Part shown: positions 1 to 64,000 of the stretch, piece after piece
Position numbering within the stretch: the first letter of the stretch is position 1
Layout: each line of letters opens with the position of its first letter
Assembly (NCBI RefSeq): GCF_002105155.1
Contig: NW_019028979.1
Location: 558,001 to 622,000 of the forward strand
Origin: Lobosporangium transversale
Lineage: Eukaryota
Reading direction: 5' to 3'
DNA length: 64,000 nt
Notes under the pieces: generated by a model
What the model saw: only the letters and a program-made list of their open reading frames with translations
Databases searched by the model: none
What the model was told of the DNA's origin: nothing
Program-made: the position numbers and the translations under genes

Positions 1-479
1 CACATGAAAACGATGCAACCATCTCATAATCTGAGATAAAGGCATAGGCAAGTAGCGAAGATCAGGCCACTACAAAGTCTGCTAAATATTGAGTTGTAAA
101 ATGAACCTAACAAGGTCATAGCCATCAAAGAAGATGCGATGCTGCTGTGATATCTGAGTAACTGAGAGATGGCGAGTCTTATTAGCCTATTATGATGACA
201 ATTGACCATCGATCTGAAAAACAGAACAGAATGTCCATCTCTGTTTTGACAACCACTGCACACTTCTCCTGTTGCTTTTTTTTATGAATGAAACAGTGGA
301 TGTAGATTTTCTGATCCCGTGCAATTAACCTTTCAAAATGAAAAACTATGACTGTGGAAATTTTTTTTCCTTATTGTAAATAGGGAGTTTATCTAGCGTT
401 CCTCCCCACGTAACTTTTTCCAACAATCGGTTCTTCGTTTTTTCATCAAGCCTCCATCAAAGCCTCCCGATGAATAGAA

Positions 480-2060
480 ATGTCCTCCGCCACTGACCAT
501 ATCAATACCGATCCTTCCAGGACTTCCTCACCACCTACAACAGATGACACAGCCCGCAATGCAATCCCAGAAGTAGTGGATCCGGTCGATCCACCCGTGA
601 CAGCGATTCAAGAGCCTCCTAGTAATGCCTCATCACCACCCGCCAACTCCCATAATGAGTTTTCCAGCACTGTGTCAGAGGATGTCAAAGCCCTGACTGA
701 GGCCCTTACAACACCGATTCGTGAGCAGATCGAAGCACATGAGCAAGCCGCAGCAGCAGTCGTTGCAGCTGTAGGTGCATCTGTAACTGCTGAATCTCAT
801 GCAGATCAGACTGCGCAGCCAGAGTCGACCGCCGCTCCCACAGTAGCTCCTTCTACCCAAGCCTTTGATGTCAGTAATATTGAAAGCCTTTCACCAACTA
901 CTCAGGACGAGATTGTAAAGAATCAAGCTGCAAAGACATTGCAATTGATTGCCTTGTCTTTTAGTAACCAGGTTTCGCAAACCTCAGAGAGCGCCAGCAC
1001 TGCATCAGGGTCTGCAACAGACGATGGAAAAGCAGCCTCAGCTATGGATCCTGCTTTGGTCAGTCTTGAACAAGTCCTGAGAGAGCATGCAGCCGCAAGC
1101 GCTAGAGAAGCGCCATCAGGAGTCAATGCAGCATCCTCTTCCTCTGCGAACTCAAACTCAAAGCTAGAAGACGAAACAAACGCACTTGCACAGGCTGTTC
1201 TTAAGGCTATGCAAGCTGATGCTCTCAAGTCAAGTCAAGTCAATCTGGAGACTGACTCTTCTTCTGCATCCCTGCAAAGTGGTGCTCATCAAAATGTTAT
1301 TGACCAAAGCGAGCTGCACAGAGTTAAGCTCGAAACTGTACCCACGGGCGAAAGTAGCTCTGCAACCTCAACTTCCACATCAAATCCTAGTCGTGAGTTA
1401 TTTTTCGAGCAGGACATGGCTACAGGCAAGACTCAAGTCAAATGGATTACAGATTCAAAAACCGAGCCAAAGGAGCATGTCAATAGTGTTCTAGAAGACG
1501 CAACTGTTATCCAGTTAGCACTCCAGACGTTGATGGCGAGCACTGGTATCACAGGACTCTCAGAACTGAATGTTGCAAGTGGCGGACTATTGGCGCCACC
1601 TGTTGGTCATTTTCCTGCGCAAGGTTCAGATTTCGGATCAAGCCAGGATCCTGCAGCCCCGGAGTCACGTACAGATACAGAAGCAACAGCACCACCTCGT
1701 AAAAAGCGTAAGACGGGGGGTTCTAGCAAGCAGAACACTGCCGCATCTATTCCAGAAGGGTCACCTTCATTCCCATGTACATTTCCAGGATGTGAGAAAG
1801 TGTTTGCAAGGCTTTATAATCTCAAATCTCATTCCAGAACTCATACGGACGAGCGACCCTTTGTATGCAGTAGCTGCAAATTAGCATTTTCACGGAACCA
1901 TGATCTAAGAAGGCATGTCAAGATCCACATAGGTGATAAAGTTTTCAAGTGCGATGGCTGCGGCAAATCATTTTCTCGCCTGGATGCACTTGGTCGTCAT
2001 CGAAACAACGCCAAGAATCGGCCAGGTTGTCAGACAGTGGTAGAAACCCCATCTTCATAA
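480..2060 (+). CDS. C2H2 zinc-finger transcription factor (three C-terminal fingers, Crz1-like finger sequence)
   Basis: 526-aa ORF with a low-complexity N-terminus, basic NLS PPRKKRK, and fingers CTFPGC..HSRTH, CSSC..HVKIH and CDGC..H linked by TDERPF. Confidence 0.9.
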
Positions 2061-2594
2061 AATTTTCTGTATTTGCGTCAACAAAATAAAGAAAACATGT
2101 TGCCTTATCGCTTTCATAGTTGTTTCGAAACAATAATTCGCTAAAAGCTGGTTACATCATGTAAATAAGCTGGTACTATGAGATCCAGAATGATGGTAAC
2201 ACTGAAAAGAGGTTTGTCCTTAATTTTGGATATGAATGTATGTGAAATGTGGAGTAAAAGAAGTAGAATATTGGACATGGTTATTAAAAAGAAAAGGAAT
2301 TCGTAAGCATCTCTGGAAAAAATGTACTGTATGCTCACGACACTTGTACACGAAGAAGAAAAAAAAAAAAGAGTTAATGACCAGTTAAAACATTGGTCTT
2401 TAAAATAAATGGAAGAAGAGATGAAATTTATTTTTTTGCTATTCTACAATGATAATCATAATAATAAGAGTAACAGTAATAAGTATTAAATGCTGGAAAG
2501 ATCGAGTTATTCTAATGAGATAATGAATAATGAGGAAGATGAAGCGGCATGAAGACTTGTCGTTGACACGATATGAATCCTGCAATATATATAT

Positions 2595-3179
2595 TTACTT
2601 CTTGTCCAATAGATCCTTGGCCTCGTTGATCTTTGAAGCCAAAAACGGTGAACCTCCACGATCAGGATGATTAAGCAACATGATCCGGCGATGAGCCTCC
2701 TTTAACTTTGACGAATTAAGTCCACTCTCTCTAAAAAAAAAAAGAGAAAAGAGAAAGAGTGAGTAAAAAAAAAGAAGCTAGGCGACTAAAGAATAGAAGT
2801 ATTTCTCCCCAAACTTTTAATTTGACAAGACTTACTTGAGTCCAAGGATCAATGCAGCTTCACGCCTATCCATCTTTGCCTCGAACCCTCCTTTGTAATA
2901 CTTCCCAGCGCCAATAGTATCAGGCCGAGGAATGGCAGCCATGATTCTAGTACCATGCAACTGCCAAGCACGCATAGCAACCTTTGTGCCATAAGCAGCA
3001 CCTGCGATTCCGATACCGATAAAAAGGGGCGTGGTCTAACAAAAAAGTATAAAGAAAGAAAGAATTAGAATCAGTGAGCCTGCAAGCAAATCAGTTCAGG
3101 GTTCAATATTCATCCATTTATTCACCTCAGTTTTATTTTTCATTCTCTAAATACATGTAGTAATAATGATTCTTACCAT
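2595..3179 (-). CDS. PAM18: Mitochondrial import motor J-domain subunit Pam18/Tim14, 3 exons (first coding exon is ATG only)
   Basis: Manual translation: [22 protein letters not shown] / [37 protein letters not shown] with the HPD motif. ATG at 3179-3177 is followed by a GTAAGA donor; stop at 2597-2595. Confidence 0.93.
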
Positions 3180-3365
3180 GCTGTGTGTCGTAAATGAAGT
3201 TCGAAAAGCAAAGGAGTGGAGCGATGGAACTAAAAAAGAAAAAATAAGGTCGATATACGTCATAGAATATATTTCATCGTAAAGAAATCCGAGAAGGAAA
3301 CATTTAGTGAGCATCACAATTCCAAATTTGTTTGCTCCTTCTCTTATTTTTTGCAGATAACAAAG

Positions 3366-4986
3366 ATGGTACTTAAAAATGCTTAATATATTAAGCTGTG
3401 AGTAGATTAAAGACAGCAACTCTATCGATCCATCAAAGAACAATCAATCAATCCATCTATCCACCCTCTTGTCAATACATTCCTATTACCTAACCAGGAT
3501 TTTATCATGACACCGTTAAGAAAAAAAAAAATATAATAATCTGACGATCGACCAATAGGCCAATGTCAGGACAGACTGATCGAATGAGAAAATTTAATTT
3601 TACAACAAAATCATTTCTGGATATCATCTTCATACGCGCCATTGTGAGATGAGCTTTCCTTGAAGCGTCACCAATCAGATTTGATCTCATCACCTTTACT
3701 CACATAATATTGAAAGTGCAAAGAAAACAAGAAGCGCATGTGGGCATGGATAGAGAGGAACAGAGAACCCAATTGGTCTAACTCCTTTGCTGGCTCTGCC
3801 GATGGATTTTTCCCCTCATTCTTTAGCCTTTCGTCAAGCTCGTCAAGAACAAGGCTTACTACAAGCGTTTCCAGGTCAAGTACCGCAGACGCAGAGGTAA
3901 ATATAATAAAATCAAAGTGGGGGGGGGGGGTGTGTTTTTGTGCCGTGATACTTTCGTGTTGTCGTGATCCTGATGATTCCATAGTTCACCCGACGGGAAC
4001 TGGGTTGGCGCCCGGCCCTTATGGGGAACAATCTATCTTTCGCTCCTATCTGATAATTCGACAAACATAAGTTATTTGACAATTTTTTTTTTCTTCACCA
4101 GTGTTCTCTTGAAAACTAACCATGTTAATGGCTTTGATCAAATAACAAACAAACGATAGAGGGCAAGACTGACTACTACGCTCGTAAGCGTTTGGTTGTC
4201 CAGGCTAAGAACAAGTACAACTCCCCCAAGTACCGCCTTGTTGTCCGCTTCACCAACGCTGACATTGTTTGCCAGGTCGTCTATGCCAAGCTTCAGGGTG
4301 ACTTTGTTCTTGCCTCTGCTTATTCTCACGAGCTCCCCAAGTACGGTGTCAAGGGTGGTTTGACCAACTGGGCTGCCGCCTACTGCACTGGTCTTCTTGT
4401 TGCCCGCCGTGTCTTGACCAAGCTCGGTCTTGCTGACAAGTACGAGGGTGTCACTGAGCCCGATGGTACCATCTCGATGACCGAGGCTATTGAGGATGCT
4501 CCTCGTCCCTTCAAGTGCTTCTTGGATGTCGGTCTCAAGCGTACCTCGACTGGTTCCCGTGTCTTTGCTGCCATGAAGGGAGCCTCCGATGGTGGTATCT
4601 TCATCCCCCACGGTGAGAACCGCTTCCCTGGTTTCGATGCCGAATCCAAGGAGCTTGATGCTGATGTTCTTCGTTCGTACATCTATGGTGGTCACGTTGC
4701 TGACTACATGCGTTACCTTGAGGAGGATGACGATGAGAAGTACAAGAAGCAGTTCTCAAAGTTCATCGCTGCTGGTGTTGAGCCCGATGATCTTGAGGAC
4801 ATGTATGCTGATGCTCACAAGGCCATCCGTGAGGATCCCACTCACGTCCCTACCGAGAAGAAGAAGCCTGCTCCTGGCGAGAAGGTCAAGAACAACAAGA
4901 AGGAGCGCCTCAACTACAAGCAGAAGAAGAACAAGATCCAACAGAAGCTCAAGGCCTTCAATGCCAAGAACGGTATCTCTGCTTAA
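3366..4986 (+). CDS. RPL5: 60S ribosomal protein L5 (uL18); exons ~3366-3368, 3827-3896, 4160-4986
   Basis: Exon 2 reads [23 protein letters not shown] and exon 3 reads [30 protein letters not shown]...; strong codon bias. The ATG-only first exon (ATGgtactt at 3366) is inferred. Confidence 0.96.
3966..4056 (+). ncRNA. snR60: Intronic box C/D snoRNA, snR60/SNORD80(Z15)-like, with two guides for LSU rRNA 2'-O-methylation
   Basis: In RPL5 intron 2: C box TGATGA 3971-3976; guide CATAGTTCAC then D' CCGA 3990-3993, complementary to LSU GUGAACUAUG; guide TCTTTCGCTCCTAT then D box CTGA 4050-4053, complementary to LSU AUAGGGGCGAAAGA with one G-U. The +5 rule gives yeast-equivalent Am817 and Gm908. 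Confidence 0.85.
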
Positions 4987-5284
4987 ATGCGAATCTTATG
5001 GTAGTCTTTGTTATGAATCAATCTCTGATTTTCATTGCATTGTCAGTCCAGCTTCAAATAAAAGATTTAAAAAAAAACCTCCATCTAAATATATTCTTTT
5101 GCGTCGCAAACGAACAAATGGAAAACGGAAAATGTTTTGAATTCTGTTGTATTGCCGTTACTTGTTTGCTACTACGTGCATCAAAAGAGGGATATGGGAG
5201 AGAGAAGACAAGAAATGAAAGGTCGAGAAGTAAGATCTATGTGGCATTTATTGGTCGTACGAGGCATTGAGGGCAAAGCGTTAT

Positions 5285-6346
5285 TTAAAAGAGAGCATCT
5301 CCATAGGGAAGCTCCGAAGTTTTTCCAAGGACGACAGTGGTGGGCTTGCTGCTCAACAGCTTGGCGGCAAACTATAATAAAAAGAACAAGATTAATAACA
5401 GTGATAAAAAGATAAAGGGCAAAGACTTCTTTGTAAGAAACCAGTCAACTTACCTTCGAGACATCACCAGCCTGAACCTTGTCAAAAGCATCCAAGGCGT
5501 CGATAGTAGTGATCTTATGGTCCTGGAAAGCTTGGGCACCAAGGATCTCGTTTGTAGAGGCACGGCTTTCGAAACGAGAGGCCGTCTCAAACTTGGCCTG
5601 AGCCAAAGCGCGCTTGAACTCTTCAGCAGTAATAGACTTGGAAGCAGCCTTCAAGGAGGAAATGGCAGCCTTGGCAGCCTCACTCACAGAGCTATGCTCA
5701 GCTTGGGCGTAGACACCAAAAAGACCAGCATCCGAGTAGCCAAAGTTGAAGGCAGAAATTTGAGCACCGTGGCCGATCTGGGAAGCAGCAGCGGCGAGAG
5801 GCGAGACACCGGCAGTTGACCACTTGACAAAGCGGTCACCACCAAGCAATGAGCGCAAGACCTGAGCGGTATAGAACTCGGAGGTACCAGCGGCAGCGCC
5901 CTGGAAGGCAATTGCAATGTGTGCAATGGAGCTGTTGTGGGGAACACGGATCTCACCACCATAGTACTTGGTGGTCTCAATGTTGGTAGCTGAACCAGAA
6001 GCGACATTGGCAAATGCAGAGGCAGCCAAGCCCTTGAGCTCTTCCTCACTGATACCGGTGGCAACGAGGGCAAGCTTGTTAGCAACAAAGTTGTCGGCAG
6101 CAAACTTCTTCAGATCAGAGGAAGTGATATCAGAGTAAGGAGCAGCAAAGATGGGGTTGCCGAGACCGTTGCGGAAAGCGGCATTATGAATAGCTTCAAC
6201 AACAGCAACCTCTGGCGAACTTTCTGCAACAGAGCATTCGGCGGCAATTTCTTTGGCAACAGCATGGAGCTCATGGTCAGTGTATTTTGTCTGGGCGACC
6301 AAATCACCGAAAACCTCAACAAAATATGGGCTATTGAATCGGGAGG

Positions 6347-6379
<33 letters not shown>

Positions 6380-7308
6380 TCTGCCATGTATTATGTCGAT
6401 AAAAGCGTCAATTCTGCGATTATAGGGTCACATTAGTGTACTTACACATCCTCCTTCAAGCATTCAGCAGTAAAAGAAATATTCTCACGGCCGAGGTTGG
6501 AAGAAAGAACACCTCCGACGAGTTCAGTCTCACGAGTAATACGGAAAGCAGAGCGCTTACCAGTGTTCTATATGAGCCATTCAAATTTTTCATCGTTAGC
6601 TACCCTGTTCGACAATTAATGCCATGAACATCCCAAAAAAAAAAATCGCTCAAGTCTTGTAGTCTTGTTGAGAATAATGTGCCCATTATGGTTTAGCATC
6701 CATATTGACAAGAAAACATAGCTCGAAACAGGCAATGTCGTTTTGTATCCATTGCTCCTCGACTTCCAATGATCACATAATATCCTGTATATCGAAATTT
6801 CAAAGGCTGATAGAATGTAGTTATTACTGATACTTGATGCTGCAGCACCATCAATTAGATCCTGGATGTATATTCCGAAGCATCAATACTAAAAAAAGAA
6901 AAAGACGCGTTTCCAACGGTCTCTAATCTTAGCAATTGAGCAGTTCCTGATGCAGTTATTGTAAACGCGGCATGGTTATCGCTCGAAAACAAATAGTCGT
7001 TTTGAATATGGATATTGAAAGATGGACAATAATTGTCACAATGGCTGTAGAGGGCATTGGTGAGAACAAGGTCCAGCTAATACCTTGAAGCCAAAGTTCT
7101 TGGCAAAGTGGGCGATACCGGACTTGCCCTTGGGCTCGAAGCGGGCTCCAGCGTTGATGACCAAGGAAACGGAAGCAGTGGGTGAGCTTTCATCGAGGGC
7201 AGCAACCTTGACACCGTTACTAGTCTTGGAAATGGCGGTAGCATAACCAGCTTTGAGGAGAGTAGGGACCAAGTTGATGGTCTTGCGAGCTGAGGAAATG
7301 GACAACAT
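5285..7308 (-). CDS. QCR2: Cytochrome bc1 complex core subunit 2 (peptidase M16 family), 4 exons
   Basis: Mitochondrial presequence, then NGVKVA..VINAGARFE..GIAHFAKNFGFK / NTGKRSAFRITRETELVGG / ..FNFGYSDAGLFGVY.. / FAAKLLSSKPTTVVLG..LPYGDALF*; lacks the HXXEH zinc motif, as expected for core 2. Confidence 0.9.
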
Positions 7309-8193
7309 TATGTTTCTAGTTTGGATTGATTATTATTATACAGAAGTTGATATGAGATAGGGGAACAACTTAGTCAAAGAGCACGCGTTGTGGAGGGAAT
7401 GAAAGTTGAACACGCCACGCTCCGAATATTTGCATGGGCAATAGGCGAGTTGTGAAAAAATGACACTGCCATGGTCTCGTTAATAAAATATGAGTTTGTT
7501 CTTCTCCGTCCCGTCTTTGCTTATGAATAATTCATTTTTTTTGCGATAATAGTCTAAAACATAGCCTCCATTCACTCTTGCGATAGTGTAGGCTCGAAAA
7601 AAAAGAAAGAAAGAAAAAAAGAAAGAAACTAAAGAGAAAGCGACTCAATAACAATAATAAAAAAATAAAAAAAAAACCATGTTATGATTAATCCAATTAA
7701 TCACAAGAATAATTAATGAGTCCGGAAAGGTGAGAGTGTTCTAATCCATCCGAATGACGTGAGTAAATGTGATTTTGTTGCTGCTCGAAGCGAGGATATG
7801 ATTAAGAGCATTACCGTTGTGCAAAAAAAAGTAAAAGACGGAAGGGGACAATGGATGGCAAGGAGAAAGAGGAAGGAGGATAGAGAGAAATTTGATTTTC
7901 GTGATCGAGCAGATCGGAGGACCACAATCTCCGAGCAATCTTTCTCTCTCACTGTGCACGAAGGAAGTTCGGACCAAAAAAAAAATTAAAAAAGTCTACG
8001 TCAATTTCATTTAAATCCTATAATTCGCTATATCCTATAAGTACTTATTTTCGGTGCTGTTGCCTCTTTTGGTGGCAAGAAGACACGATTTCATATTCTT
8101 TCTATTCCTTCACATTAAACGATCGCTGTTTATTCTTTCCTTTCACCTTCCTTGCCCTCAATTGCATTATAACAAAAAGTCTGCCGATCCACC

Positions 8194-9629
8194 ATGTTGA
8201 AGAATCTGATCCGATCCAACGGTATGCACTTGGTTACAGATCTCTTTTAGTCCAGTGACGAACTCCTCTTTCCTATCTCCTACAACTACTCTTTGGAACA
8301 TAAACATAACAAGCAAAAAAACAAAAAAAAAATAAAATAACAGTTCGTAACGATTCATGTCCCTTTCACATATTTATTGATCATAAGCTTTCAACAGGGT
8401 TGCAACCGAAGCTCGCTCAATTGGCGTTAGGGCCGCAGGGCCTGTTAGACCAATTACAACGCGTATGCAGCTTCCCGTGAACTGCAATGTCCGATATTAT
8501 AGTAACATTAAGTCAGAGGGCGCCCGGGCTCAAAGTACAAGTGCTGCAGGAGTAAGTTTATACAATAGAAATGTTGGAATTAAGACGTAAGCTAACTTTT
8601 ACTTCTCTTAAGGCAGACACTATTTCATTTCTTTTTTTTTTTTTTTTTTTTTTTCATTTTCTAATGCTTACAGGCGTATATCAATCTTCATTTATCAACT
8701 TTGATAGGCATTGAACTGGAAGACTCTTGCTGTTTTTACTGCAACTGGCGCTGGCTTGCTCTATTACTTCCGTGAAGAAAAGAAGCGCGTCGAAGCTGCT
8801 CGAGGTAAGCAATAGCATCAAACAACAGGAACAAAAAAAAAAAAGGTTAGTTAAATGTTAATATGTTTGAAAGGGAGAATAAACAGGAGCTTACAATATT
8901 TTCAATTCATCCTTAAACCTCCAAAGCTAAGGAGGCACGACTTGCTAGGGAAAACACTACATACGGGAAACCAAAGATCGGTGGACCCTTCTCATTGATT
9001 GATCAGAATGGAGTCCTTACCACAAACGAAGATTTCAAGGGACGTTATATGCTCATCTACTTTGGCTTCACAAACTGCCCTGACATCTGCCCGGAGGAGC
9101 TCGATAAGATGGCAGAAGTCTTGGATACTGTCAGTATGTTGCAAAGACATAAAAAAGGTCTATCTATATCATATTCATATATAAACATCCATTCTTATTT
9201 GCTATGTTTCTTGTTTACTTAAAATGCATAGACTCTGACCCAAAGATCGGCAATGTGATTACTCCCATCTTCATCACCTGCGACCCTCAGCGTGATACAG
9301 TCTCGGAGGTAAAGAATTATGTCAAGGAATTCCATAAAGATTTGATTGGATTGACTGGATCAATGGAGGAAATCGCCAAGGTGGCAAAGGCATATCGTGT
9401 TTATTTCTCTAAGCCTCCCAAGGTAGCAGAAGGTGAAGATTATTTGGTGGATCATTCTATCTTCTTCTACTTGATGTCACCAGAGGGTGAGTTTGTGGAC
9501 TGTTATGCAAAGGATCACACAGCGGAACACGTTTCTGAAAGTGTGAAGAATCATATCCAAGATTACATCAACAAAGGTGGTAAAGTCTCCAAGGAACTTG
9601 CTTCACGTCGATCGCAGTCGTCATCTTGA
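8194..9629 (+). CDS. SCO1: Cytochrome c oxidase copper chaperone Sco1/Sco2, ~5 exons
   Basis: Presequence MLKNLIRSN.., TM segment WKTLAVFTATGAGLLYYF, KPKIGGPFSL, YFGFTNCPDICPEEL (CxxxC), DYLVDHSIFFYLM. Confidence 0.93.
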
Positions 9630-9743
9630 GCACTTTCCTTTCTTTCTTTCTTTCTTTTTTCTTTCTGTCCTTTTATCATTCCTTCATATTAGAGCAGCAC
9701 GATAAACTACATACATTAAGGAATTCTATCTGATCATTCTGAC

Positions 9744-9777
<34 letters not shown>

Positions 9778-10046
9778 GTTGTATGGTATTTGTGTCTCTT
9801 TGATTATAATTTTGTGTTCTAGAAATACAACAGGAAATGGCCTCTCAAAATTCAAATAATTGATTTTAGCATAAAACAACAATAATAGTACCAAAGGCGA
9901 TAGAGAAAAACAAAAAAGCCAAAAATGAATTGCAATAAGTGAAGCAGAAAGAAAAAAAAAAATCTATGAAGGATCAAAGGACTAGGATATCAAAATGCAA
10001 GGTCTAGAATGATGTACAGTAGTTATGATGACAAGGGAGAGCTATT

Positions 10047-13043
10047 TCACCACATGAAGCCATCCTTGGAGTACGTCGAGTCGGAGGGTTCGAACGTCAT
10101 TGACTCCTGCGACCCAAGCAAGAGCATATCCAGATCATCCTGTGAGAGAGATTGGTGATGGAGGGTAGAATCCATCTCTCCTTCGGTTGAAAAGTTTGAA
10201 TCGAAATTGAATGTTGTCTGCTGTTGCTGTTGCTGTTGCTGTTGCGATTGCTGTTGATGGAGGTTCATTTCATTTCCTGTCATTGTTGGAGGAGGGAACG
10301 CTAAGAATCCTACGTGCGGAAATGGGCAATAAAAAAAATATGAGCTATAGATACAGCCACTGGTGAGAAATACGCCATTGCTTTACAAACAAAGTACAGA
10401 CGTCTTACCATCCTTAACTTGATTGATATTTGAAGAATCCGTTCCATCGCCAGTGATTGTCAATGATGGGTTCATCAGTGGTTGGAAGCCAAACATATTG
10501 CTCTGTTGCTGGTCCGAGAACCCATTGGGGTTCGAGTCCGACATGATGGATTCGTCATCACCTCCTTGCATTGCAAGAAGTCCAGGAGCAGCCAAAAACT
10601 CGTTACAGAGCGCAACATCATCAGAACTCATGAATTGATCGGCCTCTTCAGCCTTGCCTGCCCCGGTTAGCATTACGTCATTTTGACGATTCTCCTGATC
10701 CACCATAAAATCAGAGTTATCCGTAGTGTAGGATTCAGGACTATAACTGCTTCTTAAGCTATTGTTTCCTGTTGGGCTGGTGTGGGTTGAAGATGATGGT
10801 ACATTGGCAGATAAAGTAGAGGTACCATTAGTGGGTGTAGCTTGCTGATGGTTGTGGGCATTACTGTGATTGTTATTATTGTTGTTGCTATTGTTGTGCG
10901 AGTGAGCCAAAGTTGAATGTATTTGAACATCGGATGAAAGGTAAGAGGAACCGAGCATGGAAGACATTCCTGGGGGACCTGTAATAATTGGCGCTGAACC
11001 TGAATCACGCACACCAGATAAAGCTGTGTTTTTAGTGGGAGTATCCATGCTTGATGAGGGTGGTGCAGGGGAAACAATCGCTCCTACATCGCTATTAACA
11101 TTATTAACGGCAACACTGGTATTGCTTGTAAGTCCAGGTGATGGCAAAGGGGCCGAGTAAGGAGTATAGCGATGTCCAGATGGCGATGTCGGATGCAAAG
11201 CATGAGAATGAATTGGGGGTGAGCCTATGTGCAGGTTCCCTAACGTGCGGTGAAGCGAGGGCCCTGGAGAATGGATAGGAACAGGAGTCGAGGATGGACC
11301 ACCATTTGATCGGGAAAGACTTGCATTGCGATTTGCTCGAATCAACTCGATCTCAGCCTGCAAGCGCTTAATCAAATCAGCCTTCTTACCTCCACCGTGT
11401 TTACCTCGTTGTCTTAGCATTTCCTTAAGCTCCGCCACAGTGACATCTTCAAAGTTGACCCGCTCCATTGCAGCATCTAGCTGCCTCTGCTGTTCCTCTG
11501 TTCGTGCCTGAGAACTAGAGTTTCGTGGGATGATTCGATCGATTTGGATGGGTGCTGGTGAAGAAACTGAAGTGGAGAGCAAAGCCGGACTGGTCAACGG
11601 TCCCAGCTCCGAACCAGGCGTGATGTTAGGTGGTAATATAATCCGTTTTGTTTGAGAATCCAATCCAAGGTTAGGCGGTATAAGGGAACTCGACTTGGAT
11701 GATGACAGTGCAGGTCGTTGTTGGTTTGTGCCTGTGGCCCCTGTAGTTGTGCCAGAGCCTGTAGAGGCAGCAGCAGCTCTGCGCTCTGCCAACGTCATAG
11801 TAGGCGTATTATCGCATGCTGGTGTGTCTGCATGCGACTCTGTGACAGTGATGGGGATAGGGCCACCACCGCTGCTGAGATTACTGTTACTAATTGTAGA
11901 GTTATCTGCAGAGACATTCTTGCTGGCCTTTTTCTTGACAGAAGGTGTCTTCGCACCTATGTTAAGATGCTGCAATGCGTTTTCTGATTTCAAATCCAGA
12001 GATGTGCGATTGCCCTTCGGAAGACTTTGACCAAAAAGCGCCTTAATGCCGCCTTGTGAGACTCGTGCGCCTGCGGTAGAGGGCCGTGGTCTGGACTTTA
12101 TTTTGGAGGATCCTCCTGGGGACGCAGCTGGGCCAGGTGAGACTTGTCGGGATGAAAAGTAATCGTCGCCAGCATAGTTACCTGGAGATAAAGGAGAGTT
12201 GGCTGGCGAATGTCCAGTTGGGAACTGGCTCAATCCTGATACATATGGATGTGACATGTATGGTGGGTGATGGTGATACGTCATACTAGGCCCTGGGCTT
12301 TGTGGTAGTTGTGTTTGACTAGCTATTTCCAGCTGCATTCGAAGAAGTTGTTGCTGTTGCAATTGATAGAGTTGCTGCTGGCGAATATGTTGTTGCTGTA
12401 GCTCTTGCTGTTGTTGTTGAGTGAGTTGCTGCTGCGGTTGTTGTTGTAGTCCTACACCGTCTGTATGCAGCTCTCGCTTTTGCTGCCGCTCTGCTCGCTC
12501 CAAGAAAGAAGGATTAGGCATGCTAAAGTGGTTGCGGCTGCCCGAGCCCCAGTTTTCTTCATTACTGTTGCCGTGCAAGAGCTGTTCCATGTCTGTGTTG
12601 GCGATGTTACTCATGCCCTCTGCAGCACTGAAAGATTGCCATTCATTTGAGTTAATTCCATTAGACATTGTCTTATGTCCTGAAATAATGGACAGACCCG
12701 TGGGGGTCATGTTGACAGTTTGGTTGCTCATTCTTTCGACCAAAGCAGGGTCTGTTGGAGCAGAGGTAGAAAGCACTTGATTTACTGGCCAAAGATTGTC
12801 AACGGATTGGTCCTGTTGTTGCTGTTGCTGTTGCTGCTGTTGTTGTGCCGAGAGAATGAATTGCTGTTGCTGTTGTTGTTGCTGTTGGTACTGTGGTGTT
12901 GGAAGGTATTGTTGGTTCTGCGAAGGATAACTAATGGGATTTGTATTTGTGGCTGTAGTGCTGTTATCCTGTTGAATCTGCTCTGTGGTCAAGGCTTGTG
13001 TCAACAAGCTGTTAGTGGACAGATTTTGTGGAGAAAAGTGCAT
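10047..13043 (-). CDS. Q/S/N-rich low-complexity nuclear protein with a SAP DNA-binding domain (at least 2 exons)
   Basis: 886-aa ORF plus a terminal exon after an intron at ~10311-10403; SAP motif FEDVTVAELKEMLRQRGKHGGGKKADLIKRLQ; polyQ tracts. Confidence 0.75.
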
Positions 13044-15712
13044 GGTTAAGAAAAGAGAAGAGAGAAATATAAAAAAATAAATATAAAAATAAAAATAACA
13101 AAAAAAAAAGGGCGTAGCTATTTCCTGTTAAGAGAGAGGATGGAGTGCTGTTGTTGCTTATAAGAAACGCTGTCGTCACGATGACTTTTTCATATCTTCT
13201 TCCTTTGGCTCTATTTTTTTCTTTTTTTTTTTTTTTTTTTTTTTTTTCTTTTTTTATGTTTATCCGTGGTCAAGGTAGAATAAAGTATGAAGATGCTGTA
13301 GGGAGACGATGATAACTGCAAAGTTGATGTCGCTGTTACGGATGTACGTGCCGCAAGTGTTTGTCTGACCAAAAAGTCGTGTTCAAATATGACAGCGGTT
13401 CGGTTACACGATATGAAGAGAAGAGAAGCTAAATTACGCTTCGACACGGAAATACATAAAACAAATATCATAGTCTGTAATTAGGTTTTCTTTCTCTTAT
13501 TGACATTGCTGGTGATGGCTAACATTACTGGATTGGCATGGATCTCGATGAGACTATGACGCTGATGACGAGCACCTTAGTAGAAGAAGGAAAAAAAAAA
13601 AAAGGTGCTAAGGCAGCCTGGGGAAAAAGATACTAAAAACGACCCTGCATTGACGTTGTTTTAATTGTCTTAATTGATTCTTTGAGCTGCCTTCGATCCC
13701 AATAGACAACGCTCTCCTTTGCTTTTTTCTTCTGTAACCCCTCGTTTTTTCTCTTACATCTGTTCCCCTCTTTTCCTTCATTTCCTTCCATCTGCTCAAA
13801 ACTTAGGCTCAGTTATCCTTTTTTTTTTAAGTGATCATCTAAGCGCTTTATATCAAACCAGCTGACAGTTTTCTCTGATCCCATAGTCAATAGCGAAGAA
13901 AAAAAATGGTAATAAAGATGAAAACAAGTAATCTGCAAACATTTCCTATCCTAGTCTAGATTTCTGTTAACTTACGGATTGGATCTTGATTCACAAAATA
14001 TGCACAGCAAAAACAATTGCTCCGAGAATTTTTTTTGATCTGCAATACAGTCACAGCACTGTCAGGCAAGAAGTTATCCACTAGCTTATTTTTTTTGTGA
14101 GCCTGGATCTCGCAATGGCTCTTGCGCTCGATTGAGTAAAGGAAGGAAAGAGAGATGTTGTGCCTGTTACTTTGAATTGTCGATGTTGATCCAGACTGTT
14201 TTAGTAAGGATTACTGTTTGTCAATAGAAAGAAGGAATGCTTAGCATGCTTAGCTTACAAAATAAAGTGAAGAAATAATAATAACAATAATAAAAAAGTA
14301 TCTTAGGATTTTTAGACTCTTTGCTTAGTATCGCTTCGTACCGTCTTTTGTTTAATAAACAATAGATTGGAAGCCAGGAAACCAACAAACTGGGTTCGAA
14401 GACTGAATGGATTGCTTGGACAGACAAAACGAGTGTGAAACAAAGACAGGTAGACAGGTGATGTGCCTGCAAATGATGTGCAATAATAAAAAATATCTAT
14501 CAATCGACGATATGCAAATAAAGAGGTGGAAATTGAGGAAATAATATTAAAACGTAATGTTTCAACAATGGGTGAAAGGATGATGAAAGAAACGAAAGAG
14601 TGTAAAAAAAAAAAAAAAAATGATGGTGAATAACGAATATGAATGAAACAAAAATAAATAAAAAAAAAAAAAAAAAAAGAAAAAAGAAAAAAATAAAAAA
14701 TAAAAAAAAGATCAGTGATCTCACATTTCACAGACAGACAACACACAGACATCTTGTTAATGTCACCATCTCATATTGGATCTTCAAAAAGACATCAAGG
14801 TCCAAAGTGCACAACATTACTATTCTCTTATTTCTTGGTTGTTTCTGAATGCATGCTTTGTAACAGTAGACAAATATGCACATAAACATCCAATGTATTT
14901 TTTATATACAATAATATAAGCGAGAGCCACAGACAATTTGGCACTATTTGTAGTTGAAGATTTCCATTCCTCTCCTCCTTTAGGTTCCAGTGATGGGGTC
15001 CTTAGGAGGCCGCCGTTTCAAAGCGTCCCCAGGATGGAGAGTATGTCTTACCATCGAAACTACCAATTAAACTTTATCGCGCTCATCACTTTACCTTTTA
15101 GCCATGTATCTTCTGAAAATAACTGGACAACCACAGCCAGTTCATTTGTTATTCAGATGTATCTAAGCTATACTATTTAATCGGGGGCGACTTTGGATTT
15201 CGTCTCCATAAAAGAATTATGAAAGTTACCCCACCCACCAGGCTGCAGATCGCATTCGAGATGATCAAATTCATTGTGTGGAGACTACTGTTTTTTTTAG
15301 TGTATCAATCCAAGCAGGCGGCAGCTACACAAGATTTCCATCGGAAGCTTGGTACTCTCTCCATCAACCTTCGATGTGTCTCTTTTTGATGCTGGAAAAT
15401 AGTGAGGGTCTAAATATGATCACCATACACATTCACAGTTGGTTAGTACTATAACGTATAGTCAAACACCCAGCCAATCTATTTACACAGCAGAAAACAG
15501 GATATTACCCATTCATTCTTCTCTTGAGATTTTCGTCTGATGACTCTAGAAAAATGAAAGAGCGTGTTAATGGCAAGGATATTCACATTGTGCTCAAATC
15601 AAGGAATATACTGGTGTAAGAAGATGTAAACGCCAGTCAGTGGAGAGCTAGAGCATGTATGCGAAATAGGCTCAAGCAGAAAAAATAACAAATTCATCAA
15701 TGTAAACAAGTC

Positions 15713-15931
15713 AAATAAAAAATAAAAAATAAAAAATAAAAAATAAAAAATAAAAAATAAAAAATAAAAAATAAAAAATAAAAAATAAAAAATAAAAAAT
15801 AAAAAATAAAAAATAAAAAATAAAAAATAAAAAATAAAAAATAAAAAATAAAAAATAAAAAATAAAAAATAAAAAATAAAAAATAAAAAATAAAAAATAA
15901 AAAAAAAAAATAAAAAATAAAAAATAAAAAA
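15713..15931. repeat. Heptanucleotide tandem array (TAAAAAA)n, ~30 copies
   Basis: Directly visible, nearly perfect 7-bp periodicity. Confidence 0.95.
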
Positions 15932-15949
15932 TGTATCTTTAAGCAAAAA

Positions 15950-16570
15950 GGCTCGCGAGAGGACAAAAAAGCAACAGTGAAAGTCGGGGCATGGGCATAG
16001 ACCATGGGTCCCTATACCATCCTAGGGCCAGATCCCAAAGGGGTTTAAAAGATTTAGCAAACTTAAGAAATTCAACCAACGTTCTGAATTCTCGCCACGG
16101 GCCAAATGCTTGAGCTTTGGAACGAGATGAAAGAGGAACAATCTTTCGAATACAGACGGATCCAATGGGTGTCGGTAAGAGCTTCTCTCCTATTTTTTGA
16201 CAGCAAGAGCATATGCTAAAGATGGCATACCCTCTATATCGCAGATGCAGGAGAGTTGGTTCGGTCTGATGAAGATACTGAGTTTAAGTTGATTCAACGT
16301 TTCCTGGTGCTCGATGGCGAAATTTTGATTTCCGACGATTAGAAAAGGCGTGCTAGTGCCCATCTTAGGTCCCGGGGCTCAGCCGCTAAAGCAATGTTTG
16401 AGAAAATCCTCATACAGAGGTCACAAGGGCGTAGGGGCCTTACGGTTGTCGATGGACATGGCAGGCTTTTCCAACCCGCTCCCCCAATGCCAAAGAAATA
16501 TACATATCTAAGCTATCCCTGGGAGGACTTGCCATTTGCTCTGATGACAAATCTGGATCTTGTTTGATCC
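15950..16570 (+). pseudogene. Degenerate coding-like relic of unknown origin with an intron-like segment (~16175-16244)
   Basis: Higher GC than flanks, short coding-like stretches (QMLELWNEMKEEQSFEYRRIQWVS|gtaag...cag) and stops in all frames. Confidence 0.25.
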
Positions 16571-16964
16571 TCACGGCAAACCAGATGTATTTTTTATGCT
16601 CTTTCGATTTTACTGCGACATAGAAAAACAGAGAAAAATAAAGTTATTGTACAAATTTGTACAATAAACGGTTGGATAGTATATTTGTCGTCATCCTTGC
16701 ATGGTCCGTGCGTGACATAGTCTGTGCAAGAGGTTCTTTAAAAAAAACTCATAAAATGAGCTAATTCCATGGTTTATTGATGATTCTTTTTTGACTAATG
16801 AATGTTTGGCAGATTAATATCGACTCAGTGGAGTTCTTGCACGCAGGCTGGCTCGTTGTAGGGCGGAGTAAACTTCACTGCTCTGAAATCAAGAATGTGG
16901 AAAATATTCAACGGACTTAAGACTTTGTATTATCCCAGTTATTATCTCTGTTTTCTTTTTCTTA

Positions 16965-17870
16965 GTGGTGCTTCTTGGCGCTAGGGGTTATCCTGACCCT
17001 ACCGAAATGTTAAGGAAGACATCTTAATACTGTATATGTTGTTGAAGGGCACCTCAATCTCTGAGATGAATGTATTTTTGCCCAAGAGGTCATTTCATGA
17101 CGTTATTACAGACTTTTTTTGACAGGAAAACGCTTATTTTAGATTAAAAATTAACCTCATGTGTTAGCAACATGTTCTCAAGTATAACCTTTCGTCTGCT
17201 AACGTCGCGGTCCATTAATCCAGAGGAGTTTAAGTGTAATACACTTCACATTGATGACCATGATAGCCGAGTGGCATACCTTATTGCGGACGAAGCTATT
17301 ATGTACTCATACAAACTCAAAAAGTCTGGGCTCCGCATTCAGGTGTGCTGTGGCATAAATAGTATGATTTTGTTTATATCTCAACCCGGCGAATGCCACG
17401 ATTTCAATGACGAAGTCATGCTCTTCAAGATGGCTATTGAGAAGAATATCCGTAACCTTGATTGCATTACTCTGGATGGAGGCTATGCACAATTTCTTCA
17501 CGGCATCGTTGAAAAGAGCGGCTAATTAAATTGTCGAATTTCTGTTGTGCAATCTGGAAGCTGAGAGGAATAGTATTGACAGGCCAGAAAAAAAGCTCAA
17601 CGAAATGATCGGAGGCTTTCATTCCGAGATAGAAAGTTGGTTTGGAGAGATGCGGAGTGCCTTCACAAAGTTTAGTCATACTGTGGTAAAGAGGATATCT
17701 GATATAAGCGCTTTCTTACTGCAATTCAAGCTATGCTGTTTACTCCTTAATATCAAACGCATGGTCGCCTTGTGGAATGTAACAGCAGAGCCGCATCAAA
17801 GCTTCTGGATGTAAGAGAGCTTCGACTATCCAGACGGCACTGATGCAAACGCTACTCAAAAACCTTTTTC
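16965..17870 (+). mobile_element. Degenerate PIF/Harbinger (IS5-like, DDE_Tnp_4) transposase pseudogene
   Basis: Fragments TLHIDDHDSR (IDG-type first Asp), YSYKLKKSGLRIQV, FNDEVM, ITLDGGY and FHSEIESWFG, interrupted by stops and frameshifts. Confidence 0.7.
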
Positions 17871-18019
17871 TCCAAAGACACTCATAGTATTCATAGCCCT
17901 CAGGATTATTCCTAGATCTCACTATCGCTACCACCACTACTATTGCTACTGTCCAAAGTGTCGGCAACGACCATGAGTTGAGCGATGACGCATTAGACGG
18001 TAGTTGTGGTATTTGCAAA

Positions 18020-18530
18020 TGAGCATCGCCCTGGCTCATGGAATATGAGTCCAACGTTTTCAAGAAGTTTGGGGCCTCTCTTCCAGCTTATGTTTGCGTA
18101 GTCTTCATCTATCAGGCCTTCACCGGCTGCCTTTAAAACACGCCGTGTTAAGGAATCCTTGAGAAAGTTTCAATTCCTGGCTGAGATCTTCTTCATCTAC
18201 GTCAGACTACTGCTGTCTCTTCGTCTGGACTGTGTCATAGGCAAGTGGATTCAGAACAAGGCCATTGGCAATATCGTTCCTTTGAGTTTGAACCGAGTTA
18301 TACCTTTGTCTTGTGCCTGTAGGGGTACCTTGTCTTGATAGCCATGAAACATGCGATCTCCTTCAATGTCACAAAGAGAGCCTGTATCTAGACCTCTTTT
18401 GCTCCCTGTACACATTCAAACACTGCAGCCTTGGAAGGATTGTCGAGAGGATGTCAGTTAGGACGTGTTCAGACAGATACACATACCGAGGGGGGACGTA
18501 AGGAAGTCTGTTTTTTTTATTTCTTGTTGA
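18020..18530 (-). pseudogene. Decayed internal fragment of a second Fanzor-like gene, paralogous to 18918-22833 and inverted
   Basis: Minus-strand pieces GYQDKVPLQ..RFKLKGT, NGLVLNPLAYDT and NISWKRGPKLLENV..C align in order with GYKDVGLQ..RKLRTS, NGLTLTLLAYDT and EINWKQRSRLLENV..C of the neighbouring gene. 15-nt exact inverted match at 18231-18245 vs 21257-21271. Confidence 0.8.
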
Positions 18531-18688
18531 TTGTCATGGCGAAGGCTTGATTTGGTAAATGTAGATGATTGGAGAAGAGCTGTAAACAATACTCGAAATC
18601 CAAAAAGTTAAAACTTGTCGCTGAGAAACTTATTGTTTCGAGTTGTTCCAAATTCATCAGCCTTTTGTTTCGTTCTCTTTCATACACC

Positions 18689-18917
18689 TATAAATACGTC
18701 CTGCCTCCTTCTCTTTTTCCCTCTCTCTCTCTCTCTCTCATTTTACAACGACATTGCTTTCGCGCTCTCACCCGTACTCTTACACCCTCATCCCCTCACA
18801 GATCATAACTTTTTGCTTTCTTAAAGGTAAACTATCTCTACTCTAACAACTTCAGCTTCAATCTTTAGCCGCTTAAACCAACATTGCTTGCACTGTTTTA
18901 CACTATACTTTCTCTAG
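18689..18917 (+). promoter_or_regulatory. TATA box, CT-rich leader and 5'-UTR intron of the PIN-Fanzor gene
   Basis: TATAAATA at 18689, pyrimidine/CT tract, and a 91-nt GTAAAC(18827)...CTAG(18917) intron ending right before the ATG. Confidence 0.55.
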
Positions 18918-21900
18918 ATGGGTATTAAAGGACTCTATTCATACCTTTCAAGGAGAGACCTGCCACCAAAGGAGATTGATGTACATGAGCTTGCTGCTGA
19001 ACCCCATTCATCTTTTGAGCTGGATCTGCTTGGCACTTTCCACAGCGATATACATAATATCATCCTAAGGAGATTCAGCTGGCAGAGTTCTTTCACTGCC
19101 TGCGGCCATGCTATGGCTAGTATCATTCGAAAGATCTTTGGTCCTCTTGCCACAGTGACGATACACATTGATGGGCCTCGCTGCGAAGAAAAAACGCGTG
19201 CCTATAGGGACCGAGATGCTAAGCGTACAGCAGCGGATGCAAAACTCGATACGTTCATAGCCAACATGGAAACCAAGTCCAATGAAGGCAAATGGGAATC
19301 TCGAAGCCATATGATTGCCATTAAAAAGAATCTTCGACAGCTCTTCACATTCAGTCATAACGAGAAGAGGGAGCTCGCGGCGCCATTCGGTCGATACAAT
19401 AACTTTGTGATTTGCCATTGTAGAAATGAGGCTGATGTGTGTATTGCCGCCAAATGTACACCAACCAGTATCGCTGTGTCTGGGGACTCTGACCTTCTCA
19501 TCTATCCTTCTATAAAAAGAGTTCTTCGTCCAATCCCTCGTCGCCATCACATGTTTGCACTCTATGAGAAACAAGAGGTCCTGCAAGCCCTTGGGTTTTC
19601 AAGGAACAGTCAACTCCTGGTCTATGGCATTATATCCGATAACGATTACACCCCAAATATCCCAACCTTTGGTCTTGCTACAAATGCTGAGATTATCTCC
19701 GCGCTAACTGACACTGATGCCGAAAAGTTGACGGTATCATATGTTCGTGAGGTCCATGCCCGTAGCCGTCGAACTCCTGCAGAAGGCCAGTTTGACCATT
19801 CAATTAATGTTTTCTTTGGTGGGATCCAAACCCAGGCCTCGCAGCAACCAACCGCTGAAAGATTCCTTCATTACCATGATAGAATGAGGACTGCGATATC
19901 TGCTAGGTACCAGAATAAAAATAATCAACCTCAACCCAGGTAAGCTCCTTCAAATGAACATTTTCCAAAGCATATACAAAAAAAAAAAAAAAAAAGTCAT
20001 CTAACCCTTGACATTGTTGTTCCTAATTAGATTCTATATCCCTAAACGCGCAAAGCCGAATCGCTATCGGCCTGTTTTCCCTACCCAGAAAAAGGAACTT
20101 TCCCCTAAGAAATATGACCTGACCAACTGCAAACAACACGACCGTCCCGTCAGCTCCAGCCGTCAAAGAAAGTCCCCCAAAAAAAAGGAAAAGGAAAAAA
20201 AAGAGGATGACAAAGAAGAGGGGGTTAAGGAGGAAAAGAAGAAAAAAAAGAAGAACAAAGGGAAGGCCAAGTATATCAGAAAGACTGATAAGACCAGGAA
20301 AGTGAAGGAGGCTACTGCCGAGGACCGACGGTTGAAGAGGGCCCACCCCACTGTTGCATTAACTCTGGGCACGTTAAAGACATGTGTAGTTGCCAAGCTG
20401 GACTCTACTTCCGATCCCAATCTCAATCCCGAGCAACTTGCTGCAACAATTCAAGGGCTCATTCAATCATTTATTAAAATGTTGAATGAGGCACGGATTC
20501 GAGCTTTCTGGGCCTGCGCCTTGTGGATCGATAACCTGCTTACCACTGGGCCATCCAATCCAGCTGATCTCCCACAACTCCTAGATGAAGTTCTTGATAG
20601 CAGGGACTTTATTTACGGCCTTGCTGCGTTGTTGTATCACGGAGTGATGAGTCCATTATCTAGGTATAGCAGGGAAGTGAAGAAAAAAGGCGAAGGGAAC
20701 GTAGCCAAGCCGTCCCAGCTCAAAGCATACGAAAACTTCTATGCAAAGACAGGGCTTGGTCCTTTAAACCAGATCTATCCCGATTTGGTGATCAGCAGGT
20801 CGTCTCGGATGGTCATGGTCCCTGTTCAAGCAGCGCTAAGGTCTCACTATCGGAATGCGCAGGTAAATATAATATTATAATATTTTGAGGTTATCTTATA
20901 ATATGTTTATAGAAATGTTCCTAATCATTTCTTCAATATAATGTCTAGTTTGACATAGATATTCCAGGCGATGGAAGAAGTTCCATCCAATTCTTTTTCG
21001 AGCAAAATGCAACTGCCAAAAAATATCTGGATTATTATGGTCTAACCCAACAGTTCGAGAGGAAATAGCCCAATTGTTGGAACTAAACATGAGTACCAAG
21101 GGGGCTGCAGAGGACAAGATCCTTAACCACAAGGGGATATTGTTGCAGGAGCTGTTTTCCTTGAAAGGATACAAGGACGTTGGACTACAATCTGATGATG
21201 GCCCTAGAAGGAAACTACGGACATCGTTCTTTACAAACGGCCTTACCCTAACACTTCTTGCCTATGACACATCGAAGCAAAAAAGAGGTAGAGGTTCGCA
21301 AGCTGCCCAACCTTCGGATACTCAAAGATCTCAAGCAGTCCAGGCTTCTTCAAGTGCTCAGCAGGGATCCTCGTCTTCAGGCCATGGTGCAGGTGATGGT
21401 GGTGATGATGGAGACGACGACGGAAATGAAGATGACGATATCTTGCTGGGTATCAGCGATATTGACTTGCTGGAAGTTGATGAACCATTCTTAGATGGCG
21501 GAGAGGGAGAAGAAGCAGCTAAAGAAGGTACATCGAGCACAAATCCACTGTTCCCGGTGAGTCCCAGTCCCCGGCGTGAGATCAACTGGAAGCAGAGATC
21601 CCGTCTCCTCGAGAATGTAGAAGTTAAATATGACACCCAGGCGGCATGCCCTCCCTCCGAAAGTACCATTATCATTAGGATCGATCCAGGCGAGAGGTAC
21701 TCGATGACAATTGCAAAGTTGGATCCAAGGAAACCTAACGAACGTGAGATCCTTCGGATTTCTAGAGCGTACCTTTACAAACCATCCAAGAAGTTTCAAG
21801 GCGAGCTAGAGAGGCGAAAGCTTAGAAGAGGAATTACAGAGATTGAAAGCAATATTCCGTCATTCTCAAGGCCTACTTTAACACAGTATTTCGCTTATAT

Positions 21901-22833
21901 GAGCTTGCTGCTAAATCAAGCTCCATCAAGTACTGGAGGTAGTTTCTCTGGTAGTGGGGTTGGGGCCAGTAGTAGCAGTAGAGCAGGGATCGGTAGTAGC
22001 AGTGGAGTTGAGGCCAGTAGTAGCAGTGGATCTGGGATCAGTGACGACAATAGGGAGACTATATATAGGGCGCTTGTCGATTTCTATAATGACGGGTGGT
22101 TTGTTCGGAATAGCTGGGATATTAGAAAAGCACAGAACGGATGCATTGATTATGTGATCAAGGCAATTCTGAAGCTTGCGGGCGGAAGCAATGGAAGAAG
22201 AAGAGATGCCAATACGAATGCGGTGATCTGTATTGGACTAGGATCATTCAAGACAAACCGAGGACAAGTATCGAAGCATGGGATATTGATGAAGAAGCTT
22301 GTTGAAAAGGTAAAAAAAAAAAAAAAAAAAATCCCTTGATCAATGACATTTAATTTTTGAGTCTTTTTTTTAACGAGTATTAAATCTGGCTCGAACAGGC
22401 AAAATCTCTAGACTACCCCATTGTAGGTTGTCATGAATACTACACATCTGCCAAGTGTCCACGGCCTCACTGTGACAGTATATTGGAGAATGTTCCTTTT
22501 CGATCCAAGTACTGTCGAAATTGTAAAGCATACTTTGATCGAGATGCTGTTGGTGCTGAGAACATCGCAAGGGTCTGTGAGTCGCAGATAAGAGAGCAAA
22601 AACGACCTGCAAAATATATGCCGCCGGACGGAGGAACTCAAGGCCAAGCTTCTAGCGGTAGTGGCGGCGGTGGAGGTAGTGGTGGCAGTGGTGGCAGTGG
22701 TGGTGGTAGTAGCAGACCCACAAAAAGGAAATTTTCAGATGAAGGAGGAGGAGGAGTAGAGGGATCAAGACCACCGAAAGGACCTTTGCTGGGTCCAGGA
22801 GGAGGGGGAGAGACAAGCCGGCAACAGCAGTAG
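18918..22833 (+). CDS. XPG/FEN1-like PIN nuclease fused to a Fanzor/TnpB-like RuvC-zinc-finger nuclease; exons 18918-19939, 20031-20862, 20949-22309, 22399-22833; apparent frameshift near 21030 (possibly pseudogenized)
   Basis: PIN motifs MGIKGL, ELDLLG, HIDG..EK, EADVCIA, SGDSDLL, NDYTPNIPTFGL. RuvC-I IDPG (Asp 21683), ICIGLGSF, HEYYTSAKCPRPHC (Glu 22435), YCRNC..FDRDAVGAENIA (Asp 22543). Introns are 91, 86 and 89 nt GT-AG, and introns 1 and 3 join in frame. Confidence 0.85.
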
Positions 22834-22849
22834 GACACAATCTACTACA

Positions 22850-23110
22850 AACATGACTAGGTCCAGAAAGGCCTTCGTCTTAAAAAAATTGTAAGTATTG
22901 GCTTGATAGTACTTTTTTTTCTTGGTTAATTTATTTATTTATTTATTTCTGTGTTCTAATACATTTCTTTTTACAATAGATGGAATGTCTCGTTTTTTAA
23001 TGGGACGGACTATAAAGCATGAACTTGCATTTGACCCTGCAGAAATAAAAGATGATTTTATTTTTTATTTTTTTTATTTTGCGTTCATTGACTTGTGCAT
23101 AAGTGGAGGC
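22850..23110 (+). ncRNA. Candidate omega-like guide RNA region downstream of the Fanzor-like gene
   Basis: Sits 3' of the RuvC gene, with G-U-containing hairpins at 22855-22879 and 22987-23006 separated by an intron-like segment 22891-22979; boundaries unknown. Confidence 0.3.
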
Positions 23111-23326
23111 GGGTAGTATATATTTATATATGTTTATACGTATTTAGATATTTAGACGTGTAAAAACCCGAGCAGAATGCAAAAAAAAAAAAAAAAAAGA
23201 TTGCTGAAATAGCCTATTTGTCTATTTGTCTCCTTGCCTTTTCATCGTTTTGCTTAATACTTTCGCACACGTTCCTATCAGCATAGCTGCAGTGCTTTTC
23301 CAAGCTCGATTAAAGAAGAAAGCTCT

Positions 23327-24640
23327 TTACGTCTTCTTGTGCCAGACCAACTTGAAACCATCAGTCGCCTCTGGATCGACATACTTTGCCAGACCCAGAG
23401 TCTTAAAACGTTGGTCAATCAAAAGCCCTTTGCATAGCTCCGCAATGACGAGTACTTGAAGATTTGGGCAGAAGAGCAGAGCCTCAAAGAATCGACTTGT
23501 CGTCGCTCCAGGAGCCACCAAGTGCAGCTGCTCTAGTCGCTTACAGCTTTTGGCTAATGCAATCAGTGACTCTTGACGGTAAGTCATCCCGCTTTGAGCT
23601 GATCCAGCACGGGGCAAGATTAGGTTGCGCAAATAACGAAGTTTGGATAAGGTCTGGAATGATACATCCGAGATCTGGTTGGCATCCAACAGTGAGATGT
23701 ATTGAAGGCGTAGGCAGTTCGAGGTCAACTCAAGGATAACCTCGTCATTGATCTTGGGTGCTGTAGTCTCAATCCACGAAACGTTCAAATGGCGCAGATT
23801 AGGACAATGCCTTGCAAACTCAATCATCTCGGCTGCTCCTAGACACTCATCCGAATCCAGAAGGACCAATTTTGTGAGAGCCTTTCCACAAGTCCGTGCC
23901 AACTGTTGGAATGTCTCCTCCGGAATGTTTTTGCAGCGCTTGAGAACCAACTCTGTCAGTGGATTTGTATCCGTAGCAAACATGTGCAATGGATGCCCAT
24001 TTCCGACCGGCAAGATAGGACAGATATAATTCGTGAGTGTCAAGATGAATAACCGACGACAGGACTCTGCTAAAGCGTTCCAGGGAATGAGACCTTCTTC
24101 GTTTTCAGTCGAAATCTGGCGTCCAGTGGCAAAAACCAGTGTCAGATCGCGAAGTCGCTTGCAACAATGCTCTGACAAAGCAAGGATGACATCGGGGGTG
24201 ATCCAGTTGATGACAAACTGACCATTTTGCTTATCAACGACATCATGCGAGTCAATAATCTCAATCCGTTTGACAAATTCTCCATATTCATGTGTAGATG
24301 AAAAGTCGGCATTTTCGGTCAACTGCAAAAAGACATTGAGTTCCTCGCCTGCCTTCCAACCATGAAAGGAACGTTCCTGCCAAAGGAGAGGCGACGCGAT
24401 GGCATTCCAAGTCTTACAGACTAACGTGAGTGGCCTCAGATGGTGATAGAGGGTATGTGTTCGGTGATTAAGGTAGTCGTAATGTTGGACAGCCAGAAAA
24501 GAAAAGATGTGTCGGAGCAGGTATGGATCGAGCGAGTGAATGCCTACAGGACGATTTACATTATCGCCTTGACCTGATGGACTTTTGTCAAGGATAGTTG
24601 AATCAATGGCGGCAACGTCCGTAAGACCGCCTTGGTCCAC
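23327..24640 (-). CDS. F-box / RNI-like leucine-rich repeat protein (5' and 3' ends uncertain)
   Basis: SLDPYLLRHIFSFL..LTLVCKTWNAIASPLLW F-box followed by cysteine-containing LRRs (CPNLRHLNVSW, CLRLQYISL, CKRLEQLHL). Confidence 0.8.
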   Translation of the reverse strand: MDQGGLTDVAAIDSTILDKSPSGQGDNVNRPVGIHSLDPYLLRHIFSFLAVQHYDYLNHRTHTLYHHLRPLTLVCKTWNAIASPLLWQERSFHGWKAGEELNVFLQLTENADFSSTHEYGEFVKRIEIIDSHDVVDKQNGQFVINWITPDVILALSEHCCKRLRDLTLVFATGRQISTENEEGLIPWNALAESCRRLFILTLTNYICPILPVGNGHPLHMFATDTNPLTELVLKRCKNIPEETFQQLARTCGKALTKLVLLDSDECLGAAEMIEFARHCPNLRHLNVSWIETTAPKINDEVILELTSNCLRLQYISLLDANQISDVSFQTLSKLRYLRNLILPRAGSAQSGMTYRQESLIALAKSCKRLEQLHLVAPGATTSRFFEALLFCPNLQVLVIAELCKGLLIDQRFKTLGLAKYVDPEATDGFKLVWHKKT

Positions 24641-25682
24641 ATCCTTGTGTGTGCTGTCGAGTGACTCCAGGTCGAAAAAAGTGATGCTGGAAATAGTAGG
24701 TAGAATGCCTTGCGATGCTGTTTGCTCGTTGCAATTGGGGCGTAAAAGATTTTAAAAAAAAGTCGATTGAATGTTTAATTATTTCCTCACACAGAAGCGA
24801 CCTTTTCAAGTTGAAATCCTTGTTACTAGATCGGATTCCAGGCGCATTTAAAGAAAAGGAGACAATCGAGAATGTTCCTGCGAGTCTAAAAAGTATTTGC
24901 CAGGTTAAATTGGTAAGATGAGACATGAATATTGAATTGTTATAGGCTGTGACTCCTAGTCATTAAACTTTTGCTTCTATTACACATATAATGTGATGAT
25001 GTCTATGCCTTCTTTCATTTTATGAATCAATGTGTTTTTTTTTTTTTTAACATGATAGAATCTGATAACATGTTACTGTATGTGAATGGCAAGCTAAAAA
25101 AAATTACCTTTTGTAATTGCTTTTATTAGCGTTCTGTTGCTATTGCTGATTGTCCCTGCGCAGAGTGTGTCAGAAAAGTGCTGTAGAGATTATAAAGAGC
25201 CTAAGACTTAGAAAGAATAAAGAAAAGAAGAAGAAAGAAGAAAGAAGAAAGAAAGAAGGAAAAGGTCAGAAAAGCACGAGACATACACTCCAACACAGCA
25301 CGCAAAAAATGGGGCGTAACAACTCGTGAGAGTAAAATGTCATTAGGTTTTTTATTAATGTAAACTTTGTAAACTACAAATAATAAGTAAGAATATATTG
25401 CGAACTCAGCCTAGTCTAATTGTTGGCTTCTTGTGCCTTCCTCCATCTCGCATTGACCGCACTTTTGGGCAAAGACAATCTTTCTTCATTCTTCCTCGAC
25501 ATCTCTTTCTTCCTTCACTCTCGCTTTCATACTTTTCTACCTCGCTCTTGTTGCTCTTCGTCTTCTTCCTACACTATCCTATCTCTCTCCCTCTTTTTTT
25601 TTTTATTCTACTCCTCCTTCTGGGAGCAAGACAGTGGGATTCCTGATTAACACGACCTAACGGCTCCTTTCTTCTTTTCCCA

Positions 25683-28600
25683 ATGACAAGCTCATCTCCA
25701 CGCTCCTTCACCTTCTCTGCCTCAAGTGGCACTCCTACTCCTACCACCCCAACCTTTGACATCTATTCATACTCTAATGCTACATCCTTTTATGAGATCC
25801 TACGTCAGTGGGACGATGAAGGCATTGCTTTATGGCTTCATGACAACAAGATGAGCCACTATGACCGTCTGTTTGTTGGTAAGAGAAAAAAACACAGAAT
25901 TGCTTGATGTTAATGGATGGATGAAAAAGTGGACGTCCATCAGATTTTGTTCCATGCTATGCTGCAATGCAGTTTGTCAGTTTATTATATTGTATTACAA
26001 CGTAGTTGATGTTCCTTTTCTTCCTCTTGTTTAATTTTACTCATGGCTAATTATTGTCTTATCTTCCTCTACCCCTTGCAGAGCACTGCGTCCGAGGGGC
26101 AGCACTATTAGAACTCGATCATTATGCACTCAAGGAGATGGGTATCACGTCACTTGCTGACAGGATTAGGATACTCACCGCTGTCAAATCTCTGCGTATC
26201 CGCTGCCTCACCACCCATCCTCAGTCTAACGGTAGTTTTAATAGCAACACTAACGGCAACGGCTTCCTTCATACTTCAAATAAGGTGAATAGCTCTTACA
26301 AAATTAAAATCTCGTTACAGGGTAGAACGATATCCAGAAGAAAAAAAAAAGAGATTATATTATTTGAAAACACCATGTCTAAATCCTGGATTAACCCACC
26401 TCATTCCTGCTGGCTCCTCCTCCTTCCGCCTATTCTTTTCCTCTGATATGTAGGAAAAGTTGGAGGTGCCTTCCATGAACAAGAAAGAGTCGTTGGGACT
26501 AGGTCTTGGTGGCGATGGGTCTCTTCTAAAATCCTTAAAGAGGTCTGGCTCTTCCAAGACCCTAAACCTAAAGCGTGCCAACTCAAAAAATCTCGGCCGC
26601 TCCAACTCAAAGAAGCAGACCCATTTTGAAGAGCCTACCTCACCCAGGACGCCTGTAAGTCATGGACGGCACAACAGCATCCTATAAAGAAAAAGGGGAA
26701 AAATGAAAAGACTTTGGACTCACCCAATTACTGCTTACTGATTTTTTTTTTTTTTTTTTTTTTTTTTTGATCTTTTTATAGAGATCTTCACATGAAGGAG
26801 GCATTATGTCGCTAGAGGTCGTTAAACATGTACGTAGTATGAATTGTGAAGTAATATGACATTGTGCTTATAACCGATAAATCTGGAAGCTAATAGCTAA
26901 TATGCTTTTATTTTGCTCTTCATACAGCGATGCATCAGAGTATTTGACGATGGAGGCCAATCCAGGATTGTAAATGTGCAAGATGTCACCGATGCTCAGG
27001 CTGTTTATACCCGTGTTTTGCATAAATTCAATATTACCGATGAGATGGAAAAGTATTCCATTTTTACTCTGTCAGGCGACACAGGCGATGGTATCTTGTC
27101 ATCAGAGGGTTTCTTTTTTACGGAGCAAGCCAGAGGGATAAAGTCTAAGATCACCATATCTAAATCGATATATTTATTTCTTCACATATATATTTAGCTC
27201 GAAGTCTTGCCGATGATGAGTTATTAAACATCTGCAGAAGCCTTGATCGCCCCGAGAAAGAAAGACTCATTCTGCGTAAGAAGCATCAGCCCGTCAGTCA
27301 CGACATCCTTAAGAGGCGAGGAACTACCAAAAGAACTGGGATGGGTCCAACAGGAGACCAATCCTCTCCGACCGCAAACTCTTTCAAAGAATCGACTCGT
27401 ATGCAGACATTCTTTGGCCAGCGTCCGCCAGACGAGATTATTGAGAGCAATTTAGCTGAATATTTTCCAGGTCATCGCAAGGAACTCTTACGTGAAGTCA
27501 GCAATGTACGCAGCTCGCTTCTTTTCAGGAACTCTCAATTTATGAGTCGCAACTCCTATATAAGCCGCAACTCCTTTATACCCCGTCATTCATATTTGAT
27601 TGAACCTGGTGCAGCCGATGTACTCTCTCAGTCTCTTGCACATCTATCTCTTCAGGAGGCTGACGAAGCAGCTGAAGCTGAAGCATCATCAACTGCTGTC
27701 AGTGCAAGACCAACGCACGGCATCCAGGAGCATGAGGCAAGACAGGAGAATTCAGCAGAGTCCAGACACGACTCTACCTTCAAAGATGTCTCAAAAACAG
27801 GAGATCAATATGATCAGGGTGATAAAGTACAAGTGGAAGAAAAGCAAAACCACGAAGATGATGAGGCAATTGGCGATGATCAGGATCCACAGGGCACAGT
27901 GATCCCAGGCGTGGTCGTCTCAGAACACTCGAGCGAAACGGATCTCGCCTCCAAGCAAATCGCAGAGGCGCGTATGTCGCGTGTCTCTCTCGCTAGCCAG
28001 CGATATCACAATTCCACAATGTCTGAAATTGTGGCTAGACCACGACAACCAAATCCTTTCGGTCCAAAACAGCGGGGAGCATCAGAGGGGGGCTTACCAA
28101 GAGACGCCGGACTTATTCCTTTAGAGAACGACTACTCATGGTGGATTCGCGGAAAGTTTATTGGCGTTGGATCCTTCGGACGTGTCTCATTAGGCTGGCA
28201 TCGACAACTAGGCACCTTTATGGCAGTGAAGCAGGTCGAATTACCTGTCAACAATTCAGTCAAGGAGGATAAGCAAAAGACGCTGGTCGAAGCTCTAGAG
28301 CGTGAGATCGATCTACTCAAGGAATTACATCATGAACGAATTGTGCAGTATATTGGCTCAGACATTGAAAAGGGCCACATCAATATTTTCTTAGAATATG
28401 TTCCTGGTGGTTCTATTGCGACATTATTAGCGAACTATGGTCCATTCTCTGAAATCCTGGTACGGTCGTTTGTAAAACAGATCTTGGAGGGATTAGACTA
28501 TCTTCATGAGTGTGACATTATTCATCGCGACATCAAGGGAGCCAACATTTTAGTTGATAACAAAGCTTGTATAAAGATCTCGGACTTTGGAATCTCCAAG

Positions 28601-29165
28601 AAAGTCGAAGATCGTAAGTACCAACGTTTTTATGTTTTAATGACGCTGATATATGGATTCGTTAAATCGTGTATTAAAATACATATTGCAACTCGGTATA
28701 AAAAAAATTTAATAGATCTTAAATCCATCAATGTCAAGTCTTCTCGACCATCTCTTCAGGGTTCTACCTTCTGGATGGCGCCTGAAGTTGTAAAGCAGAT
28801 TGAGACCACTTACAAGGCCGATATCTGGAGCTTGGGTTGTTTAGTTGTAGAGATGTTTACTGGTACCCATCCATTCCCACAGTTTTCACAGATGCAAGCG
28901 CTCTTTCAGATTGGCTCCAACTGCACTCCTGATATTCCGGAGGATATTTCAGATGATGCAAAAGACTTCTTATCAAGGACTTTTGAAGTGTAAGTTATAG
29001 CTTTTATCGATCTTTATTGGTCGGCAATATTCTGTAAACTGAAAGATACTGACCTTTCTTTTTTTCTTTTTTTTCTTCCTAATCAATAATATTAAAAAAA
29101 GGGATTACCATGTTCGGCCGTCTGCACAGATCCTCTTGGGGCACTTATTCATCCAGCAGTTGTAA
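25683..29165 (+). CDS. STE11: Ste11/Byr2-like MAP kinase kinase kinase (SAM + RA-like + kinase), multi-exon
   Basis: [55 protein letters not shown]; kinase [45 protein letters not shown]; final exon ends at TAA 29165. Confidence 0.9.
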
Positions 29166-29296
29166 TTTTAGACACAAAATAAAGATCTCGTGGGCGTTGC
29201 TTTAGGCAATTACATAATTCCAAAACGTCGTCTTGTTCCACAAAATTGGGCATCATTGAAAAAGCAACCAATGCAGACAATTGCTACGAACCATCT

Positions 29297-30952
29297 ATGA
29301 ATTCCGATGCAAAGACTAAAATTAAAATGACAGAGATGCACACGTCCTTCCGATTCAGCGACTTACCCTGCGAGGTTCAGCTACAAGTGATACAAGCCTT
29401 ACAAGATATAACGACTGAAAGAGAGTTGCTTCAGCTTCGTTTAGTTTCATCACAAATGAATACCCTGATACTGGACCCCACATTCTGGCACACGATTACA
29501 TTTTCAAAGCAACGGTACTTCAAAACTGGGACTGGACATGGTAGTAATATAGGGCTTTCTCAGAATCGAGCAGGCGAGACAGGCAGGCATATGTCCATGA
29601 GCGCACTGCAGCCAAACTTTTTCCATAGTTCAGACGCCAATATCATAATTCATCGACAGTCTTGGGCAGCGACTATGTTAGGCTCATCGTCATCACTCTC
29701 CTCCTCTCTATCATCATCAAGTCACCCATCGTCAACAGAAAATGAGCGGGGGAGAGCAGAAGGTATAGATTTTGACGCAGGTCATCCAACTCAACCATCA
29801 TTATCAATTACGGCTAATATACCGAGTTTCATTTACAATGAACCACTGCGGAGTGTCGAAGTCGAATCAACTCCACAAAGACAATCCCAGCATTCCTGGA
29901 GGAGCATTGGGGACTCCTTTCTTATGTTCATATCACGACTTGCCTCTCAACCACAGACAGCAGCATATGGCATTCGGGAACTCTCTATTGAGGAGTGGGA
30001 AAATGATATCTCCATGAAGGCGCTTTGGACGACATTAGCCCAGTTTAACTCATTGCGCAGCCTTTCTGTCAAGAAATCTGCTCTCCAGTGTTTATCACTA
30101 ATATCTACTCCAGTCTTTGCTTCATTATCAGCACCAATACCGATACCGGCAGAGGAATATGAGAGTCTGCCAAGGTTATCCGTAGGTTTAACACCGTTTT
30201 TTTCCTGGGAGCATTTAACACGTCTTGAACTTAAAGACTGTGTAGGCCTAGTTGATCTTTCTGGGATTCTAGAGTTAATGCCTCGACTTGAGGATTTGAA
30301 CCTGGATGGATGTACTGGGTTGATAGATTTTTCACCTCTTGTGCGCGTTTCTTCCGCCAGACGCCATCATACTCATTCGTCACAGATACGACAAGATACA
30401 CAAGACGATATCAATGTGTCGCTGTCATTCAAAACCATCAATCTGACACAGACAAAGATTCGTGACCACGAGTTGATTGAACTTTTGAGAGTATCGCCTT
30501 ATTTACGAGAGTTACGATTGGATCAATGCTATCGGTTGACAGATGCATCATTAATGGGGATCGGTTATAGAGACACATCTTCAATCATGGAATCATCGCA
30601 AGCTGAAGTATTAGAGTCGAATCAAGATCCGAACTTGGAGAATCATGAACAATATCAACATGGTGCTGCAACTCCGCTTCCATTTCCACCTCCGCAGAGG
30701 ATAACAAAATATCGTGACACATCCACATCCTTTTGTCCAAATCTACAGATACTATCACTCAAAAATTGTTGTGATTTAACAGACGATGGCGTGCGGGCTT
30801 TGGCAGGCTGTCATCAACTCGAGCTTCTCATCATTCGGGGACTTCGAAATGTTCGTGAAGAGACAATCGAGTGGTTGCATTCACAGGGCGTGCCTTTACG
30901 TAAGGCATTAGATCCATTAGGCCATTGGCGACATTGGCAGGAACAGAAGTGA
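29297..30952 (+). CDS. F-box / LRR protein (start at 29297 or 29327)
   Basis: FSDLPCEVQLQVIQAL..LRLVSSQMNTLILDPTFW F-box; C-terminal LRRs LRLDQCYRLTD and LSLKNCCDLTDDGV. Confidence 0.82.
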   Translation: MNSDAKTKIKMTEMHTSFRFSDLPCEVQLQVIQALQDITTERELLQLRLVSSQMNTLILDPTFWHTITFSKQRYFKTGTGHGSNIGLSQNRAGETGRHMSMSALQPNFFHSSDANIIIHRQSWAATMLGSSSSLSSSLSSSSHPSSTENERGRAEGIDFDAGHPTQPSLSITANIPSFIYNEPLRSVEVESTPQRQSQHSWRSIGDSFLMFISRLASQPQTAAYGIRELSIEEWENDISMKALWTTLAQFNSLRSLSVKKSALQCLSLISTPVFASLSAPIPIPAEEYESLPRLSVGLTPFFSWEHLTRLELKDCVGLVDLSGILELMPRLEDLNLDGCTGLIDFSPLVRVSSARRHHTHSSQIRQDTQDDINVSLSFKTINLTQTKIRDHELIELLRVSPYLRELRLDQCYRLTDASLMGIGYRDTSSIMESSQAEVLESNQDPNLENHEQYQHGAATPLPFPPPQRITKYRDTSTSFCPNLQILSLKNCCDLTDDGVRALAGCHQLELLIIRGLRNVREETIEWLHSQGVPLRKALDPLGHWRHWQEQK

Positions 30953-31265
30953 GACACAGGGAAAATGAGATAAAAATAAAAATAAAAATAAAAAAATAAA
31001 AAAAAAATCTGGACCAGTGGATTTATTTAAATAATAAAAACAGCTTTGGACCAATCGTTTCATTAAGGATTGCCTGGTTTTTGATGATAGAATAATATTA
31101 CATCTGTCGTTGTGAAGGCTTTTTATCCTTTGTATCTCAATTGCCTTTGACTAATTCTTTCGTTTTCCAAAATATTGATTAGATAAGTAACCTTTGTACA
31201 AAAAATAATAAATCCTGTACGAGCATCCTGACTTCTCTTTTTTCCCTTTCTGTTTCTCCCCTTTC

Positions 31266-32320
31266 CTACTTATTATCATCATCGCTATTATTTTCACCCA
31301 AAAGATCAAAGGGGTTGGCGATGGCAGGTTTGGAAATCTCTTGGATTGTTGGGCCAAACCTCGCTGGCTCCTGCTGCTGTTGCAGTTTAGCCGCTTCACG
31401 CGCCCTCCATCCGCCTGAAGCGCCACCAAAGAGTGGAGGGCGTACAGGAGCCGGAGGTGATGAACCTTCCTTTTGATTCGAACGCTTCATGATGGCAAAC
31501 CCTTCGCTGTCCATTTCCAAAGCTCTGTTTTGGTGATGATTATTATCGCGTGGTCCTCTCCGTTGCTGGTGTTGGGCTGTCTTACGAGCACGATAAGCCT
31601 CCTCGTCACGGTGGTACTGAGTCTTGAAGTAATAGTCGTCCTTTTGCCAACGAGGGGCTTGCAGGTTTTCGGGTTTTGTTACTGCCTGCAAACGCTCCAT
31701 GATTTCTTTAACAGCTTCATCTGAGTACTCGGGTGTGAGTTGAGGCTCGAGACGCAAAATCCTGGAGAAGCCCTCAAAGTAAGTGGGCAAAGTCATCATC
31801 TCCAAAAATTTGTAGAGAATATCAACGCCATGAAATCCTTCAACTTGGGTAGGATGGTCAGCTCTAGCAAGGATACGTTGCTTACAGTGATAAAACTGTG
31901 TATCCATGATAATGACATTCACTTCGGATACATTTAATTGTTTTGCAATCTCGAGCCAGACCTTGCGCTGACTCTGATTAAAATTACAGCGATCAATGAT
32001 CACAGATTGGGTTCTGTTATTGGCCTGAAGCGCACTCATAGTCATTTCCTCACAAGTGATTCTGTCGCCGAGATCGTCCTGATTAATGCGGACGTACTCC
32101 TAGAATTTTCCATATGGAACGAGCAAAATAAAAGCTAGAAGGTTAATTCCGTTCAAGGGAAAAGAAAAAATGGATAAGAAAATTGCGTTTGCCAAGGAAG
32201 CGTTTTTAATGCTGCTCTCTTTACAGGGAAAACCTTGGTTAAAGCTTTTGCAAAGGTCGACTTCCCCGAACCCGGGGGTCCTACGAGGATAAGAACCCTT
32301 TGCACCATAGTTGAAGACAT
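31266..32320 (-). CDS. P-loop kinase-like protein (AAA_33 / polynucleotide kinase-like), 2 exons
   Basis: Exon 1 MSSTMVQRVLILVGPPGSGKSTFAKAL (Walker A); exon 2 RINQDDLG..VIIDRCNFNQSQRKVW..RADHPT. Confidence 0.82.
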
Positions 32321-32950
32321 TAGTGATTAAAGGTTGGAATGAATGAGGAGAAAAAAAAAAAAAAAAAGCAATAACAAGTGTAATGTCACGTGATAAACAT
32401 ATGGAGCTTGTTTTTTAGATGGTAGTTGTAAAAACAGTATTTTCTCACATTAGAATATACAAAGTAGACATACATGCCACACAGTGCCACAGATCCTGGT
32501 GCTCCTCTTCTCGTTAGCCACTCTGCCACTTTGTACTATCCCTTGATCTGTTACAAGTTGAAAATAGTTCAAAAATTCATGGGCAGAACATAGGTATTGT
32601 GATACTTCGAGAATATGAACACTATGGTTGTTTCACTTACAAACTTGTGAAGGGATTCATTGTTGTCTCGAACGCTTCACATATGCTATTGAGGAAATCT
32701 CTCACAGTCCTTGTGGTGCCACGGTTAATTTGAGCTTCTCGAATCGCATTTGAGATGACATATGTGCAAGACACACCCCACCAGCATTTTGGGCACCAAT
32801 ACACATCTACGGTAATATTTTAACCCTGGCAGGGTGGATTCCAAGAAACTGGTGCAATTGGTAGGGTGGCGACGTATACTATTGGAATATTTATAAATGC
32901 CAACCGCTCCATATCCTAGCGCTTCGCCTAGTACTGTTGCGGACGATTTT

Positions 32951-32984
<34 letters not shown>

Positions 32985-33239
32985 CTCGAACAGAAAGCAT
33001 TTTTTGGATCGGTATAGAGACTTACTCGGCAACATACCTCCAGCAAAAAAGAAATCAGGAAGAGATAGAAAATAATAGGGGTAGGTAGTGGTATTTTGGT
33101 TATCTTCAGCTTGGGGTAGAAGGAGTGAAAAAGTAGTGAAAGTTGGTAGATGCGCAGAGGAGCGGAGGCAAGGGAAAGATGCACCTAGTGCATCATGTTA
33201 TATGGTTTTTGCTGATTTTTTTAGCGACTGATTTTTACT

Positions 33240-34088
33240 GATTGTTTTTACTTCCTTGGCATGCACTCACTAGCGCTAGCGTCAGTACATGAATGCATTG
33301 CATCCTACACACCATAAGTGTGGCCTCGTAAAGGCAACAGGAAGCCAGTAATCGGTTATTTTCTGGTAATAGGAAGCACAGAGAACTGAATCTGGTCTGC
33401 CTATGGGGTTGATGAAAGCTAATTGACAAATTTGTCCGTTTGACGGTCCAAGGGATACAAACCTGATAGATACAAAACATACATTGCTTAGAGGACCTGA
33501 TCCTTCATTCGCCATACTGCAAAGTTCTGGCTTCTTTGTTATTGAAATAACTTCGAATCGCTTTACCAGAAATAACTACCAATCTTATTCTCAATAACTT
33601 CCAAGCCATCAACGTATATGTTGGAGGTTAACTACCGGAAGAATCCTCTTTGCGAAAACGAAGATTCCTGCAACCATTGTCATATTCATCCATATGGTTT
33701 GTGTAAGGTGGTAGGAAGCATCTGTACTCTAACCGATTCCATGATTCATTTCAAAGCTGCGGGGAGCATACACGTAAACGCTGCTCGACTCTACTTCATT
33801 TTCATCCAAGTCAATGATACTACTGTTCCTCAGAAGAGCCTTGCACTCTCATTAATTACCCTCCCTATCTTATCTCCTTTTTTACTTGAAGCTTCCATCA
33901 AATGCTGCCATACTGGTGGACAGCCTCCCTGAAGAAACTGAAGCCGTCGCATGTATTCTCGTCTAAGTCAAGCAGGTTGAAGTGCTCTACTCATCCTTCC
34001 ACTTGATATCATTGAAGAAGTCTATAAGTAGAGTTGATAGAAACTCCTTGATAAATATTAGAATTCTGCTGCCGAAATCACTGGGCTG

Positions 34089-34123
<35 letters not shown>

Positions 34124-35200
34124 GTATAGTGGGCCAGTAAAATTGTGAGCGATGATGATGCTGTAGCTGTAGCTCTTAATACTGATGCCGGCGGTGTGCT
34201 GCTGCTTTGACCGGAGCTTCAACGATGGGAGAATATCTCGCCAGCCACTTCAATGCGTGTGTGTCATGTTCGTGTTTTCAACTGCTTCATGGGATGTGTC
34301 AGGGGACGCGTCGAGCCAATTCTGGCATTGCTCTTTGGAATAAGATTATTGTGTGGCTTGATCTAATACACCTGATCTCCGCAATGAAGTTGGTACAACA
34401 AATTTAAAATCAGAAGAAATATGAGCAAGGCATGTAATGATGGTCTTGGTCATGCAGCTTAAGCGCTATGCTGTATTTCTAGGGAATTGTCTACGTGTAT
34501 TATTGCACTTCAAGCTACATCAGGTTCTTGTTTGATCATCTGGTGATGTAGAAGCACGGTTTGCTTCAGTATCTCGAAGATAAGTATGGAAGATCCTAAA
34601 GAACGAGCCACTAATGATACGGAAGATTATCAGTTTCGCACAAGGGCTGGATAGTATGGGCGTAGCCTGGGAAAGAAAGACGTGTGAGATGTTTAGATAA
34701 ATTGCATTAGTGTATCTGGGATACTGGTTTGAGAAGGACTTGAGTCCTTTTAAACACTGTTCACATGTCGGTGGCCTAGAAGACATTGATTTGCGAGATG
34801 CTTTGCCATAATAAGTGCGAAAGTAGCCAACATCCTCATAAAGTCTTTGATAAACTAATTAAGGTGAAAGGTAAACGGCCGAGTTTCTAGGCTTATCACA
34901 ATTTCTGGATACTTCTAGCATTTCCTCTCACGATTAATGTGCACGTCAAGCCCTCCTACTTCCGGCAAGCAATAGTCATCTGGGACGAAGAAAACTTGAA
35001 TAGATATAAGGGCTTTGTGGAGATCTTTGATCCAAATCCAATTAGAATGAGTAAAGTCCAAGCAACATACTAGTAACGCCATCAAGTTACCAAAGTTCAC
35101 GACAGCAGCACAGACGTTAAAATGTATATTTAGGAATATTATGCTTGTTTTTGACTTGGGGCACAAGACTGATCTCGATATATTGTCGCCTCATTAAACA
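33240..35200 (-). pseudogene. Heavily decayed coding-like relic(s), unidentified
   Basis: Patchy short ORFs of coding-like composition (e.g. IGRPDSVL) with many stops; no intact gene. Confidence 0.2.
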
Positions 35201-36397
35201 CTGTCTATTTGGTGGAGGGATTTGGATGCCCTAGAGTAAAAGAAAAAAAGAACCGTCTTGGCAAAGGCTCTTTCTCTGTACGAAAGGAAGCCATTGGCAT
35301 TTAAAATGGCGCAAGTCTAAAAAACTACAGCTAAGTGTGTGGAGTATGACTAGATCTAGTCATACCTAGGACGCAGCCAAGGTCTGAATATGTCACAGCA
35401 GCACAGCAATTGTGCACAAAGGATTTAATTATAAACAATTAATCTGTCAAGAGGCTTGTCCTTCGTAAATTACATTTAGCCCAACTAGGGTGATCATTTT
35501 TTCTTCTCCACATTTGAAGCATAACATTGTTTAATGATGACTCCAAACTCTCCACGCATATTCAGAACTTCTGTAAGTATAGGAAGGTACGATAACAAAT
35601 GTATACACCTACCACGGAAACTTTTTTGTTTGCAATATTGAGGGTCCATCCTAAAATCGATAACGGAATTCTTTTATCAGGATAGTCATGTTTGGCTGGA
35701 TAAGGAAATTGCTTCCGAAAATGTGGTCCTCTGTGGTTCATGTTATTCATGTGCGTGAAAGAAAACAGAACAGTAAAGTCTGAAGTCAATGAAAAAGAAG
35801 GGATGGATTTGTTATACCCCTCACCACCTTCAAAAAGAAAAAAAAAGAAAAAAAAAAGTTTGCACATGGTATGAATGATGCATGTGTTGCTGACACCATG
35901 ATTATGATTACAACTCCTATCCCTTGCCTTGGTTGCACAGGGCTAAAAAAGAAAAATAAAGACTGTAAATAAGAGCCAGCTTATTAAGAAGGAGGTAATT
36001 ACAGCCACACGCGCAAGCAAACTATTTCATGTGTCAGACGGAGCTTTCTACGACAGCAAGCATATATTCACATCAATACAGGGCCTTTCATTGTCCTTTT
36101 TTTCTTTTCCTTTTTCTTTTCTTTTTCTTTTCTTTTTTTTTCTTATCTCTTCATTCTGCCAGTGCAGAATATCACTCTCCACTCTGCATTCTTCTTACTC
36201 CACTCCCCACTCTTTTTTGCTCACATCTATCCTCGGACGTTACCTATCATCCACCCATCTACCGCGCCTGTCAGTACTGTACATATGCATCTTCTCCCTC
36301 GTTCTGCTTGCCCCTGCTTCAAATCCCCTAAAACACCAACATCTCAGCATTATTAACGACAACGATAAAGAAAGGAAAAAACAAAGACATAAGAGAG

Positions 36398-39317
36398 ATG
36401 CCACTACTTAACGTCTCCCGTCCACCTATGGTCTCATTAGTGGCTACTAGCCCCTTGCCAAACCTCAACCAATCCGCAGAGAACTCACCACTGCCATCGC
36501 CTGAGCTTTCACCGCTTAAATCAGTCATAGAGCTGCCACCTGCCATTTCAATCATGGACAAGGGTCAGGCAGAGCTTCCATCGTTGCCTGTCCCTCCTCT
36601 AAACCAAACGCTTGACAGGTATCTGGAAACAGTGCGTCCGCTGGCCACTGATCAAGAGTATGAAAACACTGTCGCCGCAGTGAAGGCATTTAAAGGAGAG
36701 TTTGAGGAGAAATCTGAACAGGGAAGGGACCTTGACCGTCGTTTGCGAGAACATGCTCGACAATGCGAGGCTCGTGGAACAAGCTGGCTTGCAGAGTGGT
36801 GGGACGATTGGGCATATTTTTCTCACCGAGATTCGTCCACATTCTTTGTCAACTATTACTTTGGTTTTCAAGATGATCCACGCATGCCCACTCAGACTGC
36901 ACGCGCCGCGCTACTGGTCAGCCTGGCCCTCGAATTCCGTCAATTAATTGCAACGTAAGTGCTAACGAAAGTTTCCCTTCATTGATATTCATCAAACTTT
37001 TTTCCTACAAAATACATGTATACTTGCAGACCTATAGAGCATTGGACAAAGATGTTTTGTTCTTGTTTCGGTGCTCAGCGTTTTTTTTTTTTTTTTTTTT
37101 TTTCGTTGTTGTTGTCGACTGCACGCGCTCATTCCTTTTTGGGATTTCCGGAATCCGCCTTGATTTTCATTATCAGTTGTGTTGTACGAAATGTGCGCGG
37201 TCCTTTTTTCTATATCGTCAACATCATAAAAATGTACTTTTTACAGATCGTTAAACTTTAACACTAACCTTCTATTTGACACGACCATCAATGCCTCATA
37301 TAGACGCACACTCACCCCGGATATGGCGAGGAATTCACCTTTTTGTATGAATATGTATCAGTACCTCTTCAATTACGCTCGCATAGCTGGTTCACCCGCA
37401 GACACTGCAGTAGGTTTCCCGTTCGAAACCAACAACCACATCTGTGTTGTCCGCAACGGCAAGTTTTATATTTTCGAAACGTTGCACCTACCCTCCAAGC
37501 CATCTTCTGTCCTTAGCCCACGTGAGATCATGATTCAATTGGAACGTATCAAAAAGATGGCAGACGACGACCATTCGACCGTGCCGAAAGTTGGCATCCT
37601 TTCGACAGGTCAGCGCGATCAAGCTGCTAAGGACAGAGTTACGCTCTTTGAAGCCCATACGTCAAATAAAGCTCATATGGCGAAGATTGAATCATCCATG
37701 TTTGTGCTTTGTTTGGACTCAAGCTCCCCCACGACACCAGAAGAGTTTTCAAGAGCCTGCTGGCATGGCGATGGCGAAAGCCGATGGTTTGATAAATGTT
37801 TTCAATTGATTGTCTTTGCCAACGGCCGCGCTGGGATGAATGGAGAGCACTCCAAGATGGATGCCACACCTACATCTCGACTCTGCCGTTTTTTAATCGA
37901 TGAAGCTCAAGCCCGCAACCTCCCTGACTTTAGGAACCTGAATGCAGAGGATTTATATGAGTGCGCCTCGGCCTTGGACAAGCCTCAGCCTCTCAAGTTT
38001 GTGTCAAGCCCTGCGCTCGATCGAGCTATTGCAGATGCATTTACATACTTCAAAAAGACTGTGGAAGCACATGAGATGGTGCCTACTGAATTCAAGGGAT
38101 ATGGCAAGGGCTTGATCAAGGCCTTCAAAATGTCGCCTGATGCCTATGTTCAGATGGCGTTCCAACTTGCATACTATCGTAAACATGGCGAACTGGTGGG
38201 GACCTATGAATCAGCTGCAACCCGCAAGTATCGCCACGGACGCACAGAGACTGCACGCTCATGCTCTATCGAAAGCAAAGCCTTCTGTGAAGCCATGGTG
38301 GACCCTGACAAGAGCCTTAAAGAGAAGGCCGCTGCCTGTCGTGCAGCTGTGGCTCGTCACGCCCAGTACACTGCGTGGGCAGTGGATGGGCAAGCAGTGG
38401 ACCGTCACTTACTGGGTTTGCGTTTGATTCGAAAGCCTGATGAGCCTGTGCCAACCTTATTTTCGGATCCTGTATTTGCGAGAAGCTGCCGTTGGAGATT
38501 GTCCACTTCACAAATTTCAGACGATTGTTTTATTGCATATGGTTGGGGCGAGGTAGTTCCAGATGGATATGGCTGCGCTTACATGGTCAAAGAAAGAGAG
38601 CTTTACTTTTGTGTGACAAGTCTTGGTCTTGGATCAAAAGAGTTTGGGGATTATATTGTAGAAGCGCTTGAAGAAATGCGCTTCATGTTTGAAGAGGTTC
38701 GCAAAATTGAAAAGGCCGAGGCTGCTGAGGCCGCCTTGGCAGCAGCAGCCGCGGAGGCAGAGCGTCTTGCGGCAGAGGCAGCTATCAAAGCCAGTCAGGC
38801 TGATCAAGCTGAAGCCGCAGTTACAGCAGTGGCGGCTGCTGGCCCTTTGATCTCACGTAGCCCATCACCACCATCTCCATCTGCACCTGCGCCCCGAACC
38901 AGTTTGTTTTTCCAAAAGAATGACCCTGTACTTCGCACGGCACTTGCGCGCAATGCGATGGCGACGGCACAGGAGAAGTACTGGTCTGGCATTGATGATA
39001 TTGCGTTTGATGACGTGACCCCTGGATCACCGAAATTGAAGACTCGTCCAATGCAGCCTCCTCCCAGCTCAATGACCTTATCGGGCTCATCGGCGTCCCT
39101 TCTATCATCCACTTCCTCAATATCGTCACCATCTTACGCTAATGGAACCCGTTCCCGATCTTCAAGTCAACAGAGTGGAGTACGTCCTCGCAGTGATTCT
39201 GGAGCGCAAAAGAAGACGTTCCTAGCCATCCTGATGGGCGAGGATAGTGTATTGCGCAAACTCCGGACACGGCGAGGGTCTAATCTGGGTAGTAGGAATA
39301 ATACATCTACAAATTAG
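36398..39317 (+). CDS. Carnitine O-acetyltransferase (choline/carnitine acyltransferase family), 2 exons
   Basis: LPSLPVPPLNQTLDRYL, SWLAEWW, RWFDK, GEHSKMDATP (catalytic His), TYESAATRKYRHGRTET, LSTSQ, GWGEVVPDGYG; intron 36955-37303. Confidence 0.93.
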
Positions 39318-39406
39318 AATTTAGAGTACATGTAGGGCTTTTGAAGTTGGAATATTCAAAACATAAAAATATATATATAAAATCGGATGATAGTTTGTTT
39401 TAAATC

Positions 39407-39469
39407 TGGGCTTTTGCATTCCACGTTGACAGTTCTGCATCTTGGGCTTTTGCATTTCACGTTGACAGT
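39407..39469. repeat. Short direct duplication (27-bp unit, period 36)
   Basis: TGGGCTTTTGCATT(C/T)CACGTTGACAGT occurs twice. Confidence 0.8.
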
Positions 39470-39727
39470 AAGCTCCTAAACAATACATTATTGGTGGAAC
39501 GGTATGTATTGTGCTCACATACATGCATGTCCCGATCAGAATATCGTCTTCCGCCCCGCGCCTCAATTTTTTTCATCAGAAGGTTTGTAGCTTTCGGTAC
39601 CCCGCTCTCGATTGCCGTTGTTGATCAAATGGGTATAAAAACCGTTGGACTTACTTTTAAAAATAAAAATAAAACCCTTCTCCAACAACAACAACAACAC
39701 TATTCTGTTTTTCTTTTTACTTTCACC

Positions 39728-40177
39728 ATGTTCTCCTCCTCTTCTCACTCAAGCAAGCCGACTGGCTCGACCCACTTTGGCCTCAAGACGTTTCTCAAGG
39801 CAGCGGCGACCTTTTTGGTACTTTCTCAGGCCGCCATGCAGGCTCAAGCTGGAGCATGCGAGTCCATCAGGCTGGATATTATGACCGACTGGACGTCAGA
39901 TACACAGGTGAAGCCTGGGTACATTGCACAGTTCTGGGAAAGCCCTGAATACCGTACGGCATTAAGTGGTAGACTCGGTGTGTATGAATGGTCACAGGAC
40001 CGCAAGTTGATGCTCTTTGTCAACCTCAAGATGAACGATCCAAAGAAGCATTCGTATGGGGTGGTGAATATCAATTTGGAGTACAAGGGTCGTCCTTATG
40101 GTTTTGATGTGCCCAGTCAGACCACTTTCAATGGCAACGGACGTGTTGATAGATTTGACGGTTGCGTCCCTTTATAA
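39728..40177 (+). CDS. Small putatively secreted protein (149 aa), intronless, function unknown
   Basis: CACCATG context, upstream TATAAAA, signal-like segment FLKAAATFLVLSQAAMQAQA, and two Cys at the ends of the mature chain. Confidence 0.7.
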   Translation: MFSSSSHSSKPTGSTHFGLKTFLKAAATFLVLSQAAMQAQAGACESIRLDIMTDWTSDTQVKPGYIAQFWESPEYRTALSGRLGVYEWSQDRKLMLFVNLKMNDPKKHSYGVVNINLEYKGRPYGFDVPSQTTFNGNGRVDRFDGCVPL

Positions 40178-41228
40178 TCAAGTGATCACTTGGAGAGGAA
40201 ATAAGTGAGGAGGATTTAACGACTATAATTCAACACAGTTGCATGTTTAAAAAAAAAGTGACTCCTTTGCGCCTTTTTCTTCCCTTGCATTTGTCTCCTC
40301 ATCTTTTACTCTTTCCAATCCTTTTGCCTTCCTTTCTCTATTGGTTGTCAGTATTAAAATTTAAATATATTTATATAGACAAATATGCTATTGGAATAAA
40401 ATGTATTCTGCGAACTGTATAAATACTTGGGATCTTTTTCTTTTCTATTCTCCTTGATGAATTAGGCTGGGGTCCTTGTAAAAATATGTAAAAAGCATAT
40501 ATATATAATTATAATCTCGACAAATAAAGCAGCTTGACTGATATTAGCAAGGTTGTTCTGCGAACGTTAAAAGAAATATGTAAAAAGAAAAAGAAAGAAA
40601 AAAAAGACTTCTCCCTCAATGTTTCAATGAAAGCATTCGGGTCGTGTCGTGTTGCCAAGTCATACAAGTCAAGTTGTGGAAAATAAAAAATTGATAGTCT
40701 GCTTTTTTACCTTCACCTAGCCACCTCACCATCCTTATTTATTATTGTCCCATCCATCCAATCCCTATTCTCATCACATCCTTTTTTTTTTTTTTTTTTT
40801 TTCTTCTTCCTCTTTTTTTTCTCTTTCTCTTTCTCCTTCTCTCTTTCTGATCTCCGCTTCATCGCTTCATCTCTTATCCTCTCTCGTCCCATCCCTTTCT
40901 CTCATCTGATTCTTTGCTTGATTGCCTGACACGCGTAGCAGAGCATTATTTTTATTACATTACACTATATTATTTTTATAATATTATATTTTAATATATT
41001 ATTCACACTTCTACTGTATTCTCTGCTCTAATCGTCTGGTCCCCCCCCTTTTTTTTTCTTCCTTTCTTTTTATCTTATTTTATTTCTTCGGGTCTCTTAC
41101 CCAACGTCAGCAGAGAAAAGAAAAAAAAAAAAGAAAAAAAAAAAAAAGATTATAAAAAAAGTAGCAATACATTCTATACATTCCTAAAGGATTCTTTCCT
41201 TGTGCCTGATTCTGTTCCCAGACTCGCC

Positions 41229-43917
41229 ATGGATCAATCCTCTACCGCAGCGGCTGTCACGACATCAGCAAGCACGCCTGCAACAGCTGTTAGAACACCA
41301 ACCCTGGCAACAGCGAGTTTAAAAGCAGGTTCTATTCATAACAACAACACTAGTTCAGGCAATCTTCACAGTATCATGCCCGGCATCTCAACCTCGACCG
41401 ATCTCGGCACAACCATTCCTTCCTTCGCTGCTGCCCGTCGTGCAAGAGCTGATACTTTACCTTCTCGACCTTCATCTTTACTACAGGATAGTTCGTCTCA
41501 AGGCCTTGCTGGAACTAATGCCTTCTCTCTTGGAAAGGTGCCCCCGGGTGTACAGAGACCCCTCCGAAGGACTCCTAGCCTGCTGGTACCCCCGCAATTA
41601 TCGACACGTCATCGATCTGGGTCCTTAACCTTACCCTCCGCCTCTATATCTGCAGCTTTCGGGCCATCCATCTTTACATCTTCCTGGGGTGATCCTGATT
41701 CTCCTAATGGTGATCGTCCAGCGACTACGCCAACTACTCGCGAGATGCTCTTTGACTCTGAAAACGAAAACGCAATCATGAGCACATTAGACGCACTTGG
41801 CTTGGATGATCCTGTTCAATCTAGTACCGGCACTAGTTCCGCCAACAGCATGGGCATGGGTATAGGTATGGGCTTGGGCAAGACTGGCAGTGCCACTGTT
41901 AATACCAACAACAGTAGCAGCAGCAGTCTGAACAATAATATTGCCCCCGGTATCAGCGCCAATCACCGTGTTGGTGTCGATTTGCGCAGTCGATCTGCCT
42001 CGTTTGCCTCCTCTGCTCTTTCCCACCTGGAACTTGGTTCAAGTCGCGGATCTCCCTCCTCCAGCTCATCTCCTTTAGCTCTAGGTGCCCTTACAAGTCG
42101 AAGTGGCAGTATTAATAGTCTGAATGGCATTAATGGCATTAGCGGTATCAGCAATATCAACGGCATCAACGGCATGAATAACATTAGCAGCATGAACAGC
42201 ATCAACAGCATCGGTAATATCAACTCTATCAAAAGCGGCTCTAACTCTTCTGTCAATGCCGTTAGTAATAGCAGCAGCACTACCACAACCTCCAATAGTA
42301 GTAGTACTAGTATTGGCAGCTCTGGGCTGCCCATGCATGATATCCGCCTTGAAAAATCCCTTGCACACTCCTTATTGATGCCTAATAGCGTGAGCTTTTC
42401 CAATCGCATCAGGTCGTACTCTGTATCAGCCACAGCAGCGTATCAGGAAGTTCTTGAAGACGAACATGAAGATGATATTGGTCTCTTAAACTCGAACGCC
42501 AGCTCGCACTCATCTGGTGCCTCTGGTATTTATCCCACTGGCGCTGGCGGCGTCCATCAATTTCAGACGCTCCAACAAACACACTCGCGTCCTAGGGCCA
42601 TCAGTATGGGTTTTCTGGAGATGCCACATGATATTGTAGAGGAACAGCGCAAGTTTGCTAATGCTGGCCCTCGTAGCTACAGTGATATGAAGGCTCGCCA
42701 GACGCACCAGCGCACGACAAGTGCTGGTGCTGACATGCTTTCTGAGATTGTCAATGGCCATCTACCAACCACGGACAAGAATGGGGTCTCAAATGGCAAC
42801 ATATCGAGTGGATCAGCGTTGGTACATGGACACTCACATTCCTTGTCGCTTAATTATAGCAGTCAGCTTCATGCACAGCAACAGCAGCAACAACAACAGC
42901 AGCACACGTCAACACAGCGACCAGGACATCAGCATAGCAACAGCTTTGGTGGACGTAGCCTTGCGGACGATGTTGCTTTCGGTCATGTTCATGGCCTTGG
43001 CAACAGCGGGTCCAACCTTAGTCTTACCAATGGAGCTGATCCTCACCAGGTACTGATGGTTTGTTTATTTGGGTGCATGCATTATTTATGTGTGATTGAG
43101 ATAGTGGGAAACATAATATCGTTCACGATCTGTGACGATGGATGGTAAAGATTTTTTCTTTTTTTCTTTTCTGCTATGTGAGTGAAAGTAGAGATAGAAG
43201 GTTGAGATTTTTTTGGAGACGATGCGGGCGAGTGGAATAGGGAAGGATGATGACCATGCGTCAACATTTTATACTATGGATTGATTGATTTGATTTTTTT
43301 TTTTTTTTATATGCAACTCTATTTGGAGAAAGGAAAGAGAGGCAGCAGATACATTTGACACGTTTACTTTCTCTTACCCTTCCTTTCCTTCTTCCTCTTC
43401 ATAAGTCGTAAATGTATAATATCCTTTTCACTAATTCATGTCTTTTTTCCCTCCTTACTCTCATGTCGAGGATATCCAGACTCTTACTGGCACAGCAACA
43501 CCACCCTTCATAGAACAAGGCATCACCTCCAACTCAGCCACGGCGATCACTCAACAGGTTCCCACTCGTTCGCTCTGGATCGGAAATATTGATCCTAGTT
43601 TTACAAGTAATGATCTCATGCAAGTTTTCAGTCCCTTCGGACCTGTTGAGTCTCTCAAGGTGATCCCTGACAAGGAGTGTGCCTTCATCAACTTCACGCG
43701 TGTCGAAGACGCTATGCGAGCTAAAGAGGACATTTCTGAGCGTCGCGGAGGACGTATCGGGAATACTACTGTTCGTGTTGGCTATGGCAAGGCAGAGCTA
43801 ATGGTCAATGCCGACGCACCAGTATCGCATCCTACCCGCGCACTTTGTAAGTTCAATGAGGTTTATAAAATCAATGACCAATTCCTTTTTATTTTCTTTT
43901 CGGTTGTGTCTTTAAGG

Positions 43918-43951
<34 letters not shown>

Positions 43952-44803
43952 AGAATGTAAGCTCATTTTGTTTCCTTTTCTCTTCATTTTTCTATCATGA
44001 ACTTATCTAGGGATCGGTAATATTCCTTCGTCTACCACACCAGCGATGCTACATGCTATGTTTGCTAACTTTGGAGCAATTGAGTCAGCCAGAGTTTTGA
44101 CGCACAAGTCATGTGGCTTTATCAATTTTGAAAACATGGAGGACGCCGTCGTTGCCAAAAAGGTCACGCATGGACAAGAGATCTTTGGCCCTGGTACAGG
44201 AGCTGTAAGGATTGGATTTGCCAAAGTCCCTGCTAAACAGTCTCCCACTGATAGTCCTTCGCTGGGTCATGGTGATCCTTTGGATGGAGTTGGAGAGGGC
44301 AGATCGAGCTCGACGACCAACAGTAAGTCGGCGAAGCAGGATTTCGATGGACCCACTGAGCTAGATCGCATGCTTTCCTTGATAAATATCAATAACAAAG
44401 GCCAATCCTCAACCAGTGCTGTGGATCGAGAAGCAGCGTCTGAAGACCCTGCCATGGAGCGTCAGGCCATGTTGCGCGAATTTAGTGATGGGGAGCCAGA
44501 TCCGGTATTGTCCGAGCCTATCCCTGCTTCTTTGACAGAACCTATCGTCTATTTTACTTCAATTCCACCTGTGGCGGAGCCCTCACCTCACCGTCGGCTA
44601 GATGCTCCGAGATTGAGAGAAATTCGTAAACGACTGGATAGTGGACATTGCACACAAAAGGAACTGGATAATCTCTCGAATGAATGCATAGACGAGTGTG
44701 TTGAACTTTGCAGTGGTATGTACCCGTATCCATGACCGTGTTATATTGCTGCAGGCACAACTCAAGTTCTTTGGAACATTACCGTATTGTTCGATGTATC
44801 TAA

Positions 44804-44841
<38 letters not shown>

Positions 44842-46464
44842 TTATTTTTATTTTTTTTCTTAAAAAAAATAGACTATATTGGCAACACTGTTATCCAAAA
44901 GCTTTTTGAGCGTTGTTCAGAGTCTCAAAAGACAAAAATGCTCGAGCTGATTGCTCCTCATCTAGCATCGATCGGTGTCCACAAGAATGGTACTTGGGCA
45001 GCTCAAAAAATCATTGATTGTGCCAAGAGTCCTGCGCAAACAGAGCTTATCTGTAAACATGTTCGTCCATACACACCTCCTCTTCTTTTGGACCAATTTG
45101 GAAACTATGTCGTACAATGTTGTCTGCGTCTTGGACAGTCAAGAAATGGGTTTATTTTTGAGGCTATGGCTGACAAATTTTGGGAGATTGCACAGGGTCG
45201 CTTTGGTGCTCGTGCTATGAGAGCTTCCCTCGAGAGCCAGCACGCCACTAAACAGCAGCAGGTACATGTTTACACGATAATTCCGTACTAATTTTTTGTT
45301 TTTTATTTTTATTTTCTTGATGAAAAATATGGCTTGTGGCTAACGTAGCACTCTAAAACGTTGGGTTCCTGATACTAGAAACATGTCGCAGTTGCAGTCG
45401 TTCAGAATGCGTTGGCCCTCGCTACAAACCCCAATGGAACACTGATGCTCACTTGGCTTTTGGACAACTCACAGCTGCCTGGTCGATACCGTGTTCTTGC
45501 ACCTCGACTTGTACCACACATGGTGACATTGGCGACTCACAAGCTAGCGTCTCTCACGATCCTCAAGGTCATTAACCAACGACAAGAGCTGGATGCAAGC
45601 GACATCATGATTAACAGTATTGTCAACTCAAACCAGGACCAGGTCTTGGTAGAGATCTTAGGGGATCAAGTGCATGGTGTTAGTCTGATCCAAAAGATTT
45701 TGGCATCGCCCAATGTAGAACAACAGCAGAAGCACGTGTTGGCAGAAAAAGTCAAGGCCGTGCTTTCATCAAAACTGAACACCCAAAGTATGCAGGGATG
45801 CAAGCGTCTATTAGAGGAGGTTAATATGATCTTGGGAGGAGACTATTCGCCAACAGAACAGGCGAAGCTGACACCAGGATCCACTGGATATTCATCTGCA
45901 GAATTCTCAGGTTCAGCAACCAACTTTTATACAGGTATGGGTAACCATCATCTTCAATCTCTCGCCATGCCATCCGATACCTCCACCAGTGTCGACTCGA
46001 GTTCGGCTCTTAACACGGAAGGACAAGAGAGTGTCCATTCTGGAACTTCTACAGCCCCTGTGACATCTGGATCAGCTCATATGTCATCTTCGGCCATGAC
46101 ACATGCCAGTGGATTCTCAGTTCAACATAGTCCATATTATACTATGCCTCATGGACAGCTCTATGGACATTATCCAGGCCAAATGTCACCCTATTACGGC
46201 CCTGGTGCATACATCCCGCAGCATGTACCATCCATGGGATTCGGAGGCATAATTCCACAGGGAGGATTCAGTCCTTATGTGCCCATGCCTCCTCCAGGGA
46301 TAGGTGCTGGTATGCACGGAGACGCCTCACAACTTAATGGATCGCCCATGTATTTACAGCAACAGCAACAACAACAAATTTATCACATGCAACAGCAACA
46401 ACATTTCCAGCAACAACAACAACAGCAGCAGCAGCAGCAGCAGCAACAACAACAACAGCAATAA
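41229..46464 (+). CDS. JSN1: Jsn1/Puf1-like RNA-binding protein (2 RRM + Pumilio repeats, polyQ tail), ~5 exons
   Basis: RRMs PTRSLWIGNI..KECAFINF and PTRALWIGNI..KSCGFINF; Pumilio repeats DYIGNTVIQKLFE, HKNGTWAAQKII, DQFGNYVVQCCL; RRARADTLPS motif. Confidence 0.88.
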
Positions 46465-46646
46465 TATCACCTATAATAGCAGTCACTATAGGAAACACGT
46501 GCTTTACTCCGTATATATTTAACTGTCCTTCTTCTGATTCCCTTTTGCTTTCGATGTTATTTGATCTTTTTTTTTTACTAGACAAAGTTTAATTTTCTGT
46601 CATTCTTTTTATACTTTTTTAAGACACTGTTATTATTGAGGCTCGC

Positions 46647-46680
46647 GTTTGTTTGTTTGTTTGTTTGTTTGTTTGTTTGT
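46647..46680. repeat. (GTTT)n microsatellite
   Basis: About 8 perfect copies visible. Confidence 0.9.
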
Positions 46681-46939
46681 CTCAAGTTGTACACTATTAT
46701 TGAACAATACTCCCGCTCCATTTTTAAGCACACTAAGACACCAGGAATGTCAGAAATGAAATCAGAGAATTCAGAAGAGCTTCATATATTTACCAGATGA
46801 CAGCTAATAAAGAATGTCAAATTCCATGTGTTTTATGTTTCGTCTAGTTCGTTTGATCGATTTGATGGCTAATTCTTAAAGTTTACCATTCATGACGACC
46901 AATTTATTCAAAATAAAACAAACTAAATACTTCATTAGA

Positions 46940-49900
46940 TTATTCTTGTGATGCAGTGCATGCAACAGTAAGCCGTTCCAACAGCTCTATTGCTCGGTCA
47001 TTTGTTTTGCACTGAATAATCTCTTGTAACCGAGACAACAAGCGTTGTTGAACATCCTGATCATTGGCAGATCCATGCTCTTTTTGCTCTCGTTGTCGTT
47101 GTCTGGACTTGACTCGATCCTCTAAAATCGCTTCCAACTCCTTTGACTTGACTTTGGCTTTCTTGATTAGTGAAAAGGGTAATTTGGCCATTCGAGCTAC
47201 GTTTAATCTTTTTTTTTTTTTTTTTTTTAACAAAAAAAAAAGTCATCTTAGTTCAATGCTCAATATTAAAGTACCTTATTTGATCAAATGACTACAAATG
47301 GCACTTACCCATAGCTCTTTAATGACACCCCAGGAACCAGTTTGTATAAAAAGACAATATCCATGTCATCCAAAGCTGCACTTGATTCCGAAGCTATTCC
47401 TTCTTCTGCCAAATCTGTCTCTGTGGCGGTACAGGAGCCAGAAGCAGCACCGCTAGCCGATGCCATGAATCCCATATGATAGTTCCTAACAGTGCCCTCC
47501 GCAAACTCAGTGGCCACATCTGCAAGAGATGGATAATGAGTCACAAACAACGTAATGGACCCTACATGGCTGACTACATGCTTCAAAACTGCATAAGCAA
47601 TCGCAACTCCATCTAACGTTGATGTCCCTCGTCCGAGTTCATCCAAAATCACCAACGATCGAGGCGTCGCCATCTTAAGGATATCGGATGTTTCCTGTAG
47701 CTCAACCATGAATGTACTTTCGTGACCAAAAATGTTGTCAGACGCACCCATTCTCGTAAACACTGCATCTAGTAGCGAAACACGCGCAGAATCTGCTGGC
47801 AAGTATGATCCGATCTGGGCCATAATGCATAAAAGCGCCACTTGTCGGATATAGCAACTCTTACCGCCCATATTCGGTCCTGTGAGGATCATTGCCTTTT
47901 GATCGACCCCACTAGATGGATTCCTGCCAAAATGGATATCGTTGGGTACAAAAGTCCCAAAGGGTAGCATTTGTTCCACCATAGGATGGCGCCCATTCTT
48001 GATGTCAATTGTTGCTTTTGTGGCGCGTCTCTTCGGAGACTGTAATTGTAAGTCCAAAGTTGATCCTGTAAAATCATCAGTATCAACATCCATACGCTGA
48101 GGACTACTATGAGCGTCATTGTCTTGAGCATCATCAGGAAGGCTGTCGTCTACGTACTCTGGTTTTACGTAACCAGGAAGGCAGGCCACAACAGCCAATG
48201 AGAATAAACAATCCAATATCGCCAAATTCTGAACCAAATCGCGGAACACCTCATAACGCTCTGAAAACTCTTGTTGAAAAGCCATAAAAGCCTGATCGCA
48301 GGTAAGAATCAGCCTCTCTTGATGCTGTGCCTTCTCCTGAATTAATTGGATTGTCTCAGGCGTATGGAACCGAGAAACTTGCTTTGTCCTAAATAGACCA
48401 GTGTGGTACAGATTGAATGGAAGAGGGAACTGAGACATCAGAATTATAAAAAGTGTTGGGGTTGGCCATTTTGTTTAGAGGCAATCAGGCTAAATTACCC
48501 ACTAATTTTGACCCAAGATTTTGGCACTTTGGCCACGTCCTTGTTCTTGACTTCAACTAAATAATCGATGCCTGAACAAGAAGTAAATTCAAGTTTTGGT
48601 TCTCGCAATTGCTTTCGGATAGTATTCAAATGGATCGCTAAATCTCCTTCGGTTGTAACAATGTTCTACAATATTCATAAATCGACTCCCTGTTAACTCT
48701 CTATATGGATCCACCATTGCGACGCCTTTACTTTGATAAATAAATCAGAACATCACTTACGTTCCTATGCTCCTGTATATCTGGCCACTTCTCCGCTATC
48801 ACCTCATCTTGGAACATTAAAAGTTTATCATTTTTCCTAGCTGCCTCCACATTTAAAGCATTTAAAAAATATTGACTGTCCTCAGCAGCATTCGCCAATG
48901 ATCCAATCAAGTTTCTCAACATCGGACTTGTCAAATTAAAGTCTGCAGGTGATTTTGATCGTTGGCTTGGAGGAATCACTTCTGCGACCTTCATGAACGT
49001 CTGAATAATCGCTAAAAATTCTTTTGGTGACGACTAAGTAGACAAAAGGTGGTATGTTTTGAAAATAGTGAAGAAACACTGTTAGACTCAAGTTCGATCT
49101 AATGTGGATTTAGAAAGACGTTTCAATAAAACAAATCCTCGTTAATATCCACCTTGCCATAATGGATGCGGCAGACACCCTTTTCCAAATCCATGAGACC
49201 TTTGAGCATGATTTTTGCATCCTCCAGGTACGGGTTTTTTCCTGCGGAAGCCAGTATCTCTTCTACAGCATCAACTCTTTCCTGAAGCGGCTCTCTATTA
49301 GTTAGCGGTTTACCAATCCATTTTTTGAGTAGCCGTCGCCCGAACCCCGTATAAGTGTGGTCCATGATTGCAAAAAGGGATCCTCGTGTTGACCAGTCTG
49401 TTTGATTTCGATATATTTCGAGGTTGGCAATTGTATTTCCATTAAGAAGCATATGCGACCTTGAGGTGAAGCATTCAAAATACTTGGATAGCCGAAAAAC
49501 AGGAGCTAGTCCAAACTCTGCTAGATGAGTAATCATTGCAGACAATGCGATTATAAGGTTTCGCGGGAGCCCCAAGACTGTTTTGAGTATCGTTTCCATC
49601 TGACTCTTTCTGGTCGACCCTTGGTGTCCAATTTTTGATTGTTCATCTTTCAGATTTAAGGAATAAAACTCAGATACCGTTGAAAACGCTTTGTCGTATT
49701 TGACAAATCCCTGCGTTCTCTCAACCCGAACATCGTCTTGGTTCCTTGTCGTCCCTATCCGACGCTGTGATGAACCTGTGAGGTAACCGAGAAGCTTCTC
49801 TGTTGCTTTACTCATTGATTCCATTGGAATAATTAGCTCCGAGGGTTGAATATGAAGCAACCGAGTCTCAAGTTCATTCCTAAAGTGGCCATCCAAAAAT

Positions 49901-51291
49901 TCATCATAAATGATGTCTCCTGTTGAGGGTTGTACAGCAAGCATTGCAATCCTGACCTTTTCATCTGCACCGTTACCGCCCTGAGGTTCTTCATATAAAC
50001 ACATAAGATACTGAGATACGGTGCCTCTACCAACAAAACTCCCATTAAACTGCTCTTCGTCCCGATCTAAGCTCTCTAGAAATGTTGCTCTTGTATACAA
50101 ATTAGTGAGTTTTCGGGTAAAAGGTGCACTCTTATTGTCGCCAGCAGACTTAAGAGCCGCTGTTTCCATTTGGCGCACCACGCCCACTTTGTAGCCTGCA
50201 TGAACCAGCCTAATTACGACAAAGGACAGTGGCATACGTTAATAAAATGAGAAAATATCATACTCGATAGCTAATAAACAAATAGAATCCTAAATATGGG
50301 GACGCGACACCTTACCGCCGTACATGAACATCCAATCGATGGGTAGGTATACTTGCAGTGTAAAAATTATGGTCCATGAAGTGTGCGATCCCAAGTTCCT
50401 TTGAGGCAATCTAAAAAAGTGACCGACATGTTAGTGCGATCAATGTTACGCCAGCGGACAAATCAAAGTCACTTGAGAGAACCGATTTACCTCTGCGTCT
50501 TCTCCAAAGAAACGAAACTTGTATCCAACCTCAATACAAAGGATTGCATCCGGATGTTGATCTTTAATCTCAACAAACTGCTTTTCGAGAGGTGTGTAAA
50601 TACTTTTGGTGGACTTTTTAGAACTTACGGATCGGTTTGGATTTATGGGCACATGTTGTTGGATCTGTGGTTGCTGTGGCGATGAGCTCACTAAGATTTT
50701 TTGGTCTCCTTCTTCATCACTCTCTGCTATAATCAACCGATGCCTTCTCCTGGTAGGCTCGTGCGCTTTTTCATCCAAGCTCGGATGTGATTTTTCGAAG
50801 TTGCCCAGCTTTTTCAAAAACCGTTCTCGTCTCTCGTCCTTTGCCTGCTGGGCTACAGCATCATATGATCCCCTTTCATCCTCCTCATTAACATTCATGG
50901 TAGTCTCATGGTATTCAAACTTTGACAGATCCTTATTGAAAACTTTCTTTCCTACTTTTTCTCCTAAAGGAGCCTCTTCGCTGCTGATATTCGACCCTGC
51001 TTGAGGTATGGATCCCGAAGGTTGACGTGGCGGCGACATATGATCATAATGTTGCATGTCACTCGTGAACCCGGACGGGAACAAAGGCTCGTCCTGTATT
51101 GTCCCCTTAATAGTATCTTTGCGCCGCTTCGAATCTCTACCACCTTGTGAATCGTATTCATTCCTCTCTCTATTGCCTTTTCGTTTAGTTGAAATAGATG
51201 ACCCTGTTGAGGATTGATTCTGATCGGTGTCTATAGTTTGTGGCGAAGCTGCTTTTGGCTTGAAGAAACTGAGCAAAGTCTTTTGTGACAT
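46940..51291 (-). CDS. MSH3: DNA mismatch repair protein Msh3 (MutS family), multi-exon
   Basis: N-terminal PIP box [28 protein letters not shown] (Msh3-type); [38 protein letters not shown]. Confidence 0.93.
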
Positions 51292-51497
51292 GGCGAGAGG
51301 CTTTTCAGTCAACCATGAACGCGAGGAGTTTTTTTGTGAGAAAAAAAAAAAAAAAAATGGTGGCAATGTGCAGTCACTACAGCCACCAAAAGAGAAAGCT
51401 ACTGTGGGAAAAAAAAAAGACTTTACTTGATCTGTTTCTTTTCTTTACTAAATCCGTATCCTTCCCTTTCCTCTGTTCCCCTGTCTTTCCCATCGTC

Positions 51498-51951
51498 ATG
51501 TCTCTAAATAGACCTACCATATGTATCCTTGGGTGCGGCACCATGGGTGTTGCCATCATTCGTGGCACTTTAGATTCCATGGAATCTGATTCGAAGATCA
51601 TTTCTGGTGTTACGGCTTCTCGAGATGACGATAGACAGTGTGGACAGGAGGAGTTACTTCGCCCAGCCGGATTTATTGCTTGTGTGAGCCATGAAGAGTC
51701 GGCCAACAAGCTGCGCAAGGTTCTCGGCGACCATGCCAGAGTGCTTCATGGTGAAGCAGGCAATGTTCAGGGCGTATCCGGGGCCGATGTGATTCTGCTT
51801 TGGTAAGTTTATTATTATTATTTATTTATTTTACTTTTCTTTGGAAGTTTGATGTTGTTTTTGAATAGATCAGCTTTTAGCAGTAGGTGAAGGTCAATAT
51901 AGTATTTTGGTGGCCAAATCTGACTTTGACGGGTATTGCCATTTTTTGATG

Positions 51952-51986
<35 letters not shown>

Positions 51987-52881
51987 CGAAGCCCCAGGTA
52001 GCTAAAGCGGTTCTTTCTGCACCTGGTATCAAGGAGGCATTGACAGATAAGCTGCTGGTCAGCATCTGTGCTGGTGTTACAATTGAACAGCTACAGTCAT
52101 GGACTACGCCTACGACGACCGTTATTCGAGCCATGCCTAACACACCCTGCAAAGTGCGTAAAAATTATTATCGACTCATTTCAGAAATCAGCTAGCATTC
52201 CTATTTTAATTGATTTGCCATCGCCGTTATTTTTCATTTTTTAAACTAATACAATAGATTCGTGAGGGGATGACAGTGCTATCATGTGGACCCAATACCG
52301 CTGCCCAATATCTGACGTTTACCTCCAAGATTTTCTCGACACTTGGCCGATGCAGAATCCTGGATGAAAAGCATCTTGATGCAGTGACAGCTTTAGCTGG
52401 AAGTGGACCAGCATTTGCATGGTTAGTATTAATATATATACTTTGTGTAGGTATCTTTATCGCACATCGAACAAAAAAGCACTATGTATTGATCCCTTTA
52501 TTTATCATAGCGTGATGCTAGAAGCCTTAGCTGACGGTGGAGTCATGATGGGTCTACCTCGCGACGTTGCCACAGAACTCGCAGCACAAGGTACGCAAAA
52601 AAAAAAAAAAAAAAAAAAGCTTCCATAGTCTTCCCATTTACTTAACCATTATTCTTATGAGTTTGATAGTTCTCCAAGGCGCAGCAAGAATGGTGCTCAC
52701 GACAGGAGATCATCCAGCGGCCATCAAGGACTCTGTAACAACCCCAGGTGGATGCACTATTGCGGGCCTGCTCACGATGGAGGACGGTAGAATCCGTTCT
52801 ACACTTGCGAGGACGATCCAGGAGGCTGCAACCGTAGCATCGACTCTTGGTCGTGATAAGAAGCCCCAGAATGATGAATAG
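51498..52881 (+). CDS. PRO3: Pyrroline-5-carboxylate reductase, 5 exons
   Basis: ICILGCGTMG (Rossmann), RAMPNTP, TALAGSGPAF, LEALADGGVMMGLPR, KDSVTTPGGCTIAGL. Confidence 0.94.
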
Positions 52882-55800
52882 GTTGTATTTATTCAAATAA
52901 ACATAATTTAAAAAGCCAGGTGTTTTGGCAAAGCCAAGAAACAAGACCATGTGTATTATAATAGATGTTGATCTGTCGCTATGCTAGGCCTTATTGGGCT
53001 GGATGTTCAGTCTTCTTTAGGACACAAAAAAAAGTGAGGGCTCCGGGCTCGCATGAGGGCTAGAAAATATTTATTTTCCTGAAATTCCTCACCAATGACT
53101 CGGAATACTATACCTCAAGTAGTGAAGTCACCCAATACTGCGCCAAAAACACTTGTAAATCCCTAGAATGATGTAATATATGTGTTCGCATGTCTCTAGA
53201 GCGTTATACGTGGTTTAGATATAAAAAAAAACTATCAAGTTTCTATGCTGAAGATGTTTAACGAAAACGCGTCTAAACATCGGTTGCTGTCTAGTTTTTA
53301 CTTGAAAATAAACAAACCCTGCTAAAGATATCCAAACTCTCCAAACTTCCCGAATAAATAGAGTTCCAAATGAGGGCTATGAATCGTTAATAATCTCAAG
53401 GTGTTTACTGAATAAACAGAAGTTTATCATGTGCCTAAATATCAAAAAGTCTTCAAAAATTGTTGTTTTTTCAGCTTTACGTATATGAAAACTCGAAGCC
53501 TGTCCTTGTAAAGCCAGGCGTTAGAATATAGCTGTAGTTAGTAGCTACCATTAATGCCACGGGCTATGAAGAGATACGATGTATGAGAATGCTATATATA
53601 TTCTAACTCTGAAAATAGAGGTTAAAGGATGGAGTCATTGTCCGGTTCACTTGATCATGCTATAATTCATTCGTAGTATATTTTGGATATTTTAAAATAG
53701 CTTCTAAGGTTGTTAGGATAATTACCAGCCAACATATATAAAATACAACACTTCGAATGAATTGTGTCGTGACCAAGTGAACTGGACATACAAACTCATG
53801 TCATGTTTTGTTTGAGCACTACAAAAAAGGCCGCGTTTACAATCCATGGAGATTCAAAAGACTTACTTTACTATCCCAATTCCTTGACACACCTTATAGC
53901 TCTGAGCCTTTGCTTTCGTTTCATTATCCCACATTCTATACCTCTGAACCTTCATTTTCATTTATTGTCTCATTTCTTGAAACTATGCCTGCCACACGTT
54001 CCACACGTTCGTCAACTGCACCTTCATCTTCCATATGTCCGTCGGCTGTTAAAGGCTCTCGCTCTATTATGGAGCTTCGAGCCATTCGACAACCGTTTCT
54101 CAGTTGAAAGGGTCCACATCGGGGGTGCAACGTATCATCCGAGCACGGTGAACCAAGCGGGCTGTGCGACGTATCATCCAAGCACGGTCTGTGGAGACTG
54201 AAGAAGAGTCACAAGGCCAACAGGTTACGGAGGATGAGGAGAAGCTTTATAATAAGGTTTACAACTGCGTTGACGAGTGCACCTTGCTTGACTTCCTCGA
54301 AAGGGAGAGAAAAGAAGGGAGAGAAAAGAAGGGAAAGGAAAGAACAAGAGAAAAGAAGAGTTTTAGAGCAAACTTAGATTTAGCGTTTGCTTGGACACAG
54401 GTTCTGTCGTACAGAAGAGAGTCGGTTAGGTGAAGCTGAGTATTATACGATAAACAAAAAAAAGTAAGAAACACGAGTCAGTGGCGTCAAGGCCAAGGTC
54501 TTAGTACTTCTTTGAGCCAAATCATTTAATTTATCCCTTGGACCGTAAGCACATTTAGTTTCCATCAACTCATAGGCAGCTCAGGTGCAGTTCTCTATGC
54601 TTTCTACTAGCAGAAAGCAACCGTCTGTTGCATGCCAACAAAAAAAAAATTAGTAAAGATTAATCAGTAAATATTATTCATAAAAAATCAATCAGCAAAA
54701 AGCATATATTAAGCTATATCACCACGATGCACTATGTCCACCATTTACTTGCCTCCACTCTTTTAGCACATCTAGAGACATTTACCATTTTTTCATTCCT
54801 TCTTCCTCAGTCTAAAGAAAAACAAAACACCATTCCTGCTCCTTTTACGCTAGGGGAATGTTACCGAATCTCCATATTGATCTAAAAATGGTTATCTTTC
54901 AAGACTTTAAAAAATCAATTGATTGCATCTTTGCCTCTAACAGCAATAGCATCAAGGCAAACTGCTAGGGGGTATTCATAGATATTCCACCAGAGCACGT
55001 TGTTACCAAACCAACCTTAGTAATCTCCTAGAACCAGCCCTACCACGGTTAAAATACTATCTTAGATGCGTGGTATATTTAATCATGATGCGATTAGTGC
55101 CGGAAATATTGGTGAGATCTCAACCTCCAGGCCCGACTTCGAGAAGTGCCGAACGGAATGTGACGAAATTTTATCACAAGGATCTATAGGTGTGGGACGC
55201 ACAGCTGTGAGCAATGTTGTGAACAATGCGATACAAGTACATGATGCCCGTGAGCATAATTATCTTTAACAACACAATATGCGTCAGTTGTTATGGATGA
55301 ATAGATGACTTATGAGTCTTTGCTATTGTTGCTTGAGTGGGGATTGCTCGCGACGTTAACGTTGCAGCTGGGGACCGTGAGTATCGTATCTTTCATGCCA
55401 AGCTTAAATAGCTTATTTCTCATCAGAATTGGCATGGAACTTACTCCTCAAACGACAGATGGGTCAGATATACCTTTTTGTGTGTTGCTTTTATGCAACT
55501 GTTGCTCGTATCCGCAGTCTCCCTACTAACTTAGTATTATGTTCAGTACTCGTGTAAATAGATAACCAAGTTGCAGTGCGTCTCACTTTCTGGCTACTTG
55601 AATTGTATATCACTTTGCCAATTCTTACTGAATAATCATTAATTTATTAAGACGAGTTTACATCAAGTGTTACCCCACTAATGGCCTCAAACCAACCAAC
55701 GGCCCCGAACCAGTCAATTGCATCATCAACAAGCATCGCGCCATCAAGAGCGACCAAGATCCCGCAGGCATCTGGGATGCCTCCTGGCAAGAGGCGCGAA

Positions 55801-57574
55801 TACTCAGCTACAAATATCATTAATCAGCCATGGCGATCTTTGCTTTATCTTATGTTGTGAAAAGTTGGTATTTATAGTTTGCTCTGGGTTCTATACTAGT
55901 AGCGATGATTACTCTGTAAAGGCTATGTTAATCACATGTAATGTTGTTCTTGTTTAGATCAAAGGCGGTGATGTGGCCTGCCAGGAGGCGTGGCCTCAAG
56001 CCCTCAATGGTATCCATTTAAACCTATACAGATTCATTGAGACAAAGCTGCATCACCCTCCGCCCCTTACCAAGATTTCAGGCAGAATATCGACATGCAG
56101 CTTGAAGACTTAGAAGTGCTAGCCTTTAATGTCCATAGTATGTATGAAACTAATACTAAACATTACTTCTTTTTAGATTCGAAACTCACTTCTTTTGTTA
56201 TTTAAGATAGATGTCTGTGCAGTCCTGTTCTCATTGCGATGCCATGGCATCCGATCTCGCGACCAAACACCTGCTTCGACTCCCTAATTCCACCGCTTCG
56301 TGGAAGCAATTCCTGTTAGGAAGTACACTGAATGTTCTTATAGCCTATGTGGTACGTTGCTTATTAGTTGCCCTCGTCGGGAAAGTGCTGTGGAAATAGA
56401 CTAATCCTTCTTTTCATAGCATAGGAAGACTTGCAAAATCCGATTGAGAGAACTGAAGAGCACATTTTGTTGCAGGAACAACAAGAACACACGGAGGACC
56501 GACAGACTCCTGAGAGAAAGCTCGGAGACTTTCGATTTTTCAGCTCGGCCAAGAAACAATGCCATGTTGAAATCCAGTCCTCAAATCAGGCACCAACTGA
56601 TAGCAAGACACTTTTTTCTACTTTTGGGCTGGTTTGCAAAAAAAAAAAAAAAAAAAAAAAAGAGTAACTTATAACGATTGCTTTCAACAAAAGTGAAGCT
56701 TTCATAAAGTCCTAATGGATGTTGCATGTAGCTGATTGTCTGTTATTAGGAAAAAAAAAGTCCGTTTGGTGCATCTTCCTTTGGCTCGCACATCCATGTT
56801 CTGCAGCATTTTAAATAAACGAAACTGATGAGTAAACTGGTGATGTCTCTCAAAAGTATTTATCTTCAGTTAAATCTCAAATGATGTAGTCCTTGCCTGA
56901 CAAAAATCTTTTCAAGATTAAAATATCCTTTATTTGATTCAAAAACAATATTTTAAAAGTGTATTGTATTACACGCCAGTGAGCAATCATTTTTGGAAGG
57001 AACACAGCATTGATTTCCTTCATGAAGATTTGTCATTTCTATTAAAAAGATCTCAAGGATATGCACAAGTTCCATGCAAACATTCTAGATCGGCTCCATA
57101 CGATTGCATGCCGGATTCTCAAATCTAAGTAAAAAGGTTTCAGATCTCTAGTTGATAACAAAGTCATATTTTCAAACACATATGATAGCTAGTCTACACT
57201 GTACCCTCTTCTTTTCAATACTATTAAGCTATCGCGGACGAATAACGATGAGCTACTGAGGACGGATTTGTGTTTCTATTTGCTTATTTGCTCAATCGTT
57301 ATTCTGAAAGCATATCTTTTCTGGTCAGGTTTCTAGGACTCGAGAATGGTCAGTAATTAATGCCCGCCGGTTCCTCTCCATAGCAACCGCTATTAGTTGT
57401 GCCAGGCTTTTGTTCCGACTTGCTGTCAATTCAGCAAACACTGACCCTCGATGGAAAGAAATCATTTAAGGTTTATGCAAGAAACTTTATTTTAATTATT
57501 TGGAAGCAAGAAGCATTAAGGTTCGCAATTAAAGCGGTGTTGAATAATTGGCCGTAGGCACAACTTATTGAGAG

Positions 57575-57693
57575 CAGAGGGTCAAGCTTGTCGCTCTTTT
57601 TGGCTAGACTCTTTCAAATATAAATGGTTTACTTAACAAAATTCTTATAATTGAAAAGGACTAACCAAAAAGAGTGACAAGCTTGACCCTCTG
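57575..57693. mobile_element. 119-bp hAT-type MITE with 49-bp TIRs and 8-bp TSD
   Basis: TIR starts CAGAGGGTCAAGCTTGTC (43/49 match between ends); ATTGAGAG is duplicated at 57567-57574 and 57694-57701. Confidence 0.92.
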
Positions 57694-57887
57694 ATTGAGA
57701 GTGTCTGGATGGCACTTTAGCCTAAGGTTAAAAAAGTATAAATACCGTAGACATTTAATATGGAAAGCCACAGCCTGCAATAAACCAATCCTGTATTTCT
57801 GCCTAATCCCTGCTCCACTTGCCATTCCTTGCAATTATCTTGTCTATATTCGACATGAACACACTCCTTGGAAATACTTAGTTTGTC

Positions 57888-60800
57888 ATGACGTCTAATA
57901 GCGATCTCGATTTCAGTTTTGAAGAGAAGAAATACAACGACATGAGCGATGTTGAACAGCAGGAGGAAGACAACGACATCTACTATTCTGAAGAGAGAGA
58001 AAACAACATCAGTTATAATGAGAAGGATGAAGAAAACAACACCAGTTATAATGAAGAGGGGGAAGATTGCGGAGATAATCTATATGCGGGATCTATGAGT
58101 GAGGGAGTTGAAGATGAAGTCGAAGCAGAGTACTGGTCTGATGAAGATAACGATGGGTGTAGATCACCTGTAAGTCTACATACATCGTCTGGTGCCTTTT
58201 AAGCATTGACACGCTTCATGACGACTTATTCTAAAATACAAATGCAACTCTTCTCTTGAAATTTTAAAAGTCCTACTTAGCCCACCAATATCGCTTGGAG
58301 TCTTTAACTTATGGAGAGCTGGATGCACCGCAAGATGTCATTGTAACATTGCAAGTTTCCATAGTCGAAAATGAACTCCTCAACAATAGAAGATCTTCAC
58401 CGCTTCTGGAGGCTGAAAATACCCATAAACTTGCATCGTCTGCAAGGTTTTTGTCATCGGTCTCTTCTCCTCAGCTGCACACCCCATATCAACCTTTGAA
58501 CACTCCACATCGCTCTTCAGGGACTCCACATCGCTCTTTAGGCACCCCATATCATTCCTTGAACACTTCGCATCCCTCTTCCGGCACTCCATATCGCTCT
58601 TCAGGCACTCCATATTACTCTTTAAACACTCCATATCGCTCTTCGAACACTTCCTCTTCACGCAGGCCTCTAGCAGCCACGTTGCCACCTCGGCAGAGAG
58701 AGTCAACCTCAAGTTTTAACAAGTTTCGGGGCCCTATTTCCCTGGAAGAATTCTTCAAGGTCCCGTTCTTCAAGACCCGTTTCCTCAAGATCCCTTTGCT
58801 CAAAGTCATCGTCGAGCTCTGTACAATATGGTGAGTTGCAGAGTCCACAGTCAGCCAAGAAGATCCTACAGAGCCTCATTCATCAGGCACAGCCACCATC
58901 TTCCCGTGCATGCACACGTCCACCAACGCTCAGTGCTGCCCATGATACCTCATCGTTCATCCAGATTTCAGAATTAGACTCTGAGGCGCAATCTATATTG
59001 GAATTACGTCGACAGAACTTGCAAATGGTTAATGAGATATCCGAAGGATGGTGCAAGTTGTATGAAACTCTTGCTCTTGGCACTATTCCGACTCCTGACC
59101 AGTGTGCCGAGGCCCCACAATCGCAGCAAGCTCTTGCAAATATCCCATTTACGCAGGCTCAGCGCAAGGACAGTTTAATGGGACATTTTTTTGAGTCCAT
59201 AAAAAATGTGGGGTTCGTTTGCAAGACGCGTCAGGCCGATAGTGTCTGTGCTTTTCATTTTAAGGTAATGTAAGTGGGAATGCTCGGAAAAGACATGTCG
59301 CACAACATCACGGGGATGAGTATAGTGCTCTTCTCGAATTTCGATCATACCAGCTTTCGGTCCAAGGCGTAGAAACAGCGCAAGAAACATCGCAAGAGAA
59401 TCCGCATGAGATACCACTTGGAGATAAAGGAGACATATCCTTGATGCTAAGAAGATCGAAGTCTGAAATTGTCAGAGAAGAAGTAATGATTTCAAACATG
59501 AAAAAACCAAATTGGTTTGAAAAAGACAATTTCGAAAAGTTACTTTTGCGGATGATTGTCATCGATGGGGCGCCATTTTCGCTACTCAAGTCGGACTCTT
59601 TCGCTGCTCTTTGGAGGTTACGCAACATAGATTTTAGTATACCCTGTCAAGAAACATTACAAGCCAGGCTGAGGGACCGTGTGCAAGATTATAAGCTGAG
59701 GTTCAAGCAATATGCTCATATGAATTTAGATGCAGTTTCAATCACCGCAGATTGCTGGTCTAGCATAGATCAAAGGAAGTACCTTGGGATCATTGCCCAT
59801 TTTGTGACGCCTGAGTTCAAACTAGCTTCTGTAGTCCTTAGAATGGAGCGAACGGATGAATCCTATACGGCAGAATATTTGCTGCAGAAAATACGTAAGT
59901 GAGCTTTGATCCGTATCTCTAGCCTGACTGCTAACCGTTAAGTAAGATTTTAACTCTGGGCTGTCGATTGATAGACCAAGTTACGGATGACTGGGGCCTT
60001 GAGGAAAAGATAATTTGTGTGACGACTGGTCAGGGAACTAACATCAAAAAAGCAATGGGAACATATTCCACTGAAACAGGAGCTGCCTGGATTTCGTGTG
60101 CTTCCCATAAGCTACAGCTATGCGTCAATAAGGCGATAGAGTGTTCCCAAAAGGCAAAGGCGATATTCGATAAGTGCCAAAAGATATCGACATATTTCAG
60201 GAATCATCAGGAGCCGGCGAAAATCCTTGCTGCAAAACAATTAAACCGCTACGGGGAAGCGCGCAAACTACCGACAGTAAATGCAACGTGCTGGAACTCC
60301 CACTTCATTATGGCGGGAAGAGTGTATGAAACCAGAGATGCAATAGTAGCAGCACTTGAAGAGCTGGACAGCATTCCAAAAATCCGGCAAGTTAAGGGCA
60401 GAAGCATTACCTTTTTACCTGAAGAAATCCTCGCACTTGGCGAAATAGTTTCGATCTTAGAGCCTGCATCTCATCTCACGCATTGGTTGGGTAAAACCGA
60501 CAGCCCGACAGTTTCACAAGTTTACTCGAAAATCCATGGACTTATTCCTGCCTCCATCACGGTCGAGACGGAAGCAGCGGTGCAGCTACGTCAACACTTG
60601 GGTGACCAGATCAAGGAGAAATGGTCGCTCGCGGATATACCGGACCCAGTGCTTCTTTCGAGTTATCTGAATCCAGGCTGTGCTGCATTACCCATCTTCG
60701 ATGACCTTGTGGATGGAACTAATACAACGCTCCGAGATAAGGCGAAAACTCTTGCTAAAGATGCCTACATGGAGATGCGGAAAAAAACCCCAAAGGCGCC

Positions 60801-61215
60801 CCAAACCGACTCCCAAACGGATTTTTTAGATGGAAAGTCTGTGTTTCCTTCTATAAATGGCGCAGCTGCCAGCTCTCTCAGCCAATCGTACATGCTTTTG
60901 GAGAGCCAGTTTGCCGTAACTGCCTACGATATCCTTCTTACTGAGAGGAGGGAAGATCTCCTCGAAACTGTTGACAAGGCACTCGAATTCTGGAAGTACC
61001 AAGAAGCTGTTGAAAAAAGGAATGGTACCAAAACTATTCAGGACCTGCCAAGGTTGGCTCGTTTGTTTTTGTGTATCCAGGCCACATCAAATGAATGCAA
61101 GCGACTGTTCAGTAAGGCTGGACTCATACTTACAGAACGCAGGACTGGGCTTTCAGACCACAATCTTTGCAACATGATCTTTTTTAACAGCTTTTATAAA
61201 TTTTATGAGGAGTAG
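57888..61215 (+). mobile_element. hAT transposase (BED finger, DDE, dimerization domain), inactivated
   Basis: AVSITADCWS, CASHKLQL (CxxH), TCWNS, IQATSNECKRLFSKAG..RRTGL; frameshifted BED finger at ~59180-59315; introns present. Confidence 0.88.
58480..58647 (+). repeat. 21-bp coding minisatellite, 8 copies (TP[YH]xS[SL][GN] heptads)
   Basis: Consensus CACTCCATATCGCTCTTCAGG in tandem. Confidence 0.9.
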
Positions 61216-62148
61216 TGCAACCAATCCTGTCATCAGATCCATTTTCATATTTGTTTAAATGAAGCTTGCTATTTAATGATGTGACAATATCGATCCCTTT
61301 CTGGTAATTAATGGAAATGTATTTCACGAGCCTGAACACCTCTTATTCTCACAGTTGGAGTGCTGGTGGGTCTATCCTTTGGGATAAAAAAAAGCATTTA
61401 AGAAGGGGTTGTGGTTTGGGTTCCTTGTTATCATGCAAGCAGTGGAGGGTGTCAATAAGGGGCCAAGGATTATTAAACTGTCTGATTCAATATGGTAATA
61501 CATGAAGATTTTACATTGACATGGAGACGCAACTAGAACTATATATTGTAGACAACTCTTTCTCTTGCAGTTTGGCTGACTCCTTCTCAACCTTCTTCAC
61601 CTTCCATATTTCAACCTTCGTCCTTTACCAAAGCAGACCAACAGTGCACAGGGGACAGAGCATTCACTATTTTACATAGGAAATTTGTGGGCCTTGCAGA
61701 ACAACCACCCTTCAGCTGTTGTGGATTGGATGCACAGACATGGACGCGTAAAGATAAATGGGTAGGATAAAGAGGTGCTATTTCATTTATTATTTTTGCT
61801 TTTTGAGGAGGTGAGTGCCTCGTTTCCCTAGTAGACATAAACTAGAAGTGAAAAGGAGATTAATAGGAAAAGAGATCAGTGGAGAGAGTGAGATTTATAC
61901 GATTAATGGGGAATGAATTAGGCGAAAGTGAGGATTAATTAGCGGCAATGAAAGAACAACCAACAGGCAAATGCTTGTCACAGAACAGGTAAACCTGCCT
62001 ATCGTAACAAGATTGGGCTCATATTTAAAGAAGGGTCAAATATTTTTCTTCGACTTCTTTCTTTCCTCTCTTCTCATTTCTCTCCAAACATTATCGACAC
62101 ATAAGCCTAATATCAATCGTGGGCATTACAGCCTTGCACAGGGAGAAG

Positions 62149-64000
62149 ATGGTTACCCTTACTAGAGAGCAGATCAAAGATCGTATTCTCGGTTGCTTAT
62201 TTGGTGAGAATGATCACAACCTTGAAGCTCTAGTACCATCATTATATCAAGCCGAGGTGACGGTTTACTTATCATTCTTTTTGCTCCTTTTGATTATTGC
62301 AGGCAATGCAGTAGGAGATGCATATGGGTTGGCGACAGAATTCATGTCCAAGGAGACTGCCCGGAAACGTTATGGCAATGGACCTATTGCATTTGGTCTA
62401 GATCCGGGGTAAGGTCTCTCCGAAGTTGCTGTGCAGGTGCTGAAAGTTAGCTCAATATGTTCTTCAAGTCGGTCATAACTATGATCATGACCATTTCTTT
62501 TTTCTTTACTTTGTTGCTTCATCGCTTTTCTAAGCTATCCCATCTGGATTGATTATCATCGCTCAAAATGGGAACGAAACGATTTTACCGACGATACCGA
62601 TCAAATGTTGCTTATTCTCCAATCACTACAGCAAACTCAAGACGGCCGACTTCATGCTGCCAACTTTTCCAAGAGGTTAAAGGAATGGAGCATTATCGGT
62701 TTTCCAGAGTTGGGCACGCCTCCACGCGGCATTGGCTACACTGTCGGCTCGACGCTTTCCCATAGTGACTTTCGATACAATCCGCATAAGGCCGCATTTG
62801 ATGTAAGTGCGGCTCGAAAGAACGACTATCCTCCCAAAAACTCTTGTTTCACATGTACAGGAGGGATTCATGCAATAGCTATTCTCTATGACTAATCTCT
62901 GTATACTCGCTGACATACATCTTGGCGTTACAAATCCGATGCCTAGATCTGGGACAGCAAAGGGCGTACACTTGCTGCAAATGGCGCTGTGATGCGAACT
63001 TCAGTGCTTGGTATTGAATCATTTTGGGATGAAGCTAGGGTGGTGGAGAACGCTCTTGCAGCGGCCAAAGTTACTCATGCTGATCCACGCTCCGTAGTGA
63101 GCGCCTTGATAGCATCGGTCCTCATTTCGCGACTGCTACGAGGAGGAGGAGTGGATATTGACCAAGATAGTGCACATGTCTGGAACGCAAGGCTTCAGCA
63201 GGCCCAGTATAAGCAAGAGCTCCTGGACTACTTACGACGCGGGTCATATATCCAGGGCGAGCAATCCTCTAACCCTGCATATGAGCCGGAGACAGAGCAA
63301 AACCTCTTCAAGAATAAAGATAAGAATGCGATCGCTGAATCACGCCTCCAGTCTGCCATGGCAGCATGGACTTCATCACCAGATACTGCTACCCGCAGTT
63401 TCGGGTTGGGGATCGTTGAGAAGGTTGCCAACTTTGTGAAAGGCACGCCTGCAGCCGCTTCCCCCGATAACTGGAACACAGGACGGCCAACTGTCCAACT
63501 GAGAAAGAACATTGGCTGGGGAGGTATAGATCAGGTTGGGGGCAGTCAACCTATGACTGCCTTGGCTAGATCTGTTGTGAACGACTACATCTTTTTGCTC
63601 CGGGAAACGGACTTGATACCGTCCACTATTCGCATCGAAAACAGTGCACAGGGAAACAATGCACTTGATGGTTCTGAGCAGATTCAGCAGGCCCATGATA
63701 AGACACTGGCTTCCATTCAAGATAAGTGGGCCTACGAGCTCGAGTCCCATTGTTTCCCTAACAATTTAGCCCAGCTCGACCTTGGCGAAGGCTCGACGAT
63801 GGGGTATACCTTCAAGTGTGTTGGCGTTGGCTTTTATGCTGTTACCCGCCATGAGGACCCTCAACCAATAGATAGCGCCTATAATGGTCCGGCAGGCCTT
63901 TTTCGTGGCATTATGGAGCAGGTGACGCTAGAAGCCGGCGATGCCGATACTAACGGAGCAGTTGTAGGGTCACTGCTAGGTGCACGATTTGGGATTGAAA
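62149..64000 (+). CDS. ADP-ribosylglycohydrolase (ARH/DraG family), multi-exon, truncated by window end
   Basis: DRILGCLFGNAVGDAYGLATEF, FTDDTDQM, AANGAVMR, THADPRS, GDADTNGAVVGSLLGARFG. Confidence 0.9.

Follow-up and report, generated by a model that had tools for sequence, protein, structure and literature searches.

Fanzor1 proteins (SpuFz1, 8GKH/9CEU-Z; PpFz1, 9CF0-1; GtFz1, 9CER; Bao & Jurka 2013, Saito 2023, Xu 2024) are among the closest described systems to the protein family reported here, with which they share a WED-REC-RuvC-TNB fold, a DPG motif, a relocated Glu, an RD motif and a T[ND]G motif. Fanzor1 proteins are recognized by the motif D-X(125,275)-[TS][TS]-X-X-C4 zinc finger-X(5,50)-RD (Bao & Jurka), and the scaffold RNA of SpuFz1 is 75 nt long with two stems (PMC10432273). 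What biological role Fanzors play is not yet settled (PMC10432273). Restorative homing is a supported role of TnpB and a proposed role of Fanzor (PMC13565253, in its accessible part; for Fanzor also PMC10432273). A second relevant group is formed by the FEN-like nucleases, which include the XRN ribonucleases and are defined by a set of seven metal-binding acidic residues (PMC5499597, as far as its available text goes).

The locus lies in a stretch of 64,000 nucleotides of the Lobosporangium transversale genome (NW_019028979.1, positions 558,001 to 622,000), termed the window, from whose first letter all positions are counted. It is a frameshifted copy of a repeated gene, without an intact frame of about 1,200 aa, and encodes the parts of a predicted FEN1/EXO1-type 5' nuclease followed by a Fanzor1 protein (Table 1).

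Table 1. Features of the locus in window coordinates
Feature	Position	Strand	Evidence
Decayed inverted piece of a second Fanzor1 family (P0269/P0287 type)	17989..18520	-	tblastn; ends just before RuvC-I
5' UTR intron, 91 nt, GT-AG	18827..18917	+	Joint in RNA-like run X7; abuts start codon
Exon 1, FEN1/EXO1/XPG-family 5' nuclease (by model)	18918..19939	+	Model, Foldseek, profile, conservation
Intron 1, 91 nt, GT-AG	19940..20030	+	X7 joint, 213 letters on short side
Exon 2, low-complexity Lys-rich linker (putatively NLS-like), then first WED strand and REC helices of Fanzor1	20031..20862	+	Homolog model aligned to SpuFz1; tblastn of homologs
Intron 2, 86 nt, GT-AG	20863..20948	+	X7 joint; acceptor also used in sister proteins
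Exon 3, remaining REC/WED, acidic insertion, RuvC-I, bridge region, acid-less RuvC-II strand	20949..22309	+	Two reading frames due to deletion
Site of frameshifting deletion, ~61 nt (size inferred from sister proteins)	21033..21034	+	Sister-copy residues, contig ends; stop at 21066
Intron 3, 89 nt, GT-AG	22310..22398	+	Used by annotated sister proteins; no RNA joint among those listed
Exon 4, relocated catalytic Glu, C4 zinc finger (TNB), RuvC-III Asp, Gly-rich tail, stop	22399..22833	+	Pfam PF07282, E 7e-7, above cut-off
Predicted omegaRNA scaffold, first part: stem 1 (~22859-22874) and A-rich linker	22842..22890	+	Conserved in 5 other loci
Spliceosomal intron in predicted scaffold, 89 nt, between linker and stem 2	22891..22979	+	X7 joint
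Predicted scaffold, second part: stem 2 up to element right end (CTAT/CTATA)	22980..23014	+	Fold z, contig breakpoints
Predicted guide segment from flanking DNA	23015..23030	+	Analogy with SpuFz1 (PMC10432273)

Gene structure and transcription

Contigs of run X7 skip exactly introns 1 and 2 as well as the two UTR introns (18827-18917 and 22891-22979), and none of these four joints was found in the DNA-like runs X4 and X6. X7 was accepted as a presumed RNA run since the four GT-AG joints occur in X7 alone. An X7 contig begins at the intron 3 acceptor. The first-pass annotation had joined four open reading frames through GT-AG introns of 86-91 nt into a single protein of about 1,200 aa. The introns of 91, 86 and 89 nt stand, the first two by X7 joints, while the single frame does not and is interrupted by a stop at codon 658. 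Both UTR introns and the WED/REC lobe of about 400 aa described below were missing from that annotation. One X7 contig links the start codon to exon 2 across the joint of intron 1, so the transcript extends beyond exon 1. The reading as two separate genes, which a transcript ending there would have favoured, is ruled out by this contig and by the common occurrence of fused homologs. The window copy differs from every covering contig at several sites, including the residue preceding RuvC-I, and one X7 contig carries an extra A in the linker at 20241.

The N-terminal 5' nuclease

The AlphaFold model of exon 1 (pLDDT 96), analysed with Foldseek and VIA, presents a PIN-like core with a helical arch and an H3TH-like motif. 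All seven PIN acidic residues (D36, D85, E171, D173, D190, D192 and D243) were found at 19023-19644, which agrees with the FEN1/XPG/Exo1 motifs quoted in the earlier annotation, and the acidic and K92/R99 sites are conserved in 50-60 of 60 sequences per site. Judged by its modelled fold and these residues, exon 1 is a FEN1/EXO1-type 5' nuclease; it is only 14-17% identical to known 5' nucleases and lies below the Pfam cut-offs. The signals for a subfamily differ, as the profile comparison points to Rad2 (E 7e-15), Foldseek to FEN1 (E 3.7e-10) and the atlas to viral clusters, whereas VIA gives a tie between EXO1 (Z 23.1) and FEN1 (Z 22.4), so that the modelled fold does not separate resection (EXO1) from flap trimming (FEN1). 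The nearest clusters by features are FEN1-like proteins of giant viruses and poxviruses, and viral models score equal to cellular models against the head. Among 21 candidate stretches in prokaryote genomes and 2 candidates in IMG/VR, none proved to be a relative of the head, in searches that reach close relatives only. With FEN1, EXO1, XPG (Rad2), GEN1, the NCLDV flap endonucleases and poxvirus G5 the head shares the fold, the N-terminal Met-Gly, the Lys/Arg residues of the helical arch, the seven acids and the H3TH-like motif. Unlike any of these, it is fused to a predicted RNA-guided nuclease within a mobile element.

The Fanzor1 part

All C-terminal motifs listed in the first-pass annotation could be located, namely the RuvC-I DPG (D at 21683), ICIGLG (ending at 22241), the relocated Glu (22435), the zinc-finger cysteines (from 22456) and the terminal RD with the RuvC-III Asp (22543). 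The rearranged RuvC is thus present, with DPG, an acid-less canonical RuvC-II strand and a Glu six residues before the zinc finger. About 220 residues separate D from TS and five the last Cys from RD, as in the Bao & Jurka motif. A WED/REC lobe of about 400 aa lies between linker and RuvC-I, and a TNG motif (TDG-type, WED) is found at 21233.

The fold was analysed on the full-length homolog P0133 in place of the broken window copy. The top seven structure matches of its tail model were all Fanzor1 proteins (Z 14-17.6, 473-481 residues aligned), and the alignment to SpuFz1 starts at SpuFz1 residue 18, from the strand equivalent to the exon 2 WED strand. According to this model, the portion following the head in the full-length homolog is a whole Fanzor1 (WED-REC-RuvC-TNB). 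Profile and structure matches therefore bear out the domain assignment proposed earlier for both halves. The linker between head and Fanzor has a pLDDT below 50 in the P0133 model and therefore no fixed geometry of the two parts is predicted. No relative of P0133 was detected in phages by a search that reaches close relatives only; a viral scan with exon 4 returned one weak locus (L010).

The fused family differs from described Fanzor1 proteins in its head of about 340 aa and in its total length (1050-1500 aa versus 400-700 aa quoted for Fanzors). In addition, 16 of the 33 fused homologs carry DLG in place of the Fanzor1 DPG.

The fused family in Mortierellaceae

The presence of both domains in one chain, which the first-pass annotation had asked for in homologs, proved common. 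The nuclease head was detected in 34 of the 38 listed Mortierellaceae relatives of at least 900 aa and is absent from the other four; among the long relatives first found via the zinc-finger search, the count is 28/32. By these sequence comparisons, fusion is the rule among long relatives. The head occurs in just two of the 82 listed relatives shorter than 900 aa, many of which are flagged as partial, and standalone forms without head may exist. A count of 15/20 from a C-terminal profile was set aside as partly circular. XPG_I was detected in 47/60 head members and XRN_N in 3/60. Of the 33 fused homologs, 31 retain the RuvC D-E-D triad; the seven head acids never vary where a residue is aligned (1-8 gaps per site), and all nine checked head residues are kept in 21/33. 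Trees of head and Fanzor part have 18 of 30 splits in common (11/16 and 11/15 of the well-supported splits), and the distances show a rank correlation of 0.75, which none of 999 permutations reached. At the level of sequence, this congruence indicates inheritance as one unit and not functional coupling.

Supplementary Table 1 of Saito 2023 already includes, under the label FZ1, a sister copy with 96% identity as well as fused relatives of full length, and family members also appear in the Fanzor1 supplementary tables of Yoon 2023. The earlier remark that no characterised Fanzor of this architecture was known has to be narrowed accordingly: the proteins had been catalogued, and the N-terminal nuclease is not mentioned in the Saito list. 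In the literature searched, neither the nuclease head nor a spliced omegaRNA was mentioned; Repbase reports, subscription papers, patents and some supplements lay outside this search and may describe the fusion.

A frameshift disrupts the window copy

With the 86-nt intron 2, the frame stops at 21066 (codon 658) because about 61 nt present in sister copies are missing near 21033. The sister copies P0167, P0280 and P0281 have 21 extra residues where the window changes frame. Contigs of X4, X6 and X7 part from the window sequence at 21033, with loose ends in X4 and X6 and 18 unmatched letters in an X7 contig. Two of the 30 donor/acceptor combinations tried gave an open frame of 1205-1206 aa (acceptors 20977 or 20980, introns of 115-118 nt), and these acceptors were ruled out, as they have no RNA joint and replace a conserved segment. 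The frameshift may be a sequencing error, given that none of the contigs shown spans 21033 in the form of the window, although a loss of about 61 nt is unlike a homopolymer slip. The window copy would yield just a 657-aa stub of head plus REC, and its scaffold may still provide guide RNA. The broken frame lowers the case for activity of this copy, not its membership in the family. Among the annotated proteins of the family seen in the same species, the longest has 834 aa and lacks the head.

Element ends and the predicted guide RNA

Nine members of the P0164 cluster, on contigs of eight different lengths in one species, attest to a multi-copy element, and a multi-copy nature, a structured 3' end and a variable flank are features shared with Fanzor1 elements. 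The right end is sharp: seven contigs in X7, X4 and X8 run into other sequence at 23013/23014, and loci L002 and L003 are 86% alike before the CTAT/CTATA end motif and 45% after it. On the left, the inverted piece at 17989..18520 is probably the left arm of the same element. Beyond 17989, where a loose end lies, the sequence goes on to a DPG motif, and in one X7 contig the arm is connected to an opposite-strand variant of 22842-22910. No inverted copy of the right end was detected near the element within the window, no transposase or TnpA-like ORF lies inside the element, and window and contigs together identified no left end, target-site duplication or cognate transposase. An upstream DDE-like remnant (E 0.13) could not be linked to the element.

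The 3' region resembles an omegaRNA scaffold of two stems, divided by one or two spliceosomal introns; its layout matches that of the SpuFz1 scaffold, and its guide function is putative. The region from 22841/22842 on is common to several element variants, and several scaffold-bearing variants are transcribed. Stem 1 shows compensatory changes in four of five pairs. The fold z of the right end is -3.6 for the stem 2 part alone, -3.0 for the spliced and -0.9 for the unspliced form. The intron-split 3' motif was seen in 5/8 fungal-like loci and not in L005, L006 and L007; L009 was left out of the count owing to its weak 21-residue match. An intron-like stretch interrupts the same place of the scaffold in L002, L003, L004 and L008 and is absent in L001. 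Introns of the family are 81-106 nt GT-AG introns with branch-site motifs; splicing of the scaffold itself was observed in one RNA-like run (X7). Unlike in Fanzor1, the predicted scaffold is interrupted by spliceosomal introns. A close parallel is provided by IStrons, TnpB elements whose group I intron overlaps the omegaRNA, in which splicing and guide RNA also meet at the right end. According to the accessible portion of the sources, IStrons are bacterial and self-splicing, and their splicing excises the element and competes with the guide, whereas removal of the short GT-AG introns described here would build the scaffold. Neither a group I intron that splices itself and spans the element nor a TnpA was found in the element.

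Proposed mechanism and alternatives

For the intact relatives we favour, at even odds (about 0.5), an RNA-guided break combined with built-in 5' end processing that would promote restorative homing. The gene is transcribed and spliced in the presumed RNA run, and the transcript continues past the 3' intron as far as the right end and the flanking DNA. Once spliced, the 3' terminus (about 70-85 nt, with a linker and two stems), together with about 15 nt of flank, would constitute the omegaRNA. As suggested by fold and residues, the Fanzor1 part would bind this RNA and cut the element-free allele beside an AT-rich, probably TA-containing motif. The tethered head would then resect or trim the 5' strands to leave 3' overhangs, so that repair would be templated by the element-bearing chromatid or nucleus. 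Moves to new sites would require a transposase in trans because none is present inside the element. Two precedents, each available in part, fit such a scheme: Cas9-EXO1 fusions raise HDR and lower NHEJ (PMC11107001), and the FEN1-like G5 of poxviruses is required for break repair (PMC9415595).

The head might instead act on RNA, trimming either an RNA:DNA hybrid or the spliced mRNA at its 5' end, so that mature omegaRNA is freed or the R-loop is cleared after the cut. FEN1 and EXO1 have RNase H-like activity. The predicted scaffold is the tail of a spliced transcript and 5' processing would be needed, and the FEN-like group takes in XRN ribonucleases (PMC5499597, partial text); other Fanzor1 proteins, however, produce mature omegaRNA without such a domain, and the head is nearer to FEN1/EXO1/XPG than to XRN by the profile counts given above. 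We regard this role as unlikely. Homing by guided break and end processing also competes with the idea of the head as cargo: a 5' nuclease, once captured, would have stayed fused and active while working independently of the guided cut, for instance by assisting replication or repair of element or host in a general way. The long, predictedly disordered linker would suit a passenger, and the viral FEN1-like nearest clusters would agree with a gene captured from a virus, which is no more than a lead. Yet even subfamilies that split deeply have kept the head in frame and its residues intact; more frequent decay or detachment would be expected of a passenger, which makes the cargo reading quite improbable.

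Two further proposals concern the element as a whole. The fused protein could mobilise it without a transposase, by guided cuts and flap processing at its ends or at near-matching sites followed by copy-in through host repair. The lack of an internal transposase, the right-end variant that appears to cap the left arm as well and the many dispersed copies are in line with this; but a flank-derived guide points to the old site and not to a new one, sharp ends in CTAT/CTATA are expected from a transposase, and Fanzor elements that have inverted repeats but no transposase are known, for which movement in trans is assumed. We consider such self-mobilisation very improbable. Still less credence is given to partial domestication as host defence, in which an enzyme that cuts and degrades would be directed against viruses or other mobile DNA by the guides of many copies. 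A cutter with an exonuclease suits destruction, exonuclease-Cas12a fusions enlarge deletions according to a partly available source, and several scaffold-bearing variants are transcribed; against this, guides are predicted from flanking host DNA, and the copies are dispersed, often broken and strain-variable, as selfish elements are.

Significance

Retention of an end-processing nuclease on Fanzor1 across many fungal genera points to homologous-recombination repair, and the role of a Fanzor becomes testable via two separable point mutants. In engineered Cas9- and Cas12a-exonuclease fusions, as far as the available sources describe them, a guided cutter is likewise tethered to a 5' exonuclease. 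Those fusions are artificial, whereas the Mortierellaceae fusion is natural and eukaryotic, with predicted activity; if the proposal is true, the family would be their natural counterpart and offer dozens of intact candidates. OmegaRNA predictions and cell-free screens that start from genomic DNA would miss or mis-build spliced guides. As a broader and more tentative view, possible rather than probable, Mortierellaceae may hold a large and still-intact family of natural two-nuclease Fanzors, in which a programmable cutter is joined to a FEN1/EXO1-type end-processing head, with the first spliceosome-assembled omegaRNA (in some members via a micro-exon of 6-12 nt) and with element ends that each possibly encode an outward-reading guide. 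Such a spliced guide scaffold would couple guide production to the host spliceosome.

A conserved nuclease head fused to Fanzor1

The first exon of the window gene was modeled from a 60-sequence alignment (pLDDT 96). The model matched human FEN1 (Foldseek E 3.7e-10) and, in a tie, EXO1 (Z 23.1, rmsd 2.7 over 276 residues) and FEN1 (Z 22.4). A profile of this head matched 34 solved sequences, all of them Rad2/XPG, FEN1, EXO1 or GEN1, and residues D36, D85, E171, D173, D190, D192, D243, K92 and R99 were each kept in 50-60 of the 60 sequences. These results support the FEN1/XPG/Exo1 N-terminus proposed by the first-pass annotation. Pfam alone misses the head (XPG_I at E 0.097 only), which may explain why it has so far gone unremarked. 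The closest atlas clusters are FEN1-like proteins of giant viruses and poxviruses, and viral models score on par with cellular models against the head, a likeness that is a lead on its origin rather than a test of it.

The tail was analyzed on a model of P0133, a near-full-length fused homolog (pLDDT 73, linker disordered). Its top seven matches were all Fanzor1 structures in both programs used (E 4e-11 to 2e-7; Z 14-17.6 over 466-481 residues). Because these matches span SpuFz1 residues 18 to 633, the model places a complete Fanzor1, including the WED and REC lobe, after the head. The Bao-Jurka motif, DPG, the relocated Glu and the T[ND]G motif are all present, and the Fanzor C-terminus read from the RuvC and zinc-finger motifs is thus borne out.

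Relatives of the head number 515 among 50%-identity representatives. A zinc-finger profile search returned 215 proteins, and among the best 120 of these the head was present in 34 of the 38 with at least 900 aa, which provides the homologs with both domains in one chain that had been proposed as a check. Of the shorter proteins, many of them partial models, 1 of 12 at 500-899 aa and 1 of 70 under 500 aa have the head. The named members belong to Benniella, Podila, Mortierella, Linnemannia, Dissophora, Entomortierella, Actinomortierella, Gryganskiella and Haplosporangium. In a set of 33 fused proteins, 31 keep the complete RuvC triad, the head acids carry no substitution at aligned sites, and head and tail trees, built without the window protein, have 18 of 30 splits in common (rank correlation 0.75). 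By these sequence comparisons, the fusion is old within Mortierellaceae and both active sites have been kept.

Structure of the window gene

The previously described motifs and three GT-AG introns were found in place. Four introns (see table) are skipped in contigs of X7, a presumed RNA run; none of these joints is present in the DNA-like runs X4 and X6.

Features in and around the window gene and element
Feature	Position	Strand	Remarks
TAAAAAA tandem array	15713-15930		long
DDE_Tnp_4 (Harbinger/ISL2EU-like) transposase remnant	16188-17988	+	decayed; Pfam E 0.13, weak
Palindrome	16644-16667		perfect, 24 nt
Second-family Fanzor1 piece (P0269 cluster)	17989-18520	-	decayed; upstream of window gene
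5' UTR intron	18827-18917	+	skipped in X7 contigs
Intron 1	19940-20030	+	GT-AG; skipped in X7 contigs
Intron 2	20863-20948	+	GT-AG; 86 nt; skipped in X7 contigs
Intron 3	22310-22398	+	GT-AG
Post-stop intron	22891-22979	+	skipped in X7 contigs
F-box/LRR gene	23327-24751	-	3' end toward element's right end
Zinc-finger/RuvC-III remnant, same superfamily	32925-32550	-	decayed; then same linker-donor motif and intron-like stretch
Zinc-finger/RuvC-III remnant	54956-55119	+	decayed
hAT-type transposase	59264-61215	+	C-terminal dimerisation domain E 3e-9

Of the single spliced gene of ~1200 aa that had been proposed, the introns stood but the open frame did not: joined across the 86-nt intron, it ends at a stop at 21066 (codon 658). 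Of 30 splice combinations tried, 2 gave an open frame, both using acceptors without RNA support. The homolog P0001 follows the window in one frame to 21035 and in another past that point. Three sister copies (P0167, P0280 and P0281, 96% identical) have 21 residues at the frame change, and contigs of three runs leave the window sequence at 21033, which indicates a loss of about 61 nt that shifts the frame of the window copy. The 3' half of the gene is already annotated separately as P0164, a 551-aa TNB-domain protein of Lobosporangium transversale. The window locus is a dead copy, and the finding is the family.

A predicted spliced omegaRNA scaffold

After the stop, the window and five of eight fungal-like loci carry a short hairpin (stem 1), an A-rich linker and a splice donor or intron-less equivalent. 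Compensatory changes occur in 4 of 5 pairs of stem 1 (5 distinct sequences), and its covariation score was reached by 0 of 500 shuffles (slid structures 0.02-0.22 versus 0.64), with few, related sequences that also supplied the structure. In the window, a single intron separates the linker from stem 2; loci L002, L003 and L004 have this and a second within stem 2, with micro-exons of 6 or 12 nt, and L001 is without the first, its sequence running continuously across the joint. Spliced, the distance from stop to element end is 70-92 nt. For the window, the spliced sequence gives a two-stem fold (z -3.0, against -0.9 when unspliced), while minimum-energy folding of L002 and L003 did not recover the short stem 2. 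Splicing of the 3' region was seen only in the window's family and in one run, X7, where unspliced right-end contigs have higher depth than spliced ones. By inference, the guide is the spliced form. A single contig of run X8 on 22776-22900, from a related strain, carries 16 C-to-T and 1 G-to-A changes; this one-sided pattern could reflect a mutated copy or a converted library.

The element and its surroundings

The P0164 cluster comprises 9 members in one species, on contigs of 8 different lengths. The right end is sharp: beyond 23013 or 23014, 7 contigs from three runs carry different sequence, and the similarity of two metagenome copies drops from 86% over the 300 nt before a common CTATA to 45% after it. 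The upstream second-family piece belongs to a cluster of 15 members; other copies run on past DPG, and one X7 contig links this arm to an opposite-strand variant of 22842-22910. The depth of this variant matches that of the gene's own 3' contig (193 versus 191 in X4, 20 versus 19 in X1). From these contig pieces, the odds are about even that the element is two-armed, with a scaffold at each end, and left-truncated in the window. The annotated models of this second family (P0269/P0287, 15 or more) are ~450 aa long and start past the position of intron 2.

No transposase was found inside the element. In X4 and X6, the contig of the DDE_Tnp_4 remnant continues beyond 17988 with different sequence; the remnant-element junction thus varies between strains. 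Fanzor-Harbinger pairs are known from Mucor. A weak zinc-finger match (E 7e-5) lies on a viral contig at L010:7450-7578.

Proposed function and prior knowledge

The intact protein, guided by the omegaRNA, would cut the element-free allele, the head would process the 5' ends and homologous repair would then restore the element. We give this reading, the most likely one, a probability of roughly 0.5. It is modelled on restorative homing as described for TnpB and proposed for Fanzor (PMC13565253, PMC10432273) and on what EXO1 does when tethered to Cas9 (Shi 2024, PMC11107001). Alternatively, the head might mature the guide or clear the hybrid, which is distinctly less probable. That it is independent cargo seems unlikely, a little more so that it lets the protein mobilise the element by itself, and a role of the fused protein in host defence is the least likely.

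Members of the family are on record: Supplementary Table 1 of Saito 2023 (PMC10432273) gives XP_021884711.1, the sister copy, as an FZ1 hypothetical protein, along with fused relatives of full length, and a 1186-aa Mortierella member is in Table S2 of Yoon 2023. None of the searched supplement files contains XPG, FEN1, flap or PIN in the sense of a domain, the two Jiang files gave no match, and passage searches in the main texts of Saito, Jiang, Yoon and Xu and in a 2026 review returned no such fusion. Literature searches found no description of it or of a spliceosome-processed omegaRNA. The first-pass annotation knew of no characterized Fanzor with this architecture, and these searches returned none, but members were already catalogued as FZ1. 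An already catalogued yet unexamined Fanzor1 clade carries a second nuclease, and its guide is probably spliced.
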